Shown here one piece after another: positions 1 through 64,000 of a stretch of 64,000 nucleotides of DNA; within the stretch, counting starts at the first letter, position 1; each line of letters starts with the position of its first letter. The notes beneath the pieces were generated by a model. It searched no databases. It saw nothing but the letters and a program-made list of their open reading frames with translations, and was not told the DNA's origin. This DNA comes from Trichosphaerium sp. ATCC 40318 (taxonomy: Eukaryota > Protista > Tubulinea). The position numbers were made by a program, and so were the translations under genes. The stretch lies in NCBI GenBank assembly GCA_038496445.1, contig JALMLS010000138.1, positions 124,001-188,000 on the forward strand. Reading direction: 5' to 3'.

Positions 1-476
1 TTTAAACCAAAGTTCTACAATATCTATCTGTGCCATTTGTCTATGCAAGTTATGTTTGAAACAGTGAAGTAATAGAAGTTGACTTGAAGAATATTCAATT
101 TAACATTAAGATGCACCAGAAAATGCAACGACATTGTCTATTTCTAGTAATTGCAAGACTTTCAAGACTTAGTTCAACATGTATCTATTCTCCAATGTTA
201 CGGTAAATTATGTTTCGCGATCATATGTCTACTTTGAAAAACCCTGACAGAATCGTGTTGTTTGTTTCGGTATATTGATGACTAATGATCATGGATAACA
301 AGTGTTGGATTAACGATCATGGAGCAATTGGTGGATTTAGCGAAAAAGAAATGAGGTAAATAGTTTATGATACTTTAGTTCAGTGAATCAGTAGACTTAA
401 AATCGATGTAAGTGCATTCAAAACCAAATTACAAAACCTCAACCAACAACAAACCTCATCTTCAAACAAACAACAA

Positions 477-886
477 ATGAACACAACAATATTATTCGTT
501 TTGGTGACTTTGGCATTGATACCAATAGCCTTGACGACCCAATCTAAAGACTCTGAAGAAATGCCAGATATGCATGAAAAGAGATCAACTGAGGTATGTC
601 GACACTTGCTACTTTTACATTGTATTGTTAATTAACATGCGATTTAGCAAGGACCACTGTTGTGTGGTGAAACATGTGATACAAATGGATGGTGTCCTCC
701 TGGATGGCGTAAACGTGGTCGTGAAAAGAATGGTCAATGTATGTGAAAAATCAAAGGTTGGTAATTCTTAAATACTTACATACGATAGGTTCAACTGCAT
801 ACTGCTACCCTGGATCTCCATTGTGCTTTCGTATCAGAAGTGATAAATGGTGTTGCTGGAGTGAAGCTGCATGTGGAAGCTGCTAA
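477..886 (+). CDS. Secreted 10-Cys prepropeptide, copy 1 (101 aa; exons 477-593, 648-738, 789-886)
   Basis: Spliced at GT-AG: MNTTILFVLVTLALIPIALT-TQSKDSEEMPDMHEKR-STEQGPLLCGETCDTNGWCPPGWRKRGREKNGQCSTAYCYPGSPLCFRIRSDKWCCWSEAACGSC*. Signal peptide, acidic pro-region, KR site, 10 Cys. Confidence 0.85.
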
Positions 887-1635
887 GATCTTGCACTCCA
901 ATAATGTAAAACTAAATAAAGTACCCAAGTTTTACTATTATTCGTTTTCATAGTTTGGTCGCATGGTCAGTTCCAATTTCAACAAGAAAGGTATGTTGTG
1001 AGTCAACCAAATAGACAGCGCATGGCAATATGATTGCCTGTAAAACCAATGAGAGTAGGCAAAATACATTAGCAATCTATGTAATTGAGCTTTAGTAGAA
1101 AACGGTTTACAATAAACGTGAAACACACTGTTCAATCGCTAAAATAATGTTCAACGTAGCGCTAAAATAAAGCAACGCAGACTTACGTTCACTTTTCAAG
1201 CAAGTGACACCACATCCAGGCAGGGCGTGGCATCCAAATGTTACAACAACATATGGTGATAGAGCGAATGGTATAGCCACGTTTAATTCGCAAAACAGCA
1301 CTAGTCCAGGCCATAACCGAAGGCAATGATTGTCACCTCCTTTTTGTCCTTATGCCATTGAGTGCTACCTTGGTATTCCAATCTAATTAGCTCAGTGAGT
1401 AAACTATGAGCATAAGAAGTAAGTCAACTATTTTTTGTTGGCAAGTATTGAGCCGACCCATTTTTCTGTAGTGATTGAGAATGTAATAGTCCATTGGCCG
1501 AAGAATTGTGACTGATATTTATGCTTCATTTTGATACAACAAGTTAGTTAGTAAACTGTAGTCTGATTCTACTTGTTAGCACGTTTATTGATTCTTTACA
1601 ATGATAATTGGTACAACAAGTATGGCTTTGCGATC

Positions 1636-2048
1636 TTAGCAGCTTCCACATGCAGCTTCACTCCAGCAACACCATTTATCACTTCTGATGCGAAAGCACA
1701 ATGGAGATCCAGGGTAGCAGTATGCAGTTGAACCTAATAAAGGTTAGTACTAAGAAGTTACCTACCAACCTTTGATTTTCACGTACATTGACCATTCTTT
1801 TCACGACCACGTTTACGCCATCCAGGAGGGCACCATCCATTTGTATCACATGTTTCACCACACAATAATGGTCCTTGCTAAATCGCATGTTAATTAACAA
1901 TACAATGTAAAAGTAGCAAGTGTCGACATACCTCAGTTGATCTCTTTTCATGCATATCTGGCATTTCTTCAGAGTCTTTAGATTGGGTCGTCAAGGCAAT
2001 TGGTATCAATGCCAAAGTCACCAATACAAATAATATTGTTGTGTTCAT
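1636..2048 (-). CDS. Secreted 10-Cys prepropeptide, copy 2 (inverted)
   Basis: Reverse-complement near-identical to copy 1, with the same three exons. Differences seen in the mature region are synonymous. Confidence 0.85.
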
Positions 2049-2403
2049 TTGTTGTTTGTTTGAAGATGAGGTTTGTTGTTGGTTGTTGGTTGTTGTTTTG
2101 TATTTTGGTTTGAGTGCACTTAGAAAAAAATCCAGTTTAAGTTAAGTGTATTCAGTGAAATCAAGTATCATAAGTCGTTTACCTCATTTCTTTTTCGCTA
2201 AATCCACCAATTGCTCCATGATCGTTAGCCTGAAATATACCAAAACAAACGACGATATTCTCTGGGTTTTGCAAGTAGACTGCACGATTTTGAAACAAAT
2301 ATAATTTACCGTAACATTTCACGTGAAATGGGAGACTTAAATCATCTCGACCTTCCAGTCATAAATACAAACCATAACAAGAACAACCACGTCTCACAGA
2401 ACA

Positions 2404-2798
2404 ATGCAAACAACAACACTTTCGCTTTTGTACTCATGGCATTGACTGTTGCCATGGCGGTACGATCTAAAAAGCTTAGTGAAAGAGCTAAACGAGCAAC
2501 TGAAGTAAGTCGTGTTTTGCTGTTACACTTACTTTGTATTCTAACATACGATTTAGCAAGGACCATTGTTGTGTGGTGAAACATGTGATACAAATGGATG
2601 GTGTCCTCCTGGATGGCGTAAACGTGGTCGTGAAAAGAATGGTCAATGTACGTGAAAATCAAAGGTTGGTAGCAGACTTCTTAGTACTAACCTTTATTAG
2701 GTTCAACTGCATACTGCTACCCTGGATCTCCATTGTGCTTTCGCATCAGAAGTGATAAATGGTGTTGCTGGAGCGAAGCTGCATGTGGAAGCTGCTAA
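2404..2798 (+). CDS. 10-Cys prepropeptide, copy 3, with a different prepro exon; ATG is 1 nt out of frame (T-run near 2420)
   Basis: Exon 1 reads ...FAFVLMALTVAMAVRSKKLSERAKRATE then GTAAGT. Exons 2-3 encode the same mature peptide as copies 1 and 2. Confidence 0.7.
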
Positions 2799-3181
2799 GA
2801 TCGCAAAGCCATACTTGTTGTACCAATTATCATTGTAAAGAATCAATAAACGTGCCAACAAGTAGAATCAGACTGCACAGTTGTATCAAAATGTACCATA
2901 AACATCAGTCACACATTCTTCTGCCTCTATGAACTATTAAATCCTCTTGTCGCTAACAAGTCGTAGTTGTATATATTTAATCAATTAAAGCAGCTTCCTA
3001 AATTTATTCACGTGTGATTGTAAAATTGGAAAAACTATAGACCAGAGGTTTAATGGTAGTAAAAGTACCGAATCAAGTTGTTTTTTTATTCAAAACATAG
3101 TATTTATTGCAGATATAAACTGTTACACAGTGATTGGTTTGATTGATGTATTCACTGATTGTGGGTAAAGAATATAACGCT

Positions 3182-3300
3182 TCAATATAACCGTTTATAG
3201 CGCGTTTTTGCGCTTGCTTTGATGACCTTGATACGCTCAATTGGACTGAATTAAATGCTTTCAGATTATCATTTTTATCTCTTGTGGATACTGCATTGGC
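3182..3300 (-). pseudogene. Degenerate fragment resembling the C-terminus of the SAM-like gene at ~19975-20100
   Basis: ...NLKAFN/FSPIERIKVIKA.. (frameshifted) versus ..LMDLGFSLRERIKVIKA.. at ~20000. Confidence 0.35.
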
Positions 3301-3951
3301 TGGTCTTTCCTCCCAAACAATGCGTATAGTTGTCTAACTGGAACGGTTATTCTAACAGCATTTTTTTGTAACGTCTGCCTGTGCACTAGCACTGGTTGGG
3401 AAGCCTATTGTGTTTTGTAGCGTCTACTAATTAGGTTTCATTGGGGAAACGGACTGCTGGCAATTGTATCATTGCGTAGCATTCATCAAATAAAGTTGCA
3501 TAACGTTACTTCAGCACCATTTTTTAAGCTCTTTGATTCAACCTTCGTAGGAAGTTTTATTCTGTATTGGGTCGTCTATTGACTTGCGTGGTTGTAGATA
3601 ACAAATGAGTGCATGAATTCGTTTTCCTACAGTCAAAACAAGATATGGCTGGTATGATGGCGCATAAGAGGTAGCTAGTTAGATGAAAAAGTGACAAAAA
3701 CAAAAAACTGTTTCGTCGTGAAGGAAAAAACGTGCGAATTTTCTTTCGTATCCATGAGTTTGCGTTTCCGTTATTTGAAATCACAACCTTTGCAACGTGA
3801 AGAAAGGCATGTACAAAAAAAGGTGCAACGTATATATCTTACTCTATGAGGTCGCGCCTTTTTTTTGTCAACTTGTCAAAAAACGTTGTTCGCGTAAAAA
3901 TTGCAGAATGACAGTCGTTGACTTTTCAGACTCCAATACACAAAAACCAAA

Positions 3952-6864
3952 ATGGAGCCGAAAGGTGAACAGCAAAGCGAACCAATTAACTTGGCACAGT
4001 CGTTAGATGACCTAAAGTTGTCAACTACTGCAAGAGAAGATTCACCACCAACTTCTGTGTTTGTAGGTTATATGCGAATATGTTGATGTTTACGTCGTAT
4101 AGATAGGCGATAGAGATGCCGCTATACTAACTCTACCGAATGAGCTATTTTTGCGTATTTTAGAGTTTGTGGGCTTGTCCGAGATACTCCTGCTATGTAG
4201 CGTTTCAAAAGAGGTAGAATTAGCGATTATTGTCTAAAACTATTTATATTTATTCGGTAATTGTCTTTTAGTGCCTAAACAACGTTAAATCCCTTTGGAA
4301 GTACGTTACACCTGAAAACGTTGAAGTATGGTTTGCTGGTACGTTTGTAGATTAAAATCACTCGCTAAGGCTATATAGGACCTCCTGGCGCTGGTAAAAC
4401 AACAATTATTGGTCATATGAAGGTCAGTTGCCGTTTAAATCAACGTTTCTCGTAACCGTTCTTTTAGACTATCTTTGAGCCCACTCAGCGTAGAAAAATG
4501 GAGAAATTGATCGCGGAGCGCCATTTGGAAAGCTGTAAGTAGACCTGAAAGTAAAAACCGAGAACCAAACTCATCGCCTTGGTAGCTGTTGGTGATGACT
4601 ACAAAATCATTATTGACAACAAAGACGAGTATAGCCGCGGTTTCTCGTACACCACAAAGAGAGTTGGATTAAAAACTAGAAACGCTGGTTTCAGGTTTAC
4701 CCTACTGGATACACCAGGAGCATGGAGGTTCGCTGTTTTTTTCTTGTAGTTTGGCGTTGTTTGACGCGATCTAATTTTTTTGTAGATTCAGAAAAGTGAT
4801 GCGTAATTCAGCTCATCGTGCTGATATTAGCGCGTTGTGTGTTGATGTGACGTCTTTTGATAAACAGAAACCAGCCACAGAAGCTTTAGATCACTTCCGT
4901 GACTTGCTTATGACTTCATACGTGCTTATGGGTACGGCAAACATTATTGTGATCATCAATAAGATGGACTTGGTCAAGTATTCAGAAGAAAGTGCGTTGT
5001 TCTCTTCTCTACTTCTACTCTGTTTGATTTAATTTGTGTTTTAATTAACTTGTTATGTAGAGTTTGATGAAGCTAAAAAACGATTGGATGTTGTTGCTCA
5101 AGGTGTTGTTGGAGAAAAGAGAGTAAGTTAATTCTTAAATTTTTCTGTTTTTTTCCCTCCGAGTGTTGGAAACGAGCTTGACAAATTTTTTTTATTAGGC
5201 TGCTGGTATTATTTGGATACCAGCTAGTGGCTTCATGGGTGCTAATCTAACATCTACTGGAGACATTATGCCTTGGTATAAAGGTACAAATTATCAATGA
5301 CAGCTTTTTTGTTACGATCTAATTTTTGAATTTAGGAATGCCATTGTACGCATGCTTGCATAGTTTTCATGCTGGTATTGAATTTGAGTATGATAAGTTG
5401 TTCAAGCCGCTACATTTTTCTGTTGGCAATGTATGGGGACAGCCTACTAAGACCGGTATGGTCGTTGGTGGACGCATTTTAGGTGCGCCAACAATCAACT
5501 TTTCTTTTTTGAATTTTGTCGGTCGGTAATTAACATGCTTGTAGAAGGAATTGTTCAAGTTAATGATACTGTATTGCTTGGACCTCCATTGGTACTTACA
5601 CAGTCTTTGAAAAATTCTTATTTTGCTGACCGTTTGTGTTTAGATATCTGCTCCTATTGGTACCCTTTGGTGTTTTCTTTGTTGGACTTAAAACCAAGCT
5701 TAATCACCCTTTGCTTATTTTTTTCTTTTTGTTTAGCTTGTAAGGTAAAGAATCTTCAAAAAGATTTTGAAGATTATAATTCAGCAATGCCTGGTGATGC
5801 TGTATCTATTCATTTACTTGCTGTACCCTCTCAAATGCATGGTGAAGATGGAGATATTAAGCCATTGGTAAAGCGACGTACTAAAGAAAAGTTCTTTGTG
5901 CAAAAGTATGTCCATGCTTATTGACGATTTTCTTCATTTTAAAGAAAGACCTAACACTATTTGTTCTTAAGAGGTCAAATTATCATTCCTAAGGAGCTTG
6001 GCGCACCTAAATTCAGAGCTGTAGAGGCTATACGTGCAACAGTTTCTGTTGTTCTAGCCGATTGTTTTACCAAATCTGGTCAGATGGTGTTCAAAGGAGA
6101 AGTGCATAAAGGGTTCGCTGGGTTGATGCACTATGAAGAAACAACTACTTTATGTGTTCTTCAGAAAATTATAAAGAGTGTCCCACGTAGTAAGAAGAAG
6201 AAATCTATCATCAATCCTGGGAGAGCTCGTTTTGGTACAATTTTTTTCTGGCATTTTTTTGTTTGTTGTTCAAAGGCTTTTTGCTGATTATTTCTAATAG
6301 GTAGAACTTATGAGATGGTGTTCACTGTTGCATCTCCTGTTCATGTAGAGATATTTGAAAAATCGAAGGTATGTCTCTATAACTTAGTATCCATCAATCA
6401 GTGAGTTTCATCCTTTCAAAAAATTGTTTTTGCGTTTTTTTCGTTTAACAAAACTGCTGGTGAAATATATTTTTACTTCGCAATGTGTTATACATTCACA
6501 TACATTTAAACATTAGAATCCATAAGTTTTTTGAAAAATTATGTTTTCTGTGTACCGTTGTACCATTACAAAGAAAAGCTTGGTGTCGTTTTTTTTTTCT
6601 TAAACTTTTCTTACGAAAAAAAAACTGTAGGATCGTCGTAAGAAGATGTCTCGTGGTAGATTTGTTGTTTGTGTTCAACAACATGTTGCATTAGCATGTG
6701 TTGTTCGTGATGTACGATACTTTGGAGACACAAACCCACTATACGATGGAGAGGCTATCAGCGTTATTAATAGATGTGATCCTAAAGCTGTTAATATTCA
6801 TAAGCATACTGAGTTAAGTTTTATTAAAAAAGAATCAAAGTATCACAAAATACTTAAGAAATGA
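3952..6864 (+). CDS. F-box domain fused to a divergent EF1A/HBS1/eRF3-family translational GTPase (multi-exon)
   Basis: F-box ILTLPNELFLRILEFVGLSEILLLCSVSKE..W; G1 GPPGAGKTT; RGFSY; DTPGA; NKMD; IWIPASGFMGANL..MPWYKG; domain II GRILEGIVQVND..AMPGDAV; domain III ..GRFVV. Includes a 16-nt micro-exon at 5644-5659. Confidence 0.85.
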
Positions 6865-7745
6865 TGATTGTTGGTTGACAAGTTTGTAAGCCAAAATAAA
6901 TGAATAAAGCGATGATATACCAAGGATCTCTATTCTCCTTCCAAGATATCTTGGACATAGTTACATTGAGTCTTCCAAATGCCACATATAGAACTAAATT
7001 ACACGTGGAAACTGTGAACTAAATAGGTTAATTTAGATAAAATCATGTGGCTAAAAGCTATTAATTTCCCGACTACTGCTAGATCTTATATCTGAAAGTA
7101 GTTACAAGGTAAGATAACTATAGTGACAATAGCAAAAAGGTGAGTATAATGCTCTTATGGATAAACCAACCACGCAATTGTGCGCTAGCTTCACTTTTTT
7201 CTGTTTACCCGAAAATAATTGACCCTTTCGCCCAGTTGAACGGCCACGTAAAATATTACCCACCTACTCATACCTTCATTGATAAGATATTGCACAATCA
7301 ATTTTGAATCCACAGTTTTGTTTTTTTTTTAAAGGTTTTTGAAATACTTATTTGGGAGGCTACTGGCCGTTTTGTTGTGTCCGGTTTATTAAGATTGACA
7401 TATACTGACATATATAAAGCGTGACTGTAGTCGTTGCTTGTAAAATAAAACTCTAAATTTGTGTTTGTTTAGCAGAACGCAGTAAGAGCTTTAGGAGACC
7501 ATATAATAAGCGTAAAACGACTAAATGTTTTGTTTTTTTCTAAGTGAAACTCCCTCAATTTCCAAAAGTATTTAAAGCACAACTAGACTTACAGCAAGTA
7601 CTTCGTAAAAAAATATACATTACCACTACACGCTGTACGTACCACATTGTGTTAACAAGTTTAACTCTTTTCTTTTTCTGTAAACTCCTTCTTTACCTTT
7701 GAAACCACTTTAAACTGCTGTCAACTCCTTCTGACGCGGTTTTAG

Positions 7746-10700
7746 ATGTATAATCAAGTATTTGTACTTGTAGCCGTTGGGCTCTTTGCTACAATAGCGC
7801 AAGGAGCTTCAAACTCTAATACAAACACTGTGTTCTCTTGTAATGCGACTTCTACCAATTGGGGTTGTGAACCATCCGATTGGACACTAAAAACAGTAAC
7901 GAGGAATGGAGTCAAGGTAAAAGTACCGAATAGACTGAAATGCGAGACGACTCCAAAGCCTTACATGAGTTGGGCTTCTAAAACAAAGAGAACAGATAAT
8001 TACCGCGTATTCGTTGGCTCTGAGGAGTCACCAGAGACAACGTATGTACCTGGAAGCGTTTTAGACGTAACAGTTCTTGTTACGGATTATACAGCAAAGT
8101 ACCGTGGAATCATGCTATACGCCGAAAACTCAGACTTAGAACACGTAGGAGAGTGGAAACTAGCGAAAGACTTCCCAGGTAACGTACTTTTCTTTTCGGC
8201 TTTTTTAACCTGTTTTGGGTTCCTACTGGCTTACAAGTTTGTTTAAGCTCTCTTCTTGCTTCCTTGGGGTAATAGCACTAGTTGCAAACAGACTTTGATG
8301 CATAAGAACGCTGTACTGAAGCCTTTGAAGTCTACATTCAAACTTGTTGCTCCATCTAAAGGCACAGGGGATATTACTTTCCGTTGTCTTATTAAGAGCG
8401 GTGATGCAAACACTGGCGACTTTTTCTGGCCTAACATAGAAGGAGACTTTACTCTCAAAGAATCAACAGCCAATCTAGATATTGGAGGTTGGTATGCAGC
8501 ATCAGTACGTACTATCGAAGTTGATTGATTTGTTACCGTTTTTTTTTTTTTTGGATCAAAATCCGCCTTTCTTGGAGGCATCTGAGGATTTTATCCAGTA
8601 GTGTTGTGACTCATTATTTTGTCTAGAAAGGACAATCGTGTACTGATAGATGCGCCGAAGAGAGCCTTTTATGTGACGTTGTATCAATGGAACGTGTTAA
8701 CAGTGTTAACCGTATTGACGAACAACTCGGACAATTTCTTTGTAAGAGACCATTTCTAAGCAGTTGTGCTAGTACAGGCCCTTTACAAAATGATGATGGA
8801 TTTTGCTACTATGACGACACACGTTGTGAAGACAGTGGGCGCTCAGACACTCGTATTGACTGTGACGCAACTTCAGCAACTTCGTACGAGACTTTAACTT
8901 GTTTTAGTCCTGTTCTAATACTTTGTAGTGTCCGTTTCTGCAATTGTCTATCTACTACAAATGCTCCAGTAGTACCAGAAGACACTATCAACCCAACTGA
9001 AGCTCCAACTGGAGCCTTTGAAAACCCATTGCTTCGAGCTTCTCCAGCATCTACAAAATCTGTTGCATCTCTCCTGTGGATATGTCTAGCCATCTTTGGT
9101 ATTTCGTCAACTTCAAACAAACGTAATACAACATCTGTGCTACTGGCCCTATTCCTCATTGCGTTGGTATCCTTCCCAACAGGCATCAGAGGTCACAACT
9201 GGATGTTCAGTCTTTCAAGACGTAAATATGCCAGCACTGAAACACCTTGCCCTCCTAAGAACCAAAACACACCTCACGCTCAAGTCGGACCAGATCAAAC
9301 ATTCCAACTTGAATGGGCCGTGGGTCATAACCGCGTTTCTTACTTTGTTGTCGTTCACGAAAAGCATGAAGATAAACTAAAGCTTCATGATAAAGAAATG
9401 TTCGCCAAGTACTTTGACGAAGCACCTCCAGGAACAGTCCAAACTCTGCCTGTATATCATCGTCAGTTCAACACGCGTGATTTTGAAGATAACGCAGCTA
9501 TGGAGGCAATGTACACAGGTGAGATAGCGTCAACAGATAGTGGCTACATACCTCGCCCTGAAGCTTTCGGAAGCTGGGGAGACAATGCTCGTCTGTTGAA
9601 GTACAAGGATGGAACACATGAGGCTAACTATGCTGAGTATGAAAATGCTGACTTGCCGTGGATTGAGTCTGTATTCAAAGCAGAGCATGTCGCTCATAGA
9701 CCTGCAGATGCCGATATGATTAAACTTAAGATTCCAGGTCGCGCTGGATACGGTCGTTATATTGTTCATTGGTTATGGTCTGGATACAGAGACTGTACAG
9801 ATATCGATTACGTACCTGATCAAGTGGAAGAGATATATGGTGTACAGGAAGAAACACCTACATTCACGTACGTGATATGAGTAGATAGTATTTTTAAAAA
9901 CACTCAAGATCAATCTTGCTTTTTTCTACTTTTTTATTTATTAAACCTTGACAAGTTTGTTTCTTTGGCTTGTTACTATTCTGGCCAGCAACATCATCGT
10001 TTCTCTCTTATTTTATAACTTAACCAGACTAGCCTTAACTGTTTTCTTTAGTCGTGTTGACCATTGCTACTTCCCTGAAGGCAAAATTCTTGGTCGTTGT
10101 TCACGTGTTTATGATGACTTGACATACTGCTCCCGCAGTTGTCAACCTAGTTCTCGTAGTTGCTCTGGAATTGCAGTAATGCCTCTAGCAGTTGCTTCGC
10201 GTTACTATGAACAAGCTAGTCTTGTTGATGATTCTTGCTATGAATTCTTTAACTTTACAGCACTCAACGAGTCTGCAAAAGACGTCCAAGTCTGTTTCGC
10301 TGTTAATGGTCGTGCGCCTTCTGATACGTTCGGAGAGACAGAAATTGTGTTCCAAGGAGATCCAGCTTACCATGCTACCTGCTACATGAAAGGAAGCGGA
10401 CGTACATTCCCAGGTATGAATCTAACAGCTAGAAAACAATAGTAGCAATCAATGTTTGCTAACTCTTTGATCAGGATACGTACCACCTACAGAGCATGTT
10501 GTTGATTGGAGACATGGTGATCAGTGTATCGATTGCGATACAGCAAACTTGAATAAGCTTCTTACACGTATACCTACATGGCCTTTATCCGATGATTGTC
10601 GTCATTGTGACGATGATCCCATCGCAAATTACACAGTGCATGAACCTCCTACGCTTGAACTTGTTCAAAACGGAACAACATGTGACGGAGTCCGTTGGTA

Positions 10701-11004
10701 TTCAAGCAGTAAAAGTCATAGCTGTAACGGTACAAATAAGGAGGTAGCACCTTTGTGCTACAAGCCTATTGCCATGAACGGAAGAAGAGAAGAGTATGAT
10801 TTGTTCCCATCAGAGTGTGCTTTGTTGGCATCACAAGATGAAGACTGCACGTCTTTTATTGCTACCTTCAGAGGATCATATACTTCTGGAAGTAAGAGAT
10901 CTATCAAGTGCTTCTGTAAGACTAAAAATGAGTGTTGTGGTGAATGTACTCCTAAGGATAGAGGCGAGAATTATAACATTTATGATATTGTTATGTCAAA
11001 TTAG
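7746..11004 (+). CDS. Secreted multidomain protein: signal peptide, reeler-like domain, Cys-rich region, two hydrophobic segments, LPMO-like His-brace domain, Cys-rich/PAN-like C-terminus
   Basis: Exons 7746-8178, 8248-8504, 8627-8883, 8929-9867, 10052-10413, 10475-11004 join in frame. Reeler-like YVPG..V.V...YRGIMLYA...VGEW...APSKGTGDITFR. From 9194: HNWM..SR..C..EWAVGH..L.IP..GRYIVHW.WSGYRDCTDI. Confidence 0.75.
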
Positions 11005-11925
11005 AATCACAAATAAAATCACATAGTTACATTAAAATTACATACTGCCTTGCTCAACAAGATAGAACGTTGCCTCTTATGGCAATTATAACAAGAAGAA
11101 GCTATTACAAAAATATTTTCTGCTAAGACATTTTCGGCTAGCGACAAGTGTAAGAGTTGGTTCACATTGGCCAGTGAAGAAAGGAAGTTGAGCGTACAAT
11201 ACAAACTTACAATAAAGAACAACGTCTTACCCGCCAATGGCTGACATTTAGCGACGACTGATTCTTTGTCTCCGACCGTAGATAGCTACGGCCGATAGCT
11301 GAACTTAATTAACACTGGAACTGACGAAGAACCCACTTAGTGGATTTTAGTACGTGTCATCTGCGAGCTTAGCCTTTTGTTGAAACAAACCTGTTAGATT
11401 CTCTCATCAGTGGTTGTAATACGTATCATTAGGCGTAGTAATTCACATACGCAACGTATAAAGGTGTTTAAAGTGGTACGCATTAAAGGGAAACTAAAAA
11501 CCTAAAAAAGATCATTTTTTTTTATTTTTTTTATTTTATTCTTACGCAATATTACGTTATCACGTGTATAAAATGGCTGGAATAAAGATTATTTAAACGT
11601 TTAAATCATCACGTTTTGGGCTTCTAAAAAAAGGAAGAAGTACGAATAAAAATCGGTGTCGAGGTTTTCAGGTATTACAAGGTATTTGATGGCGTTAGTT
11701 TTAATTTTAAATTTATTTTGCAAATAAAAACGGTTGGCCGCACATGTGATCTTAACATTTTATTTTTAACTCGATTAATCCGAGAATTGTTCGAGTTTCC
11801 CAAAAACGAACTAAAAATTATACAATAAGCTGTAAAAGGGAGAAAGCCATCGGATGCGTACCGGTAACTTTTTTCTGAAATCTGTTGACCCACGCAGAAA
11901 TCGCCAAATAAAGCACTGATACAAC

Positions 11926-12818
11926 ATGAGAGTGTCTCAATATATTTTAATAGGAACCTCTAATGTTGTCATAGTACGTCATTATGGAAACAAACAAACG
12001 AAACTCAGTTTTAATCGCTGCTGTTTTACTTTTTTTTTGATATTTTTATCAATTGTCAAAACAGGCGTTCGGGTTAGTGTTAATGGGCCTTGAAATTGCG
12101 ATGTCACAGCAGAAGGAGGTTTCTCTACGTCACAAACACTCTGTAGTGTTTGGTACTATTATAGCACTTGGAGGTCTTTTTACAGGCACGTGTAACGGAT
12201 TAATCACCAAAACTAGTTGAAGAGTTTTATTTCTTTTCGGTTTTTTTTTTTTCAATCTCTTCTTTGCTGTTTTGTGTACGAATCACGGCAAAATTTTATT
12301 TATGATTAAAACAAAAGTTATGCAGCATTCTATCATTTATTGATTGTGTTTTTTTAATAGGTGCATATGGAGCTATTGTAGCTACTACTGGTAATATAAA
12401 TAAAAAGATGTTTTATGCAGTACGTCACGTGGTTTATTATTTTTTGAAACTTTTTTTCTAGTTTTTTTGCTTTCTAATGGAAAACTCTTTAGTACCTTGG
12501 CGTTCTCGTATTCCTTTTCCATATCAATAGCATAGTATTTTATAATGCTAATGATGAGTCTCTTGATGTACCTACCACACATCAAACTTTTCAAGAAGCT
12601 AAAACTCAGCAGCTTAATACATCAAGTTCGTACTTTTTTTTTCAAATAGTGCTTTTTGTGTAAAAAGTCATTGACATTTTTTACTAGCGTGGGTGTTTTC
12701 TTTATTGTGGACTATAGCTGCAATAGCCCAAGCAATTTCTATGGCAATATTATCAGAAGAGACTAACACCAAACATACGATTAGACCCGAGAACTATGAA
12801 TATTTTGTCGAGGTCTGA
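11926..12818 (+). CDS. Tetraspanin-like 4-TM protein (5 exons, one GC-AG intron)
   Basis: MRVSQYILIGTSNVVIAFGLVLMGLEIAM..VVFGTIIALGGLFTGAYGAIVATTGNINKKMFYAYLGVLVFLFHINSIVF..WVFSLLWTIAAIAQAISMAIL..YEYFVEV*. Tetraspanin-like TM spacing with the G..GA...N....Y pattern. Confidence 0.65.
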
Positions 12819-13359
12819 TTTATTTTATTATTTATTTTACACAACGAACCCTCGTCGTCTTTTTTCCCTCGCTCTGCTTGAGGCAACAAAATAAAAAACC
12901 CCTTGTACAATAGAACGTTATTATCTTTTTTTTACTCCGCAAAGGATGAATAAAAGTGATAGAAGAGAATAACTATGGAACACTGACTGCTAAAGAACCA
13001 TTTCATAAGAACCTTCTTTTTTTTTTTTTTCGGCGTTCTTTGGACAACAGCCCCATATTTGTGTGATGCAAAAAAGATCTCGTTGGTGATGCAGTTAGAA
13101 ACGAAAGAATCGTTAGTAAACTCTATATAATGCTCTGTCAAACAAATATAGAGCAAAGTCACGTGAAAAAAGATAAAAGCAAAGTATTTTGTTGTGAACT
13201 TTTTACGGTAGTTTCAACTCTTGTGACCCCTTACAGTCGCTACGGAATAGATAAAAGTACTAAAATCTCAACTTTATATACCGTTATAATAACAGTGATG
13301 ATTCTTTATTACGTAGTAAAAAAAAACTACGCCAAGTTTGAAGTCAAGCGCAATTACGA

Positions 13360-14739
13360 CTAAACATCAGTTTTTTCTTCTGTACTGCCTTCTTTTTCTT
13401 CTTTTTGTTCTGTTACTTCTTTTGCTTCGGTTTTTTTGGTTTCTTTGGTTTCTCCCTCCGGTACAAACTTCTCAATACCGACATGCTATCACGTGATAGT
13501 TAGATACTAATATTTTAGCATTACCATTTTAGTACCTTTGCTATTGCGTCATCTACTACTAGAACGTGTTCTCTTGGCGTTATAAGGAAAGGAGAATCAT
13601 TCTTGGATAAATAAGTAAGTAAGTGAAACTTTTTTTTTTGATTCATTTCAATCAGTCGTAGTAACGTACTTGAGCGTTCTTCTTTTGTTCTTCTACAAAA
13701 TCAGTAAAATCTACTATCTCTAAGATATCGTCTCCAGACAACCAACCTTCCATCTTCTACGATAACCGTCAGCCAAACCAACTTTATAGAAAAAGAAAAA
13801 AAAACTAACCTTCAATCCGAGTTGAATCGCTCTTCGCGTTGCTTTATGTCCAGCTACATTCAATTGTTAGTACTTCTAACTGTCACTAATAAGGTACTTA
13901 CTTGGAAGGTGATCAGGATCCCACTGTAAACGGACAAAACCAGGATCTCGTTTTATTTGAGCATTTCTTTTTTGCCATTCTTCTTTCGACTTATAAATTT
14001 CTTGTTGAAAGGAAGAATGAATAGCTCCAAATATATATCTCTCAAATGCATCACGTTTAAGCCAAATACCAAGTGTCACTATTAAAATAACGTTATTATC
14101 GGTACACTAATCTACTTCCAAAAAAAAACACGTGACGTTGAGCATGCGGGTAGAAAACAAGCCAAAAACAATTTTGAAGTAAGAAGCACTTTGCCAAAAA
14201 AACATTGCATTTTAACAAAATAATTGTCATGTGATTTCCGGACTTAAAAACATGATATTTTGCGTACTCTCTTGGTTGGCTTTCGACTGCCAACCGGATC
14301 TAATTGATGGCATTAGTTTTGGGTAAGTTTGCTGACTGTTACCTGAACATCATCCAGAGGAAGTTTGTTTTTATCCACGTCATTCTTGTTACCGAAAAAC
14401 CAGGCGCTCCAGCGAATTTCTGATTCTTGAGAGCCCATTTTGCTATACTTGGGTTATACGCCTTAATTAACGTTAGAACATATCTCACCATGCGTATTAA
14501 CGCTATTTAGAAACAAATAAGGGTAGAATAAGCAAATTACGCTTAAACCGCGTCAAAAGTACTAAATTACATCGTAAAATATGTACTTGGTATACTAGAA
14601 CAGCATCATCGGTATATTGAGCTAAAACATGCTGTCCTTGCTGTGGCCATCGTTTTTTTTGCTCAAGGTACTTTTCAAAGTGTAAAGGGTGTTTAGTTTT
14701 CTTAAATAGGTGGGACATATCACATTCTGATGTAGCCAT
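13360..14739 (-). CDS. DUF4291-family protein (multi-exon)
   Basis: HVLAQYTDDAVLVYQAYNPSIA..RMTWIKTNFLWMMFRSGWQSK..QE..VRLQWDPDH..RRAIQLGLK matches the DUF4291 signature as I recall it. Confidence 0.85.
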
Positions 14740-16238
14740 GGTGTTGAAATAACTTGCTTTAAAACTGGAGTCTGTTTGAAACGACTAAAATTCAATGAAT
14801 GAACAAGCTTGCATTTACATAAAAATTCCCAACTTGAAACGTGTCAACTAAAACTTGGAGCATATTTAATTTGCGCTTTGATACAACTAGATATTGAGCT
14901 TGCAAAAGCGGTCAGTGTGGAGTAGTTCCAAGAAAAAAAAAATGGTTGTTCAAACACTGTTCAAAGATTTCACGTGGTTAATGTTGGTTGAAGCATAGCT
15001 TTTTCGCAGTACGCATTCTTAATGGTACAGGAGTAGTTACTTATGTTTCAAGCGCTAGGATCAACCTTGGCGTCATACACAAGACCCTAACTGTTCACCA
15101 GACAAACGAAACCTTCCAAAGTCATTTGTATTATTTAGAACAAGTTTATCAAAAGTGAGTGATACTACACTACTAATCACCAATGAACAATCCCATAGAA
15201 TATACCACCATTGATGATATGTTTTTCCTTGAGAGTATTTACTTTAACATAAAGTTGAATAGAAAACACATGAGGTGTCTTATCATGACTGAACATGCAG
15301 CACATTTCACGACGTTTGAACAGGATGGACCAGAGATCCAACGATAAATTGACAACAACTCTCAGATAGCAAGCAGAAATTCCTAACGTATCTCCATGTA
15401 AAAACTAAGTTCTGTTTTTAAAACTCCTACAGTGGTAAAACATAACTACAGCTTTACGGCTCTCTAATGCAATAAAGTACCAAGCAAGAGCGAGTTTTTT
15501 GACATTGTTGGTTAAATATTATGTTCATCAACTTCTTTGAAAAAGAAACATCTGTTTTTTGATACCTAAATTATCAAATATGCTATAACCCCGCGTAATT
15601 ACACAATGATTTATTGAGCAACTTCTGTCATAAGGAAAGATTTGAAAAAGGCATCTGTGGGCTAGAATGACTGTTCAAAAGAACAACCAATTTAAAGCAA
15701 TTAGGTACAGAGACGGGTGATGATAGCTTTATGTGGAACACTGAAAGTGATAAAAAATGCCAGAAACAACAGAATGTAATACTTACTCACTGTGTTGTAA
15801 AAGAATTACCTGCAAAACATGGTGGTGATAGAGGAGAAGAATATGATCCAAGGCAGAAATAACTTGTGTTTTTAGTTTCAATGAAATAGTTGATTGAAGT
15901 ACACTATTAATCACCAGCAAGTTCTGGTTAAAACAAGTTATATACGCATATGTGCTATGAAACATACCCTAAATTTGGGGTAAAAAAAACGTTTTTGAGG
16001 TGTGCTAGATTTTTTTTGAAAGTGTGAACTGCTTACAAAAATCATCCTAGGTAAAAACTAGATGCACTTTATTTTTACTAATGGGATCTGTTGTACACCA
16101 CACCAGACGTCTAGTACCGATCAGGAACAGCGAAGACAATCAAAAATTGCAAGATAATTTTTCGTAGTTTCGAAAGTCCGCTTACTCTCTGTCATTAAGC
16201 AAACCCGTGCTGTTTCTTTTGGCTGTTTAACCACCAAT

Positions 16239-17087
16239 ATGACTGACATATTTTCGTTACCTGTTGAGATACTTTTGAGTATTATCGTGAGAAACAACAT
16301 GACATGGCAAGATTTGGCTTCGCTTCAACAATCAAACCATTTTCTGGACGATATGATACGAAACTCAGATTACATTTATCGAGGGTTATACCATCGTAAA
16401 TGGGGTAAAGGCGCTGAAGAAGCAGAGTCTGCCTTCCACGAAGATATAGAACAGTGGTTAAGGATAGAACTAAGCTCACCAACGATCTACAATATTGAGC
16501 CAATCACGTGGAAAGAAAAATTTAGAAACAAACTTGTTCCAAACATCATTGCAGAGTTGAGTTGTGACAAGACACATGTTCACAAAGGCGATACAATTAC
16601 AGTCAAGCTTACAATTGAAAATATTGGTAAACAACCAGAACAAGTTCGTATCGGCTGCAAGTTTGGTTCTCCAACAATTGAAGTCATTTACTTGGATAGT
16701 ACTATATTTATTTGGAAGCCTCAAATTAAAGCTCAGCATAAGTTTCTCAAAAATACGAAGCACTATCCTAAACAAATGTATAAGCGCCCTACAATTACAT
16801 TTAGTCCGGGTGACATACAAACATATGAAGTACATTTCGTGTTTGACACATTCAAACTAAATCCATTACTTTATCAATGGGATGCTCCGTCGTCAGATAT
16901 CTTTTTTCTTCAAAGTAAATATACAGATATTTATGTTGCTAGTGCTAAGACACCTGATGTGTTTCCTCTTACACTACTAGCGGCATTACGAATAAAGAAG
17001 GATCATGTAAGCATTGACAAACACTGTTTACAAGTCCTCAGCGGCTTTGTAAATCTTGTCATGTACAAGGATAAAAAAGAAGAATAA
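16239..17087 (+). CDS. Intronless F-box protein with beta-sandwich-like C-terminal domain (family member A)
   Basis: IFSLPVEILLSII..WQDLASLQQSNHFL; AELSCDKTHVHKGDTITVKLTIENIG. Paralogous to the genes at 32271 and 49658. Confidence 0.8.
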   Translation: MTDIFSLPVEILLSIIVRNNMTWQDLASLQQSNHFLDDMIRNSDYIYRGLYHRKWGKGAEEAESAFHEDIEQWLRIELSSPTIYNIEPITWKEKFRNKLVPNIIAELSCDKTHVHKGDTITVKLTIENIGKQPEQVRIGCKFGSPTIEVIYLDSTIFIWKPQIKAQHKFLKNTKHYPKQMYKRPTITFSPGDIQTYEVHFVFDTFKLNPLLYQWDAPSSDIFFLQSKYTDIYVASAKTPDVFPLTLLAALRIKKDHVSIDKHCLQVLSGFVNLVMYKDKKEE

Positions 17088-17701
17088 ACAAATATTTAGG
17101 ATGCTGCTTTATAGAAACTGTTTAAGGACGCCCTTAAGAGATATAGAATGCTTTACTTGATAAACCTCTGTGGCTAGCATTATTACTGTATGATAACCAG
17201 TGTCACTATTGGTTTTGTAATGTGTCATGACATCATAGCCTTTCTGCTAGTATCACGTGATAGTTTGAAACACAACTTCCAAGGTCGTACCCAACATTTA
17301 CTTTGCAAGTATGTTTCCACCTTACCCGCCAAATACTACTTACTCTCCATTTGAGTTGGGTTGTTTTCAGGTAAATCATGTGCTAGCAAAGTAGAATGAA
17401 GGACTTAGCGCCATGCACTCTATTGCAATAATATTGTGCTAAACCCGAAACTCCAATACCCCCCTGGGCAATATTCCTTTGATTTTTTTCAATATTCAAA
17501 TTGTCCATAAACGCCACACTATGAGTCTGCTCAATGGAGAATACAAGTTGGTTCAAAAGATAAAATAAACAAGTGGTTCACAGATTTTTATTGCACAGCG
17601 CCATCAGGTGCGAGTTCTTTGGATGAAATATTATTCTTTTCTTTAAGTACAGTCCATATGATTCTTATACCAGCATTATGTGCAATGAAAGCAATGAATA
17701 T

Positions 17702-17850
17702 TGTAATCTTGGTTGTTTCGTATTGTATCGTTTAGAAAATGATTGGATTGTTGTAACGACGCCAAATCAAGACATTTAAAGTCTGTATTTATCATAATCT
17801 TTAACAGTATCTCAAGAGGCATCAACAACAAGTTTGAAGTATCATCTGTA
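17702..17850 (-). pseudogene. Isolated inverted F-box fragment copied from family members B/C
   Basis: DDTSNLLLMPLEILLKIMINTDFKCLDLASLQQSNHFLNDTIRNNQDY is nearly identical in nucleotide sequence to ~32330-32460 and ~49705-49850, then truncates. Confidence 0.7.
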
Positions 17851-18295
17851 AGCTCGAGTTGGTTGACATGGTAAGGGTTCGTTAGTTTGTGATGTGCTAG
17901 ATTCATGTTTTTTAATCGAGGGCACGTGTTGCTTTTTTTTTTTGGTAATAACTTGATGTAATCAAGCATAGAACAGGTTTTACCCACAAGCCACACCTTA
18001 AGTGCTCAGGTTTCTTTGCTATGTCTAAGTGAAGGTAATGCACATGGGACGTGATGTTAGCCTCAATAAAGCCTCCAAAAAGAAGAACTAGCACAGAAAA
18101 GGTGCTCAACGGAGGGTAGTGAGCATGACGTTCAGATTGAATAAGGTGGAGAGATGAAAACTTGTTTATTGAAGGACGTTGGAACAGCGACCAAAAGAGA
18201 TCTTGTACCTAAAGGGTATTGCAAAAGAAAAAAACTGCGCAGTCTTTTCCAAGTCAACATTTTTGGCCAGCTTTTTTGTGTTACAGCCCTTCACA

Positions 18296-19860
18296 ATGAT
18301 TAAAGCATTTCTACTTTTATGTACTGCCTTCACAATAGTCTTATCAATAAGTACGTCAACATTAAAGACAACTAACGCTAAAAAGAAGCAAAAAAGACTT
18401 AAAACACTTACACACCTCTATCTTATTCGTATTTAAGGCCAAGGCGACACAGTAACATGCTCGTTCGCCACAGACACTGGTACTTTACCCGAATCTGTTC
18501 GTTCATTTGCAATAAACTTCTCAGGAACAGAATACTCTTATACATTCGGAACATCTCTTTATTCAGTTAATTTTCGGTCTGACTCATTAAGCTTCTCGGA
18601 ATCCAGACCATCAGCACAAACACAAAATTATAATTTTAAGTTCGAATGTACTTTTGATCACCCAGTTGTAACAGGTACGCTTTGTACTAAATATCACGTT
18701 TTTTTTTCGTTTTTTTTGGAATTGACTCAGATTTGCAGTAAGTAGTCTTAGTGAACTACTGCTATAGATAATGGGGTTTGCTAACTATCCCACTTATCTG
18801 AGTACTCATTTTTACCCTTTGTAATGGTACAGCAAGTTCACAACATGCTGAATACCAGAGTTGTTGCAAAAAAAGACAACCCTGTAAATCTGGTCAATTC
18901 CTTTTTTATGTTGACATTGAAAATTTCATGAACACTACGCATTACAATCTATCTAGTACAGTATTCTTTGGTCTAATATTTTGTTATTTATTAGGGTTTT
19001 ATCTCGGATCATCAACTTACAGCCCACAACTCAATAATATTGCTTTTAGTACAACACATATCACGTTCGTACCAACATTCCACATTCTTTTTCTGACATC
19101 TTTTCTTTAGCTTTAGCTTTCCAAAACTCCGAACAATAAGCAGTGGAATAACCGTCGCAATATTTGATTATGCGCTTCCTCCAACAACTTTACCTCCAAC
19201 AACATTGGCACCAGCACTCCCTACAACATTACCTCCAACAACGCTACCTCCAACACTACCTCCAACTACATTACCTCCTACAACACTGCCTCCTACAACA
19301 TTACCTCCTACACTACCTCCAACGACACTACCTCCTACGACATTACCACCAACAACATTACCTCCAACAACTACTCCACCAACCATAGGAGCACCTACAC
19401 CTCAACCAACTACACAACCTCCTACAGACCCAATGACTACGGTAGTGCCAACTACTCCAGTGCCAACTACATCAACCCCATCATCAAGTATCACACAACC
19501 ACCAACTACCTCAACACCGACACCACAGCCAACAACAAAGTTGACTTCTCTATCACCAAAGTTGAATACTGCTACTTGTATGATACACTTTTTTTTTAAC
19601 AATTGCGTTTCTTTGTTTATAGTAATATGACGCGCAAAAATAAACAATATACATAATCCATTGGCTCTAAAGTAGTCATGATAAGCTTCAAGTAAAATTG
19701 AACGACATTTATATTTTGACTCATTCTTCTGTTACACAGGAACGCATCAAGGTAAATGTACTAACACCTTGAATTGCTTTTATATGCCATTGTCTGCAAC
19801 ACGTGTAATTTTGCCTTTTAGAGCTTTGATACCTGCATCTGTAACTATGTATTTACTTTA
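18296..19860 (+). CDS. Secreted mucin-like protein with PTTLP repeats, possibly GPI-anchored (3' exons uncertain)
   Basis: Signal MIKAFLLLCTAFTIVLSIS; globular N-terminal exons; Pro/Thr stalk; possible hydrophobic end ALIPASVTMYLL*. Confidence 0.6.
19175..19385 (+). repeat. Coding tandem repeat of 12-15 nt units (cctccaacaacatta variants, encoding PPTTL)
   Basis: Directly visible degenerate tandem repeat. Confidence 0.9.
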
Positions 19861-19974
19861 AGTTGCGTTATGGTGAAAAAGCGGTGAACACGTGACACGA
19901 GGAATAAAACACTATATTTGCCATAGGCATAGTTTACAAGCTATTACTTACAACAGGGGTTTTTAAAAGTTGTG

Positions 19975-20727
19975 TTAAAGAATATTTTTGTTCTTTGCTT
20001 TGATGACTTTAATACGTTCTCTCAAACTGAATCCAAGATCCATTAGCACGTCCTTATCTATTTCATGAATGGTTGCGCCTACGTCATCCATCAATGAACC
20101 AAGCTCTTGTGCTCTTTCACTTTCAAAGCCCAACATCATAAGTTTAGATTTCCAATCATTTTCTGGTTGGTCTTGAGTTATGCACGTGGCAGAATGAGTA
20201 TTTGGTTCCAGGACATTGGACTACAAAATAAAATTAATAATAATCTTTAACAAACACGTGTACCGTTGTTTCAACAACAGAGACTTTTGGTTTATTAATC
20301 CATGATGTATTAGGTAGAACAGCATCCACCAGTACTGTTTTTTGAGGTCTATTGGTATGGATTGTATCAAAGGATAAAAGAAGATCAGTTGATTGACGCT
20401 ATAAAGTACTTTGTGAGATCACTAGCACTGTAATGCTTGAAGAAAACGTACCTCAATGGTTAAAAGTTGTTTTTCATTCTGTTGTAAGTTAAAAGCATTA
20501 AGGGTGTCTTGAATCATGTTTAGATGCTCAGGATCATCTCCAAACTTTGTGTAATCATGATTGGCCTCCACAAAAGCTTTTGACAAGTACTTATCATCGG
20601 GGTCTTGTTTCAGCTTGTTATTCATTACCTTCGAATCGCCACTTGACAATAACGTTGTGTTATCTTGTGCTACTGGAACCAATAAGTTTTGCTTCATTTT
20701 AAGATTACTGGACTGATTTGGAGGCAA
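19975..20727 (-). CDS. Hypothetical protein with a C-terminal SAM-like motif; may be the 3' part of the RCC1 gene
   Basis: Spliced exons end ..IHEIDKDVLMDLGFSLRERIKVIKAKNKNIL*. The 5' end begins at an AG acceptor at 20728. Confidence 0.5.
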
Positions 20728-20835
20728 CTAGCGACGATTAAACATGATCAAAAGACGAGCAATGTTAACTCAAGGAAGAGCTCACAAACGAAGTTAAGTT
20801 GTGTCTCACAATCGAGTGATCCAAAACAGCAGTTT

Positions 20836-21930
20836 TCAAAAAAGTGAAAAAGGAGTGAAGTGTTCTACAGGACGTACTTTTGTTTCATGATTTTCAAACA
20901 TCATTAGTTGTGGAGTTGCTTCTCCACACCAATTTGTACCACTTGTATATGTATGTAGTGAAAAATCATGAGATATTGCCAAGTAATGATGTTGCTTAGT
21001 AGCCAGCCCAAGATATCTTCCAGGTAATTGAATAGGTCGACTAGATTCAAAGTGCTTCATCCATGTACCTTCTCCCCATCCATACAAACAACCTTGGCTA
21101 TCAAATGATGCCTTGTAACCAGCATGCACAGAAACAATATTATCAAGTTCACTGATGATACCCTGCCCGTACAATTCATCACTTCCCAAGCCAAGACACC
21201 CACCATGGTTACATCCAAATGAAAAGACTTGTCCTGATTTTATAAGTACAAGTACAAAATCAATACCGATTGCTATATCAACTGCATCTGAGATTCTTGG
21301 AACATGTGATAATGTATTTGGTTTCAAAAATAGCGAGTTATTGAATGCCTCAATATTAGGTTTTCCCCAAAGAAATACGTGACCTGTTGTTGTTATAGCT
21401 CCACTAATATGACCATTTGTTTGTATTTTTACAATACTTTCCTCAAGACTCAAAATACGTTTCGGAGAGTGCAACTTCTCCTTATCAAACGAATGCCCCA
21501 AGCCATTATGTGAGTTGTCTCCCCAAGAATAGATATACCCGGATTGAGACAACGCCATACTCACTCTGTATGCAGTGACTTGAGTTATTTGAGTTAACAC
21601 AGGGACAATTCTCGGTTTCGAAACAGGTGACTTGAAGTGACCGAGACCTAATTCACCGTTACGGTTATATCCCCACGTGTAAACAAGACCATTTGAATCA
21701 GATGCAATGCTGTGTTGGTATCCAGCAGAAATACAGACGATATTTACGAGGGATTTTATTGGTTTAGCGATAGATCTCTCTATTTGGTCTTCATTACCCA
21801 ATGTGCCGTAAATATTTGATCCCCACGTGTAAATAAAGCCATCGTCAGCGATCGCCATAGAATGTTGATAACCTGGCGCTAAACGTTTAACATACTTTAA
21901 ATTAACCTCTTTACAATGAGGTTCAGCCAT
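20836..21930 (-). CDS. RCC1-repeat protein
   Basis: Repeated GYQHS.A...G.VYTWG.N..G.LG blades. Confidence 0.9.
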   Translation of the reverse strand: MAEPHCKEVNLKYVKRLAPGYQHSMAIADDGFIYTWGSNIYGTLGNEDQIERSIAKPIKSLVNIVCISAGYQHSIASDSNGLVYTWGYNRNGELGLGHFKSPVSKPRIVPVLTQITQVTAYRVSMALSQSGYIYSWGDNSHNGLGHSFDKEKLHSPKRILSLEESIVKIQTNGHISGAITTTGHVFLWGKPNIEAFNNSLFLKPNTLSHVPRISDAVDIAIGIDFVLVLIKSGQVFSFGCNHGGCLGLGSDELYGQGIISELDNIVSVHAGYKASFDSQGCLYGWGEGTWMKHFESSRPIQLPGRYLGLATKQHHYLAISHDFSLHTYTSGTNWCGEATPQLMMFENHETKVRPVEHFTPFSLF

Positions 21931-22653
21931 ATCGATAGTACTTTAAAAAATGGATCTAGGTTAGCAAATTCCTAAGTGAACGAAATGAACAAATTACAGT
22001 ATAACTTTTCATCAATCGAGCACGTGCTTTAATTTGTTCGCCTGCAACAAGTAAAGCCAATTATTGAACCTAATTGACTGAGACAAGTACTACCATTGAA
22101 GTATTACGCATAACATAACAATCCATTCAACAGTGTTTTTACATTTGTCAATCGTCTAACGATTTTATGTGCACCTACCAATACCTTTCAAACCATAGCA
22201 ACCAGCCATCTTAATAGTGTGCATCTACCAACGCCTTCGCTCCTTCATCGGTTACCTCTGTATACGATAAATCAACTGTGTACACCGGCCAATGACTTCA
22301 CGCCTTCATCTCTTACACGATCACACTTTAATTTACTAATGACTACCTCCATGGTTGTCCTGCTTCATATTTTTGGTGCTGGGTGTGTTAAGTCAACACG
22401 TGCAACTATAAACGTTTGTGATAAACTATCCTTCGCTCTTCTGCTTCGTCTTAAGGGCGTCCTTAAGTCAATGATCATTAATAACTATTCCACTCACTGG
22501 CTAGTGAGTGATTTGTATTAAATTGCATAATAGAGCTGTTCAAGTCTGTAGATTATTCGCTTTTTGTAGATTTACTTTTATTATTTTTTTTACATCGTTT
22601 TTCGTTGGTTTTTTTTTTTGATTTTAAGGTCACGTGAGGAGGTTATACGATTG

Positions 22654-25408
22654 CTACTCTGCAGGTGGACTCGCAGCCTATTTGAAGAAAAAAAAGAATG
22701 AGTACACAGCAATACTTTACTCGCGTAAATGGTACCTCAACAAGCTTTGTAATTGCAGAAGCAATCTTTGCTTCATTAACTACACCAGTTACGCCTGCAT
22801 CTTTGACCAAATCTGGGATTTTCTTAGCTTCAAGCAAGTATTTAAAAACCTCCAAGTCTGTAGACTGCGTTTTACAGTAGTCTATAAACGTTTCAACAAT
22901 CTCTTCGCTAACAGAAGCTTTTTGTAGATCAGCTTTAAGTTGATCCAAAACATCTATTTAATCATAAGCAAACAACTTATAACTGCTCTATAGTTTACCT
23001 TCAGGTTTATCGTCAGTCGGTTCTTCAATTTCAGGCTCATCTACAACTTTTTTCTCTACAGGTTTAGGAGACGTATCAGTTTTATCTTCTGTTTTCTTTG
23101 AACGCCTTGATATTTTACTACTACGCTTTTTATCTCCACTACTTTCTCTAAGTTCTTTATCTCTCCTCTTCTTTTTAGAGTGTCTCTTATTCCCACCTAA
23201 ACTATTTGATTTGGACTTGATAGGCTTCTTATCACCATTTTCTCCTCCATTATCAAGCGCATCAAGAGCATCAAGACCCTAAACGAACACGTAAGCGAAC
23301 AGAATACATAAAAACGATGAGCAATTTCGCGTGAACGTTTCACTGAAAACAGTAAGTAGACATGCTTATGTTTACGTACCTGTGCAAACTTTTCTACACG
23401 TCGTCTTTGCATCTCTAGGAAGCGATCTTCAAGGGAAGGCAAGTTACACTTTTGAAAATACTCTTCTATTCTATCTTCACCAGCTCTCTTCTGATCTTCT
23501 TTAGATTGGCCTTTAAATAAAGCATCCTTTAATAACTCCTTAGCACTAGGACGACTCTTTGGATTTGTCTTCAAACAAGAATCTACAAAACTAATAAAAG
23601 TATCCGAAAACGCTAAAACATCTACAACAGAGCGTCAATATGGACTTCAAGCAAGTAGAAAAAAAAATTATCAACAAAAGTACCTTCTCCAGGCTTCAAA
23701 AATGTTTTTGCACTTCGTAGAGTAGGAGGTGCTTTTTTAGGGATAATATCAGCCCATATTTTAGCAGCAGGTACGTGATAGTAAGGCGGTTTGCCATAAA
23801 CCATCTCAATGGCAGTAATACTAAACACACAATCAGTTGATCAATCACAGTAGACATAGAGAAGCCAAACAAACTAAATTGTTTACGCAAAAAACACAAA
23901 CAAAGCAAGTACAGACGAGCTAATAAATAGTGTTAAACAACTTGTTTCTTACCCAACAGACCATATATCCGCCTTGAAGTTATATCCTTTAACCTTATCT
24001 GAATGATCACTGAGCTTTATCTTGACAATCTCAGGTGCCTATGACTCTAATAAATACAAAAAACCTGACTGATCCAAGAAGAAAAAAATTTTGCGTACCA
24101 TCCAACAAGGTGATCCTACAAACGTAGTACGGCGTAATCGTCTATCTGTTAACTCAGCTGATGTTCCAAAATCAGCGATTTTCAATTGTCCTTTGTTGTT
24201 TACTAGAATATTACCACACTTTGATAAAAACGGTTAGTGATAACTTGTAAAAAAAAATAATTTCAAATTTTTACCTTAATGTCTCGATGCACAATATCTC
24301 TTTCATGCAGGTACTTAATTCCTTGTAACGCTTGGTATAGCATAATGGTTGTTAGATCTTCCTACATAAAATAAATAAATAACCATCTCGTAGTAGACGC
24401 TGAGAATAGCGAAAGAAAAAAAAAAGTATTTTTTCAAGCAACTTTGTACAAAGATATGCGTTTGCGAAGCGCACGTGAAAAGTTTCCCGCAAAAAAAATT
24501 TACGCGTAATAGTTACTATTGATAAACAAACACTGACGCTTTTTTTGTATAACTACGCCAGCAAGAATTCTTACAAAAAAAAAAAGAAAAAAATGTAGTG
24601 TACAACAGAAAAACTACAAAATACTTCACGAGTGTTCCAATAAATAGTGGATTGTTACCTTTATACCATGCCCAAGGTATCTTATAATATCAGCGCAAGA
24701 ACCACGTTCCATATTCTCCATTACAACATACAACTGACCGTCCTCAATGAACGAACAGTAGAAATCAACGACATAACGTGAAGACAGTTCACACATGAGC
24801 TTCACTTCGTTCTCAATCAATATTACCGCCTTGCTATCCCTACATTGCGTAAGCACATTCTAGGCTATATAGATAGCGCGTTAAAGGCGAGTTTGGTGAA
24901 TGGTTAGAAAAACTTTTAAATAAACGGTAATAATACGCTGTTAGGCGTTTAAGAGATGAGTACATCATATTGCGGTATTTGTACTTTATCTCGATGGCTT
25001 GTTTCAGTTTTTTTTTTGTTCATCTACTCAAAAAAGTGCTAACAAGAAGCGTACGCTTTGTAGTCGCCCAGTTTCATAGTTTTAATCGCTACTATTTGAT
25101 TTTCTCTTGGTTTACACTTAGCACGATACACGGCGAAATCTTGCATTCCCTATGAATTATGTCATTGATAGAAGCGTACTGACGAAATGCACTACAAATA
25201 GAAAAAAACTATTGTGGTGCTCTTTTATAAAAAGGCACGCTTGCGATAATAGTGTTACGCGTCGAATGCGTGTGCGTGCGCTTACCTGTCCGATTTTACT
25301 CATTATTTCATAGTCCTCGCTTTTGTCAGGAAAGTATTTTTTTCGCTTATGTTCTAGGTCCCTGTCATCCATGGCATCGTCGACATCGTCTAAATTATCT
25401 AGCGACAT
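22654..25408 (-). CDS. Ste20/GCK-family Ser/Thr kinase (OSR1/SPAK-like) with C-terminal SAM-like domain
   Basis: VAIK; YVVMENMERGSCADII; HRDIKCGNIL; ADFG; RRTTFVGSPCWMAPE; GYNFKADIWSVGITAIEM; RPSAKELL; then a charged linker and ..LVKDAGVTGVVNEAKIASAI. Confidence 0.9.
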
Positions 25409-26937
25409 TAGGAAATGCTTTTATGCAGACTGAAAACGCGTGTAAAGGGTATAAATTGTATATCATGGTTACCTCCTGGCTCCGCCATTGTTTTATTGCT
25501 GTTAGCAAAATAATTCTGATCCCTATTAGTGTGAGAATACGGTACGCACATAAATATAACAACACAGAATGGTGATACAAGGCATTGTACACACGATATT
25601 TTTTTTTTCGAATGATTTAATATTGTACCTCTCTGTATGGCCGTAAAAGTGTATATAACAGCTGCTATGTAATTACTTACTTTGCCGGAGTGTTTTATGA
25701 CTTGTTAGTGAAATAAACAAACCAACGCATTTGACTGGCAAAAATTAGCTTTTGTTTTTGCCTTGCAAGTTTATTCTCTGAGTGCTATTCTGTTGTTTCG
25801 AAGCTCAAAACCACGCATAAATAGCTATTGAGTGCCAAGACGCAACGAGCGCGCTTTTAAGTTTTTTTTTGAATAACTCAGTTATTGGTTGTCAAGTACG
25901 CACTAAACCGAAAGCGCGGATATTCTCTAGCATGTTTCTGTGATATTGACGTTCCTACGCCAAAATCTGCGAATGCTCGTTGAATTCCACTGATAGGTCC
26001 CAAAATCGCCCCCGCAACGTTAGGGGACTTTGTTGCGGGTGTAAAACTGGCTGCAAGAACACGCATAAGAAAGACGCCTGTAACCAACAGTGAAGTGTTG
26101 TTGATTGTTTGTTGAACGATAATAATGGTTCCAAATGCCAAATGACACAAAAAGCAACGCCTCGCCAAGAACATTTTTTAGTATGGCTGCTGGGTCCTTT
26201 TGTTATCATGTATGAACACCAAAGCGCTTTAAATACCTTGATGTACTTATGTTATTTCATCTTGGGTACGTAGTGTTACATAGTAAGCAACTTACAGTTA
26301 ACAGGAATAATCAACCATCTCATCGGCCGAAAACGCACTGCTTTGACTTGCTACAAGTTAGCTTATCGTTGTCTACATATCTCACTTGTTTTACCATCAC
26401 TGGCGTACCATGCGTACATAAAACTGTCAAAACAGATTCTTTGTGAAAAAGAAAAATTACAACTAGCGATGTTCCAAACGAATAGAATACCGAATCTATC
26501 GCCAGAACGTAAAAAGTTGGAAATAGTCGAATATATTCCGATTCGGTTTTCAGAGAAGAGCGACTGTGAAACTGAAAGTTGTTGGCTTTTTTTTTAATCA
26601 CCAAGTGCTTTTTGTTCATCCAAACCACTCTCATACGTTGAAAAATGCATAGTTCTATACATAGAGTGGTTGAAAGCCCTATATTGAGTGAGTTTAAGAT
26701 ATCTACATTTTAGCGGTAAAACAAAGTCACAGTGAGCCTAACCGACACTTTTGTTGTGTGAAATTGTGCCAGTGGTGACGTTTTTTTGACAATTCGAGCC
26801 ACGTGATCTATTTTTTTGCTGTCTCAAAACCACTTTTTAGTACTTTCCACGCGTAGAAATAGCCATCACTTGAGGTAAAACATATTTTAACACAATTTTG
26901 TAGTTTTATCTATTCACTTGCTCTATTAAAAAAAAGT

Positions 26938-27547
26938 CTCAGACGTGTTCGGAATTAAAACAATGGGTTCAGGACAGCAATAAGGATGTAATTTGTGCCG
27001 TTTTATCTCACCACAAAAAAAGCGAGAAGAATATATTCGAATAAACCAAGAAAATTTGGTTCAAATACGAATTTTGCAATCTATCCGTTTGGAACATCGC
27101 TAATTACAACTTTCTCATGAAGTATGGGTGAAAGCGAGACTGGATGATTTATTTTCAGGAAATCTTTGTCTTTTTTTACATGCTTATATTGCATCCAACA
27201 AAACACCTCTTCATGGAGCTTTAAAGTTTTTAGAAACATACAAGACGTACTTTAAGTCATCAAAAGGATTGTTGTCAAAGTTCAAATATTCTATCGAATA
27301 CCTGGACAAGAAACATTCAGAACCACGACGAAATATGAGTGATTTAATGAAGGATTTTGAAGAGGTGTATTTATCTCATTATAGTAGTGATCCACGTGGA
27401 CAAATTTATTACGAAAATTTTAAGAATATGCAACCAAGAATATGCAGATCTTTTGATTCTCTTTTTGTTTATTTACGAAAGACAAACCACTGGAGACTTT
27501 GGGAGATAATAGATGCATTTTTTGAAGTAATTTATGGGAGTTTATAA
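26938..27547 (+). CDS. Hypothetical helical protein; 5' structure unresolved
   Basis: 139-aa open exon with protein-like composition, plus a probable upstream exon SQTCSELKQWVQDSNKD followed by GT. Confidence 0.35.
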
Positions 27548-28024
27548 TCAAGTTTGATTCAAAAAGACTACCAAGTAACAGAGGAAACGCGTATAACTTA
27601 AGTAGATATGTCATGTATTTTTTGATGTACGAAGATGGTTATGTTTCTTATCTTGATAAGAACCTGATAATTGACTAGTACTGATATATTTAAAGATGTA
27701 CATTACCTGGTAATTGCTTTGCTAAATTAGAATAAATACTTCTATAGTATGCTGTTTAAGTTGCTACTAACAGCGTTGTACCTCAATGAGGACATCGATA
27801 GGATTGCTGTCGCTTTGGTTCTTTGTCAAGCGTGTGCTATAAACAACTCTCTTATCAAGGCTAAAGCACCCTAATTCGGTATTGAATAGTCAACTTCTAC
27901 TAGCTTTCAGAGCAAAGCCCAACATTGTTCGCTAGTTTTGCAACACTCCACCTTTAATTCATGCGTTCACAAATCGTTCGGAGGTTAAGCCGTAAACATT
28001 GTCTGTAATTGTGCTCTTGAAACA

Positions 28025-29441
28025 ATGTCGGCGTGCAAGTACGTATTATATTACCAAGTAATCATTAGTAACACTTGTAAGCGATTGTATCGATTTTAAT
28101 TGTATGCCTCCTGAAAATAATCTAATGACTCTTCCTGTTGAAATGATTACGCTAATCATCACTTCCTCTGTGCTCAGCACTATTGATATTATGAAATGTC
28201 GCTGTGTTTGTACTTTCTTACACAGCATTGTAAATACAACGAATATAGGAACGGTACGCCTGTCGCAACACGTTTTTTAAATTATTTTTGCTGTTTTTGC
28301 TAACTGTGCACGTGTTTCTTCCTAGGATTTATTCAAAGAGCTTGTATTCGATCATATCGCTGGTTCTACGGTTGGTTTTATTGATGGAGATGCTTTAAAC
28401 GAATCTAAATTTTTATATCTGGGTGGTTTAGCACGAGACCCTATAAACAAGGATAATGTAAGCAGCATCGAAAGTTTTACGGTTTCATTTATTTTCGGGT
28501 AAAAAAAACCGTAGGTTGAGAGATATCGTCATTTTTTCTTGTCTCGTTATTTAATCGTTTAGATAATGCTTCTGGACGAAGACAACAATGCTATCCGAGT
28601 ATTAAACGAGAAGACAAACAGCGTATGGACTTTTGCAGGATCTAGAGCGTTTGCAAATAACGCGAAAGCAGAAAGTATAAAAACCGTTAGAAATATCGTT
28701 GGGTACAAAGATGGTAAATGTTCTGATGCAATGTTTTTTCGTCCAAGACATCTCATTTGTGATAAATCTAACGGACTAATGTACTTTCTTGATTGTTCAA
28801 ACCTAGCAATTCGAAAAATATCCGTAAAAGAAAACTACATATCCACAGTAATAGATAACTCATCAAGCTTCTTAAAAGACCCTTTCGTAGGTCCTTACTT
28901 TACTGAACTAGCTGCAGCTTGTCTTGATGTTAATGGAGACCTTCTTATAACCGATTCTGATAGTATACGCCAAGTACATATAACAAAAGATCCGATAACT
29001 ATAAGTACATTAGATGTTACTATTGATAAAAAAGGAGGTAGTAAACATAGCAGATATATTAGATCTATATGTGTATCAAAGACAAAAGGAGATATTTATT
29101 TCCTTTGTAACTCTGATAAGATATTTCACCTTATACGTTCAGAAAAAGGTTCACATGAATGTCACGTGTTTATGGATTTTGTTAAAAGTATAAAAAGAAC
29201 CAAAAGAGGTAGGTGTATTGATACATGGTGCTTAGCTTTTGATAGAAAAGGTGACTTGTATTGTTCTTGTACAGGATGTATTTATAAGTTTTATTTAAAG
29301 ACTGGTAGATATGTTAAGCTTAGGTTATGCGATGTATTAAAAGGAGAACCTATAACACAGTTACATTTTGTTGGTGATGATATGTACCTTATTGTACAGA
29401 ATCATATGAAGACAAGTAGAGTATTTAAGATAGCGTTGTAA
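28025..29441 (+). CDS. F-box plus NHL-repeat beta-propeller protein (4 exons)
   Basis: MSACNDCIDFNCMPPENNLMTLPVEMITLII..DIMKCRCVCTFL (F-box), then IAGSTVGFIDGDA..F, GYKDG..AMFFRPRHL, N.AIRKI (NHL repeats). Confidence 0.8.
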
Positions 29442-29704
29442 ACAATAAATACAATTAATACAACTTAGTTATGTTTGACCCTGTGCTCAACTGCGACATA
29501 AAGTGTACTGGCACAACCGAGGAACAGTTAAAAAATGGTGGTGTCTGTGATGGTGCTATTACAATACTGTCTGTGTGAAGTTTGGTTTGATCACATTTCA
29601 ACGTTTGTTGTAACAATGCTCATTGTGGACTTTTGGAAACTTGCTTTCATGTAGCAAAAGGGTAAAATACAACTAAACTAAACTTTATTTGGTCTCAACA
29701 AATC

Positions 29705-30763
29705 TCATTCAATGTGTGGTGCCTCAAAGTGAGATTCTGACATGGTTGTGGGGAGCTCTTGAGGCTCGGAACTGTCAGCATTGTAGCCGGGGTTGGTAGG
29801 CGGCATAGTTGGGTATAACTGCTGTGTTGGTTCAGCGTCATCTTTGTCATCTGGCTCGGCCAATGGGTGGGAATCTACTTCGGTCGGGGTGGGTTCTTTC
29901 GTTGGCTGGGTTTCGACCGTTTTTTCGGCCAGTTCTGGTAGATTCAAATTTACTGTTGGCTTGCGATTCCTTGGGTCGAGTTCTGGTAGGTACAGGTTTT
30001 TTCTTTTCTTTTCCTCCGGAGAAGCGTAAAGAAGCTTCAGGCTTGACATCTGTTTACTCAATTTTTCTTCTTCCTTCCTCACTGACGCGATGTTGGTGGT
30101 TACTGATTCCATCATTACACTTAGTGCTTGTGAATATTGCTTTGATTTTTCGTTTTGATCGTCATAATCCTTGACCACGTTGTAATTTTCTTCATTCACG
30201 TGCGCTTTGAACTTGGCAAAGTTACCTAGAGCCTTCATGTTTTGAGCTTCGATCAGAAGGTTTTGGAGGTCGTCATACAAGTTTGATTGAAAGTCATAAC
30301 TACCTTCGAAATAAAAAGACGGTTTCATGTTCGCATCTCCCATCGAGTACATGGCGTGATTTTCGAGCTGGAATAAGTACTTGACGGTCTCTGCGTATCC
30401 AAACTTTACAATGACGCAGTATGGTGGCTTGAAGATCATCACATTGGTATTTTTGAGACAAAATTGATCTTTTTCGTTTTGAGCCATTGCTGTCACGAAG
30501 TGACAAAATAGTTCCTCAAAATCGTTTCGCAGCTCTCGTATCTCCCTTGTTATCTTGCGACAAAAGGCTTTGAGCTCTATCAGGGCGAGTGACGGTCCGT
30601 GGTCGAGCATACAGATACTTCTTGTTAACGTGTTCAACACTGTAACCTCTAGCTCTTCGCCAGGCAAGATGAGGTCGGTTATTTGTTTCATTGACGAATT
30701 GTCGACTTCTTTTAACCGCTTGAGCCACGTGCGGTTCTGTATGGTTAATTTATTACCAGACAT
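29705..30763 (-). CDS. Intronless GC-rich orphan protein (352 aa) with coiled coil and Pro/acidic tail
   Basis: Long uninterrupted ORF with GC content visibly above its flanks. No family recognised. Confidence 0.7.
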   Translation of the reverse strand: MSGNKLTIQNRTWLKRLKEVDNSSMKQITDLILPGEELEVTVLNTLTRSICMLDHGPSLALIELKAFCRKITREIRELRNDFEELFCHFVTAMAQNEKDQFCLKNTNVMIFKPPYCVIVKFGYAETVKYLFQLENHAMYSMGDANMKPSFYFEGSYDFQSNLYDDLQNLLIEAQNMKALGNFAKFKAHVNEENYNVVKDYDDQNEKSKQYSQALSVMMESVTTNIASVRKEEEKLSKQMSSLKLLYASPEEKKRKNLYLPELDPRNRKPTVNLNLPELAEKTVETQPTKEPTPTEVDSHPLAEPDDKDDAEPTQQLYPTMPPTNPGYNADSSEPQELPTTMSESHFEAPHIE

Positions 30764-31095
30764 GCGGTTGGTATACGTTCTAGCTTTTAGGAACTACAAT
30801 AATGTATCTTGACTTTTAGGAACTGAACGGAAAAAAAGTGGCCTTCAAAGAAAGTAAACAATCACATTTTTACACAACAAATAAAATTCTCTATTGAAGT
30901 GAAACGTTGTTGCTTTGTTTGCTTAAGATGTACTCAACGAAAAGGTCTATCGTTGGGTGTTCATGATACTGATTATAAGCAATTATTACGCGTTTAAGGC
31001 CATAAAATAACTTGAAAACTGAATACAAGTGATAGTTATTTATTTATCAGAAAATGGGAACCACGTGACTACACTGTCGAACGTTGAAGGAGTAT

Positions 31096-32191
31096 TCAAC
31101 ATACTTTCCGTATTAAAGACCTATGGATATGAGGAATAACACCACAAGCAGGTAAAACTGCCTCGGTGGTTAAGCCGTCTAACTCTTCATCGCCACGAAC
31201 TGCCATAAAGATATGACGTGGTATTATGCGTTTAACTTTCAAGTCTCTAGATGCATTGCCTGCCAATTCAAGTACCTCAGCTAAAGTAAATAATTAGTTC
31301 GTCATGCAAAAAGCTTGGCAAAAAAGAAGAAAGACTTACCAACCAGGTACTCTAATACTGCTGATAAAAAGACTGGCGCAGTCGCGCCAACACGTGTTGA
31401 TAGTTGAGACTTTTCTTTAATATGCCTGTGTATGCGTCCCACCTAACCAAAAAAAGAGATAAGCGTCGAACGTTATTAGAGGCAAGATGAAAAACGTACA
31501 GGAAATTGAAGCCCTGCTTTAACTGCTCTTGTAACGTTGCCAATGTGAGCTGTTTTAGGGCCTGCTGTGTTGGGTGTAGAACTATCACTGGCTAGATACT
31601 TTACTACTGCCTAGGTGTAAGGGTAAGCATGCATTGTAGAGTACGTAACAGAGTAGAAACCAGTAGTTGTTTTTCAACAAAACAAAAAACTTTGATATTT
31701 TTTGTGGTCCGTACCTTTGTTCCTTCAGATACACCATGCTTACCGAGTTCACCAGGTAGCTCAAAACGTGTTGCTAAGCAAAAACTGATTAGAAGAGTTT
31801 TCGCGTTTTCGAAGAAAGAGGATTGCTGTGTTAAACACAACGCTACGAAACCGCGTGAATAACTTTATTTATGGTACCTGTCATGATATCCCTTGAGTCT
31901 AACGTTTTTTTTTTGTCTTTGGATAATAGTTCGTCTGCGCTGTTTATAAGCCTATGTTACAGAGTAAGCGAGCGAATAAAAACAATTTAACAGCGTGTAA
32001 CCTTTTTTCCATATCGTATACTACGAAATCGTTAATAAGCAACGCAACAATCTCTACGATAGGATGGTAGTACCAAAACTATTCATTATTGCCATAGCTT
32101 TATTGGAGATACCAAGATCAGGGTGAACTTGCTTCAGGACCTTGTAAATGTATGTGGAAAATGTTTCAACTCTTCTTCTGTTGCCTCTCAT
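31096..32191 (-). CDS. Single-chain histone H2B-H2A.Z fusion (histone doublet), 222 aa, 7 exons
   Basis: Exons 32191-32074, 32020-32002, 31951-31878, 31773-31715, 31610-31500, 31442-31340, 31280-31096 (669 nt, all GT-AG, in frame). H2B part: [60 protein letters not shown]2A.Z part: [64 protein letters not shown]. Confidence 0.92.
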
Positions 32192-32270
32192 GTTCGTTAC
32201 CGGAAGTATGATGGCTTAAGCAATAGTGACTTGTCACCTAATTTTAAAAAAGGTGTTGTTACCACGCACA

Positions 32271-33233
32271 ATGTCGAAACCGAAATTAAAGATAACCGCA
32301 GCACGTAAACTTACTGTAGAAACTCCAAACTTGCTATTGATGCCTCTTGAGATACTGTTAAAGATTATGATAAATACAGACTTTAAATGTCTTGATTTGG
32401 CGTCGTTACAACAATCCAATCATTTTCTAAACGATACAATACGAAACAACCAAGATTACATTTACCGACATTTATACATCTTAAAATGGGGCTCCGATGG
32501 CGAAGAAATAGAGGCAGCATGCCATAGAATAATACAAAGTGATTTGAAGAGACGTACTACCCATAAACCTAGAGTACACTGTGCTAAGACACAAGCATTG
32601 GAAACTAGGACTCACACTACAAAAATACCTCCAACTTTGTACAATGTCAATGCAGTCACGTGGAAAGAAAAATACAAGAACAAACTTGTTCCAAATATCG
32701 TTGCTGAACTGACATGTGACAAGCCATACGTTCATAGAGGACAGACACTTATCTTCAAACTTACACTTCAAAATATTGGCAGATCCATAGAGACATTGTA
32801 TATTGATTACGATTATAATTGTAACGGTATTGAAGGTGGTAATGTTATAAATACTTGGAAGTCAACAGTATCTGGTAAGACAAAATATTACGGGTTAGCA
32901 CATGCACAAGAATTTTTGGTTCCTATAAATCAAGGAGAAACAAAGACATATGGAATACGTCTTCTCTTTGAAAAATCCAAGCCATCACTCTTTGTACAGT
33001 ATCCGCAAACAAAGTCACGAATTGAAGAGACATTTTCTCTTCAAGGTAAGATAACACATGTTCTCATTGCTGATGATAAGACACCGACTGTTTTTTCTAT
33101 TCAACTGTATGCTAGAGTTAATGTTGTTACCAAATTAGAAGAGAAATATACTCATGGAAGAAAAGTTTACGGACATTGTTCAGTGGTTATTAGCAACACT
33201 TTAAATATCACTTTTGATAAGTCACCGCTTTAA
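32271..33233 (+). CDS. Intronless F-box protein (family member B)
   Basis: LLLMPLEILLKIMI..CLDLASLQQSNHFL; VAELTCDKPYVHRGQTLIFKLTLQNIG. Confidence 0.85.
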   Translation: MSKPKLKITAARKLTVETPNLLLMPLEILLKIMINTDFKCLDLASLQQSNHFLNDTIRNNQDYIYRHLYILKWGSDGEEIEAACHRIIQSDLKRRTTHKPRVHCAKTQALETRTHTTKIPPTLYNVNAVTWKEKYKNKLVPNIVAELTCDKPYVHRGQTLIFKLTLQNIGRSIETLYIDYDYNCNGIEGGNVINTWKSTVSGKTKYYGLAHAQEFLVPINQGETKTYGIRLLFEKSKPSLFVQYPQTKSRIEETFSLQGKITHVLIADDKTPTVFSIQLYARVNVVTKLEEKYTHGRKVYGHCSVVISNTLNITFDKSPL

Positions 33234-33591
33234 ATAGAGGTGTTGTCAACACTGTAATTTGTACATTAAACGTTCCCAGTTGGTTACTACCGACTGAAAG
33301 GAACAACAATACAATTTAGTTCTCACTGTGTTCGTTGTACAATGTCATATTTTCTACTCCAACAAAACAGGCAAGAAATATCAACCTTGTGTTGAACGAG
33401 TATAAATAACATACGCCAGATTCTATGAGGTAACCAACTCGTTAATAAAACAGCACAATAGCAATTAGACTAATGTATGAAACCACATACTCAATGTTGA
33501 CTTTATTGTATTGTGCGATTGATTACGTAATCATTGTAATTTCATAGCGTCAACACTTTACCATTACGATAGTTTCTTACGATTTAGACTA

Positions 33592-35852
33592 ATGAATACA
33601 GCACTCAAAGGCTTGATTTTATTAACGTTCTTTGGGTTTGCGTCCACGTGAGTTAATTATTTGTCTTTTTGGGTTTTTTGTTGACTGAAACTATCTCTAG
33701 ACAGTCCTTTACGCCGAATAATGACCCGATACTGCGTCTTGGTGATAACACAAAATATATTACTTCTACTTATTCGTACTTTGGCGGTATTGTGTTAGAT
33801 GACAAGCACACATTCTCTACAAGTGTAGTTGGTACAATAGTAGAAAAATTTTTCTTGTAGCGAACGTCTGCAGTTTTTTAAAACACGTGACGGCCAAATA
33901 CAGAGATTTTACGGAAAAAGACAAGTATCTGTTTTAAATAACCGTAGTTCCTAGAGTTGATGTGTGTTAAATGTGACTTCATCAGAAACAGTACAATACA
34001 AATTAAAGGTAATTAGTAACTAGAATTAAATGGCTTTTTGAAATCTCAACACTGCCTTTAGGTAAAGCTGTTTTGGTTGATTTAAGATCTGAGACATGTA
34101 ATCATCGTTGTGATACTCGCTTTGGTTTGTACATTATTAAGACTATGAGAGATATGGGAGCGATCGCAGTTATTTTTGTGACTGGTACAGCTTACATTTC
34201 TTTACAAGTCTTAATTCTAATTTGGGATTAAGAACGTTTTGATAAGATAACAATACAACATCAAATGAGGAATGATATGGTTGTCGCCTTTATTAACAAT
34301 ACAACTGAAATATACTCCGAACCATCTAACGTTACTTTCTTGCCTTCAGACAGTCAATGTACGATATTTATTTATTTACCTATCAATTCTGTTTTTTTTC
34401 GCACAAAGAATGCAGCTGGTGTCGTCTCTGCCCTTCCTATTTTAGCAATAAAACGGCACAAGTAGATACAGCATCAGTATCGAATAAGCTTTATCACCAA
34501 AATTGCCGCTGTCCTTCATTACACGCAAGAATAGAATGACATTATCGGATTTTACTGCAATTACTAACTTTTCTTAGTTGTCAACCGATACAATGCATTC
34601 CTAAGCACAGAGCTTGCCTACATCTCTCTTTTTTCAGTCCTATTTGGCGTCTTGGCTATACTCGGGCTTTCAGCAACGATTATTCACATGTGGAAGCATG
34701 TGATCAAAAGAGTAAAGGATATTGTACGTGTAGGAGACATGTACCTTTTAACTTTAACTCTTGGTTTTGCAACACTATTTGCGCTATGTACGTTTGTACC
34801 TTATGTACAATGACTTTCTTACCTAACTTGTGTTAGTAAGGTTATTTATTCATGCCATTGACTATGGATCATATCAGGGAATAATATGTAAAACTACACG
34901 TGATTTAGTAGCTAGTATTGCAGATGTTTGTTTATCATGTGTTTACATTTTTGTGATAACGTACTGGTGCGTATAGTGCATCATCTCAACAGCTTACATA
35001 CCTTCCCCGTTTAACTCATTTCAAAAGGGGACAGTTGGCTACATTTTCGTCACAATTCTGGACACCATCACGTGTACTCAGAGTGGGCATTGTCGGCATT
35101 GTTGTATTCTGTACAATCACTATCATTTTATTTGTTGTTGGAAGTATCACAACTATAAGCCGCCCCACGGCAATAGCTGGATTTCTAAGTTTTGTGACAG
35201 GCTCAATACTTGTCATGTTTGTGGTACGAGCTTTTATAGTTTAGAATTGTGTAAGACGCTTTACGACTGTTTGAACCTTGAAATATGACATCATTTCGCC
35301 TAACTTTTTTTGTATCTTAACACTTATCCACCTTTACTTTTTTTTGTTTTTTATAACTCTGATGTATTAAGGGTATCGGTTCATTTATTCTATACAGAGT
35401 AAACATACTGATACGAAAATCAAATGGTGCCCGAAAACCAAGTGAATTATTTCTTAGAGTACGATGATGAACACTTTGGTGCTTTTTTATTGACTTTTTT
35501 TAAGATGAGTGTCTTTATCGCTATAGAATCGACTATTGGCGCCTTTTTTCTTATAAGTCAAATACTTCATTTATTTGTAAAATATGGTACAATACAAGGA
35601 TTTGAATTAAAGTACTGGGTTTGGGGCACATTAGAAGTTTTTCTCATTTTTTTCGTGATATTATTCTTGGGGTACTCTTTAAAACCTTTTGTTTATCTTT
35701 TATTCACATTTATTCACGTTTTATTCTCTTTTAGATTCCCAGACCTTGTTTGGTATTATAGAAGAAACAAAACAAAGGCGTCAGTGTCTTCGGTGGTAGA
35801 TATTCCTGCGTCGAAGCCTTCTTCTGTTACAGCAATAACAGATTCGTTGTGA
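33592..35852 (+). CDS. PA-domain plus 7-TM receptor-like protein, tandem copy 1
   Basis: Signal MNTALKGLILLTFFGFAS; PA-like C..IKGKAVLVDLRSETC..MRDMGAIAVIFV; seven hydrophobic helices across the spliced exons; Ser-rich tail ending ITDSL*. Confidence 0.75.
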
Positions 35853-36465
35853 TAAACTCTTTTTGCCAATTGTTTTATTGTACCTTTCAAATAAATGTTT
35901 GTATTCTATTGAACTTGTAATCACCGTAAAGTGCAGTTGAAACTTGAACTTGAAGGCTCAATAAGTTAACAGCCACAGTACAAACAATAGTACAACCTCT
36001 ATTGCTATCACGTCCTCAATCAGTTTTGCCTATTCTTATTTACAAGTACCTAAAAAACCACGCTATCAGTATGTTTACTCCAAAAATGTACGAACTTTTA
36101 GCTACTTTACATACACATGATGTCTTTGCTGCCAAATGGAGGAGTGGTGGAAAGAGGCTATGAACGTGGTAGTATGGGCGGCCTGAACGTCCGTTCCCAT
36201 GTTTGTGTTGAACGAGTACAAATAACATACTCAGATTCTATGAGGTAACCAACTCGTTAATAAAGCAGAGGGACAATAACCACTAAATTCATCGGGAATG
36301 GCCGCTGTTTGTTCTCATTTTCCTTGAGTTTTTAGGCCAGTATGAAACCACATACCCAATGTTGACTTTATTGTATTATGTGATTGATTACGTAATCCTT
36401 GTAATTTCATAGCGTCAACACTTTACCATTATATTACGTCACCGGGTATCTTAGAATCTGGACCA

Positions 36466-38695
36466 ATGAATACAGTACTCAAAGGATTGATTTTATTGAC
36501 GTTCTTTGGGTTTGCATCCACGTGAGTTAATAATTTATATTGTTTTGGTTCTGTTGACTGAAACTACCTCTAGAGTATCTTTTACGCCGAATAATGACCC
36601 TGTACTACGTCTTGGTGGTAACACAAAATATATTGCTTCTACTTACTCGTACTTTGGCGGTATTGTGTTAAATGACAAGCAAACAATCTCTACAACTGTA
36701 GTTGGTACAATAATAGAATTTTCTTTTTGCCTGCGTTTTTAAAACACGTGACAAGCCAAATACAGAGATTTTACAGAAAAAGACAAGTATCTGTTTTAAA
36801 TAACCGTCGTTCCTAGAGATGATGTGCGTTAAATGTGACTTCATCAGAAACAGTACAATACAAATTAAAGGCAAATAGTAACTATAATTAAATGGTTTTG
36901 AAATCTCAATGCTGCCTTTAGGTAAAGCTGTTTTGGTCGATTTAAGATCTGAGACATGTAATCATCGTTGTGATACTCGCTTTGGTTTGTATATGAGTAA
37001 AACTATGAGAGATATGGGAGCGCTCGCAGTTATTTTTGTGACTGGTACAGCTTACATTTCTTTACAACTCTCAATTCTAATTTTGGGTTAAGAACATTTT
37101 GACAAGATAAAAATACAACATCAAATGAGGAATGATATAGTTGTCGCCTTTATTAACAACACAACTGAAATATACTCCGAACCATCTAACATTACTTTCT
37201 TGCCTTCAGACAGTCAATGTACGATATTTATTTATTGACCTATCAATTCTATTTTTTTTGAATATCCAAAACAGATGTCGTCTCGTCCTTCCTGTTATTA
37301 TAGTAATGCGACGGCATAAGTATACGTAGTATCGTATCTAATAAGCTTTGGCACCAAAATAGTTGCTGTTCTTCATTACACGCAAGAATAGTAGTCGGAT
37401 TTTACTGCAATTACTAACTTTTCTTATAGTCGCCAACCGATACAATGCATTCCTAAGCACACAACTTGCCTACATCTCTCTTTTTTCAGTCCTATTTGGC
37501 GTCTTAGCTATTCTCGGCTTTTCAGCAACGATTATTCATGTGTGGAAGCATGTGATCAAAAGATTGAAGGATATTGTACGTGTAGGAGACATGTACCTTT
37601 TAACCTTAACTCTTGGTTTTGCAACACTATTTGCGCTATGTACGTTTGTACCTTATGTATAATGACTTTCTTACCTAACTTGTGTTAGTAAGGTTCTTTA
37701 TTCATGCCATTGACTATGGATCATATCAGGGAATAATACGTAAAAATACACGTGATTTAGTAACTAGTATTGCAGATATTTTTTTATCATGTGTTTACAT
37801 TTTTGTGATAACGTACTGGTGCGTATAAAGACTCATCAATCTTTATCAACGGCTTACATACGTTGTCTATTTAACTCATCACAAAAGGGGACAGTTGGCT
37901 ACATTTTCGTCACAATTCTGGACACCAACACGTGTACTCAGAGTGGGCATTGTCGGCATTGTTGTATTCTGTACAATCACTATCATTTTATTTGTTGTTG
38001 GAAGTGTCACAACTATAAACCGCTCCACGGCAATAGCTGGATTTCTAAGTTTTGTGACAGGCTCAATACTTGTCATGTTTGTGGTACGAGCTTTTATAGT
38101 TTAGAATTGTGTAAGAAGCTGTTACAAATGTTTGAATGGAATGACATTTCAACACTGATTAGCTCAACACTTATTCTCCTTCACTTTTTTCTTAATGATT
38201 CTTATGGTGTATATCAAGGGTATCGGTTCATTTATTCTATACAGAGTAAACATACTGATACGAAAATCAAATGGTGCCCGAAAACCGAGTGAATTGTTTC
38301 TTAGAGTACTATAATGAACACAACTTTTGTGACCTTATGACTTTTTTTTAAGATGAGTATCTTTATCGCTATAGAGTTGACTATTGGCGCCTTTTTTCTT
38401 ATAAGTCAAATACTTCATTTATTCTTAAAATATGGCACAATGCAAGGATTTGAATTAAAGTACTGGATTTGGGGCACATTAGAAGTTTTTCTCATTTTTT
38501 TCGTGATATTATTCTTGGGGTACTTTTTGTTTTTAGCCTTTTGTTTATCTTTTATTCACGTTTTATTTCTCTTTTAGATTCCCAGACCTTGTTTGGTATT
38601 ATAGAAGAAACAAAACAAAGGCGTCAGTGTCTTCGATGGTAGACCTTCCCAAGTCGAAGCCTTCTTCTGTTACAGCAATAACAGACTCGTTGTGA
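36466..38695 (+). CDS. PA-domain plus 7-TM receptor-like protein, copy 2
   Basis: Colinear, near-identical exons to copy 1. Confidence 0.75.
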
Positions 38696-39503
38696 TAAAC
38701 TTAACCCAGTTGTCTTACTGAACTTCCAAATAAATGTTTGTATTCTATTGAACTGTAATCACCATAAAGTGCAGTTGAAACTTGAAGTTGAAGGCTCAAT
38801 ATTTAGCAGTCACAGTACAAACAATAGTACAACCTCTATTGCTATCGCGCCCTCAAGCAGTTTTGCCTATTCTTATTTACAAGTACACGAGTACCAAATG
38901 TTCAAATATAGATTATGAAACTGGTGGAATATCCGTACCTCTGATCTTAATTAAACAAATCAACTTTAGCAAACGACTAATGATGGCAAGCGGCAAAATA
39001 CCCCTTTGATGTCCAAAATCTCTTTTACTTGTATGTTGTATTAAGTACAACATCAAGGTCTGCGAGAGCCACTAGACGTTGATGTCTTCCTCCCGATTGT
39101 GTATGTTGAGATGAGTAGGGGTTAGGGAATAAGAGGAGCTAACACAGTTCTTGAGGCTTGAACGTGCATAACTGCACTCATCTCCTATGAGGGAATGAAC
39201 ACGTTAAGAAAGCATATGTATTGGCAATAAACTAATATGTTCTGAAACACGGAGTATGCATACAAAGTTTGTTAGATGAATAACTTGTGTGAACAACACT
39301 GTGAGTAAGCAAGATTGGGTCGGAAGACTAACATCTTGGTGGTTCTAACGCCTCACGCATAAGTGTTTATATCTTCACCTACATTTACACGGTAGCGTTT
39401 TTAAGGGTGTTAATGAGGTTGGTCAGCAAAGTTCCTCAAACCCTGGAATTCGTGAGAATATTCCTAATTTCATAGCATCCACAGTACGTTACGATTTAGA
39501 CTA

Positions 39504-41619
39504 ATGAATACAGCACTCAAAGGAATGATTCTATTTACGCTCTTTGGGTTTGCTGCCACGTGAGTTAATTATTTGTCTTTTTGGGTTGTTTTGACTGAAA
39601 CTACCTCTAGAGTATCCTTTACGCCAAATAATGACTCAGTGCTACGTCTTGGTGGCACAAACTATATTACTTCTACTTACTCGTACTTTGGCGGTATTGT
39701 TCTAGATGACAAGCAAATATTCTCTACAAGTGTAGTTGGTACAATAACAGACGTTTTTGTCAAAGCACGTGACAAATGCAGATTTTTTACGAAACACAGT
39801 TGTTTGTTTTAATAACTGTCATTGTAGAGTTGGTATGCGTTAAATGCGACTTCATAAGAAACAATACAATACAAATTAAAGGTAATTGTAGTTGTTTGTT
39901 GTTGAAATTCTCATTGCTGCCCTAGGTAAAGCTGTTTTAGTCGATTTAAGATCTGAGACATGTAATTATCGTTGTGATACTCGCTTTGGTTTGTATATGA
40001 GCACGACTATGAGAGATATGGGAGCGATCGCAGTTATTTTTGTGACTGGTACAGCTTACATTTCTTTACAATTTTAATTCTAATTTGGGATTAAGAACGT
40101 TTTGATACGATAAAAATACAACACCAAATGAGGAACGATATGGTTGTCGCCTTTATTAAAAACACAACTGAGATATACTCCGAACCATCTAACGTTACTT
40201 TTATACCTTCAGACAGTCAATGTACGATATTTATTCAATTCAGTTTTTACTACTTTTTTTTTTGCCTACAAAGAAAACAGCTTTGCGTCGTTTGGCACGT
40301 ACGACGATACATAAACAGACATAGCGTCAGTATGTACTAAGATTTACCATTAAAGCTTGCTGTTGATATCTTACAATAATTGTTTTAATGCTATTAATAA
40401 CATTTGTGTTAGTTGTCAACCGATACAATGCATTCCTAAGTGTACAACTTGCATATATTGGTTTGTTTTCAACTCTATTTGGTATCTTGGCTATTCTCGG
40501 GTTTTCAGCAACGATTATTCATGTGTGGAAGCATGTGATCAAAAGATCAACGGATATTGAACATGTAGGAGACATGTACCTTTTAACCTTAACTCTTGGT
40601 TTTGCAACACTATTTGCGCTATGTACGTTGTACCTAATGTACAGTGACTTTCTGACTATATTTGTGGTAGTAAGGTTCTTTATTCATGCCATTGACTATG
40701 GATCATATCAGGGAATAATACGTAAAAATACACGTGATTTTGTAACTAGTATTGCAGATATTTTTTTGGCATCTGTTTACATTTTTGTGATAACATACTG
40801 GTGCGTGTGAAGTCCATCAATCTTTGTCCTTATCTGGCTTATATACCTTCTCTATTTAACTCATTTGAAAAGGGGACAGTTAGCTACTTTTTCATCACAA
40901 TTCTGGACACCAACACGTGTACTCAGAGTGGGCATTGTCGGCATTGTTGTATTCTGTACAATCACTATCATTTTATTTGTTGTTGGAAGTGTTACAACTA
41001 TAAAACGCCCTATGGCAATAGCTGGATTTCTAAGTATTGTTGCCACTTCAATATTTGTCATGTCTGTGGTACGAGGTTACCCAAACTGTGTATTGCAACT
41101 TTTTATCACTTCACTTTTTAATGATGACTTATGGTGTATATTAAGGGTATCGGTTCCTTTATTCTCTACAGAGTAAGCAAATTTATGCATAAATCAAATG
41201 GTGCCCGAAGACCAAGTGAATTATTTCTTAGAGTATGATGATGAACACAACTTTTGCATACATTTTTTTATTAACTTTTATTAAGATGAGTGTCTTTATC
41301 GCTGTAGAATCGGTTCTAGGCGCCTTTTATGTTATAAGTCAAATACTTCATATATTCTTAAAATATGGTACTATAAAAGGATTTGAATTAAAGTACTGGA
41401 TTTGGGGCACATTAGAAGTTTTTCTCATTTTTTTCGTGATATTATTCTTGGGGTACTCTTTAGCCTTGTTTATCTTTTATTCATGTTTTATTCTCTTTTA
41501 GATTCCCAGACCTTGTTTGGTATTATAGAAGAAACAAAACTGAGTCATTAGTTTCTTCGATGGTAGACGTTCCCACGTCGAAGCCTTTTTCTGTTACAGC
41601 AATAACAGACTCGTTGTGA
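39504..41619 (+). CDS. PA-domain plus 7-TM receptor-like protein, copy 3
   Basis: Colinear, near-identical exons. Confidence 0.75.
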
Positions 41620-41731
41620 TAAACTTGATTTGCCAATTGTTTACTGTAAATAAATGTTTGTATTCTACTGAACTTGTAATCACTGTAAAGTGCAGTTGAA
41701 GCTCGAACTTGAAGGCTCAATAAGTTAACAG

Positions 41732-42330
41732 AAAACTACAATCTCTAAACAAATACAGAAAACACGACACACAAAGGAAAAAACCAAAAAACTCCATACT
41801 ATACATAATACACCAACTGATATAGGTCACCAGCTTCAAAATGGTATGGTACCGGCTCACCAATGATGACACTATAGATGTGGTAGACAGGATACTGAAA
41901 CCCCAGCGACACCGCACCATGAATCTATTAGCATAGGACACAATGACTAATTGCTTGTAAAATGGCATGGTGGTGCACAGTAATTACCAGCAGACACAAC
42001 AAGAAAACCAAAAATACTGGATGACTGCTGGATATCTAAGTCGACTAAACCCTCAAGATACGAAGGCACAGATATGCACATCATCATCATATTCTCACGG
42101 AATGAGGCATAATTTGGCAGGATACAAGACGTTATCTTTAGGCTCAAGACCAACAACCTCATGCTAAACGAACGTCTAAATGGGATAGCTAAAAATAAAA
42201 ATTTCACCACACCAAACAAACTACCGTGATACGTGACAGGAATGGAAATGTACAACAACGATAGATGCGCCATTTGTAACAACCAATACACGCTGAGACA
42301 GTCATTCACTTAAACTATTGCGACCTGAAG
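41732..42330 (+). mobile_element. Degenerate non-LTR retrotransposon (LINE) 3' fragment
   Basis: IQDVIFRLKTNNLMLNERL...RCAICNNQ/AETVIHLNYC resembles the zf-RVT CCHC knuckle, with a stop and a frameshift. It begins where copy 3's 3' flank departs from the sister copies. Confidence 0.55.
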
Positions 42331-44083
42331 CTACCTAGTACAGAGTATTGCCACTAGAGAGTAGATCGTTGTGTTGTTTTGATCTCTTCGATTGTGAGTG
42401 CCAAGCCGCAATAAATGGCAAACTTGACAATTGAAAGAAAAGAAATCGCGCAAATAAAGTTAGAAGCGTTTACCGATTTGTATCTTAACAAGTGTCTTCT
42501 AGAAATAATCAGATGCACCAGAGTTTCCAAAAATCAAGTTGAAGCGATTAACAACAACTCTTGGAGTAGGCTCTTCCTGAAGTAAGTATTATAATAAATA
42601 CAAGTTAAGTACCTCAGGTAAGAAGCAACATGGACTGCAGAATATTATCACGCAAGACACATCTTCTAGTTGATGCCGAATAAATCCTTGAAAAAGGGTC
42701 AACAATGGTGAAGGTAAGGCTTGGAATGAAGACCTAAAAACCTCTTATTGCCGCCTTAGTTTTGCAAGAACTACAAGAACTCTTTTTGTGTTGGATGAAA
42801 GTTCGGTGACTACAAAGCCTCACAAAAAAATTACTTATCAACTGCGACGTACGTTAATCTCTTTTTACATTCATTCTGGTGGTCGTCAAGAAGGTAGAAG
42901 AAAGCGTCTAAATAATTGTGTGAAGATTTTTTTAAAATAAGAAGTAATATTACCTGTCACTTCCCTGTTATGTACAAGTTTATCATGTCTCCTAAATCTT
43001 GTAAAAGCGTCTGAGGATTGAGGCTTATTTGGAAACTTCTGTCGTAGAATATTGAGGTATGAAGTAACTTGTATAAATGTGCCGACGTTCTACCTTAACG
43101 ATGATGCTGAGTGAGATTGTTTTTTCTCTTTCCTTACCTTTGAGAACTAGTATACAGTCGCCGTAAACTACTTGCCTACTACATTAGATTCTCTTGAGTT
43201 AATAAAACCCCTTGGTAATTAGATCATGCTTCGGATACGCAATTGCTTCTACTGAACATACTAGGGAATTAGATAGTGACAAAGCCGCTAAGAAATTACA
43301 AAAGAGGGTCAAAGAAAAGGCTCACATGATACACCAGATCGAGCTATACAAGAAATAGTTGTGTAACAGAAGCGTCAACCACTCGAAGAAACTCAAGCGA
43401 GTAAAAGAAAGACTTGCAAACGACGGAGAAGGCTACCTGGTCAAGGAATTCACATAGCAACTACCACCAAAGGGGCAAACCCAGTTCGATGGAGAATCTG
43501 TTGTACTACAAAAGTAACACGGTTTGCGTCTGTATTTAAGCTCCCAAAAATAAACACAACAAATAGTATTAATTGTATCCATTTACACAAAAACACTAGT
43601 AAAAGCTAGTGTTATGTCCACAAATGAGCCAATTGGGTTTGACCTGAAATGATTACGCTATTTTTTTGTTGGGATTGTTTGTGCACATAGATAGCCCTAC
43701 CATAAATGCAAGCTATCCTATTGGTTTACCTTTGGGATTACTTTATGTAGTGGTAAGTGGAAAAAGTCACATGCTTGCTACTAGTCAGGAGTTACCTTTT
43801 AATACGTAGCTTAATACTAAATTGAAATAGCGCTCTTTCAGGTCCACTCCCTTGAACGCCTGTAACTTAGAAAGACTCAGGTTCTGTGAGGAATGAGAAA
43901 GCTAAGAAAGCATGCTTAGCTTGTTGGCGCAATAACAACCAAACTAATATGTTATGATAAACGGAGTAAACGTGATGCTGACTTTATTGTATTATGTGAT
44001 TGATTATATAATCCTTTTTGTAATTTCATAGCGTCAACACCTGCCATTGTATCATGTTACGAGATATCTTAGGATCTAGACTA

Positions 44084-46352
44084 ATGAATACAGCACTCAA
44101 AGGATTGATTCTATTTACGTTCTTTGGGTTTGTTGCCACGTGAGCTAATAATTTATTTGTCTTTTTTGTTTTCTTGACTGAAACTCTCTAGACAATCCTT
44201 TACGCCGAATAATGGCCCGGTAATACGTCTTGGTGATAACACAAAATATATTGCTTCTACTTATTCGTATTTTGGTGCTATTGTGTTGGATGACAAGCAC
44301 ACATTCTCTACAACTGTAGTTGGTACAATAATAGGTTTTTTTTTTTTTGCTTTTTTGTCAAAGCACGTGACAGCAAATCCAGATTTTACGAAAATAGGCA
44401 GGTGTTTGTTTTAACTAATTGTCGTTTGTAGAGTTGGTATGCGTTAAATGTGACTTCATCAGAAACAATACAATACAAATTAAAGGTAATTGTAGTTGTT
44501 TGTTGTAGACTCAACATTCCGCTTAGGCAAAGCTGTTTTGGTCGATTTAAGATCTAAGACATGCAATCATCGTTGTGATGCTCGCTATGGAATGTACATG
44601 AGCAAGACTATGAGGGATATGGGAGCGATCGCAGTTATTTTTGTGACTGGTACAGCTTACATTTCTAACTCTCATATCTAATTTTGGAGCTAGAACGTTT
44701 TGACAAGATAAAAATACAACACCAAATGAAGAACAATATGGTTGTCGCCTTTATTAAAAACACAACTGAAATATACTCCGAACCATCTAACGTTACTTTC
44801 TTGCCTTCGGACAGTCAATGTACGAAATTTATTTAATTCGGTTTTGCACCCTTCTCTTTTTTTTTTTGGTACAAAGAAAACAGCTTTGCGTCGTTTGTCA
44901 CTCTGTCAATTACATACGACGATACATAAACAGACGTACATCAGTATGTACTAAGATTAGCCTGTAAAGTTTGCTGTTGATATCCTTCATTTTAACATGC
45001 TATTAATAACATTTGTGTTAGTTGTCAACCGATACAATGCATTCCTAAGCGTACAACTCGCCTATGTCAGTTGGTTTTCAATTCTATTTGGTATCTTGGC
45101 TATTCTAGGGTTTTCAGCAACGATTATTCACATGTGGAAGCATGTGATCAAAAGATCAAAGGATATTGTACGTGTAGGAGACATGTACCTTTTAACCTTA
45201 GCACTTGGTTTTGCAACACTATTTGCACTATGTACGTTTGTACCTAATGTACCTACATATGCACAATGACTTTCTGATCGTATTTGTGTTAGTAAGATTC
45301 TTCATTCATGCTATTGACTATGGATCATATCAAGGAATAATACGTAAAAATACACGTGATTCTATAACTAGTATTGCAGATATTATTTTGGCATGTGTTT
45401 ACATTTTTGTGATAACATACTGGTGCGTATAAATACCGCGTCAATCGTTGCTCAACCTCACATACCTTCTCTATTTAACTCATTTCAAAAGGGGACAGTT
45501 GGCTACTTTTTCATCGCAATTTTGGACACCAACATATGTACTCAGAGTGGGCATTGTCGGCATTGTTGTATTCTGTACAATCACTATCATTTTATTTGTT
45601 GTTGGAAGTGTTACAACTATAAGCCGCTCCACGGCAATAGCTGGATTTCTAAGTATTGTTGCCACTTCAATATTTATCATGTTTATGGTACGAGCTTTTA
45701 TAATTTGCGATGTTATTCAAAACTGTTTGCCTTTTTATTTCATGTTCACCTTCACTTTTTTTAATGATTCTTATGGTGTATATTAAGGGTATCGGTTCCT
45801 TTATTCTCTACAGAGTGAATAAACTTATACAAAAATCAAGTGGTGCCCGAAAACCAAGTGAATTATTTCTTAGAGTACGATGATGAACACAACTTTTGTC
45901 TATTTTTTTTATCTATTAACTTTTATTAAGATGAGTGTCTTTATCGCTGTAGAATCGGACCTTTTATGTTATAAGTCTTGGGTACTGCCACATTTTATTT
46001 TTTTTATCTATTAACTTTTATTAAGATGAGTGTCTTTATCGCTGTAGAATCGACTCTTGGAGCCTTTTATGTTATAAGTCAAGCCCTTCATATATTTGTA
46101 AAATATGGTACTGTAAAAGGATTTGAATTAAAGTACTGGATTTGGGGCACATTAGAAGTTTTTCTCATTTTTTTCGTGATATTATTCTTGGGGTACTTTT
46201 TAGCCTCTTTTATTCATGTTTTATTCTCTTTTAGATTCCCAGACCTTGTTTGGTATTATAGAAGAAACAAAACAAAGGCTTCAGTGTCTTCAATCGTAGA
46301 CCTTCCTAAATTGAAGCCTTCTTCTGTTACAGTAATAACGGACTCATTGTGA
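44084..46352 (+). CDS. PA-domain plus 7-TM receptor-like protein, copy 4 (internal partial exon duplication at 45931-45981)
   Basis: Colinear, near-identical exons. Confidence 0.72.
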
Positions 46353-46495
46353 TAAACTTGATTTGCCAATTGGTTTATTGTACCTTTCAAATAAATGTTT
46401 GTATTCTATTGAACTTGTAATCACCGTAAAGTGCAGTTGAAACTTGAACTTTAAGGCTCAAAAGTTAACACCAAACTGCAACAATAATACAACCT

Positions 46496-46929
46496 CTATT
46501 GATACGCGCCCTCAATCAGTTTGGCCCTCTTTATTACAAGTACAAAACAAAATAGTATTAAATTGTCTCCTGTACTCCAGCAAACATTGAAGATACATGA
46601 TATCAAACATGTGCGTGAGCCTTGAACGCCCGTAACAAAAACGGACTCAGGTGTTTTTGTTAGGGTAAGCAAACATAACACTGATATTCGCCCTCCTGAA
46701 CAGTCTCTGTGAACTCCGGATCAAAATACCCAACTAAGTTATCTGTTTTTATCACGTGATATGGTACCAGAACAAACTTGCTGAGAAGATGATGAAGTAG
46801 TATGAGTACTGCCTCTACATAGAATTTTACTTCTGTTTTGTAGTCTTGACCAATATCATGAGCAACACTTGATACTGTCACGTGACAATCTAGCACTTGT
46901 TTTCGTAAACTAGGGCGTATATAGCGCAC
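46496..46929 (-). pseudogene. Best-preserved copy of an antisense companion gene vestige found in the receptor-array spacers
   Basis: TPESVFVTGVQGS..KRAKLIEGAYQ*. Related sequence at ~33390, 36000-36260, 38835-39210 and 43850-43910. Confidence 0.35.
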
Positions 46930-47255
46930 AATAACGGCAGGTACTGCAATAATATGAAGTAAAGTCTTAACCCTTTAAAAACATGGAAAATCGGTGGTAT
47001 ACAAAGGGAAATGCTCTGTGAGCGGCTATTAAGCACTGGGGTCTACACCGCTATCTGCTCACAGGAATACTTGCACTTGCGTGCATACCTGGTAACACAA
47101 TAGCAACCAAACAAACAAATATGTTATGATAAACGGAGTAAACGTGATGCTGACTTTATTGTATTATGTGATTGATTATATAATCCTTTTTGTAATTTCA
47201 TAGCGTCAACACCTGCCATTGTATTATGTTACGAGTTATCTTACGATCTAGACTA

Positions 47256-49503
47256 ATGAATACAGCACTCAAAGGATTGATTCTATTTACGCTTTTTACG
47301 TTTGCTTCCACGTGAGTTAATTATTTGTCTTTTTTGGTTTCTGTTGACTGAAACTACCTCTAGGCAGTCCTTTACACCGAATTATTCTCCGGTATTGCGT
47401 CTTGGTGGCACAAACTATATTGCTTCGACTTACTCATACTTTGGCGGTATTGTGCCGGATGACAAGCAAACATTCTCTACAACTGTAGTTGGTACAATAA
47501 TAGGTTTTTTTTTTTTGCTTTTTGGCAAAGCACGTGCAAATCCAGATTTTACGAAAATAGGCAGGTGTTTGTTTTAACTAATTGTCGTTTGTAGAGTTGG
47601 CTTGCGTTAAATGCGACTTCATAAGAAACAATACAATACAAATTAAAGGTAAATATTAATAGAAGTAAATTGTATTCTGAAATCTCATTACTGCGTGTAA
47701 TTCTTATTGCGCTTAGGTAAAGCTGTTTTAGTCGATTTAAGATCTGAGACATGTAATTATCGTTGCGATATTCGCTATGGATTGTATATGAGCAAGACTA
47801 TGAGAGATATGGGAGCGATCGCAGTTATCTTTGTGACTGGTACACTTATATTCTTTACAACTTTTAATTCTAATTTTGGAGTAAGAACGTTTTGATACGA
47901 TAAAAATACAACACCAAATGAGGAACGATATGGTTGTTGCTTTTATTAACAATAAAACTGAAATATACTCCGAGGCATCTAACGTTACTTTCTTGCCTTC
48001 GGACAGTCAATGTACGATATTTAATTCTTTTACCTATCACTTCTTTTTTTGCGTACAAAGAAAACAGCTTTGCGTCGTTTGTCCCTTGGTCAATTATAGC
48101 AATACGACGCTACAATATAACGTCAGTATGTACTAAGGTTTGCCAGTAAAGTTTGCTGTGATATCCTTCATTACAAGAATCATTTTTAACACGCTATTAA
48201 TAACATTTGTGTTAGTTGTCAACCGATATAATGCATTCCTAACTGTACAATTTGCATATGTCGGTTTGTTTTCAACTCTATTTGGTATCTTGGCTATTCT
48301 AGGGTTTTCAGCAACAATTTTACACATGTGGAAGCATGTGATCAAAAGAGTAAAGGATATTGTACGTGTAGGAGACATGTACCTTTTAACCTTAGCACTT
48401 GGTTTTGCAACACTATTTGCACTATGTACGTTTGTACCTACGTATGCGCAATGACTTTCTGACCTACTTGCGTTAGTAAGGTTCTTTATTCATGCTATTG
48501 ACTATGGATCATATCAAGGAATAATACATCAAACTACGCGTGATTTTGTAACTAGTATTGCAGATATTTTTTTGGCATCTGTTTACATTTTTGTGATAAC
48601 ATACTGGTGCGTAAATACTACATCTTTGACCTCAATTGCTTCCCCGTTTAACTCATTTCAAAAGGGGACAGTTGGCTACTTTTTCATCACAATTCTGGAC
48701 ACCAACACATGTGCTCAGAATGGGCATAGTCGGCATTGTTGTATTCTGTACAATCACTATCATTTTATTTATTGTTGGAAGTGTTACAACTATAAGCCGC
48801 TCCACGGCAATAGCTGGATTTCTAAGTATTGTTGCCACTTCAATATTTATCATGTTTGTGGTACGAGCTTTTATAGTTTACGAGCTTATCCAAACTGTTT
48901 GCAACTGTGAAATGCAACTTTTCATCTCATTTTTTTCCCTTCACTCTTTTGTTTATGACTCTTATGGTGTATATTAAGGGTATCGGTTCCTTTATTCTCT
49001 ACAGAGTGAATAAACTTATACAAAAATCAAGTGGTGCCCGAAAACCAAGTGAGTTGTTTCTTAGAGTACGATGATGAACACAACTTTTGTACACTTTTTT
49101 TATCAAATAACTTTTATTTAAGATGAGTGTCTTTATCGCTGTAGAATCGACTATTGGCGCCTTTTATGTTATAAGTGAAGCCCTTCATATATTTGTAAAA
49201 TATGGTACAATGCAAGGATTTGAATTAAAGTACTGGATTTGGGACACATTAGAAGTTTTTCTCATTTTTTTCGTGATATTATTCTTGGGGTACTCTTTAG
49301 TCTCGTTTATCTTTTATTCACGTTTATTCACGTTTTATTCTCTTAGATTCCCAGACCTTGTTTGGTATTATAGACGAAACAAAACCAAGCCATTAGGTCC
49401 TTCAAAGGTAGACCGTCCCAAGTCGAAGTCTTCTTCTGTTTCTGCACAGCCTCGTTATGATAAACTTAACTTGCTAAAATGTTGGGACACTCCCAGTGAA
49501 TAA
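47256..49503 (+). CDS. PA-domain plus 7-TM receptor-like protein, copy 5 (altered, extended C-tail)
   Basis: Colinear exons. Tail ends ..SAQPRYDKLNLLKCWDTPSE* instead of ITDSL*. Confidence 0.72.
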
Positions 49504-49657
49504 AGCTGTATTCTAATAAAGTAGTATCATCACATTAAGAGTTTTAGCCTTACCTAGAGGCACTAATCGAACTACAAGAAGAATTCAGCCTAAAAATACG
49601 TACAACTCCAATGTCCGCACGTGCTCCGCCAAAAAAACTCGGAAAATAAGGGCTGTG

Positions 49658-50608
49658 ATGTCCACAATGCAACCTAAGCTAACAATGTCCTCAAGCGAAT
49701 CTACTGATGATACTTCAAACTTTTTATTGATGCCTCTTGAGCTATTGTTAAAGATTATGATAAATACAGACTTTAAATGTCTTGATTTGGCGTCGTTACA
49801 ACAATCCAATCATTTTCTAAACGACACAATACGAAACAACCAAGAGTACATTTACCGGCATTTATACATCTTAAAATGGGGCTCTGATGGCGAAGAAATA
49901 GAGGCAGCATGCCATAGAAGTATTCAAAGTGATTTGAAGAGACTGACAAGTCATAACTTTCAAATATACTCTTCAGTTACCAAGCAAATAGAAACTAGAA
50001 CTGTTCATACAGAGTTACCTCAAACTTCGTATAATTTGAACGCAGTCACGTGGAAAGAAAAATACAAGAACAAACTTGTTCCAAATATCGTTGCTGAACT
50101 GACATGTGACAAGACATACGTTCATAGAGGACAGACACTTATCTTCAAACTTACGCTTCAAAATATTGGAAGTTTATTCTCAGGTTACCTATCTACTGAA
50201 TATGATAGTATTGAAGACGGTAGTGCTATATATACCTGGAAGTCAAAGGTCAATGGCGGTGTCAAATGTGAGGGAAATATATGTCGTTATTTAACTACTT
50301 TGGATCGAGGACAAAGCACAACATTCGACATACCCATGCTATTCGAAAACTCTGTGCCAATCTATGTCTTTTACGATGTTGGTAATAAAATAGACCCCGA
50401 ACCACTTGATCATTTTTCTCTCCGGGGTAAGTTAGCACAGGTTCGCATTGCTGATGAGAAGACACCAGATGTATTTTCTATTCAACTTTATGCCACAGTT
50501 TTTACTCTCAAAGAACAACATCATATTCACAACTCCAAAGTTTACGGACATTGTTCAGTGATTATTAGTAACACTTTAAATATCACTTTTGATAAGTCGA
50601 GTCTGTAA
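49658..50608 (+). CDS. Intronless F-box protein (family member C)
   Basis: Near-identical F-box and core to member B, with a divergent central segment. Confidence 0.85.
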   Translation: MSTMQPKLTMSSSESTDDTSNFLLMPLELLLKIMINTDFKCLDLASLQQSNHFLNDTIRNNQEYIYRHLYILKWGSDGEEIEAACHRSIQSDLKRLTSHNFQIYSSVTKQIETRTVHTELPQTSYNLNAVTWKEKYKNKLVPNIVAELTCDKTYVHRGQTLIFKLTLQNIGSLFSGYLSTEYDSIEDGSAIYTWKSKVNGGVKCEGNICRYLTTLDRGQSTTFDIPMLFENSVPIYVFYDVGNKIDPEPLDHFSLRGKLAQVRIADEKTPDVFSIQLYATVFTLKEQHHIHNSKVYGHCSVIISNTLNITFDKSSL

Positions 50609-51655
50609 CTGTTACTATTTGAGTTCCTCAAGTTGGGATGAGAACGAGAAGCTTGTCGAAGATCCAGATACCTAGATACGAGAAAGTGTAAGAAGGTCTT
50701 CCATAGTCTATCAATAAACTCCATTTAAACAGCATGAAATTGCTTAGTAATAACTTGGGAAGTACGAATTTGTTTTTAAGTTGCAGTGTTAAAAGGGAGA
50801 AAACATTCATTATTAATAACGTGAGGCTTTGAGAATTTTCTTTCCCAATAACGTGTTTATTTTATAACTATGGTTGGTGTAATTTCAGGATTTTCAAATG
50901 TCGTTTTTTACATACGTCTGATTATGAAGAATTCTAGCGCATTAATCTTCAGTGTTGTTCTTGCAAGTCTGCTTTTGGAGGAGGCTTTATACTATTGTAC
51001 AATAAAAAATCTCAAAAGTGCTATAAAACAGTTGCACGTGTTTTAATAGGTACCCATCACCTACTTCAAATTGCCATTAAAGGTAAATTAAAGAACAAGA
51101 GTCTGCGCAGCTACAAGTTGTAGCAATGCAACGAGAAAACACAAAGAAATGACTCCTCATTCTTAAGTTCTTTTTCATTAAGTTTGCCGTTTACTCAACT
51201 TCCAAAATAGGTAAAAAGCAACATCTAGAGCAAAAAATCATTGGGAATGTAGTTTCACGTAAGGTACGTTGTGTAAAAAGAACAAGCAATCACCTGTGTA
51301 TTATTTTTCAAGCATAATGAACTTGTAGGTCGATTGAACTTTGCGCTGTAGGATTACGATGGCTCAAGTTGATGGCGTTCTAGGTTTTCTCATTACCAGT
51401 TATTTACATTCTCGCCTTATAAATTTCACATGGCCAAGAAGCCTTCACGTTGAGAAAATGATTGACGAATAGTGGCAACAAAAAGTACCAAAAGAAGCAC
51501 TGGTAGTGTACAAACACTAATAATGTAGTATTCAATAGTAACGGCCTGTTAGTATTTGAAAGGCAATCACTGCCACAATTAACGCCAGGCTGACGTTGCC
51601 TATTCTCTGAAAACCTAACTTAGTTTCAAATCTTACACTCCGTTAACCGTACACA

Positions 51656-52821
51656 ATGGGCAATGTATTCGCGAGACTGTTCGGTACTGACACGGAGGAG
51701 AAAACAATATATATGCAAGGATTAGACTTCGCTGGAAAGGTACAGAACTCAAAACAAGTGTAGAGTGTTTGATACTAACTTGGTACTAGACAACGCTGCT
51801 GTACAAGCTTAAAGTACGCTCTGACCATTGTAAATCTGTTATTCTTTTACTTTGACTCTAAATCCTTTTGTCTTAGCTCGGAGAAGTTGTAACTACAATA
51901 CCAACAATAGGATTCAGCTGCGAAGAAGTAAAGTACAAAAATATCATCTTCCGAACGTGGGATATAGGTACGATACAGTTTTTTTTCTTAAGTACCTGTT
52001 TTTGACATGTGCTGATTTTTTTTTTGTAGGTGGTAGAGACAAAGCACGTGGGGTTTTTTAGCATTCTAAGAACTTTATCTTGCAGGAAAAATCAATTTGT
52101 TTTAATCGATAAGGGGGTAAACCTACCCAAATCTTTGTTTTTCGTTCAAAAAAATCATCTGACTTAGACTTCTAGATTAGACCTTTATGGCGCCATTACT
52201 ACCAAACGGGTACTTAACGATATAAGGTAATATCGCATTAGTTCTGAGTTTTTATCACTAGGTGTTTCCGGTCTGATATATGTTTGCGATTCTAATGATA
52301 AGGAAAGATTCGCTGACTTAGAATATGAGATAAAAAGTAATCACATGTATTTTGACGACGATTACAAAGACGTTCCAGTGCTTGTATTCGCAAACAAGCA
52401 AGGTAAACCCGCACAATAATATTGCGTTTAAAGTAATAACTTGTATATGATAGACTTACCAAACGCACGCAGCGGTGATGAAGTAAGTAGTCAGTTTCTT
52501 TTTTTTTTTTGTCAACAATTACAAACACGTGTTCATATTTGTGAGCTTAAACTTATTAACCTATGCTATCCATGAATTTGTATTTGTTTTCTTGTATGTT
52601 GGTCACGTGACTAAAGGTATTTTAAAGATCGGGAAGGCTTTGAATCTTTCAACTCATGTTAAAGGTAAATGGTTTGTACAAGAGTGTTGTGCTACTACAG
52701 GAGACGGAATTTATGAGGTACTCATTATCTTCGGTCATCATTAACTTATTTTAAGGGCCTGGATTGGTTGAGTAATCAAATGAATAGCAACCCCAGCAAT
52801 AATAAACCTCAACACTCGTAG
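51656..52821 (+). CDS. Divergent ADP-ribosylation factor (Arf-family) GTPase, multi-exon
   Basis: [79 protein letters not shown]. Confidence 0.9.
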
Positions 52822-53352
52822 ACATGGCAAACAACATCTCAAAGGTTACAATACAAAACTCATTATGAACCCTTTGCTATTCCTTTTACTCAGACTATTT
52901 CGAATAAGCTATCATGACATGTGATACATAGTATACTCTATGGCCTGCGAGGAGTTTTTGTCTGATCACTACAAGCAACGCCGACTAGCGCTGTTTAAAT
53001 AAAATAACTTGTTGACGTATGGGCGTATTCTAGCGTAGTAGAACAGTATCTAACCTTGTTCGTACTACAATTCCATGTTTCAGACACCTGCAAGTAACCT
53101 CCAGCACAATATAAGGATGGAGAAGGCTTGGTTGATAATGACGAAATTGGGAATCCAACTTAACAGAATGAGGAGCTTAATAGTTTAATGTTTATTCTAA
53201 TAAGATTGGCTATCAAGAGATTTTTGTAGACCTTAGCACATGATCTATCATCTGCCTTCAAGATCCCTACAAAATTGACGCCAATGTACAGGTTTAGTAA
53301 CCTGTTAGAAGTTGGCCCTCTGACACATTCTCAGAACGGCGATGCTAAAGAT

Positions 53353-54143
53353 TTATTGCAAATTTGCAAAGTAGTGCCCATACCAAATACGCCTCAGTAC
53401 TTCGCAAAGGCCTGGTAATGTTAGGTAAGTTAATAGAGGGATACCTATTATACAACCAGGAATAGCGATTTTGAGGAAGTCCCAACGTTGCTTTGTAACA
53501 ATTTCTAAACAACTGTAAATAACAATAGACTCTTTTTGTTGGAGGTTTTTGGACCTTGTAGTTCTTTGCAATTCCAGGGTTTCTTACAAAGTCTACCATA
53601 GATACATCCATACTTAGTCTTGTCATAACATATTTCATGCCCTCGGGCTAGATTGATAGTAAGAGCGAAATGATTTGAAAGAAAATTGATTGATTGTGGT
53701 GTTTTGTTGAAAGGTGTAAGTACTTACATCCACATACAATCTGATCTTTTCTACAAACTATACCACTACAGAAATGTGTTTTACGAGAATAGCATCGGGC
53801 GTATCTATCGGCTAAACAACTTATTAGAACTGAAAGATAGTGGAAATGTTCACTAAGCATACACCAACACAAAGCCTCTGTTGTTTTGCAACCAGAGAAT
53901 CCACGGTAGCATCTACGTTTTTTGGGATCATAACATTTATCTTCTCCTGGGAAATACCGTGCTGTAATGTAATGTGAGTGAAACGTGTTACTTGGAACGT
54001 TAAAAAAAGAACAACGTTTAGAATGATTAACACGTACTTGCATGGCATTTTATAAGCCCATCAGCGCACTCAGGTGTCGGAACAGATGCTGTTATACATG
54101 AAAGCAATGATAGTATAACCAATAGAGAGTAGTTGCTCAGCAT
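53353..54143 (-). CDS. Cys-repeat (CYDP....C..G..C) surface protein with signal peptide and C-terminal hydrophobic segment
   Basis: MLSNYSLLVILSLLSCITA..KCYDPKKRRCYRG..ICYDKTKYGCIYGRLC..FLKIAIPGCIIGLCEVLRR. Confidence 0.65.
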
Positions 54144-54439
54144 TACGGGTACTTGATATTATGAAATATCAACAATCAATCACAGCTTTTTCACTTGGAG
54201 GTGCCGTATCACGGATTGATGACTGATATCTCTTGAGTGTGTCCTCACACTGGTTGTACGTTGTTAATAATAAAACTTTGCCAGACACAACCTTGCTCCG
54301 GTGGCAATCTACCACACTCATCTTTCTTCATTCACAATGCATCAATCTCACGTGGGTATTCTATACATATTTCAGGTAGCTTTTTCTGGCTTAATGATTT
54401 TGTCAGCTTTGTTCCAGGCTCAAATTACGTCTATTACTG

Positions 54440-57400
54440 ATGGCGAATGACACAGAAAGAGAGCGCTTTGCACGTTACGCCATGATAGATTTTAAAAGCC
54501 TTAAAGGCTTTTTCAAGAGGGAAACGCTTCAAATAATAAACCTACACAGAGAAGCGCCGCTGGAGGCGTTAATTATGTACAAATACTACAGACCAGCGCT
54601 ACGGTTCATTCATAATTACTATTCAAAGGGTTTTTCAAGTGTAATTGATATAAGTACGTATTAGCGCGTTTATAGCTTTAAATCTAATGTAGTTAACATT
54701 TAAGTGCCTGTACTGCAGATTATGGTTCCCCAGCGGAAAGTCAAGGTCAAAAAAAAAATTAGAATCGTTGAATGTCTTTTACGACAGATGTATAAGGCGA
54801 AATTGCTTTCAACTGAAATAGCGAATAGTGTTATAGAATACGCTTGTAAATCAGGAAAGATGTGGTTTATGAGGTACCTAAACGAACACGTGGAAGTAAC
54901 GTGATCATAAAGCCAAAGTCACGTGTTTTTTGGGTCGAAAAAAATTCTAATTTAGCCATGCATCTTTGTGATACTTTTCAGTTGTACTCACATGTGTCAA
55001 TATATGTCGCGTATATTCTGTTAATGCCATTTAGTACCGTTCTTGGAATTTTCGAGTCGTTCAGGCGAATGTATGGCGTTGCCTTTACTTTTTCAGGTGG
55101 GACTTAGTTTTTTTTCACAAGTCAATGTATGTTAATAGTTCTACTCACGTACTAAACTAGTCACTAAAGAAGCAACCATAGCTTTCTTCGCTTACCCTCA
55201 TCCCCACAAATTCAGAATAAAAGATTCTATAGATACCCGCATATTAGAAGAGCATAAGAAAGAAGGGTTTATTGCTTTTGCAAAGGCTTTTAAAGAAAGT
55301 CCATTCAAGTTGACAAAGGTATGCCTTTTTCTTTCTTACCTTACTGGATCACGTGCTTTCTGATCTTAATTCTTATACTTATGCCTTACTCAAGCCCCTT
55401 TCTGTTACTGCCCATGCCAGCTGTGTAGATAACGAGTGCATTGAAGGTTTCTTTTCAATTTTGAACATACCAAGAACAGAAATGAAGCAACGTACAAGTT
55501 ATAAAAGTTTGGTTTGTTCTCTTGGAAGCGCTCTTGTTGAGCGCTTTAGAATCCCTAAATGTTCTCATATAATAGATGGACTTCGAAACGAACTAAGAAA
55601 TGAAAAACCTTTGGTGTGGGCTCTTAAAATGAACAACCCAAATGTTGTTAACTTTTTACTTTGCTGTGGTGAAAACGCTAAAGATATTCCAATGGTGCTC
55701 CTTGTAGAAACATTAGAGCGCTATAAAACCATGAAGGAGATTGTACCTTATCTGCCTTTGATATTTTCAATGGAAAAGAAAGCACAAATACATCTTAGAC
55801 GCTCATTAAACTTACCAAATCTCCGAGGCTTACTGAAGGGTATTAAAAATACAAAAAAGATTGTTTACTTTTAATGACTGTTCTCTTCTCTTAGGTTATT
55901 ATTTGATGATTGATTCTATTCCTACAAATAATAAACTTTCTGGGAGTACATCAATTACGACAGGTATTGGATTCTTGATTTCATTTGCACTTATGTGTCT
56001 GACTTGTATTTCAGAGAACCAAAAAGACTACTTGACTCAAGATGTTCCCATCGAGATTCTTAGCGCAATTACAGACTACCTGGAATGTACACCATGGTTT
56101 TCGCTTGGTATGACATGCAAAGGACTTCTATGGCTTCTGAAAGATGCCGGTAGACTTGTTCCTAAACTCAACATCTTAAAACCTCCAGATTCAGAAACTC
56201 GCGATTCTTTAACAATTTTGAAGCGGGAGATGATTGCACTTAGGAACATGTCTAAACTCCAAGTTGAATTAAAGACCTTTGCTACTTACATGAAGTTTGA
56301 TTCAGGCACGTGCTACATATTCCTCATCAGCATCAACAAATAGAGCCTCGGTGGGCTTCAAACAACACCGAATCTGTTTTGGATTTCTTTCTTCTGCAGT
56401 TTGCGCCTTTGTTTTTGATGCTCATAACTTTTTTTTAGCTAGTGATGGGTATTGGAAACTGTCAGGAGATGGCAAACATATATGCTATGATGTTATGAGA
56501 GAAAAGATCTATACAAGTTGGCCTTACATGATCAATCGTAGCTACAAAAGTTCGCCAATTTCATTCGAGTTTAGTCACTATCCAACACTCACGTTCAACC
56601 GTTTTGATGTTAGTGTCGTATTTGATTACAAGATATCTACAGAACATAGTATTAGTTACAAGGATAATCAAGATGATATCCTCATCTGTGGCGTTAATAT
56701 ACCTAAAACAACATCTGAAGTAGCTTTGCTTGATATCCATACTGGAACATGTCTTCATAGCTATGTTCTAGAAGATCTCGTTTGTTCTGCTCCTACATAT
56801 GATAGAAACATTATCATTGCACCTTGCCTTAAATTAGGTATTTTTGTAATTGATAAGCGTTCAAAGGAAGAGAAGACGATTCTATGGAATGCCGATAGTA
56901 GATTTCACTTTGCAAAAAATTCTACCACACTCTGTGACGACATGATCATTGTTCATGGTACTTCAACACCAGCTATATACTTTGACTTGAGGAATACAAA
57001 ATATCCACTGCACTGTGTATCAGACAAATGTGTTGTGGATACGTATAATGGAAAGTATTGGAAGTTGCACAGTACGTATTATAAGAAGTGGAGTTTTAGG
57101 TTGTTCTTTGTTTTTTTTGCGTTACAATGAAGGTTTGAGTTTTACCTCAGTATGCTGAAACCGTAGAAATATCAATTAACACTTTTTGTCTCTTTTTACA
57201 ATATTTACTGTTGTTTAAAACCATTGCGAGTGACGGGATTATTTGTAGCCTAAGTCAAGCTGTATTTTTCTTATGTGGGTTCTGTTGCTGATTGTATTTT
57301 TTTTTAGATGTTGGGTTCTCCCAATGTTTTGATATAAGGAGAAGATCATGGCGCAGTATATTTAGAAGTGATATAAAAGCAGTTCATGCAAATGTTGTAT

Positions 57401-57471
57401 GTACAACAAACTCTGTCTTTGATTTTAATTCCAACAACACGCAACTCATGCCTTTTGGAGCACATTTTTAG
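54440..57471 (+). CDS. Large multi-exon protein: degenerate ankyrin-like region, internal F-box, beta-propeller-like C-terminus
   Basis: PLVWALKMNNPNVVNFLLCCG (ankyrin-like); DVPIEILSAITDYLE..FSLGMTCKGL (F-box); ALLDIHTGTCLH, FVIDKRS, YFDLRN (WD-like). GC-AG intron at 56306-56438. The 5' exon joins are less certain. Confidence 0.6.
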
Positions 57472-57977
57472 GCGCTGTATCCAGCTACACATTTGTTAAT
57501 GGTTAGTTATCCACCATAAACTAAAGCTGTTGCACAAAGAAACGAATTTATTCACAATAAACTTAACAATGACAAAGCTAGCTTTAGCTCGGTGTATGTG
57601 GTAAGAGTTAGTTGATGCTTGTTGAAGCTAAACATATCTAGCATCTGTAATTTCTCCTACTATGACACCTGTTAAGGTAGTCACAAGCAATGAGTTTTTT
57701 TGATTTGCAAAGTCACGTTTTCTTGTGAGTAGTCTAGAAGTTCATAAAATTCACAGCACCAATAAATGTCATAACTAAACAGCAATGTATTGTATCAACT
57801 TTCAGAGTACTGTCTTTTGCGGAATACAAACGAATTCACAGCTTTTTGTATTTACATTCGAGAGCATATTATCTTTGCTGGGAAACCAGGAAAGCCGATA
57901 ACAATTGAAAATCCATTTGCGTTTATTGATTGTTTGGTTTATATTACTGTCACTTATGTGCAGTGACAATCTGTGGG

Positions 57978-58604
57978 CTACAATTGGCTGTATATCGGTT
58001 GGTACGTTTGAACATTTGGTTTTTGCATTGAAATGTATACAACATAAGCAACTGTAATGGTGATAGTTGTTGCAATAATTATGCTCATTGTTAAGAATAA
58101 GGCATTTACAATTGGTGTTACTTTGTCGCTGAGATGCACACTTGGTGTTACTGGTGATTCAGTTGCAACCCTCATTGATGAAGCATTTGGTTTATTGTAT
58201 GAAGCTATAGTAGGGCGAGAAGTTGCTGTGGTATGTAGGTTAGACAAAAGTAAGCATAAACTCCGTACCAGTACAGTGATTGAATGCATTATCACACTTC
58301 GATGAATTGCAAGTTTGAGTAATTGTATCATAACATTTACTCTTTTTTGGATCTTTATGGTTCTTACAAACCTTGGAACTGTTTCCAGTACATATCTTAC
58401 CTTGCTCACAGGTTCCATTGAGAGGGTTGAAGCAACCGCCACTACCAAATAAACCTAAAGAATGTGAGTGATTTGCAGTGAATTCTAACCTGATGTTGTA
58501 CTAGGTGGACAGTGCTCCTCGTTTTTGGTACAGTTAGATCTGGCGATACCCAAGGCTAATGATGACGCGATAAGAAGAGATATGAGAGTTTTAAGCTGTT
58601 GCAT
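57978..58604 (-). CDS. Type I membrane Cys-repeat protein with Ser/Thr stalk
   Basis: Signal MQQLKTLISLLIASSLALG; GGCFNPLNGTCEQGKIC, KCYDTITQTC; TM helix; tail YQPIYSQL*. Confidence 0.75.
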
Positions 58605-58825
58605 TGTTGTTGATGATTTGGAAGTATGATGTTAAGTTGTGATCAAACGTTAAGTATCTTTGTTTCAATCACTTTCCATTCAGCGTTCATCTTGTTGAAA
58701 ATTTGCGTTTATCCCATTGCAAACGCTTCAAGTTTTGAGGTGGTTCCTTTGATTTTGTACATTAATCTGTTGGTTATCAATCAAGTTAAAGCTTCTTCTC
58801 AATCGCATTCTGACAACTTCTTTAC

Positions 58826-59516
58826 ATGGCTCACATCTCTTTACAGCTTTTACTATTTTAGCTTTTGTTAATAGCATCTATGGAACCGCATTCCCGTCAT
58901 CCCCACACCTAGATAAACGTAAGGCAATTACAGAGTTGCATATCGGTTTACAACTTCGAATAGAAACATACTCCTTACCTGATGCGCCAATCATGTGTTT
59001 GGACGGCCGAGAGTTATGTAAAAGTACGTGTCTAGACACTCCGTAGTATATTTAGTCACTTTAGAGGATCACAATGGAGGACCAAAATGTTTTGATAGTA
59101 AATCTCAAAGCTGTTTTGGGGGAGCTGTGTGATATTGGACTTGAATATTGTTCATGTACGTAAACAGTTTGATACCATATCTTAATAAATCTATACAGCA
59201 CCAAAAGGTCCGCTTGGACAGTGTTTCAACCACACAACGCATTTGTGCAAAGAAAACAAAGCGTGCGCCATTGGTAGTGATTGCTACAAAGGTAGGTATA
59301 TTACTTATTTGATGGCATGTTAACTGTACTATCACAGTTTCACAGATATCCCAACATGATGTGGGCAATCAAGAATCGTACATGGCCCACGCGAAGATTA
59401 ACTTTACTTTGTTTTGTATTGCTGTCGTTGTATCTGGATTGGTTGTAGTACTTGACAAGACATTTGCTGAAAAGAAAAATAAGATGATTGTCAATAAAAA
59501 AAATTTCACTGCTTAA
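58826..59516 (+). pseudogene. Cys-repeat type I membrane protein with two 1-nt frameshifts (pseudogene or assembly error)
   Basis: LFTAFTILAFVNSIYG signal; KCFDSKSQSCFG/ELCD (shift in the G-run near 59118); QCFNHTTHLCKE; TM FTLFCIAVVVSGLVVVL. Confidence 0.55.
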
Positions 59517-59823
59517 TTTGTTTAGTAAACGCACAATATTTATCTCTTTGAAGTGCGGAATAAACTACAATTATTGATCACAGCAGTGAATACTCATACT
59601 TACCAGTTTAGAAATAAAGATCATGGTTCAGAGGTTGTTTCTTTGTGACTGCAGATACGGAACAAATGATTGCAATGTTAAATTGAGGTTGTAAAAAAAT
59701 CACGAAAGTACAATTGTATACAAACAAACACCGCAACAACTCAAGATGAATACTATGTATGATTTATTAATCACGGCTTCTTGCTGTTAAAAATACCTGA
59801 ATCTGAGTCATCGTTGTCCACAT

Positions 59824-61391
59824 CATTCAAGTTTGCAACAGAACTAACAAAACTGACAGATCGTAATTTCTGTTAGTTTTTGCAAGTTCTGTCAGATTTT
59901 GATAGTTCTTGCAAGAACTGGCAGCTTTGATAGCAACTTGTGGAACCAATGCAATGTGAATGCACATTTATAACTCGTGACAACGTACCTTGCCACGCTT
60001 CATTAAGGCAAGACAAAAGTAATGTGTCAAAGGTACATCATCTAACAAGACGATCGCAATATTTTACTACAGTGCGCTCTCATTACTCACCCCAAGGAAC
60101 CATAAAACGGGTACAAATCAATATTGCTGTTTTACATCTGGCGGGTTCATAAGAAAAAAACTCCCGGTTCATTCGAATTTCAACTTTTTTCAACGCAACC
60201 ATACACACAGCAGTCAACTTTTAATTGTTTGTTTCTTTTTTACAGGTATGGGAATCATGCTCAATATTGTATACAAACAGCAAAATCTCATATTGAAGCA
60301 TTTGATAGGCCAGGACATGACGAAATTCACAGCGTCCACATTTTTCTGTTTTTTTTAGCAGTGTCCCTGAATTGATCACGCACCACCTGAGATAATACAA
60401 AATAACGTGATATGGTTGGTGTATAGGCAAGTGACGTAGAGTGTTCATTACAAGACCCCATTGAGAATATCAATGTCATTAAATGAGTGACATACATTTC
60501 CCGCGAACTGAAATTTGAGAGTTTAGTAATGCACACTTGTAGTCATTGTAAGACTCTAAAATGTCTGCAAGATTAGTGCTAGGGCAATAAAATAGATGTG
60601 GCTTCAGTTATGGATCTTTGGAGTTGTCACATAATACACATGCAGTGACACGCAAAATTCAAGCAACCGGGCAGACACTTAAATACGTACCCTTTGTGTT
60701 GAATCCAACGTCGCGCCTATAGAATGGTCGTTTTTTGAAACTTTCGCTACTAAAATCGTTAGTACGATAAACGAAGTGTTGTAGAAGGATCCTTTACGAA
60801 TTGTAACGCGTGATAAGTTGTGTACAAGCTTGTTAAACCAGAAAATGTTGTAATGTACACTAAACGACACGCCATGACAAACTACGTACTGTTTTTATGC
60901 CATGTGATTAAGTCGTATGAATGGGATATTAAGGCTTAGGATCTCGGCAGTACATGTTACTTACTAGCACCACGAATACTGGCACATTCAGGCGTAAAGA
61001 GGAGTATTAAACGTTAAAACCTCAAAGAAAATTCCAAGCGCTTCCAAAGTATATGGCGCTGAGTGTACGGTGTTAACATGGTATAATACCCCGTTTTGGA
61101 GTATAGTAGACACTTTTGTACCTTAGAGGTCATCAGAGACGTCAACAGAACTACATGCGCTAATGTACTTAAAAAATATTTTATTTAATAGGTGGTTAAA
61201 AACACGTGGTCGCAATAATATGTATGTTGTAGACGTGGATTTTACTACCAGAACTGACAATATCCGCCAGATCTTGTAGTTTTTGATACATTGCAAGAAC
61301 TAGCAAGATCTTGTAAGACTGTCAGATCTGACTAAACACGAAAACCAAAACTCATAAAGCGAAAAGTTGCAACGTTTTGCAAACTTGAATG
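59824..61391. repeat. Inverted 15-bp repeat pair with internal ~10-nt subrepeats; possible non-autonomous DNA transposon
   Basis: cattcaagtttgcaa (59824-59838) and ttgcaaacttgaatg (61377-61391). Each is flanked internally by gcaagaact/ctgacaga-type motifs in both orientations. Confidence 0.35.
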
Positions 61392-61997
61392 GGGAACAAC
61401 AAGGTTTGATCAAACAATTGTTATGATCTATCAACAGAGCAGTGTGTTCAAAACTTTATTTGTCCAATTAATCAAGAATCTCTATTAAAGGATGAACTCT
61501 GTTTCTGTTGTCGCTGAGGTGGTAAGGTTTCACGAAAACTCGTTAAGAAGCTAATAACATTTCTAGCTCCACAGCCTTGCAAATACGCTACGTGTCCTTT
61601 TCTACGCGCAATACGTATCTGAGGCCTAGTCACTTTTATCTACACGAAATGTGCAACTTGTACGCTCAAACGGTAGAGTACGTTAGCGCAGTAGCAATAC
61701 ATGGTATAGTAAACAAATGACCTAACGACAATAACGCTATTCGAAAAAATAGAAATGACAGCAGATAAAGGGCATTAACGCAGCCAGCATATCGTGCTTT
61801 TTCCAGGATACTTAAGTTAAACACGATTGGTGTTGACCTTTAACTTCCACGCCAAATTAGTAAAAGGGTTGCAACATAAGCTACACGTTGCATTTAGGTA
61901 AGCGCTATGCCGCGGAGTATAGAACTGTGGTTTGTTTGTTACTTATCGTAACTACTTCGCAACCTCTTTGTACTTGTTCTAACGGAGTTAGCGTACG

Positions 61998-63806
61998 ATG
62001 AATTTAATAGTTGGAGTTGTAGTTGTAGTTTGTTTGTTTGCTGGAACGAACGCACAACTGCCTTGCAACCAATTCAACGATGGTAGATGTACCAATAACA
62101 CTTGTCTTGCAGATTCCTCAACTTGCCAAACGTGTTGCAGTTAGTAGCTTAGTTTGTAGCCTTATTCTTAGCATATTTAGTTCGTCCAGAAGACATTGGC
62201 TCCTCAACACTGGGTGTTTGTTACCAATACCTCAATCCAACAGCCCAAATATGCGACGAGAACTTTCAAGTGTGCGAATCTATACCCACGGACCCCAATG
62301 ATCCTACCATATGCTTTGCTGGTATCCATAGGAACGTTTCTCAATGTTACGATCCTACGTCGCAACAATGCTTTGAGGGGGAAATTTGTGATGGCTTAAA
62401 CAGTGATTATTGCCCTCCAGGTTAGCTTTTTTGTTACCGTTTTCAGTTTTTCAGTATAATCAGTGTAACAATATTAGCTTTAAGTGGAGGCCCTGGTGGT
62501 TGTTTTATCCCTTCATCACAATCTTGTCTTTCTGGTAGAATATGTGACGGAACAGACGCCGCTTTCTGTCAATCCGGAGATACTTTCGCAGACGAAATCT
62601 GTTTCAGACAAAACTCACAAACTTGCACCAACTTAGGAAATGGTATCAAGCCGCAAGTTTGCGATGGATTAAGCTCCCAATACTGCCCTGGTAAGTATTT
62701 TGTATAAAATGAAAAAAAACCGCTAACGATGTAAAGCTGATAATGGAGATCCTGTCACATATCCTGGAGGTTGTTATGACCGAAGCAACCAGTCCTGTAC
62801 AAACGGATTTATATGTCCTGGTGTGAACCAAGGTCATTGCAGGACAGCCAACGCAACTGTAGGAGGTTGTTATGATCTTGCAAGCGAACTGTGTCTTTCC
62901 CAGTTTATTTGTCCTTTTGGCGAAACTTTGTGTCCAGGTACGCACTTCATGCCAAGCCAACACATACTTACTCGTTATAGTCGGTCGTTTCCCAGGAGGT
63001 TGTTATGACCCTGACGTAAACAGTTGTCTTGATGGTTTAACGGAATGTCTTAAAGAAGAGTTTATTTGTGAAGGTATAAAAGTAAAACTACAACAGTTAC
63101 TTAACGGATTATGAAGCGGGTTCTTTTGGTACCAATTATACTTGCTTCAACCTTCAGAATGAGAGCTGTATCAGTGGAGCAATATGTAATAGATCATCAA
63201 ATTATTGCCCAGGTAGCGTAGACGATAAAACAGAACTGCAAACTAATATACGGTTACTAGGTGCTGATGTTTGTTTTGATCCTAGCATTTATAGTTGCTT
63301 TAATGGAGAGCTTTGCATTGCCGGTGTAAATTGTTTCGTTGGTATGTCTTTTTTTGATGGATATGATGTTATTTACCGAAATATGTAGATGAGTTTCCAA
63401 CACTTTCGCCAACAGAGAAACCTACACCACCTCCTACAATAGCTCCTACAACACTACCTCCTACGACCGAGGCACCATCTACAGAAGCGCCTACAACTGT
63501 AGCGCCCACCGCAGCTGCAGATGAGACCTTAGGGAACCAAATTAATGCGATGTGGCTGATTCTTTTGGTTGCAACTATTTGTGCGTAATTTTTATTTTTT
63601 GCTGAGCTAACTGCTGCAGTGTTTTGTGTGTTTATTGTAGGCATGGGTTATTGCTTGAAAAGATTAAGATCCGGAGAGAGTCAAAAGAGTAACCCAGATA
63701 TTTATGTTGCCTTAGATAACATCAACTAGGCTACGAGCAACAAGACATTGAACTGGATAATGAAGGTGCACTATACGAGCCTGATGGAGGATACGATAGG
63801 GAGTGA
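61998..63806 (+). CDS. Type I membrane protein with multiple Cys repeats (CYDP....C..G.IC), Pro/Thr stalk, TM and Tyr-containing tail
   Basis: Signal MNLIVGVVVVVCLFAGTNA; QCYDPTSQQCFEGEICDG, GGCYDRSNQSC, GGCYDLASELC, GGCYDPDVNSC; PTT stalk; WLILLVATIC; ..YEPDGGYDRE*. Confidence 0.8.
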
Positions 63807-64000
63807 ATGTACCTTATTAATTTAAAAAGAATAAAAAGTTAGAATTGTTATGTTGAAAGCCGTTTTGTGTTAGAAGCACCTCTCTTGCAGAGACGAATTT
63901 GATTCAATATAGAGTAGTATAGTCCTCTAGCATCGAGAACTACGTCTTAAACAGAAGCAGATGACTCATTGTGTGAGCAAGGTTGAATTTTAAGAGGTTC

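Follow-up and report, generated by a model that had tools for sequence, protein, structure and literature searches.

A mid-chain hydrophobic hairpin and predicted internal signal peptide precede the conserved histidine of an LPMO-like domain in a Reeler-containing gene family of Trichosphaerium and other protists

Results

The window analysed here, a stretch of 64,000 nucleotides of contig JALMLS010000138.1 from Trichosphaerium sp. ATCC 40318, carries on its forward strand a gene of five exons and 940 codons (7746-11004), with a coding length of 2823 nt by frame arithmetic and four GT-AG introns of 69, 122, 184 and 61 nt (Table 1). The introns have a GC content of 0.30-0.36, compared with 0.41-0.45 in the exons. 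Intron 1 is the sole GT-AG pair that preserves the frames of both its exons; L001, a transcript-like homologue, lacks intron 3, its protein reading uninterrupted across the junction; and most paralogs are without intron 4, having a single uninterrupted exon there. Another locus, L044, was considered as an intron-less copy and rejected, its long frame reading through intron-like sequence. The gene limits given by the first-pass annotation, from the ATG to the TAG, were borne out, the motifs that it quoted are all present at the places it gave, and the junction that it put within one continuous exon does fall inside the single open frame of exon 3.

The precursor encoded by this gene is ordered as a signal peptide, a divergent Reeler module, a Cys-rich spacer, a Pro/Thr stalk and a pair of hydrophobic segments around a basic loop, after which His 9194 opens a 225-residue domain that is followed by a Cys-rich C-terminal module with a PAN/apple-like end. 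Homology searches were run exon by exon, rather than with the joined, spliced protein.

Table 1. Features of the gene at 7746-11004, with positions in the window
Feature	Position	Strand	Description
Exon 1	7746..8178	+	ATG, N-terminal signal peptide MYNQVFVLVAVGLFATIAQG, first half of divergent Reeler; donor GTAACG at 8179
Intron 1	8179..8247	+	69 nt, GT..AG, GC 0.36
Exon 2	8248..8504	+	second Reeler half: C..TLMH ... GTGDITFRCLIK.GDANTGDFFWP
Intron 2	8505..8626	+	122 nt, GTACGT..AG
Exon 3	8627..9867	+	single open frame, stalk through His domain
Exon 3, first part	8627..9037	+	Cys-rich spacer (GQSC..C..C, ..RFCNC) and Pro/Thr stalk
Hydrophobic segment 1 region	9038..9109	+	ASPAS patch 9038-9052, spacer, SVASLLWICLAIFGISS at 9059-9109
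Basic loop TSNKRNTT	9110..9133	+	predicted cytosolic
Hydrophobic segment 2 and c-region SVLLALFLIALVSFPTGIRG	9134..9193	+	h-region VLLALFLIALVSF, c-region PTGIRG; predicted internal signal peptide
Predicted signal-peptidase cut	after Gly 9191-9193	+	directly before His 9194
LPMO-like domain, 225 aa	9194..9867	+	starts HNWMFSLSR; His1 9194-9196
His45	9326-9328	+	the His of EWAVGH
Tyr198	9785-9787	+	within HWLWSGYRDCTDIDY
Intron 3	9868..10051	+	184 nt, GTACGT..AG, GC 0.30
Exon 4	10052..10413	+	start of Cys-rich C-terminal module (RVDHCYF...)
Intron 4	10414..10474	+	61 nt, GTATGA..AG
Exon 5	10475..11004	+	remainder of C-terminal module; stop TAG 11002-11004
PAN/apple-like domain, last ~118 residues	about 10642-11001	+	placed via alignment to paralog L003

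The N-terminal module is assigned through its homologues. Exon 2 shares 44% identity (E 2e-19) with residues 115-187 of the homologue P0021, and exon 1 shares 33% with the Reeler-bearing part of the same protein, in which residues 60-149 score 37.3 bits in the Pfam Reeler profile (PF02014; cut-off 21); P0033 (34.9 bits) and P0045 (26.6 bits) likewise pass, as does P0178 in a precomputed assignment. The Pfam scan covered every exon and 26 homologues and reached Reeler in some of the homologues only; the window exons alone gave no PF02014 match at E <= 1, which makes the assignment a transitive one. On the strength of these above-threshold homologues and the identity of exon 2 to one of them, the Reeler domain that had been read from the sequence at first pass is supported, and the Atlas neighbours of the matching part of P0003 are also Reeler clusters. 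Exon 1 has 51 co-located copies in the genome. The spacer and stalk are kept in the paralogs and in P0001, and the equivalent region of four homologues gave sub-threshold matches to the last 85 positions of the Pfam Glyco_transf_18 profile. DOMON-like segments occur in relatives of the precursor, and one of these, P0036, has a plastocyanin-type copper domain.

The hydrophobic pair behind the stalk is the most regular feature of the family. Its layout, with the histidine following, is shared without exception by the 43 readable paralogs of the same genome, and by at least 79 of the 92 internal-type clusters of homologues in other organisms, far more than chance would give. The family dimensions are narrow, with a first core of 13-15 residues, a gap of 7-8, a second core of 14-16 and a c-region of 4-5; a gap of this length with a net charge of +1 or +2 is found in 43 of 43 paralogs and 60 of 81 homologue clusters. 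Among the few homologues with a single hydrophobic segment ahead of the histidine are P0066 and P0068, an arrangement at odds with the hairpin topology. The 14 residues that precede the first core are enriched in small residues (57-71%, against a background of 46%), and the ASPAS patch, the spacer of 5-6 residues and the core of 13-15 are kept in the family, an arrangement that resembles a GPI signal but lies mid-chain. Judged from these sequence properties, segment 1 may either stop transfer, as one half of a hairpin, or serve as a GPI-attachment signal inside the chain. A search for a stand-alone protein combining Reeler and anchor yielded nothing beyond two truncated versions of the fused arrangement, and is therefore uninformative as to whether segment 1 descends from a C-terminal GPI signal.

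Segment 2 has the parts of a signal peptide, in the window NKR, VLLALFLIALVSF and PTGIRG, lying downstream of the stop-transfer-like segment. Its cleavage site was judged by the (-3,-1) rule together with hydrophobicity. Across 133 homologue clusters the residue at -1 before the histidine is Ala in 100, Gly in 15, Ser in 15, Pro in two and Thr in one (Ala, Gly or Ser in 130 of 133), while position -3 holds Ala (53), Val (38), Thr (14), Ser (13), Cys (9) or Gly (6). The window gene has Gly at -1 and Ile at -3. At the level of sequence the histidine adjoins a (-3,-1)-rule site in every one of the 133 clusters, and in 127 of them HNW opens the domain directly after the predicted site. The same histidine stands behind an ordinary N-terminal signal peptide in P0031 and P0016, whose starts were verified by an in-frame TGA immediately 5' of the ATG and by an in-frame stop in the 5' UTR, respectively; it would thus be the mature N-terminus wherever the domain comes first. 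The internal signal peptide proposed at first pass is upheld, as a prediction, by this family-wide adherence to the rule and by the two N-terminal cases. In the window gene no in-frame Met lies between segment 1 and the histidine, and the His domain is therefore not separately translatable from an AUG.

Several observations support the view, already taken in the first-pass annotation, that a single gene and a single mRNA encode both halves. The frame is continuous in 43 paralogs, with no stop codon anywhere between the halves, and the N-terminal module, His domain and C-terminal module invariably occur together, at some 45-50 places in the genome, where about 45 sister genes share the layout. 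Single transcripts with both halves are found in Cavostelium apophysatum ('type:complete'), Flabellula baltica, Rhizamoeba saxonica, Euplotes focardii ('type:complete') and MMETSP0437, several of the homologue transcripts being Trinity or MMETSP assemblies, and the transcript-like contigs L001 and L051 likewise hold both.

The AlphaFold2 model of the His domain is confident (pLDDT 92.2, pTM 0.90). When compared with 48,161 chains by VIA-align, 16 of the best 50 rows were LPMO or LPMO-like, and all 16 of these alignments begin at model residue 1; in 12 chains that are numbered from the mature N-terminus the alignment also begins at the mature His1. The best matches were LaX325 (6ibh; Z 7.3 over 126 aligned residues, starting at residue 1) and TdAA15 (Z 7.0), followed by AA13, AA9, AA10, AA11, AA16 and fusolin at Z 4.6-5.8, several AA10 structures lying at 5.1-5.6. 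These fold matches are middling: background values of Z below 8 are common, and generic Ig-like sandwiches reach similar scores. A Foldseek search of the PDB with the same model gave no significant match (E >= 0.007). His1 and His45 are each present in 122 of 122 sequences of the family alignment, and position 198 is Tyr in 112 and Phe in six of the 118 sequences in which it is filled; Tyr/Phe is a known variation at the axial residue of LPMOs. Neighbours of the domain in a protein language model are clusters containing LPMO_10.

Profile searches place the domain outside the established families. The window His domain had no Pfam match at E <= 1, the 44 family members searched had no LPMO match at E <= 10 save one to AA9 (E 0.065), and PDB sequence searches with the single sequence and with a profile returned noise and no LPMO. 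A search of the same genome with PF03067 found three weak loci, all of them outside the family of this gene. The family itself comprises 549 clusters at E <= 0.001, has no Pfam model and is spread over amoebae, ciliates and other protists. The modelled fold, matched from residue 1 at Z of up to 7.3, and the retained His/His/Tyr triad support a domain that is LPMO-like and belongs to a family unclassified by Pfam models. The suggestion of an unclassified LPMO-like family thus held when it was put to profile and structure comparison, with Pfam LPMO models silent and X325 and AA15 the closest structures.

The end of the C-terminal module was modelled in the paralog L003, which shares about 48% identity in exon 5 and encodes the region in one continuous exon (pLDDT 91.6). 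VIA-align matched this model to the HGF N domain (Z 7.1), leech antiplatelet protein (LAPP, 6.2), plasminogen PAN (6.1), MANEC (6.0), the Sarcocystis lectin SML-2 (5.7) and the TgMIC4 apple domain (5.5); only 43 chains reached Z >= 2, and the top 26 are nearly all PAN, apple or WSC. From the model we class the C-terminal end as a PAN/apple-like fold. Foldseek against the PDB gave no significant match for the L003 model, nor did the C-terminal exons of the window match PAN or apple in Pfam. Residues 1-175 of the L003 model are confident, yet without an informative structural match. A hydrophobic C-terminal tail is absent from the window gene and present in only four of 92 homologues, and the C-terminal product would probably be soluble.

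On a FastTree phylogeny of the His domain, the change between internal and N-terminal state was counted 15 times, against 24-28 in shuffles. We give this tree little weight because of the FastTree method and because at least one of the 'N-terminal' proteins, P0060, is a gene-calling artefact, as its open frame continues upstream across a full Reeler module. The count of 36 N-terminal cases is for that reason an upper bound, with only P0016 and P0031 verified.

Discussion

Taken together, the sequence and structural comparisons enabled us to propose that the 940-residue product of the gene is a secretory precursor, from which a cut at the ER membrane yields two proteins, a reading to which we assign a probability of about 0.7. 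From the sequence we infer a course of topology, cleavage, copper binding, activity and anchoring as follows. The N-terminal signal peptide would start translocation, and Reeler module, spacer and stalk would pass into the lumen until segment 1 halts transfer, the positively charged loop remaining cytosolic. Segment 2 would then enter the membrane again and act as the internal signal peptide, its N-terminal end facing the cytosol and its C-terminal end the lumen, and signal peptidase would cut behind the small residue at -1, Gly 9191-9193. Such a cut would free His 9194 as the N-terminus of a soluble product made up of the LPMO-like domain and the Cys-rich, PAN/apple-like module, and the new N-terminal histidine, His45 and Tyr198 could together make up a histidine brace for copper. 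Either the leftover hairpin or a GPI anchor, added at the small-residue patch ahead of segment 1, may keep the Reeler product at the membrane.

LPMOs are secreted beta-sandwich proteins in which signal peptidase exposes the mature His1, accompanied by a second His and a late Tyr or Phe, and their binding modules are appended at the C-terminus; AA10 and AA15 members start with HGxxxxPxSR. The family described here shares with the LPMOs (AA15/AA10, AA9, AA11, AA13 and AA16) a predicted mature His1, a second His, a late Tyr/Phe and a C-terminal binding module, and its H-x-x-x-x-S-x-S-R-like start recalls that of AA10 and AA15. However, it lies outside the Pfam LPMO profiles, its HNW start is near-invariant (127/133), and in most members the domain sits mid-precursor behind the predicted internal signal peptide. 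To our knowledge the catalytic domain of known LPMOs comes first in the chain. The X325 proteins (LaX325 and Cryptococcus Bim1) resemble the family in their histidine-brace-type N-terminal His and in a link to GPI-type anchoring. Whereas the X325 copper domain bears its own C-terminal GPI signal, the putative anchor signal of the present family is on the upstream Reeler product and the His product is without a hydrophobic tail; Tyr/Phe198 is also retained, in contrast to X325. The N-terminal module, by transitive evidence, relates the precursor to the Reeler proteins (PF02014: the ferric-chelate reductase FRRS1/SDR2, F-spondin and insect Noduler-type proteins), and the DOMON-like segments of its relatives recall FRRS1 in particular, although the window gene has no cytochrome b561 module.

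The proposed topology has parallels elsewhere. In viral glycoprotein polyproteins an internal signal peptide is cut by host signal peptidase (reviewed in PMC7926653, PMC8041242), and the succession of stop-transfer segment, charged turn and internal signal peptide in flavivirus prM/E, pestivirus, alphavirus and bunyavirus Gn/Gc polyproteins is much like that seen here. The present family, in contrast, consists of cellular nuclear genes with introns, and the cut would do more than separate two proteins, as it would also make a metal-binding N-terminal His. For segment 1 as a working GPI signal there is an engineered precedent: in a DAF-hGH chimera, a GPI signal placed mid-chain is reported to have still anchored the upstream part, even when its hydrophobic domain was swapped for a signal peptide (Caras 1991, PMC2288913). 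That protein was a construct, whereas the arrangement in this family is natural and conserved.

The alternatives concern whether the histidine is ever freed and what it would then serve. If the precursor stayed uncleaved, it would be a two-pass membrane protein with both segments as stable transmembrane helices and with the Reeler module and His domain exposed on the outer side as parts of a single chain; the histidine would never be N-terminal, and the domain would act as a binding module and not as a histidine-brace protein. Two hydrophobic segments about a positive loop do also resemble a helical hairpin, the likeness to the LPMO fold is moderate, and cleavage is a prediction. Against this, a transmembrane helix has no need of the (-3,-1) pattern seen in 133 clusters or of a constant c-region of 4-5 residues, cores of 13-16 residues are short for such helices, and the histidine, invariant in the family alignment, is the first mature residue in the verified N-terminal-type homologues; we consider this explanation quite improbable. 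An artefact, whether two adjacent genes in frame, an internal promoter or start, or a missed intron, seems highly improbable. The first-pass annotation had pointed to an intron at about 9050-9130 as a feature that would part the two halves, and a formal in-frame candidate does exist (9099-9182, GT..AG, 84 nt and hence a multiple of three), covering the loop and most of segment 2. We rejected it because its GC content of 0.43 is that of an exon, compared with 0.30-0.36 in the introns, because the stretch encodes a hydrophobic segment that is conserved in every paralog, and because it is retained in transcript-derived homologues; its donor, GTATTT, is also non-consensus, and the junction stays coding. 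A Met does occur 13-32 residues ahead of the histidine in 28 of 42 paralogs and 37 of 92 homologues, making separate initiation conceivable in those, and it was at such a Met that the gene caller split P0060. However, the window gene has no in-frame Met there, no stop parts the halves in the 43 paralogs, and the three modules are always found together.

It is possible, if doubtful, that the precursor is cleaved as proposed but that the released domain is no polysaccharide-cleaving LPMO, being instead a non-catalytic protein that binds or handles copper, in the manner of X325 and Bim1, or a redox protein with some other substrate. The top structural match is LaX325, a copper-binding, LPMO-like protein that lacks LPMO activity; no CAZy-type Pfam LPMO family matches; and the partner modules (Reeler, DOMON-like segments and the plastocyanin-type domain of P0036) hint at metal or electron handling. 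Pointing the other way, though not decisively, position 198 is Tyr/Phe as in catalytic LPMOs, where X325 has Asp; the product bears a PAN/apple-type binding domain, relatives of this fold binding carbohydrates; and the roughly 45 paralogs recall the multiplicity of LPMO genes in fungi.

Beyond the cleavage of the precursor itself, one may speculate that the gene encodes a built-in two-component redox system, in which a single round of translation supplies, 1:1 and at one site on the membrane, a membrane-tethered, electron-handling partner and the secreted copper histidine-brace enzyme that it serves. The partner would be the Reeler module here, and Reeler with DOMON-like segments or a plastocyanin-type copper domain in relatives, and signal peptidase and GPI transamidase would both process the same hairpin of about 55 residues. 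We hold this to be rather unlikely as it stands. If true, this would be the first case of a cellular polyprotein that gains a catalytic metal ligand through an internal signal-peptidase cut, and the LPMO-like family so defined would be a new one, present in amoebae, ciliates and other protists alike.

We found no description of the hairpin-plus-His layout in the searchable literature on LPMOs, Reeler domains, amoebae or protists. Proteins of the LPMO type need a free His1, and the field therefore assumes that the catalytic domain must head the chain, a rule on which genome mining for new LPMO families relies. If the predicted cut is real, the family represents a natural bypass of that rule, with a second, internal signal peptide set exactly ahead of the histidine, and searches confined to N-terminal domains would miss members. 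It would then also add an unclassified, widespread protist family to the LPMO-like proteins, provide a rare cellular counterpart to viral polyproteins processed by signal peptidase, and raise the hypothesis of a functional coupling between the copper domain and a Reeler, DOMON or cupredoxin partner made along with it. The 45-50 or so copies in a single amoeba suggest a key role, be it in feeding, cyst-wall remodelling or surface chemistry.

Results

Three-frame reading together with splice signals resolves the stretch 7746-11004 (+) as a eukaryotic gene of five exons in an AT-rich genome of 70 Mb and 642 contigs, the window being C40:124001-188000. The exon phases sum to 2823 nt (940 codons), the introns all close on a pyrimidine-rich AG acceptor, and GC content is 0.41-0.45 in exons versus 0.30-0.36 in introns. 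The sequence strings quoted in the first-pass annotation all lie where it placed them, inside exon 3. Database searches with this gene were run exon by exon and not with the spliced protein.

Exons, introns and key elements of the gene (window positions)
Feature	Position	Strand	Remark
Exon 1	7746-8178	+	
Intron 1			69 nt, donor GTAACG
Exon 2	8248-8504	+	
Intron 2			122 nt, donor GTACGT
Exon 3	8627-9867	+	single, 1241 nt
Intron 3			184 nt, donor GTACGT
Exon 4	10052-10413	+	
Intron 4			61 nt, donor GTATGA
Exon 5	10475-11004	+	
Hydrophobic segment 1	9059-9109	+	within exon 3
Loop TSNKRNTT	9110-9133	+	within exon 3
Hydrophobic segment 2 with c-region PTGIRG	9134-9193	+	within exon 3
His of His domain	9194	+	within exon 3
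Second His	9326	+	within exon 3
Tyr of GYRDC	9785	+	within exon 3

The His domain has 54 matches in its own genome, representing about 45-50 copies, each flanked in the same orientation by an exon-1-like Reeler module some 1.5 kb before it and a C-terminal module roughly 0.5-1 kb after it; in this genome-wide census the three-module linkage is invariant. All 43 copies with a readable upstream frame (43/43) share one order of elements, namely R-x-C-K/R-C, stalk, Ser/Ala-rich patch, segment 1, a loop of net charge +1 to +3, segment 2, a small residue and HNW. A two-sequence profile, run exhaustively with HMMER against 1.84 billion representatives, returned 549 homologue clusters at E <= 0.001, 89 of them at E <= 1e-30. 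Among the 133 of the best 150 clusters in which the domain start is present, HNW forms the first three domain residues in 127, preceded at position -1 by A (100), G (15), S (15), P (2) or T (1) and at position -3 by A (53), V (38), T (14), S (13), C (9) or G (6), which is the composition of the (-3,-1) rule for a predicted signal peptidase site. The domain is internal in 92 of these 133, starting at residue 56 to 921, and exactly two hydrophobic segments lie within 70 residues before the His in 79 of the 92. Their cores are short (medians of 13-15 residues for the first and 14-16 for the second), with a net positive gap of 7-8 residues between them and a c-region of 4-5 residues before the His. 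Judged by this conservation, the layout of hydrophobic hairpin and His is neither chance nor an accident of one gene.

A few internal-type homologues (P0066, P0068 and P0057) have a single hydrophobic segment in the stretch from upstream module to His, and do not fit the two-segment topology. Within the genome, several paralogs have in-frame stops or a split His domain (L006, L040, L041, L044, L050, L036/C241 and L049/C74), and part of the ~50-copy family is therefore probably pseudogenised; C241 is the nearest paralog of the window gene, at 66-70% identity. At G000:C14:157422-159083 (-), outside the window, the Reeler exon is separated from the C-terminal module by just ~1.2 kb, in which the His domain has no match; hairpin and His domain may have been lost here by natural deletion, or the copy may be a pseudogene.

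In some homologues the His domain has no upstream module at all. P0031 begins MSKYLLVFLNLLALVGA directly before HNW, with an in-frame TGA immediately ahead of the ATG, and P0016 begins MLSLCIILFSFVNA directly before HNW, with a stop within an AT-rich 5' UTR; by ordinary signal-peptide logic, His is the predicted first residue of both mature proteins. P0060, seemingly of the same type, proved to be a gene-calling artefact: the public call on its contig (L053:1-1051) begins at the Met heading segment 2, and the frame stays open upstream through segment 1, the whole Reeler module and a complete signal peptide. Automatic gene callers can thus split such precursors into false "N-terminal" LPMO-like proteins, and our count of 36 N-terminal-type cases is for this reason an upper bound. 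The 15 changes between internal and N-terminal states on a FastTree phylogeny call for caution, as the N-terminal set includes this artefact. In P0013, what looks like Illumina adapter (L052:1-23, …GTGTGCTCTTCCGATCT) forms the start of the Logan contig, and the ATG follows 17 nt later; the upstream in-frame "stop", being partly adapter, is no proof of a 5' UTR.

The N-terminal module of the window gene, which the first-pass annotation had called a Reeler domain, is, judged by its homologues, probably a divergent member of that family. Pfam PF02014 scores above its cut-off of 21 bits in P0021 (37.3), P0033 (34.9) and P0045 (26.6), and a match is precomputed for P0178; exons 2 and 1 are respectively 44% (E 2e-19) and 33% (E 2e-9) identical to the Reeler part of P0021, and the Atlas neighbours of the corresponding part of P0003 are Reeler clusters. 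Longer relatives have DOMON-like stretches upstream, below cut-off. In P0036 (ENA contig), the hairpin and His domain closely follow a plastocyanin/azurin-type blue-copper domain (residues 366-441; PF00127, 30.7 bits, cut-off 21.2), which adds a second copper module to this precursor. The Cys-rich spacer after the Reeler module (window 8627-8950; residues ~197-313 in P0003, P0006, P0007 and P0045) gives repeated sub-threshold matches to Glyco_transf_18 (E 3e-5 to 0.036), all in the final 85 positions of that profile, the GnT-V C-terminal region, with which the spacer may share a small disulfide-rich domain.

The C-terminal module was modelled on paralog L003, where it occupies one exon, and not on the window gene (pLDDT 91.6). 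No fold was assigned to its first ~175 residues. The last ~118 match PAN/apple modules: HGF N domain (Z 7.1), leech antiplatelet protein (6.2), plasminogen (6.1), MANEC (6.0), Sarcocystis lectin (5.7), TgMIC4 (5.5) and the WSC/PAN modules of fungal copper radical oxidases (3.1-4.5), within only 43 chains at Z >= 2.

Discussion

The first-pass annotation read the gene as a single frame yielding two products, and this reading is the best supported one. We put at about 0.7 the probability that one precursor is cut internally by signal peptidase to expose His1 of an LPMO-like copper domain. In this model, a first signal peptide would start translocation, segment 1 would stop it with the basic loop left in the cytosol, and segment 2 would restart it and be cut on the lumenal side. 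A secreted LPMO-like and PAN protein would then begin with His 9194 as its free N-terminal residue, with the Reeler product kept on the membrane. The downstream product should be soluble, since the window protein lacks the hydrophobic C-terminal segment found in only 4 of the 92 internal-type homologues.

One competing explanation, two adjacent genes, would need an intron or separate start near ~9050-9130. An in-frame 84-nt GT..AG stretch exists at 9099-9182, and we rejected it as an intron: its GC content of 0.43 is exon-like, its donor is poor, and it codes for a conserved segment retained in homologous transcripts. From segment 1 to the His, the frame of this gene contains no Met, and the downstream protein therefore has no AUG start of its own. 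Evidence for a single mRNA comes from homologues and not from the window gene itself, the same layout being carried by single assembled transcripts from Cavostelium apophysatum (P0022; Trinity, "type:complete"), Flabellula baltica (P0007) and Rhizamoeba saxonica (P0008), by P0021 of Euplotes focardii (MMETSP0206, "type:complete") and by an MMETSP0437 sequence (P0162). P0001, the closest relative outside the genome (30% identity over 88% of exon 3, E 1.6e-39), keeps the hairpin, and on its 2170-nt contig the frame runs without a break through the sites of introns 3 and 4; P0003 has a complete 980-codon frame with short UTRs on a 2988-nt contig.

How the Reeler product is held is more finely balanced. 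The odds that the leftover two-segment hairpin serves as anchor are about even. A small-residue patch, short spacer and short hydrophobic core have the look of a GPI signal, and a conserved small-residue patch and short spacer precede segment 1, whose core is 13-15 residues. Caras (1991; PMC2288913) describes an internally placed GPI signal as functional in a DAF-hGH chimera, a precedent for the GPI reading; we lean against GPI anchoring here. Reeler, DOMON-like and cupredoxin modules recur as partners, which hints that the tethered product may be coupled in function to the copper domain, for instance by donating electrons or by handling metal.

Pfam has no family for the window His domain, 26 homologues or 44 aligned members, the best stray match being AA9 (E 0.065) in one of the 44, and membership of a described LPMO family is unsupported by the Pfam sequence profiles; PDB sequence searches found no relative. 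A protein-language-model search placed it beside clusters with LPMO_10 in 13-23% of members (score 0.89, 190-195 shared features), which is a lead only. AlphaFold2, given the 44-row alignment, predicts a confident beta-sandwich (mean pLDDT 92.2, pTM 0.90), for which Foldseek returned nothing significant. VIA-align against 48,161 representative chains matched LaX325 (6ibh; Z 7.3, rmsd 3.5, 126 aligned), Thermobia AA15 (5msz; Z 7.0, rmsd 2.8, 118 aligned), AA13 (5.8), AA9 (5.8, with further AA9s), two AA11 (5.4-5.5), seven AA10 entries including fusolin (4.8-5.6) and AA16 (5.1). LPMO or LPMO-like chains fill 16 of the best 50 rows, all aligned from model residue 1 and, where chain numbering begins at the mature N-terminus (12 chains), from chain residue 1. 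Because such Z values are common for the tool and generic Ig-like sandwiches score alongside, the modelled LPMO-type fold is suggestive, not conclusive. The axial position of known LPMOs alternates between Tyr and Phe. His1 and His45 are each conserved in 122/122 sequences and position 198 is Tyr in 112 and Phe in 6, a pattern that fits a copper triad; the conserved C19/C201 are a probable disulfide pair. True polysaccharide-oxidising activity has somewhat less than an even chance.

The architecture is real, conserved and unusual. The protein would act as LPMO precursor and viral-type polyprotein in one, sharing the stop, restart and signal-peptidase logic seen in the glycoprotein precursors of flaviviruses, alphaviruses and bunyaviruses, but belonging to a cellular gene family. 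In the full-text literature covered, with subscription journals mostly outside its scope, this arrangement is not described. Newly added here are the genome-wide census of the three-module linkage, the PAN/apple end, the cupredoxin-bearing relative P0036, the named amoebozoan transcripts, the verified (P0016, P0031) or falsified (P0060) N-terminal cases and the GPI precedent. Elsewhere in the genome, three unrelated loci match Pfam LPMO_10 weakly, C163:23656-23922 (-), C7:776223-776501 (+) and C168:73241-73555 (-), the best at 22.2 bits (27.5 with neighbours; cut-off 23), and these may be canonical AA10/AA15-type genes.

Follow-up and report, generated by a model that had tools for sequence, protein, structure and literature searches.

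A spliced nuclear gene of Trichosphaerium sp. encodes an H2B fold joined to an H2A.Z-type fold in one reading frame

The window analyzed here, a stretch of 64,000 nucleotides from the genome assembly of Trichosphaerium sp. ATCC 40318, contains a minus-strand gene of seven exons and six introns (complete coding region, 31096..32191), in which one spliced mRNA encodes a tail-less H2B fold, a 26-residue linker and a tail-less H2A.Z-type fold. We consider it reasonably probable that the gene is functional in the nucleus and that its product is a variant histone, H2B-H2A.Z in a single chain. Histone doublets have already been confirmed in giant viruses and among engineered proteins; new in the present case is a doublet of the H2A.Z type that is an expressed, intron-containing nuclear gene. 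According to a 2022 review of viral histones, fused doublets in eukaryotes were unconfirmed, the animal candidates examined being apparent annotation errors, although real eukaryotic fusions could not be rigorously excluded (PMC9145170). In the literature searched, no core-histone doublet of a cellular organism was reported as confirmed.

Gene structure, transcripts and genomic surroundings

The exons were joined from the window sequence. All six introns are of the GT..AG type (53, 50, 104, 104, 57 and 59 nt), and the 669-nt coding sequence is free of stop codons up to the TGA at 31098-31096, yielding a protein of 222 aa with a computed mass of 24.5 kDa and a pI of 9.8. The original prediction, made from the DNA alone, of seven minus-strand GT-AG exons that include a 19-nt micro-exon and form one 222-aa ORF was thus reproduced.

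Exon 1 (32074..32191, minus strand, as are all exons) carries the start codon, the peptide MRGNRRRV and the H2B fold from alpha1 to the start of alpha2 (Pfam Histone, 5e-06). The micro-exon, exon 2 (32002..32020), lies within alpha2, and both of its flanking joints are present in all four RNA contigs described below. The rest of alpha2 and loop L2 are encoded by exon 3 (31878..31951), which includes a run of ten A that forms KKK codons, and alpha3 and the beginning of alphaC by exon 4 (31715..31773). Exon 5 (31500..31610) contains the fusion junction, comprising the end of the H2B alphaC (AVVKY), the linker and the alphaN of H2A (AGLQFP). Exon 6 (31340..31442) encodes alpha1, the L1 loop, which is of H2A.Z length, and alpha2 of the H2A.Z-type fold, whereas exon 7 (31096..31280) encodes the end of alpha2, alpha3, alphaC and the docking domain (GDEELD, GVIPHIH), followed by the stop codon (Histone_H2A_C, 4e-05).

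In the resulting protein, residues 1-95 form the H2B histone fold, residues 96-121 the linker and residues 122-222 the H2A fold, which starts at AGLQFP, takes in the entire docking domain and closes with a short C-terminus, RKVC. Only the eight residues MRGNRRRV precede alpha1 of H2B, and the basic tail, some 30 residues long, that this histone typically carries at its N-terminus is absent, in agreement with the nearly tail-less H2B that had been proposed. The H2A half likewise lacks a lysine-rich N-terminal tail of its own and starts in exon 5 after the linker, not as a separate polypeptide. The linker itself had been correctly anticipated, but its length, put at about 20 aa, is 26 aa. The entire H2B-to-H2A junction is located within exon 5, so that the fusion does not depend on splice choice.

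The six introns show no similarity to one another and are not introner-like. In the H2A half, the intron positions of the window gene (FP|VGR and EYLV|A) coincide with none of those in the two comparison taxa, namely, Brachypodium H2A.Z (AGLQ|FPVG) and Spizellomyces (R|AGLQ and HIH|KSL). The full 222-aa product is absent from the protein collections, where it is represented only by a 154-aa MMETSP model from M69 (P0002).

Expression of the gene was traced in public sequencing data. A search found runs of the RNA type that contain approximately one third of the words sampled from a 1.5-kb stretch, a share that matches the expectation for a spliced transcript. Contigs of four runs, denoted X1 to X4, were aligned on positions 30900-32400; X1, X2 and X4 each belong to a different study and carry a different organism label, and X3 shares the label of X2 (organism B). 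X1 (662 nt), X2 (695 nt) and X4 (778 nt) each cross all seven exons as one record, with all six splice joints exactly where predicted (reading CT..AC on the plus strand), whereas the X3 contig covers exons 1-3. Every joint across the six introns, as well as the continuity of exon 5, that the original prediction had singled out for verification is therefore confirmed in X1, X2 and X4, and both halves are found in one molecule in each of these three contigs, instead of the split H2B and H2A.Z mRNAs that the prediction had named as counter-evidence. Given these single spliced contigs and the lack of a stop codon between the halves, an annotation or assembly artefact is ruled out, and the in-frame fusion inside exon 5 holds as proposed.

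The ends of the contigs delineate the untranslated regions. The 5' UTR (32192..32209, minus strand) is defined by the end of X4, which places the 5' end of the transcript at 32209, 18 nt upstream of the ATG. The letters beyond this point in X4 are the reverse complement of what we take to be the SMART template-switch oligo, and because the contig runs into the oligo there, 32209 is the probable cap site of the doublet mRNA. The 3' UTR (31026..31095, minus strand) contains AATAAA at 31044-31039, 13 nt short of the end of X4 at 31026; X2 ends at 31035. A scan of 30500-32700 against Rfam produced no match, the histone 3' stem-loop included. Because AATAAA is present and the histone stem-loop is not, the doublet mRNA looks like that of a replication-independent variant histone; the traits of replication-dependent histone genes, that is, lack of introns and a 3' stem-loop, are replaced here by six introns and AATAAA.

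The doublet ORF is intact over its seven exons in the genome, X1 and X4. X2 differs from the window by six SNPs, of which four are synonymous and two cause conservative replacements, M187L and, in the linker, A106V; this pattern, albeit one of small numbers, fits constraint. In addition, X2 carries one letter more than the reference (14 against 13) between 31427 and 31428, at the start of exon 6, and this +1 insertion, if real, would shift the frame after GRIH and truncate the H2A half. X3 has two extra letters in the A10 run of exon 3 (31904) that are found in none of the other three contigs. These indels in the low-depth contigs of organism B are either errors or real frameshift alleles, and they are unreliable because X2 and X3 disagree despite carrying the same organism label.

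The divergent neighbor of the doublet gene is an intronless, F-box-like ORF (32271..33233, plus strand; 320 aa from the ATG). The ATG of this ORF is located about 60 nt from the start of the doublet transcript, so that the two genes probably share a promoter; the 5' part of the F-box-like ORF is represented in the X2 and X4 RNA contigs. The C-terminal two thirds of its product have no Pfam match, and there are weak F-box/ApaG-like hints. Downstream of the doublet gene there are two intronless ORFs, of 352 aa (29705-30763, minus strand) and 291 aa (28566-29441, plus strand), neither of which matches any family, except for a sub-threshold Teneurin-NHL hit; the former has no relative in IMG/VR. 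Farther away, an intronless ORF of 364 aa (20836-21930, minus strand) encodes RCC1 repeats, and its best relatives among 5.8 billion proteins are about 23-34% identical and come mostly from environmental or bacterial contigs. No viral hallmark or virion domains were detected in the 26 window ORFs of at least 120 aa, a scan that intron-split genes could escape, and the GC content is flat over the 64-kb window.

Identity of the two halves and related doublets

The Pfam families PF00125 (Histone) and PF16211 (Histone_H2A_C) match the exon translations (exons 6-7) and P0002. The best PDB matches to the doublet are the engineered single-chain H2B-H2A.Z proteins (6k0c_D, 165 bits; 4nft_A, 156 bits), and H2A.Z chains score higher than canonical H2A chains (141 versus 113 bits). 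In a tree of 98 H2A domains, from which very long rows had been taken out, the split between H2A and H2A.Z has an SH-aLRT support of 97, and the H2A half of the window protein is placed with the H2A.Z-type sequences, on a long terminal branch (0.77). Across the L1 loop, FPV and EYL are spaced by 32 residues in this half and in 38 of the 40 single H2A.Z proteins, compared to 31 in all eight single H2A proteins. The H2A half is 66-70% identical to single H2A.Z, a low value for the H2A.Z family, 60% identical to H2A and at most 65% identical to the H2A part of any doublet. Judged by its sequence, the H2A half is of the H2A.Z type, and the identity originally assigned to it is upheld by the tree split, the L1 spacing and the level of identity.

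The H2B half, compared over residues 5-95, shows 60-67% identity: the doublets P0240 and P0214 share 66-67% of residues with it and human H2B 60%, protist single H2B being outside the sample. Alignment of both halves shows that the H2A.Z motifs GRIHRH.K, RVGATA, DLKVKRI and KVKRIIPRH are kept, together with the acidic patch (EYL..AEVLE and GDEELD, and on the H2B side PGEL and SEG, within SEGTK), the docking motif GVIPHIH, the DNA-contact arginines and the C-terminal lysine of H2B (AVVKY). Retention of the acidic patch and of this lysine had been foreseen and is seen in the alignment.

Pfam Histone_ABTB appears in precomputed lists, yet a scan at E 0.001 did not reproduce the match, and no link between BTBD11 and the histone fold was found in the literature searched.

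A profile-free search with exon 7 against 1.8 billion representative proteins retrieved P0002, the product of the window gene itself, ordinary H2A.Z proteins and three true H2B-H2A doublets (P0013, P0014 and P0052). A wider set was then obtained by a profile search with the alignment of these three doublets combined with domain mapping. It consists of 54 proteins with the H2B-then-H2A order, two engineered human chains included; fusions from animals and plants named in NCBI were set aside. Every doublet that could be placed on a long contig (P0014, P0214, P0216 and P0264) lies amid dense intronless genes in a giant-virus-like setting, and these contigs also encode an 1870-aa Rpb2, DUF5832, DUF5889, PARP_regulatory and MORN domains, and a second doublet.

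Two such settings contain more than one histone fusion. In L006:1315-4286, the H2A.Z-like P0014 accompanies an H2A-like H2B-H2A doublet, and the L006 contig encodes an H4-H3 doublet as well; in L007:10001-12031, the H2A.Z-like P0214 is found close to a second doublet of 404 aa. Such pairs of H2A-like and H2A.Z-like doublets on giant-virus-like contigs would be a viral counterpart of the split between canonical and variant histones.

Doublets were also identified in the transcriptomes of cultured protists, namely, Vermamoeba vermiformis (P0156) and Pyxidicula operculata (P0208), both in EukProt, and an MMETSP organism (P0164). The uniqueness that the original prediction attributed to the window gene is therefore overstated, given that other cultured protists express similar H2B-H2A doublets. 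P0164 (L011:17-925), from a GC-rich organism, is encoded on a 975-nt contig with a terminal poly(A) run; between its two folds, part of the alpha3-alphaC segment of H2B is repeated. P0156, P0052 and P0161, from Vermamoeba and related soil contigs, share a C-terminal tail of about 110 residues with FG/GF repeats and an acidic end; we know of no histone tail that resembles it. In an environmental doublet, P0244 (JGI, a 1252-nt contig), the H2B half matches human H2B at 87% identity and the other half human H2A.Z at 83%, and the doublet groups with single H2A.Z; this is either an independent recent fusion, of animal-like or other eukaryotic origin, or a chimeric contig.

Searches of IMG/VR, the JGI contigs and the protein libraries yielded no close orthologue of the window doublet. 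In a DNA-level scan, the best matches are 51-64% identical, and the best full-length protein match is P0214, at 60-63%. An exact search of the JGI contigs for the spliced junctions gave no match, and a search of IMG/VR with exon 7 recovered just two giant-virus doublets, with 43-47% identity.

Comparison with the known systems brings out both shared and distinct features. Doublets of giant viruses (H-beta/H-alpha of Marseilleviridae and those of metagenomic Nucleocytoviricota) have the same H2B-then-H2A order, a short connector and a basic composition, and some viral contigs, such as L006, pair an H2A.Z-like with an H2A-like version. In contrast to these, the window gene is nuclear, contains six spliceosomal introns and is accompanied by no viral genes among the scanned ORFs; furthermore, giant-virus doublets often lie beside an H4-H3 doublet, whereas the window contains no other histone. 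With the doublet of Marseillevirus, the window doublet has an identity of just 29-43%, compared with 53-66% per half for the eukaryote-like metagenomic doublets. P0156, P0208 and P0164 resemble the window doublet in their H2B-H2A(.Z-like) order and in having the H2B tail replaced by a short basic stretch, but are only 53-65% identical to it per half; in the Vermamoeba group, moreover, the C-terminus continues into a long FG-rich tail and L1 is shorter.

Engineered H2B-H2A.Z chains (6k0c_D, 4nft_A, 2jss_A and 4m6b_A), some of which, among the PDB matches, were solved with partner proteins, have the same domain order with both tails removed, and the human construct is 58% identical to the window protein over 211 residues. 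Unlike these chains, the window protein is a natural product of a spliced gene, with a 26-residue linker and the whole docking domain up to RKVC. The resemblance to cellular H2A.Z encompasses the L1 length, the motifs GRIHRH.K, RVGATA, DLKVKRI, GDEELD and GVIPHIH, and a polyadenylated mRNA without a stem-loop; the differences are the fusion to H2B, the absence of the N-terminal tail with acetylatable lysines and the modest identity given above.

Origin of the doublet gene

In a tree of the concatenated halves, the window gene belongs to a cluster with an SH-aLRT support of 81 that includes P0214, P0164, the engineered human H2B-H2A.Z and the Vermamoeba group, with no resolved order among them. 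A position next to P0013 and P0257 in a quick H2A tree was lost in the concatenated and larger trees. Approximately unbiased (AU) tests rejected neither a single clade of all Z-type doublets (p-AU 0.80) nor a grouping of the window gene with all single H2A.Z (p-AU 0.76); of the two constrained trees, the former is better by about 3 lnL, a difference that is not significant. Doublets are found on both sides of the H2A/H2A.Z split, which implies that fusion, or replacement of one half, occurred more than once and makes a fusion in the host lineage plausible.

The original prediction described the gene as host-evolved. This is not borne out as such, because doublets of the H2B-H2A(.Z) type are common on giant-virus-like contigs and in protist transcriptomes, and the AU tests reject neither origin. 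We nevertheless lean toward cellular descent: the H2A half appears to derive from a cellular-type H2A.Z, and the fusion itself arose, somewhat more probably than otherwise, in the host lineage. The main competing explanation, which is less probable but has to be taken seriously, is a domesticated doublet of the Nucleocytoviricota, whereby a viral H2B-H2A.Z-type gene entered the nuclear genome of a host rich in introns, gained six spliceosomal introns and is now expressed by that host. This scenario draws on the viral-like settings, with Rpb2, second doublets and the H4-H3 doublet, of all doublets on long contigs, on the location of the best full-length match, P0214, on one of these contigs, and on the single clade of Z-type doublets, which the AU test did not reject. 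The H2B half is also closer to P0240 and P0214 than to human H2B, a comparison that is weak given that single H2B of protists are outside the sample. For the H2A half, the relationship is reversed, with up to 70% identity to single cellular H2A.Z against 65% or less to doublets. Moreover, the window gene keeps the L1 length of cellular H2A.Z, which most Z-type doublets lack, and both its halves are of canonical length, whereas P0214, its nearest viral doublet, has deletions in both. A viral gene would have had to gain all six introns, along with the micro-exon, after the transfer, and the surroundings, with flat GC, neighbor ORFs without IMG/VR relatives and no viral hallmark domain in the window ORFs, likewise argue for cellular descent.

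Another viral source would be a mirusvirus, either integrated as an endogenous element or kept as an episome. Mirusviruses are rich in introns, count histones among their core functions and are actively transcribed in the nuclei of protists (PMC12768974). We regard this origin as highly improbable, considering that composition is uniform over 64 kb, that the neighbors are F-box, RCC1 and other host-like genes, that both neighbor ORFs searched in IMG/VR lacked relatives while exon 7 led to giant-virus doublets instead, and that no virion or other viral domain came up in the scanned ORFs, notwithstanding the intron-split genes that could have escaped. A different kind of alternative concerns the status of the gene rather than its source. 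The locus could be transcribed but decaying, as a pseudogene in part of the population, or could encode a histone mimic outside chromatin that titrates chaperones or serves F-box systems. A decaying copy could account for the +1 insertion of X2, which would halt translation past the linker, and for a divergence unusual for H2A.Z, and the divergent pairing with the F-box-like gene is compatible with a mimic. Such a copy is unlikely, however, because the seven-exon ORF is intact in the genome, X1 and X4, the DNA-contact, acidic-patch and docking residues are kept, the synonymous and conservative changes in X2 point to constraint, and the indels of the organism-B contigs are inconsistent between runs.

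Proposed function and implications

For a functional single-chain H2B-H2A.Z, the conserved features suggest the following mode of action. The H2B and H2A.Z folds would pair within one chain to form a ready-made dimer, which would dock on the (H3-H4)2 tetramer through the conserved docking domain, and deposition would be independent of replication. With the H2B partner of H2A.Z fixed and both modification-carrying tails gone, the resulting nucleosomes may differ in stoichiometry and in how far they can be modified. For the doublets of Marseillevirus, assembly into nucleosome-like particles has been reported (PMC8357426). Because viral doublets assemble in this manner and structures of engineered H2B-H2A.Z have been solved, the single-chain architecture is feasible, and a nucleosomal role of the doublet protein can be tentatively proposed from the residues that it retains.

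Fused histones bear on the evolution of the H2A-H2B and H3-H4 pairs of eukaryotes and on whether the histones of giant viruses are ancient or borrowed. The doublet gene is a tractable cellular case: it is nuclear and intron-rich, its fusion point is exonic, and spliced transcripts from three independent studies support it. It makes it possible to ask directly whether the chromatin of a cell can work with a hard-wired, tail-less H2B-H2A.Z dimer. Eukaryote-like doublets of the H2A.Z type occur in giant viruses next to those of the H2A type, and the window gene provides an anchor for asking whether doublets passed from protists to giant viruses or the other way.

It is conceivable, albeit rather doubtful at present, that the window gene is the first confirmed core-histone doublet of a cellular eukaryote, born in the host and acting in chromatin as a single-chain H2B-H2A.Z unit. 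If so, taken with the doublets that several amoebae express, it would indicate that cells have invented fused histones repeatedly, and protists would become a possible source of the doublets of giant viruses, which would then not be just a viral or pre-eukaryotic relic.
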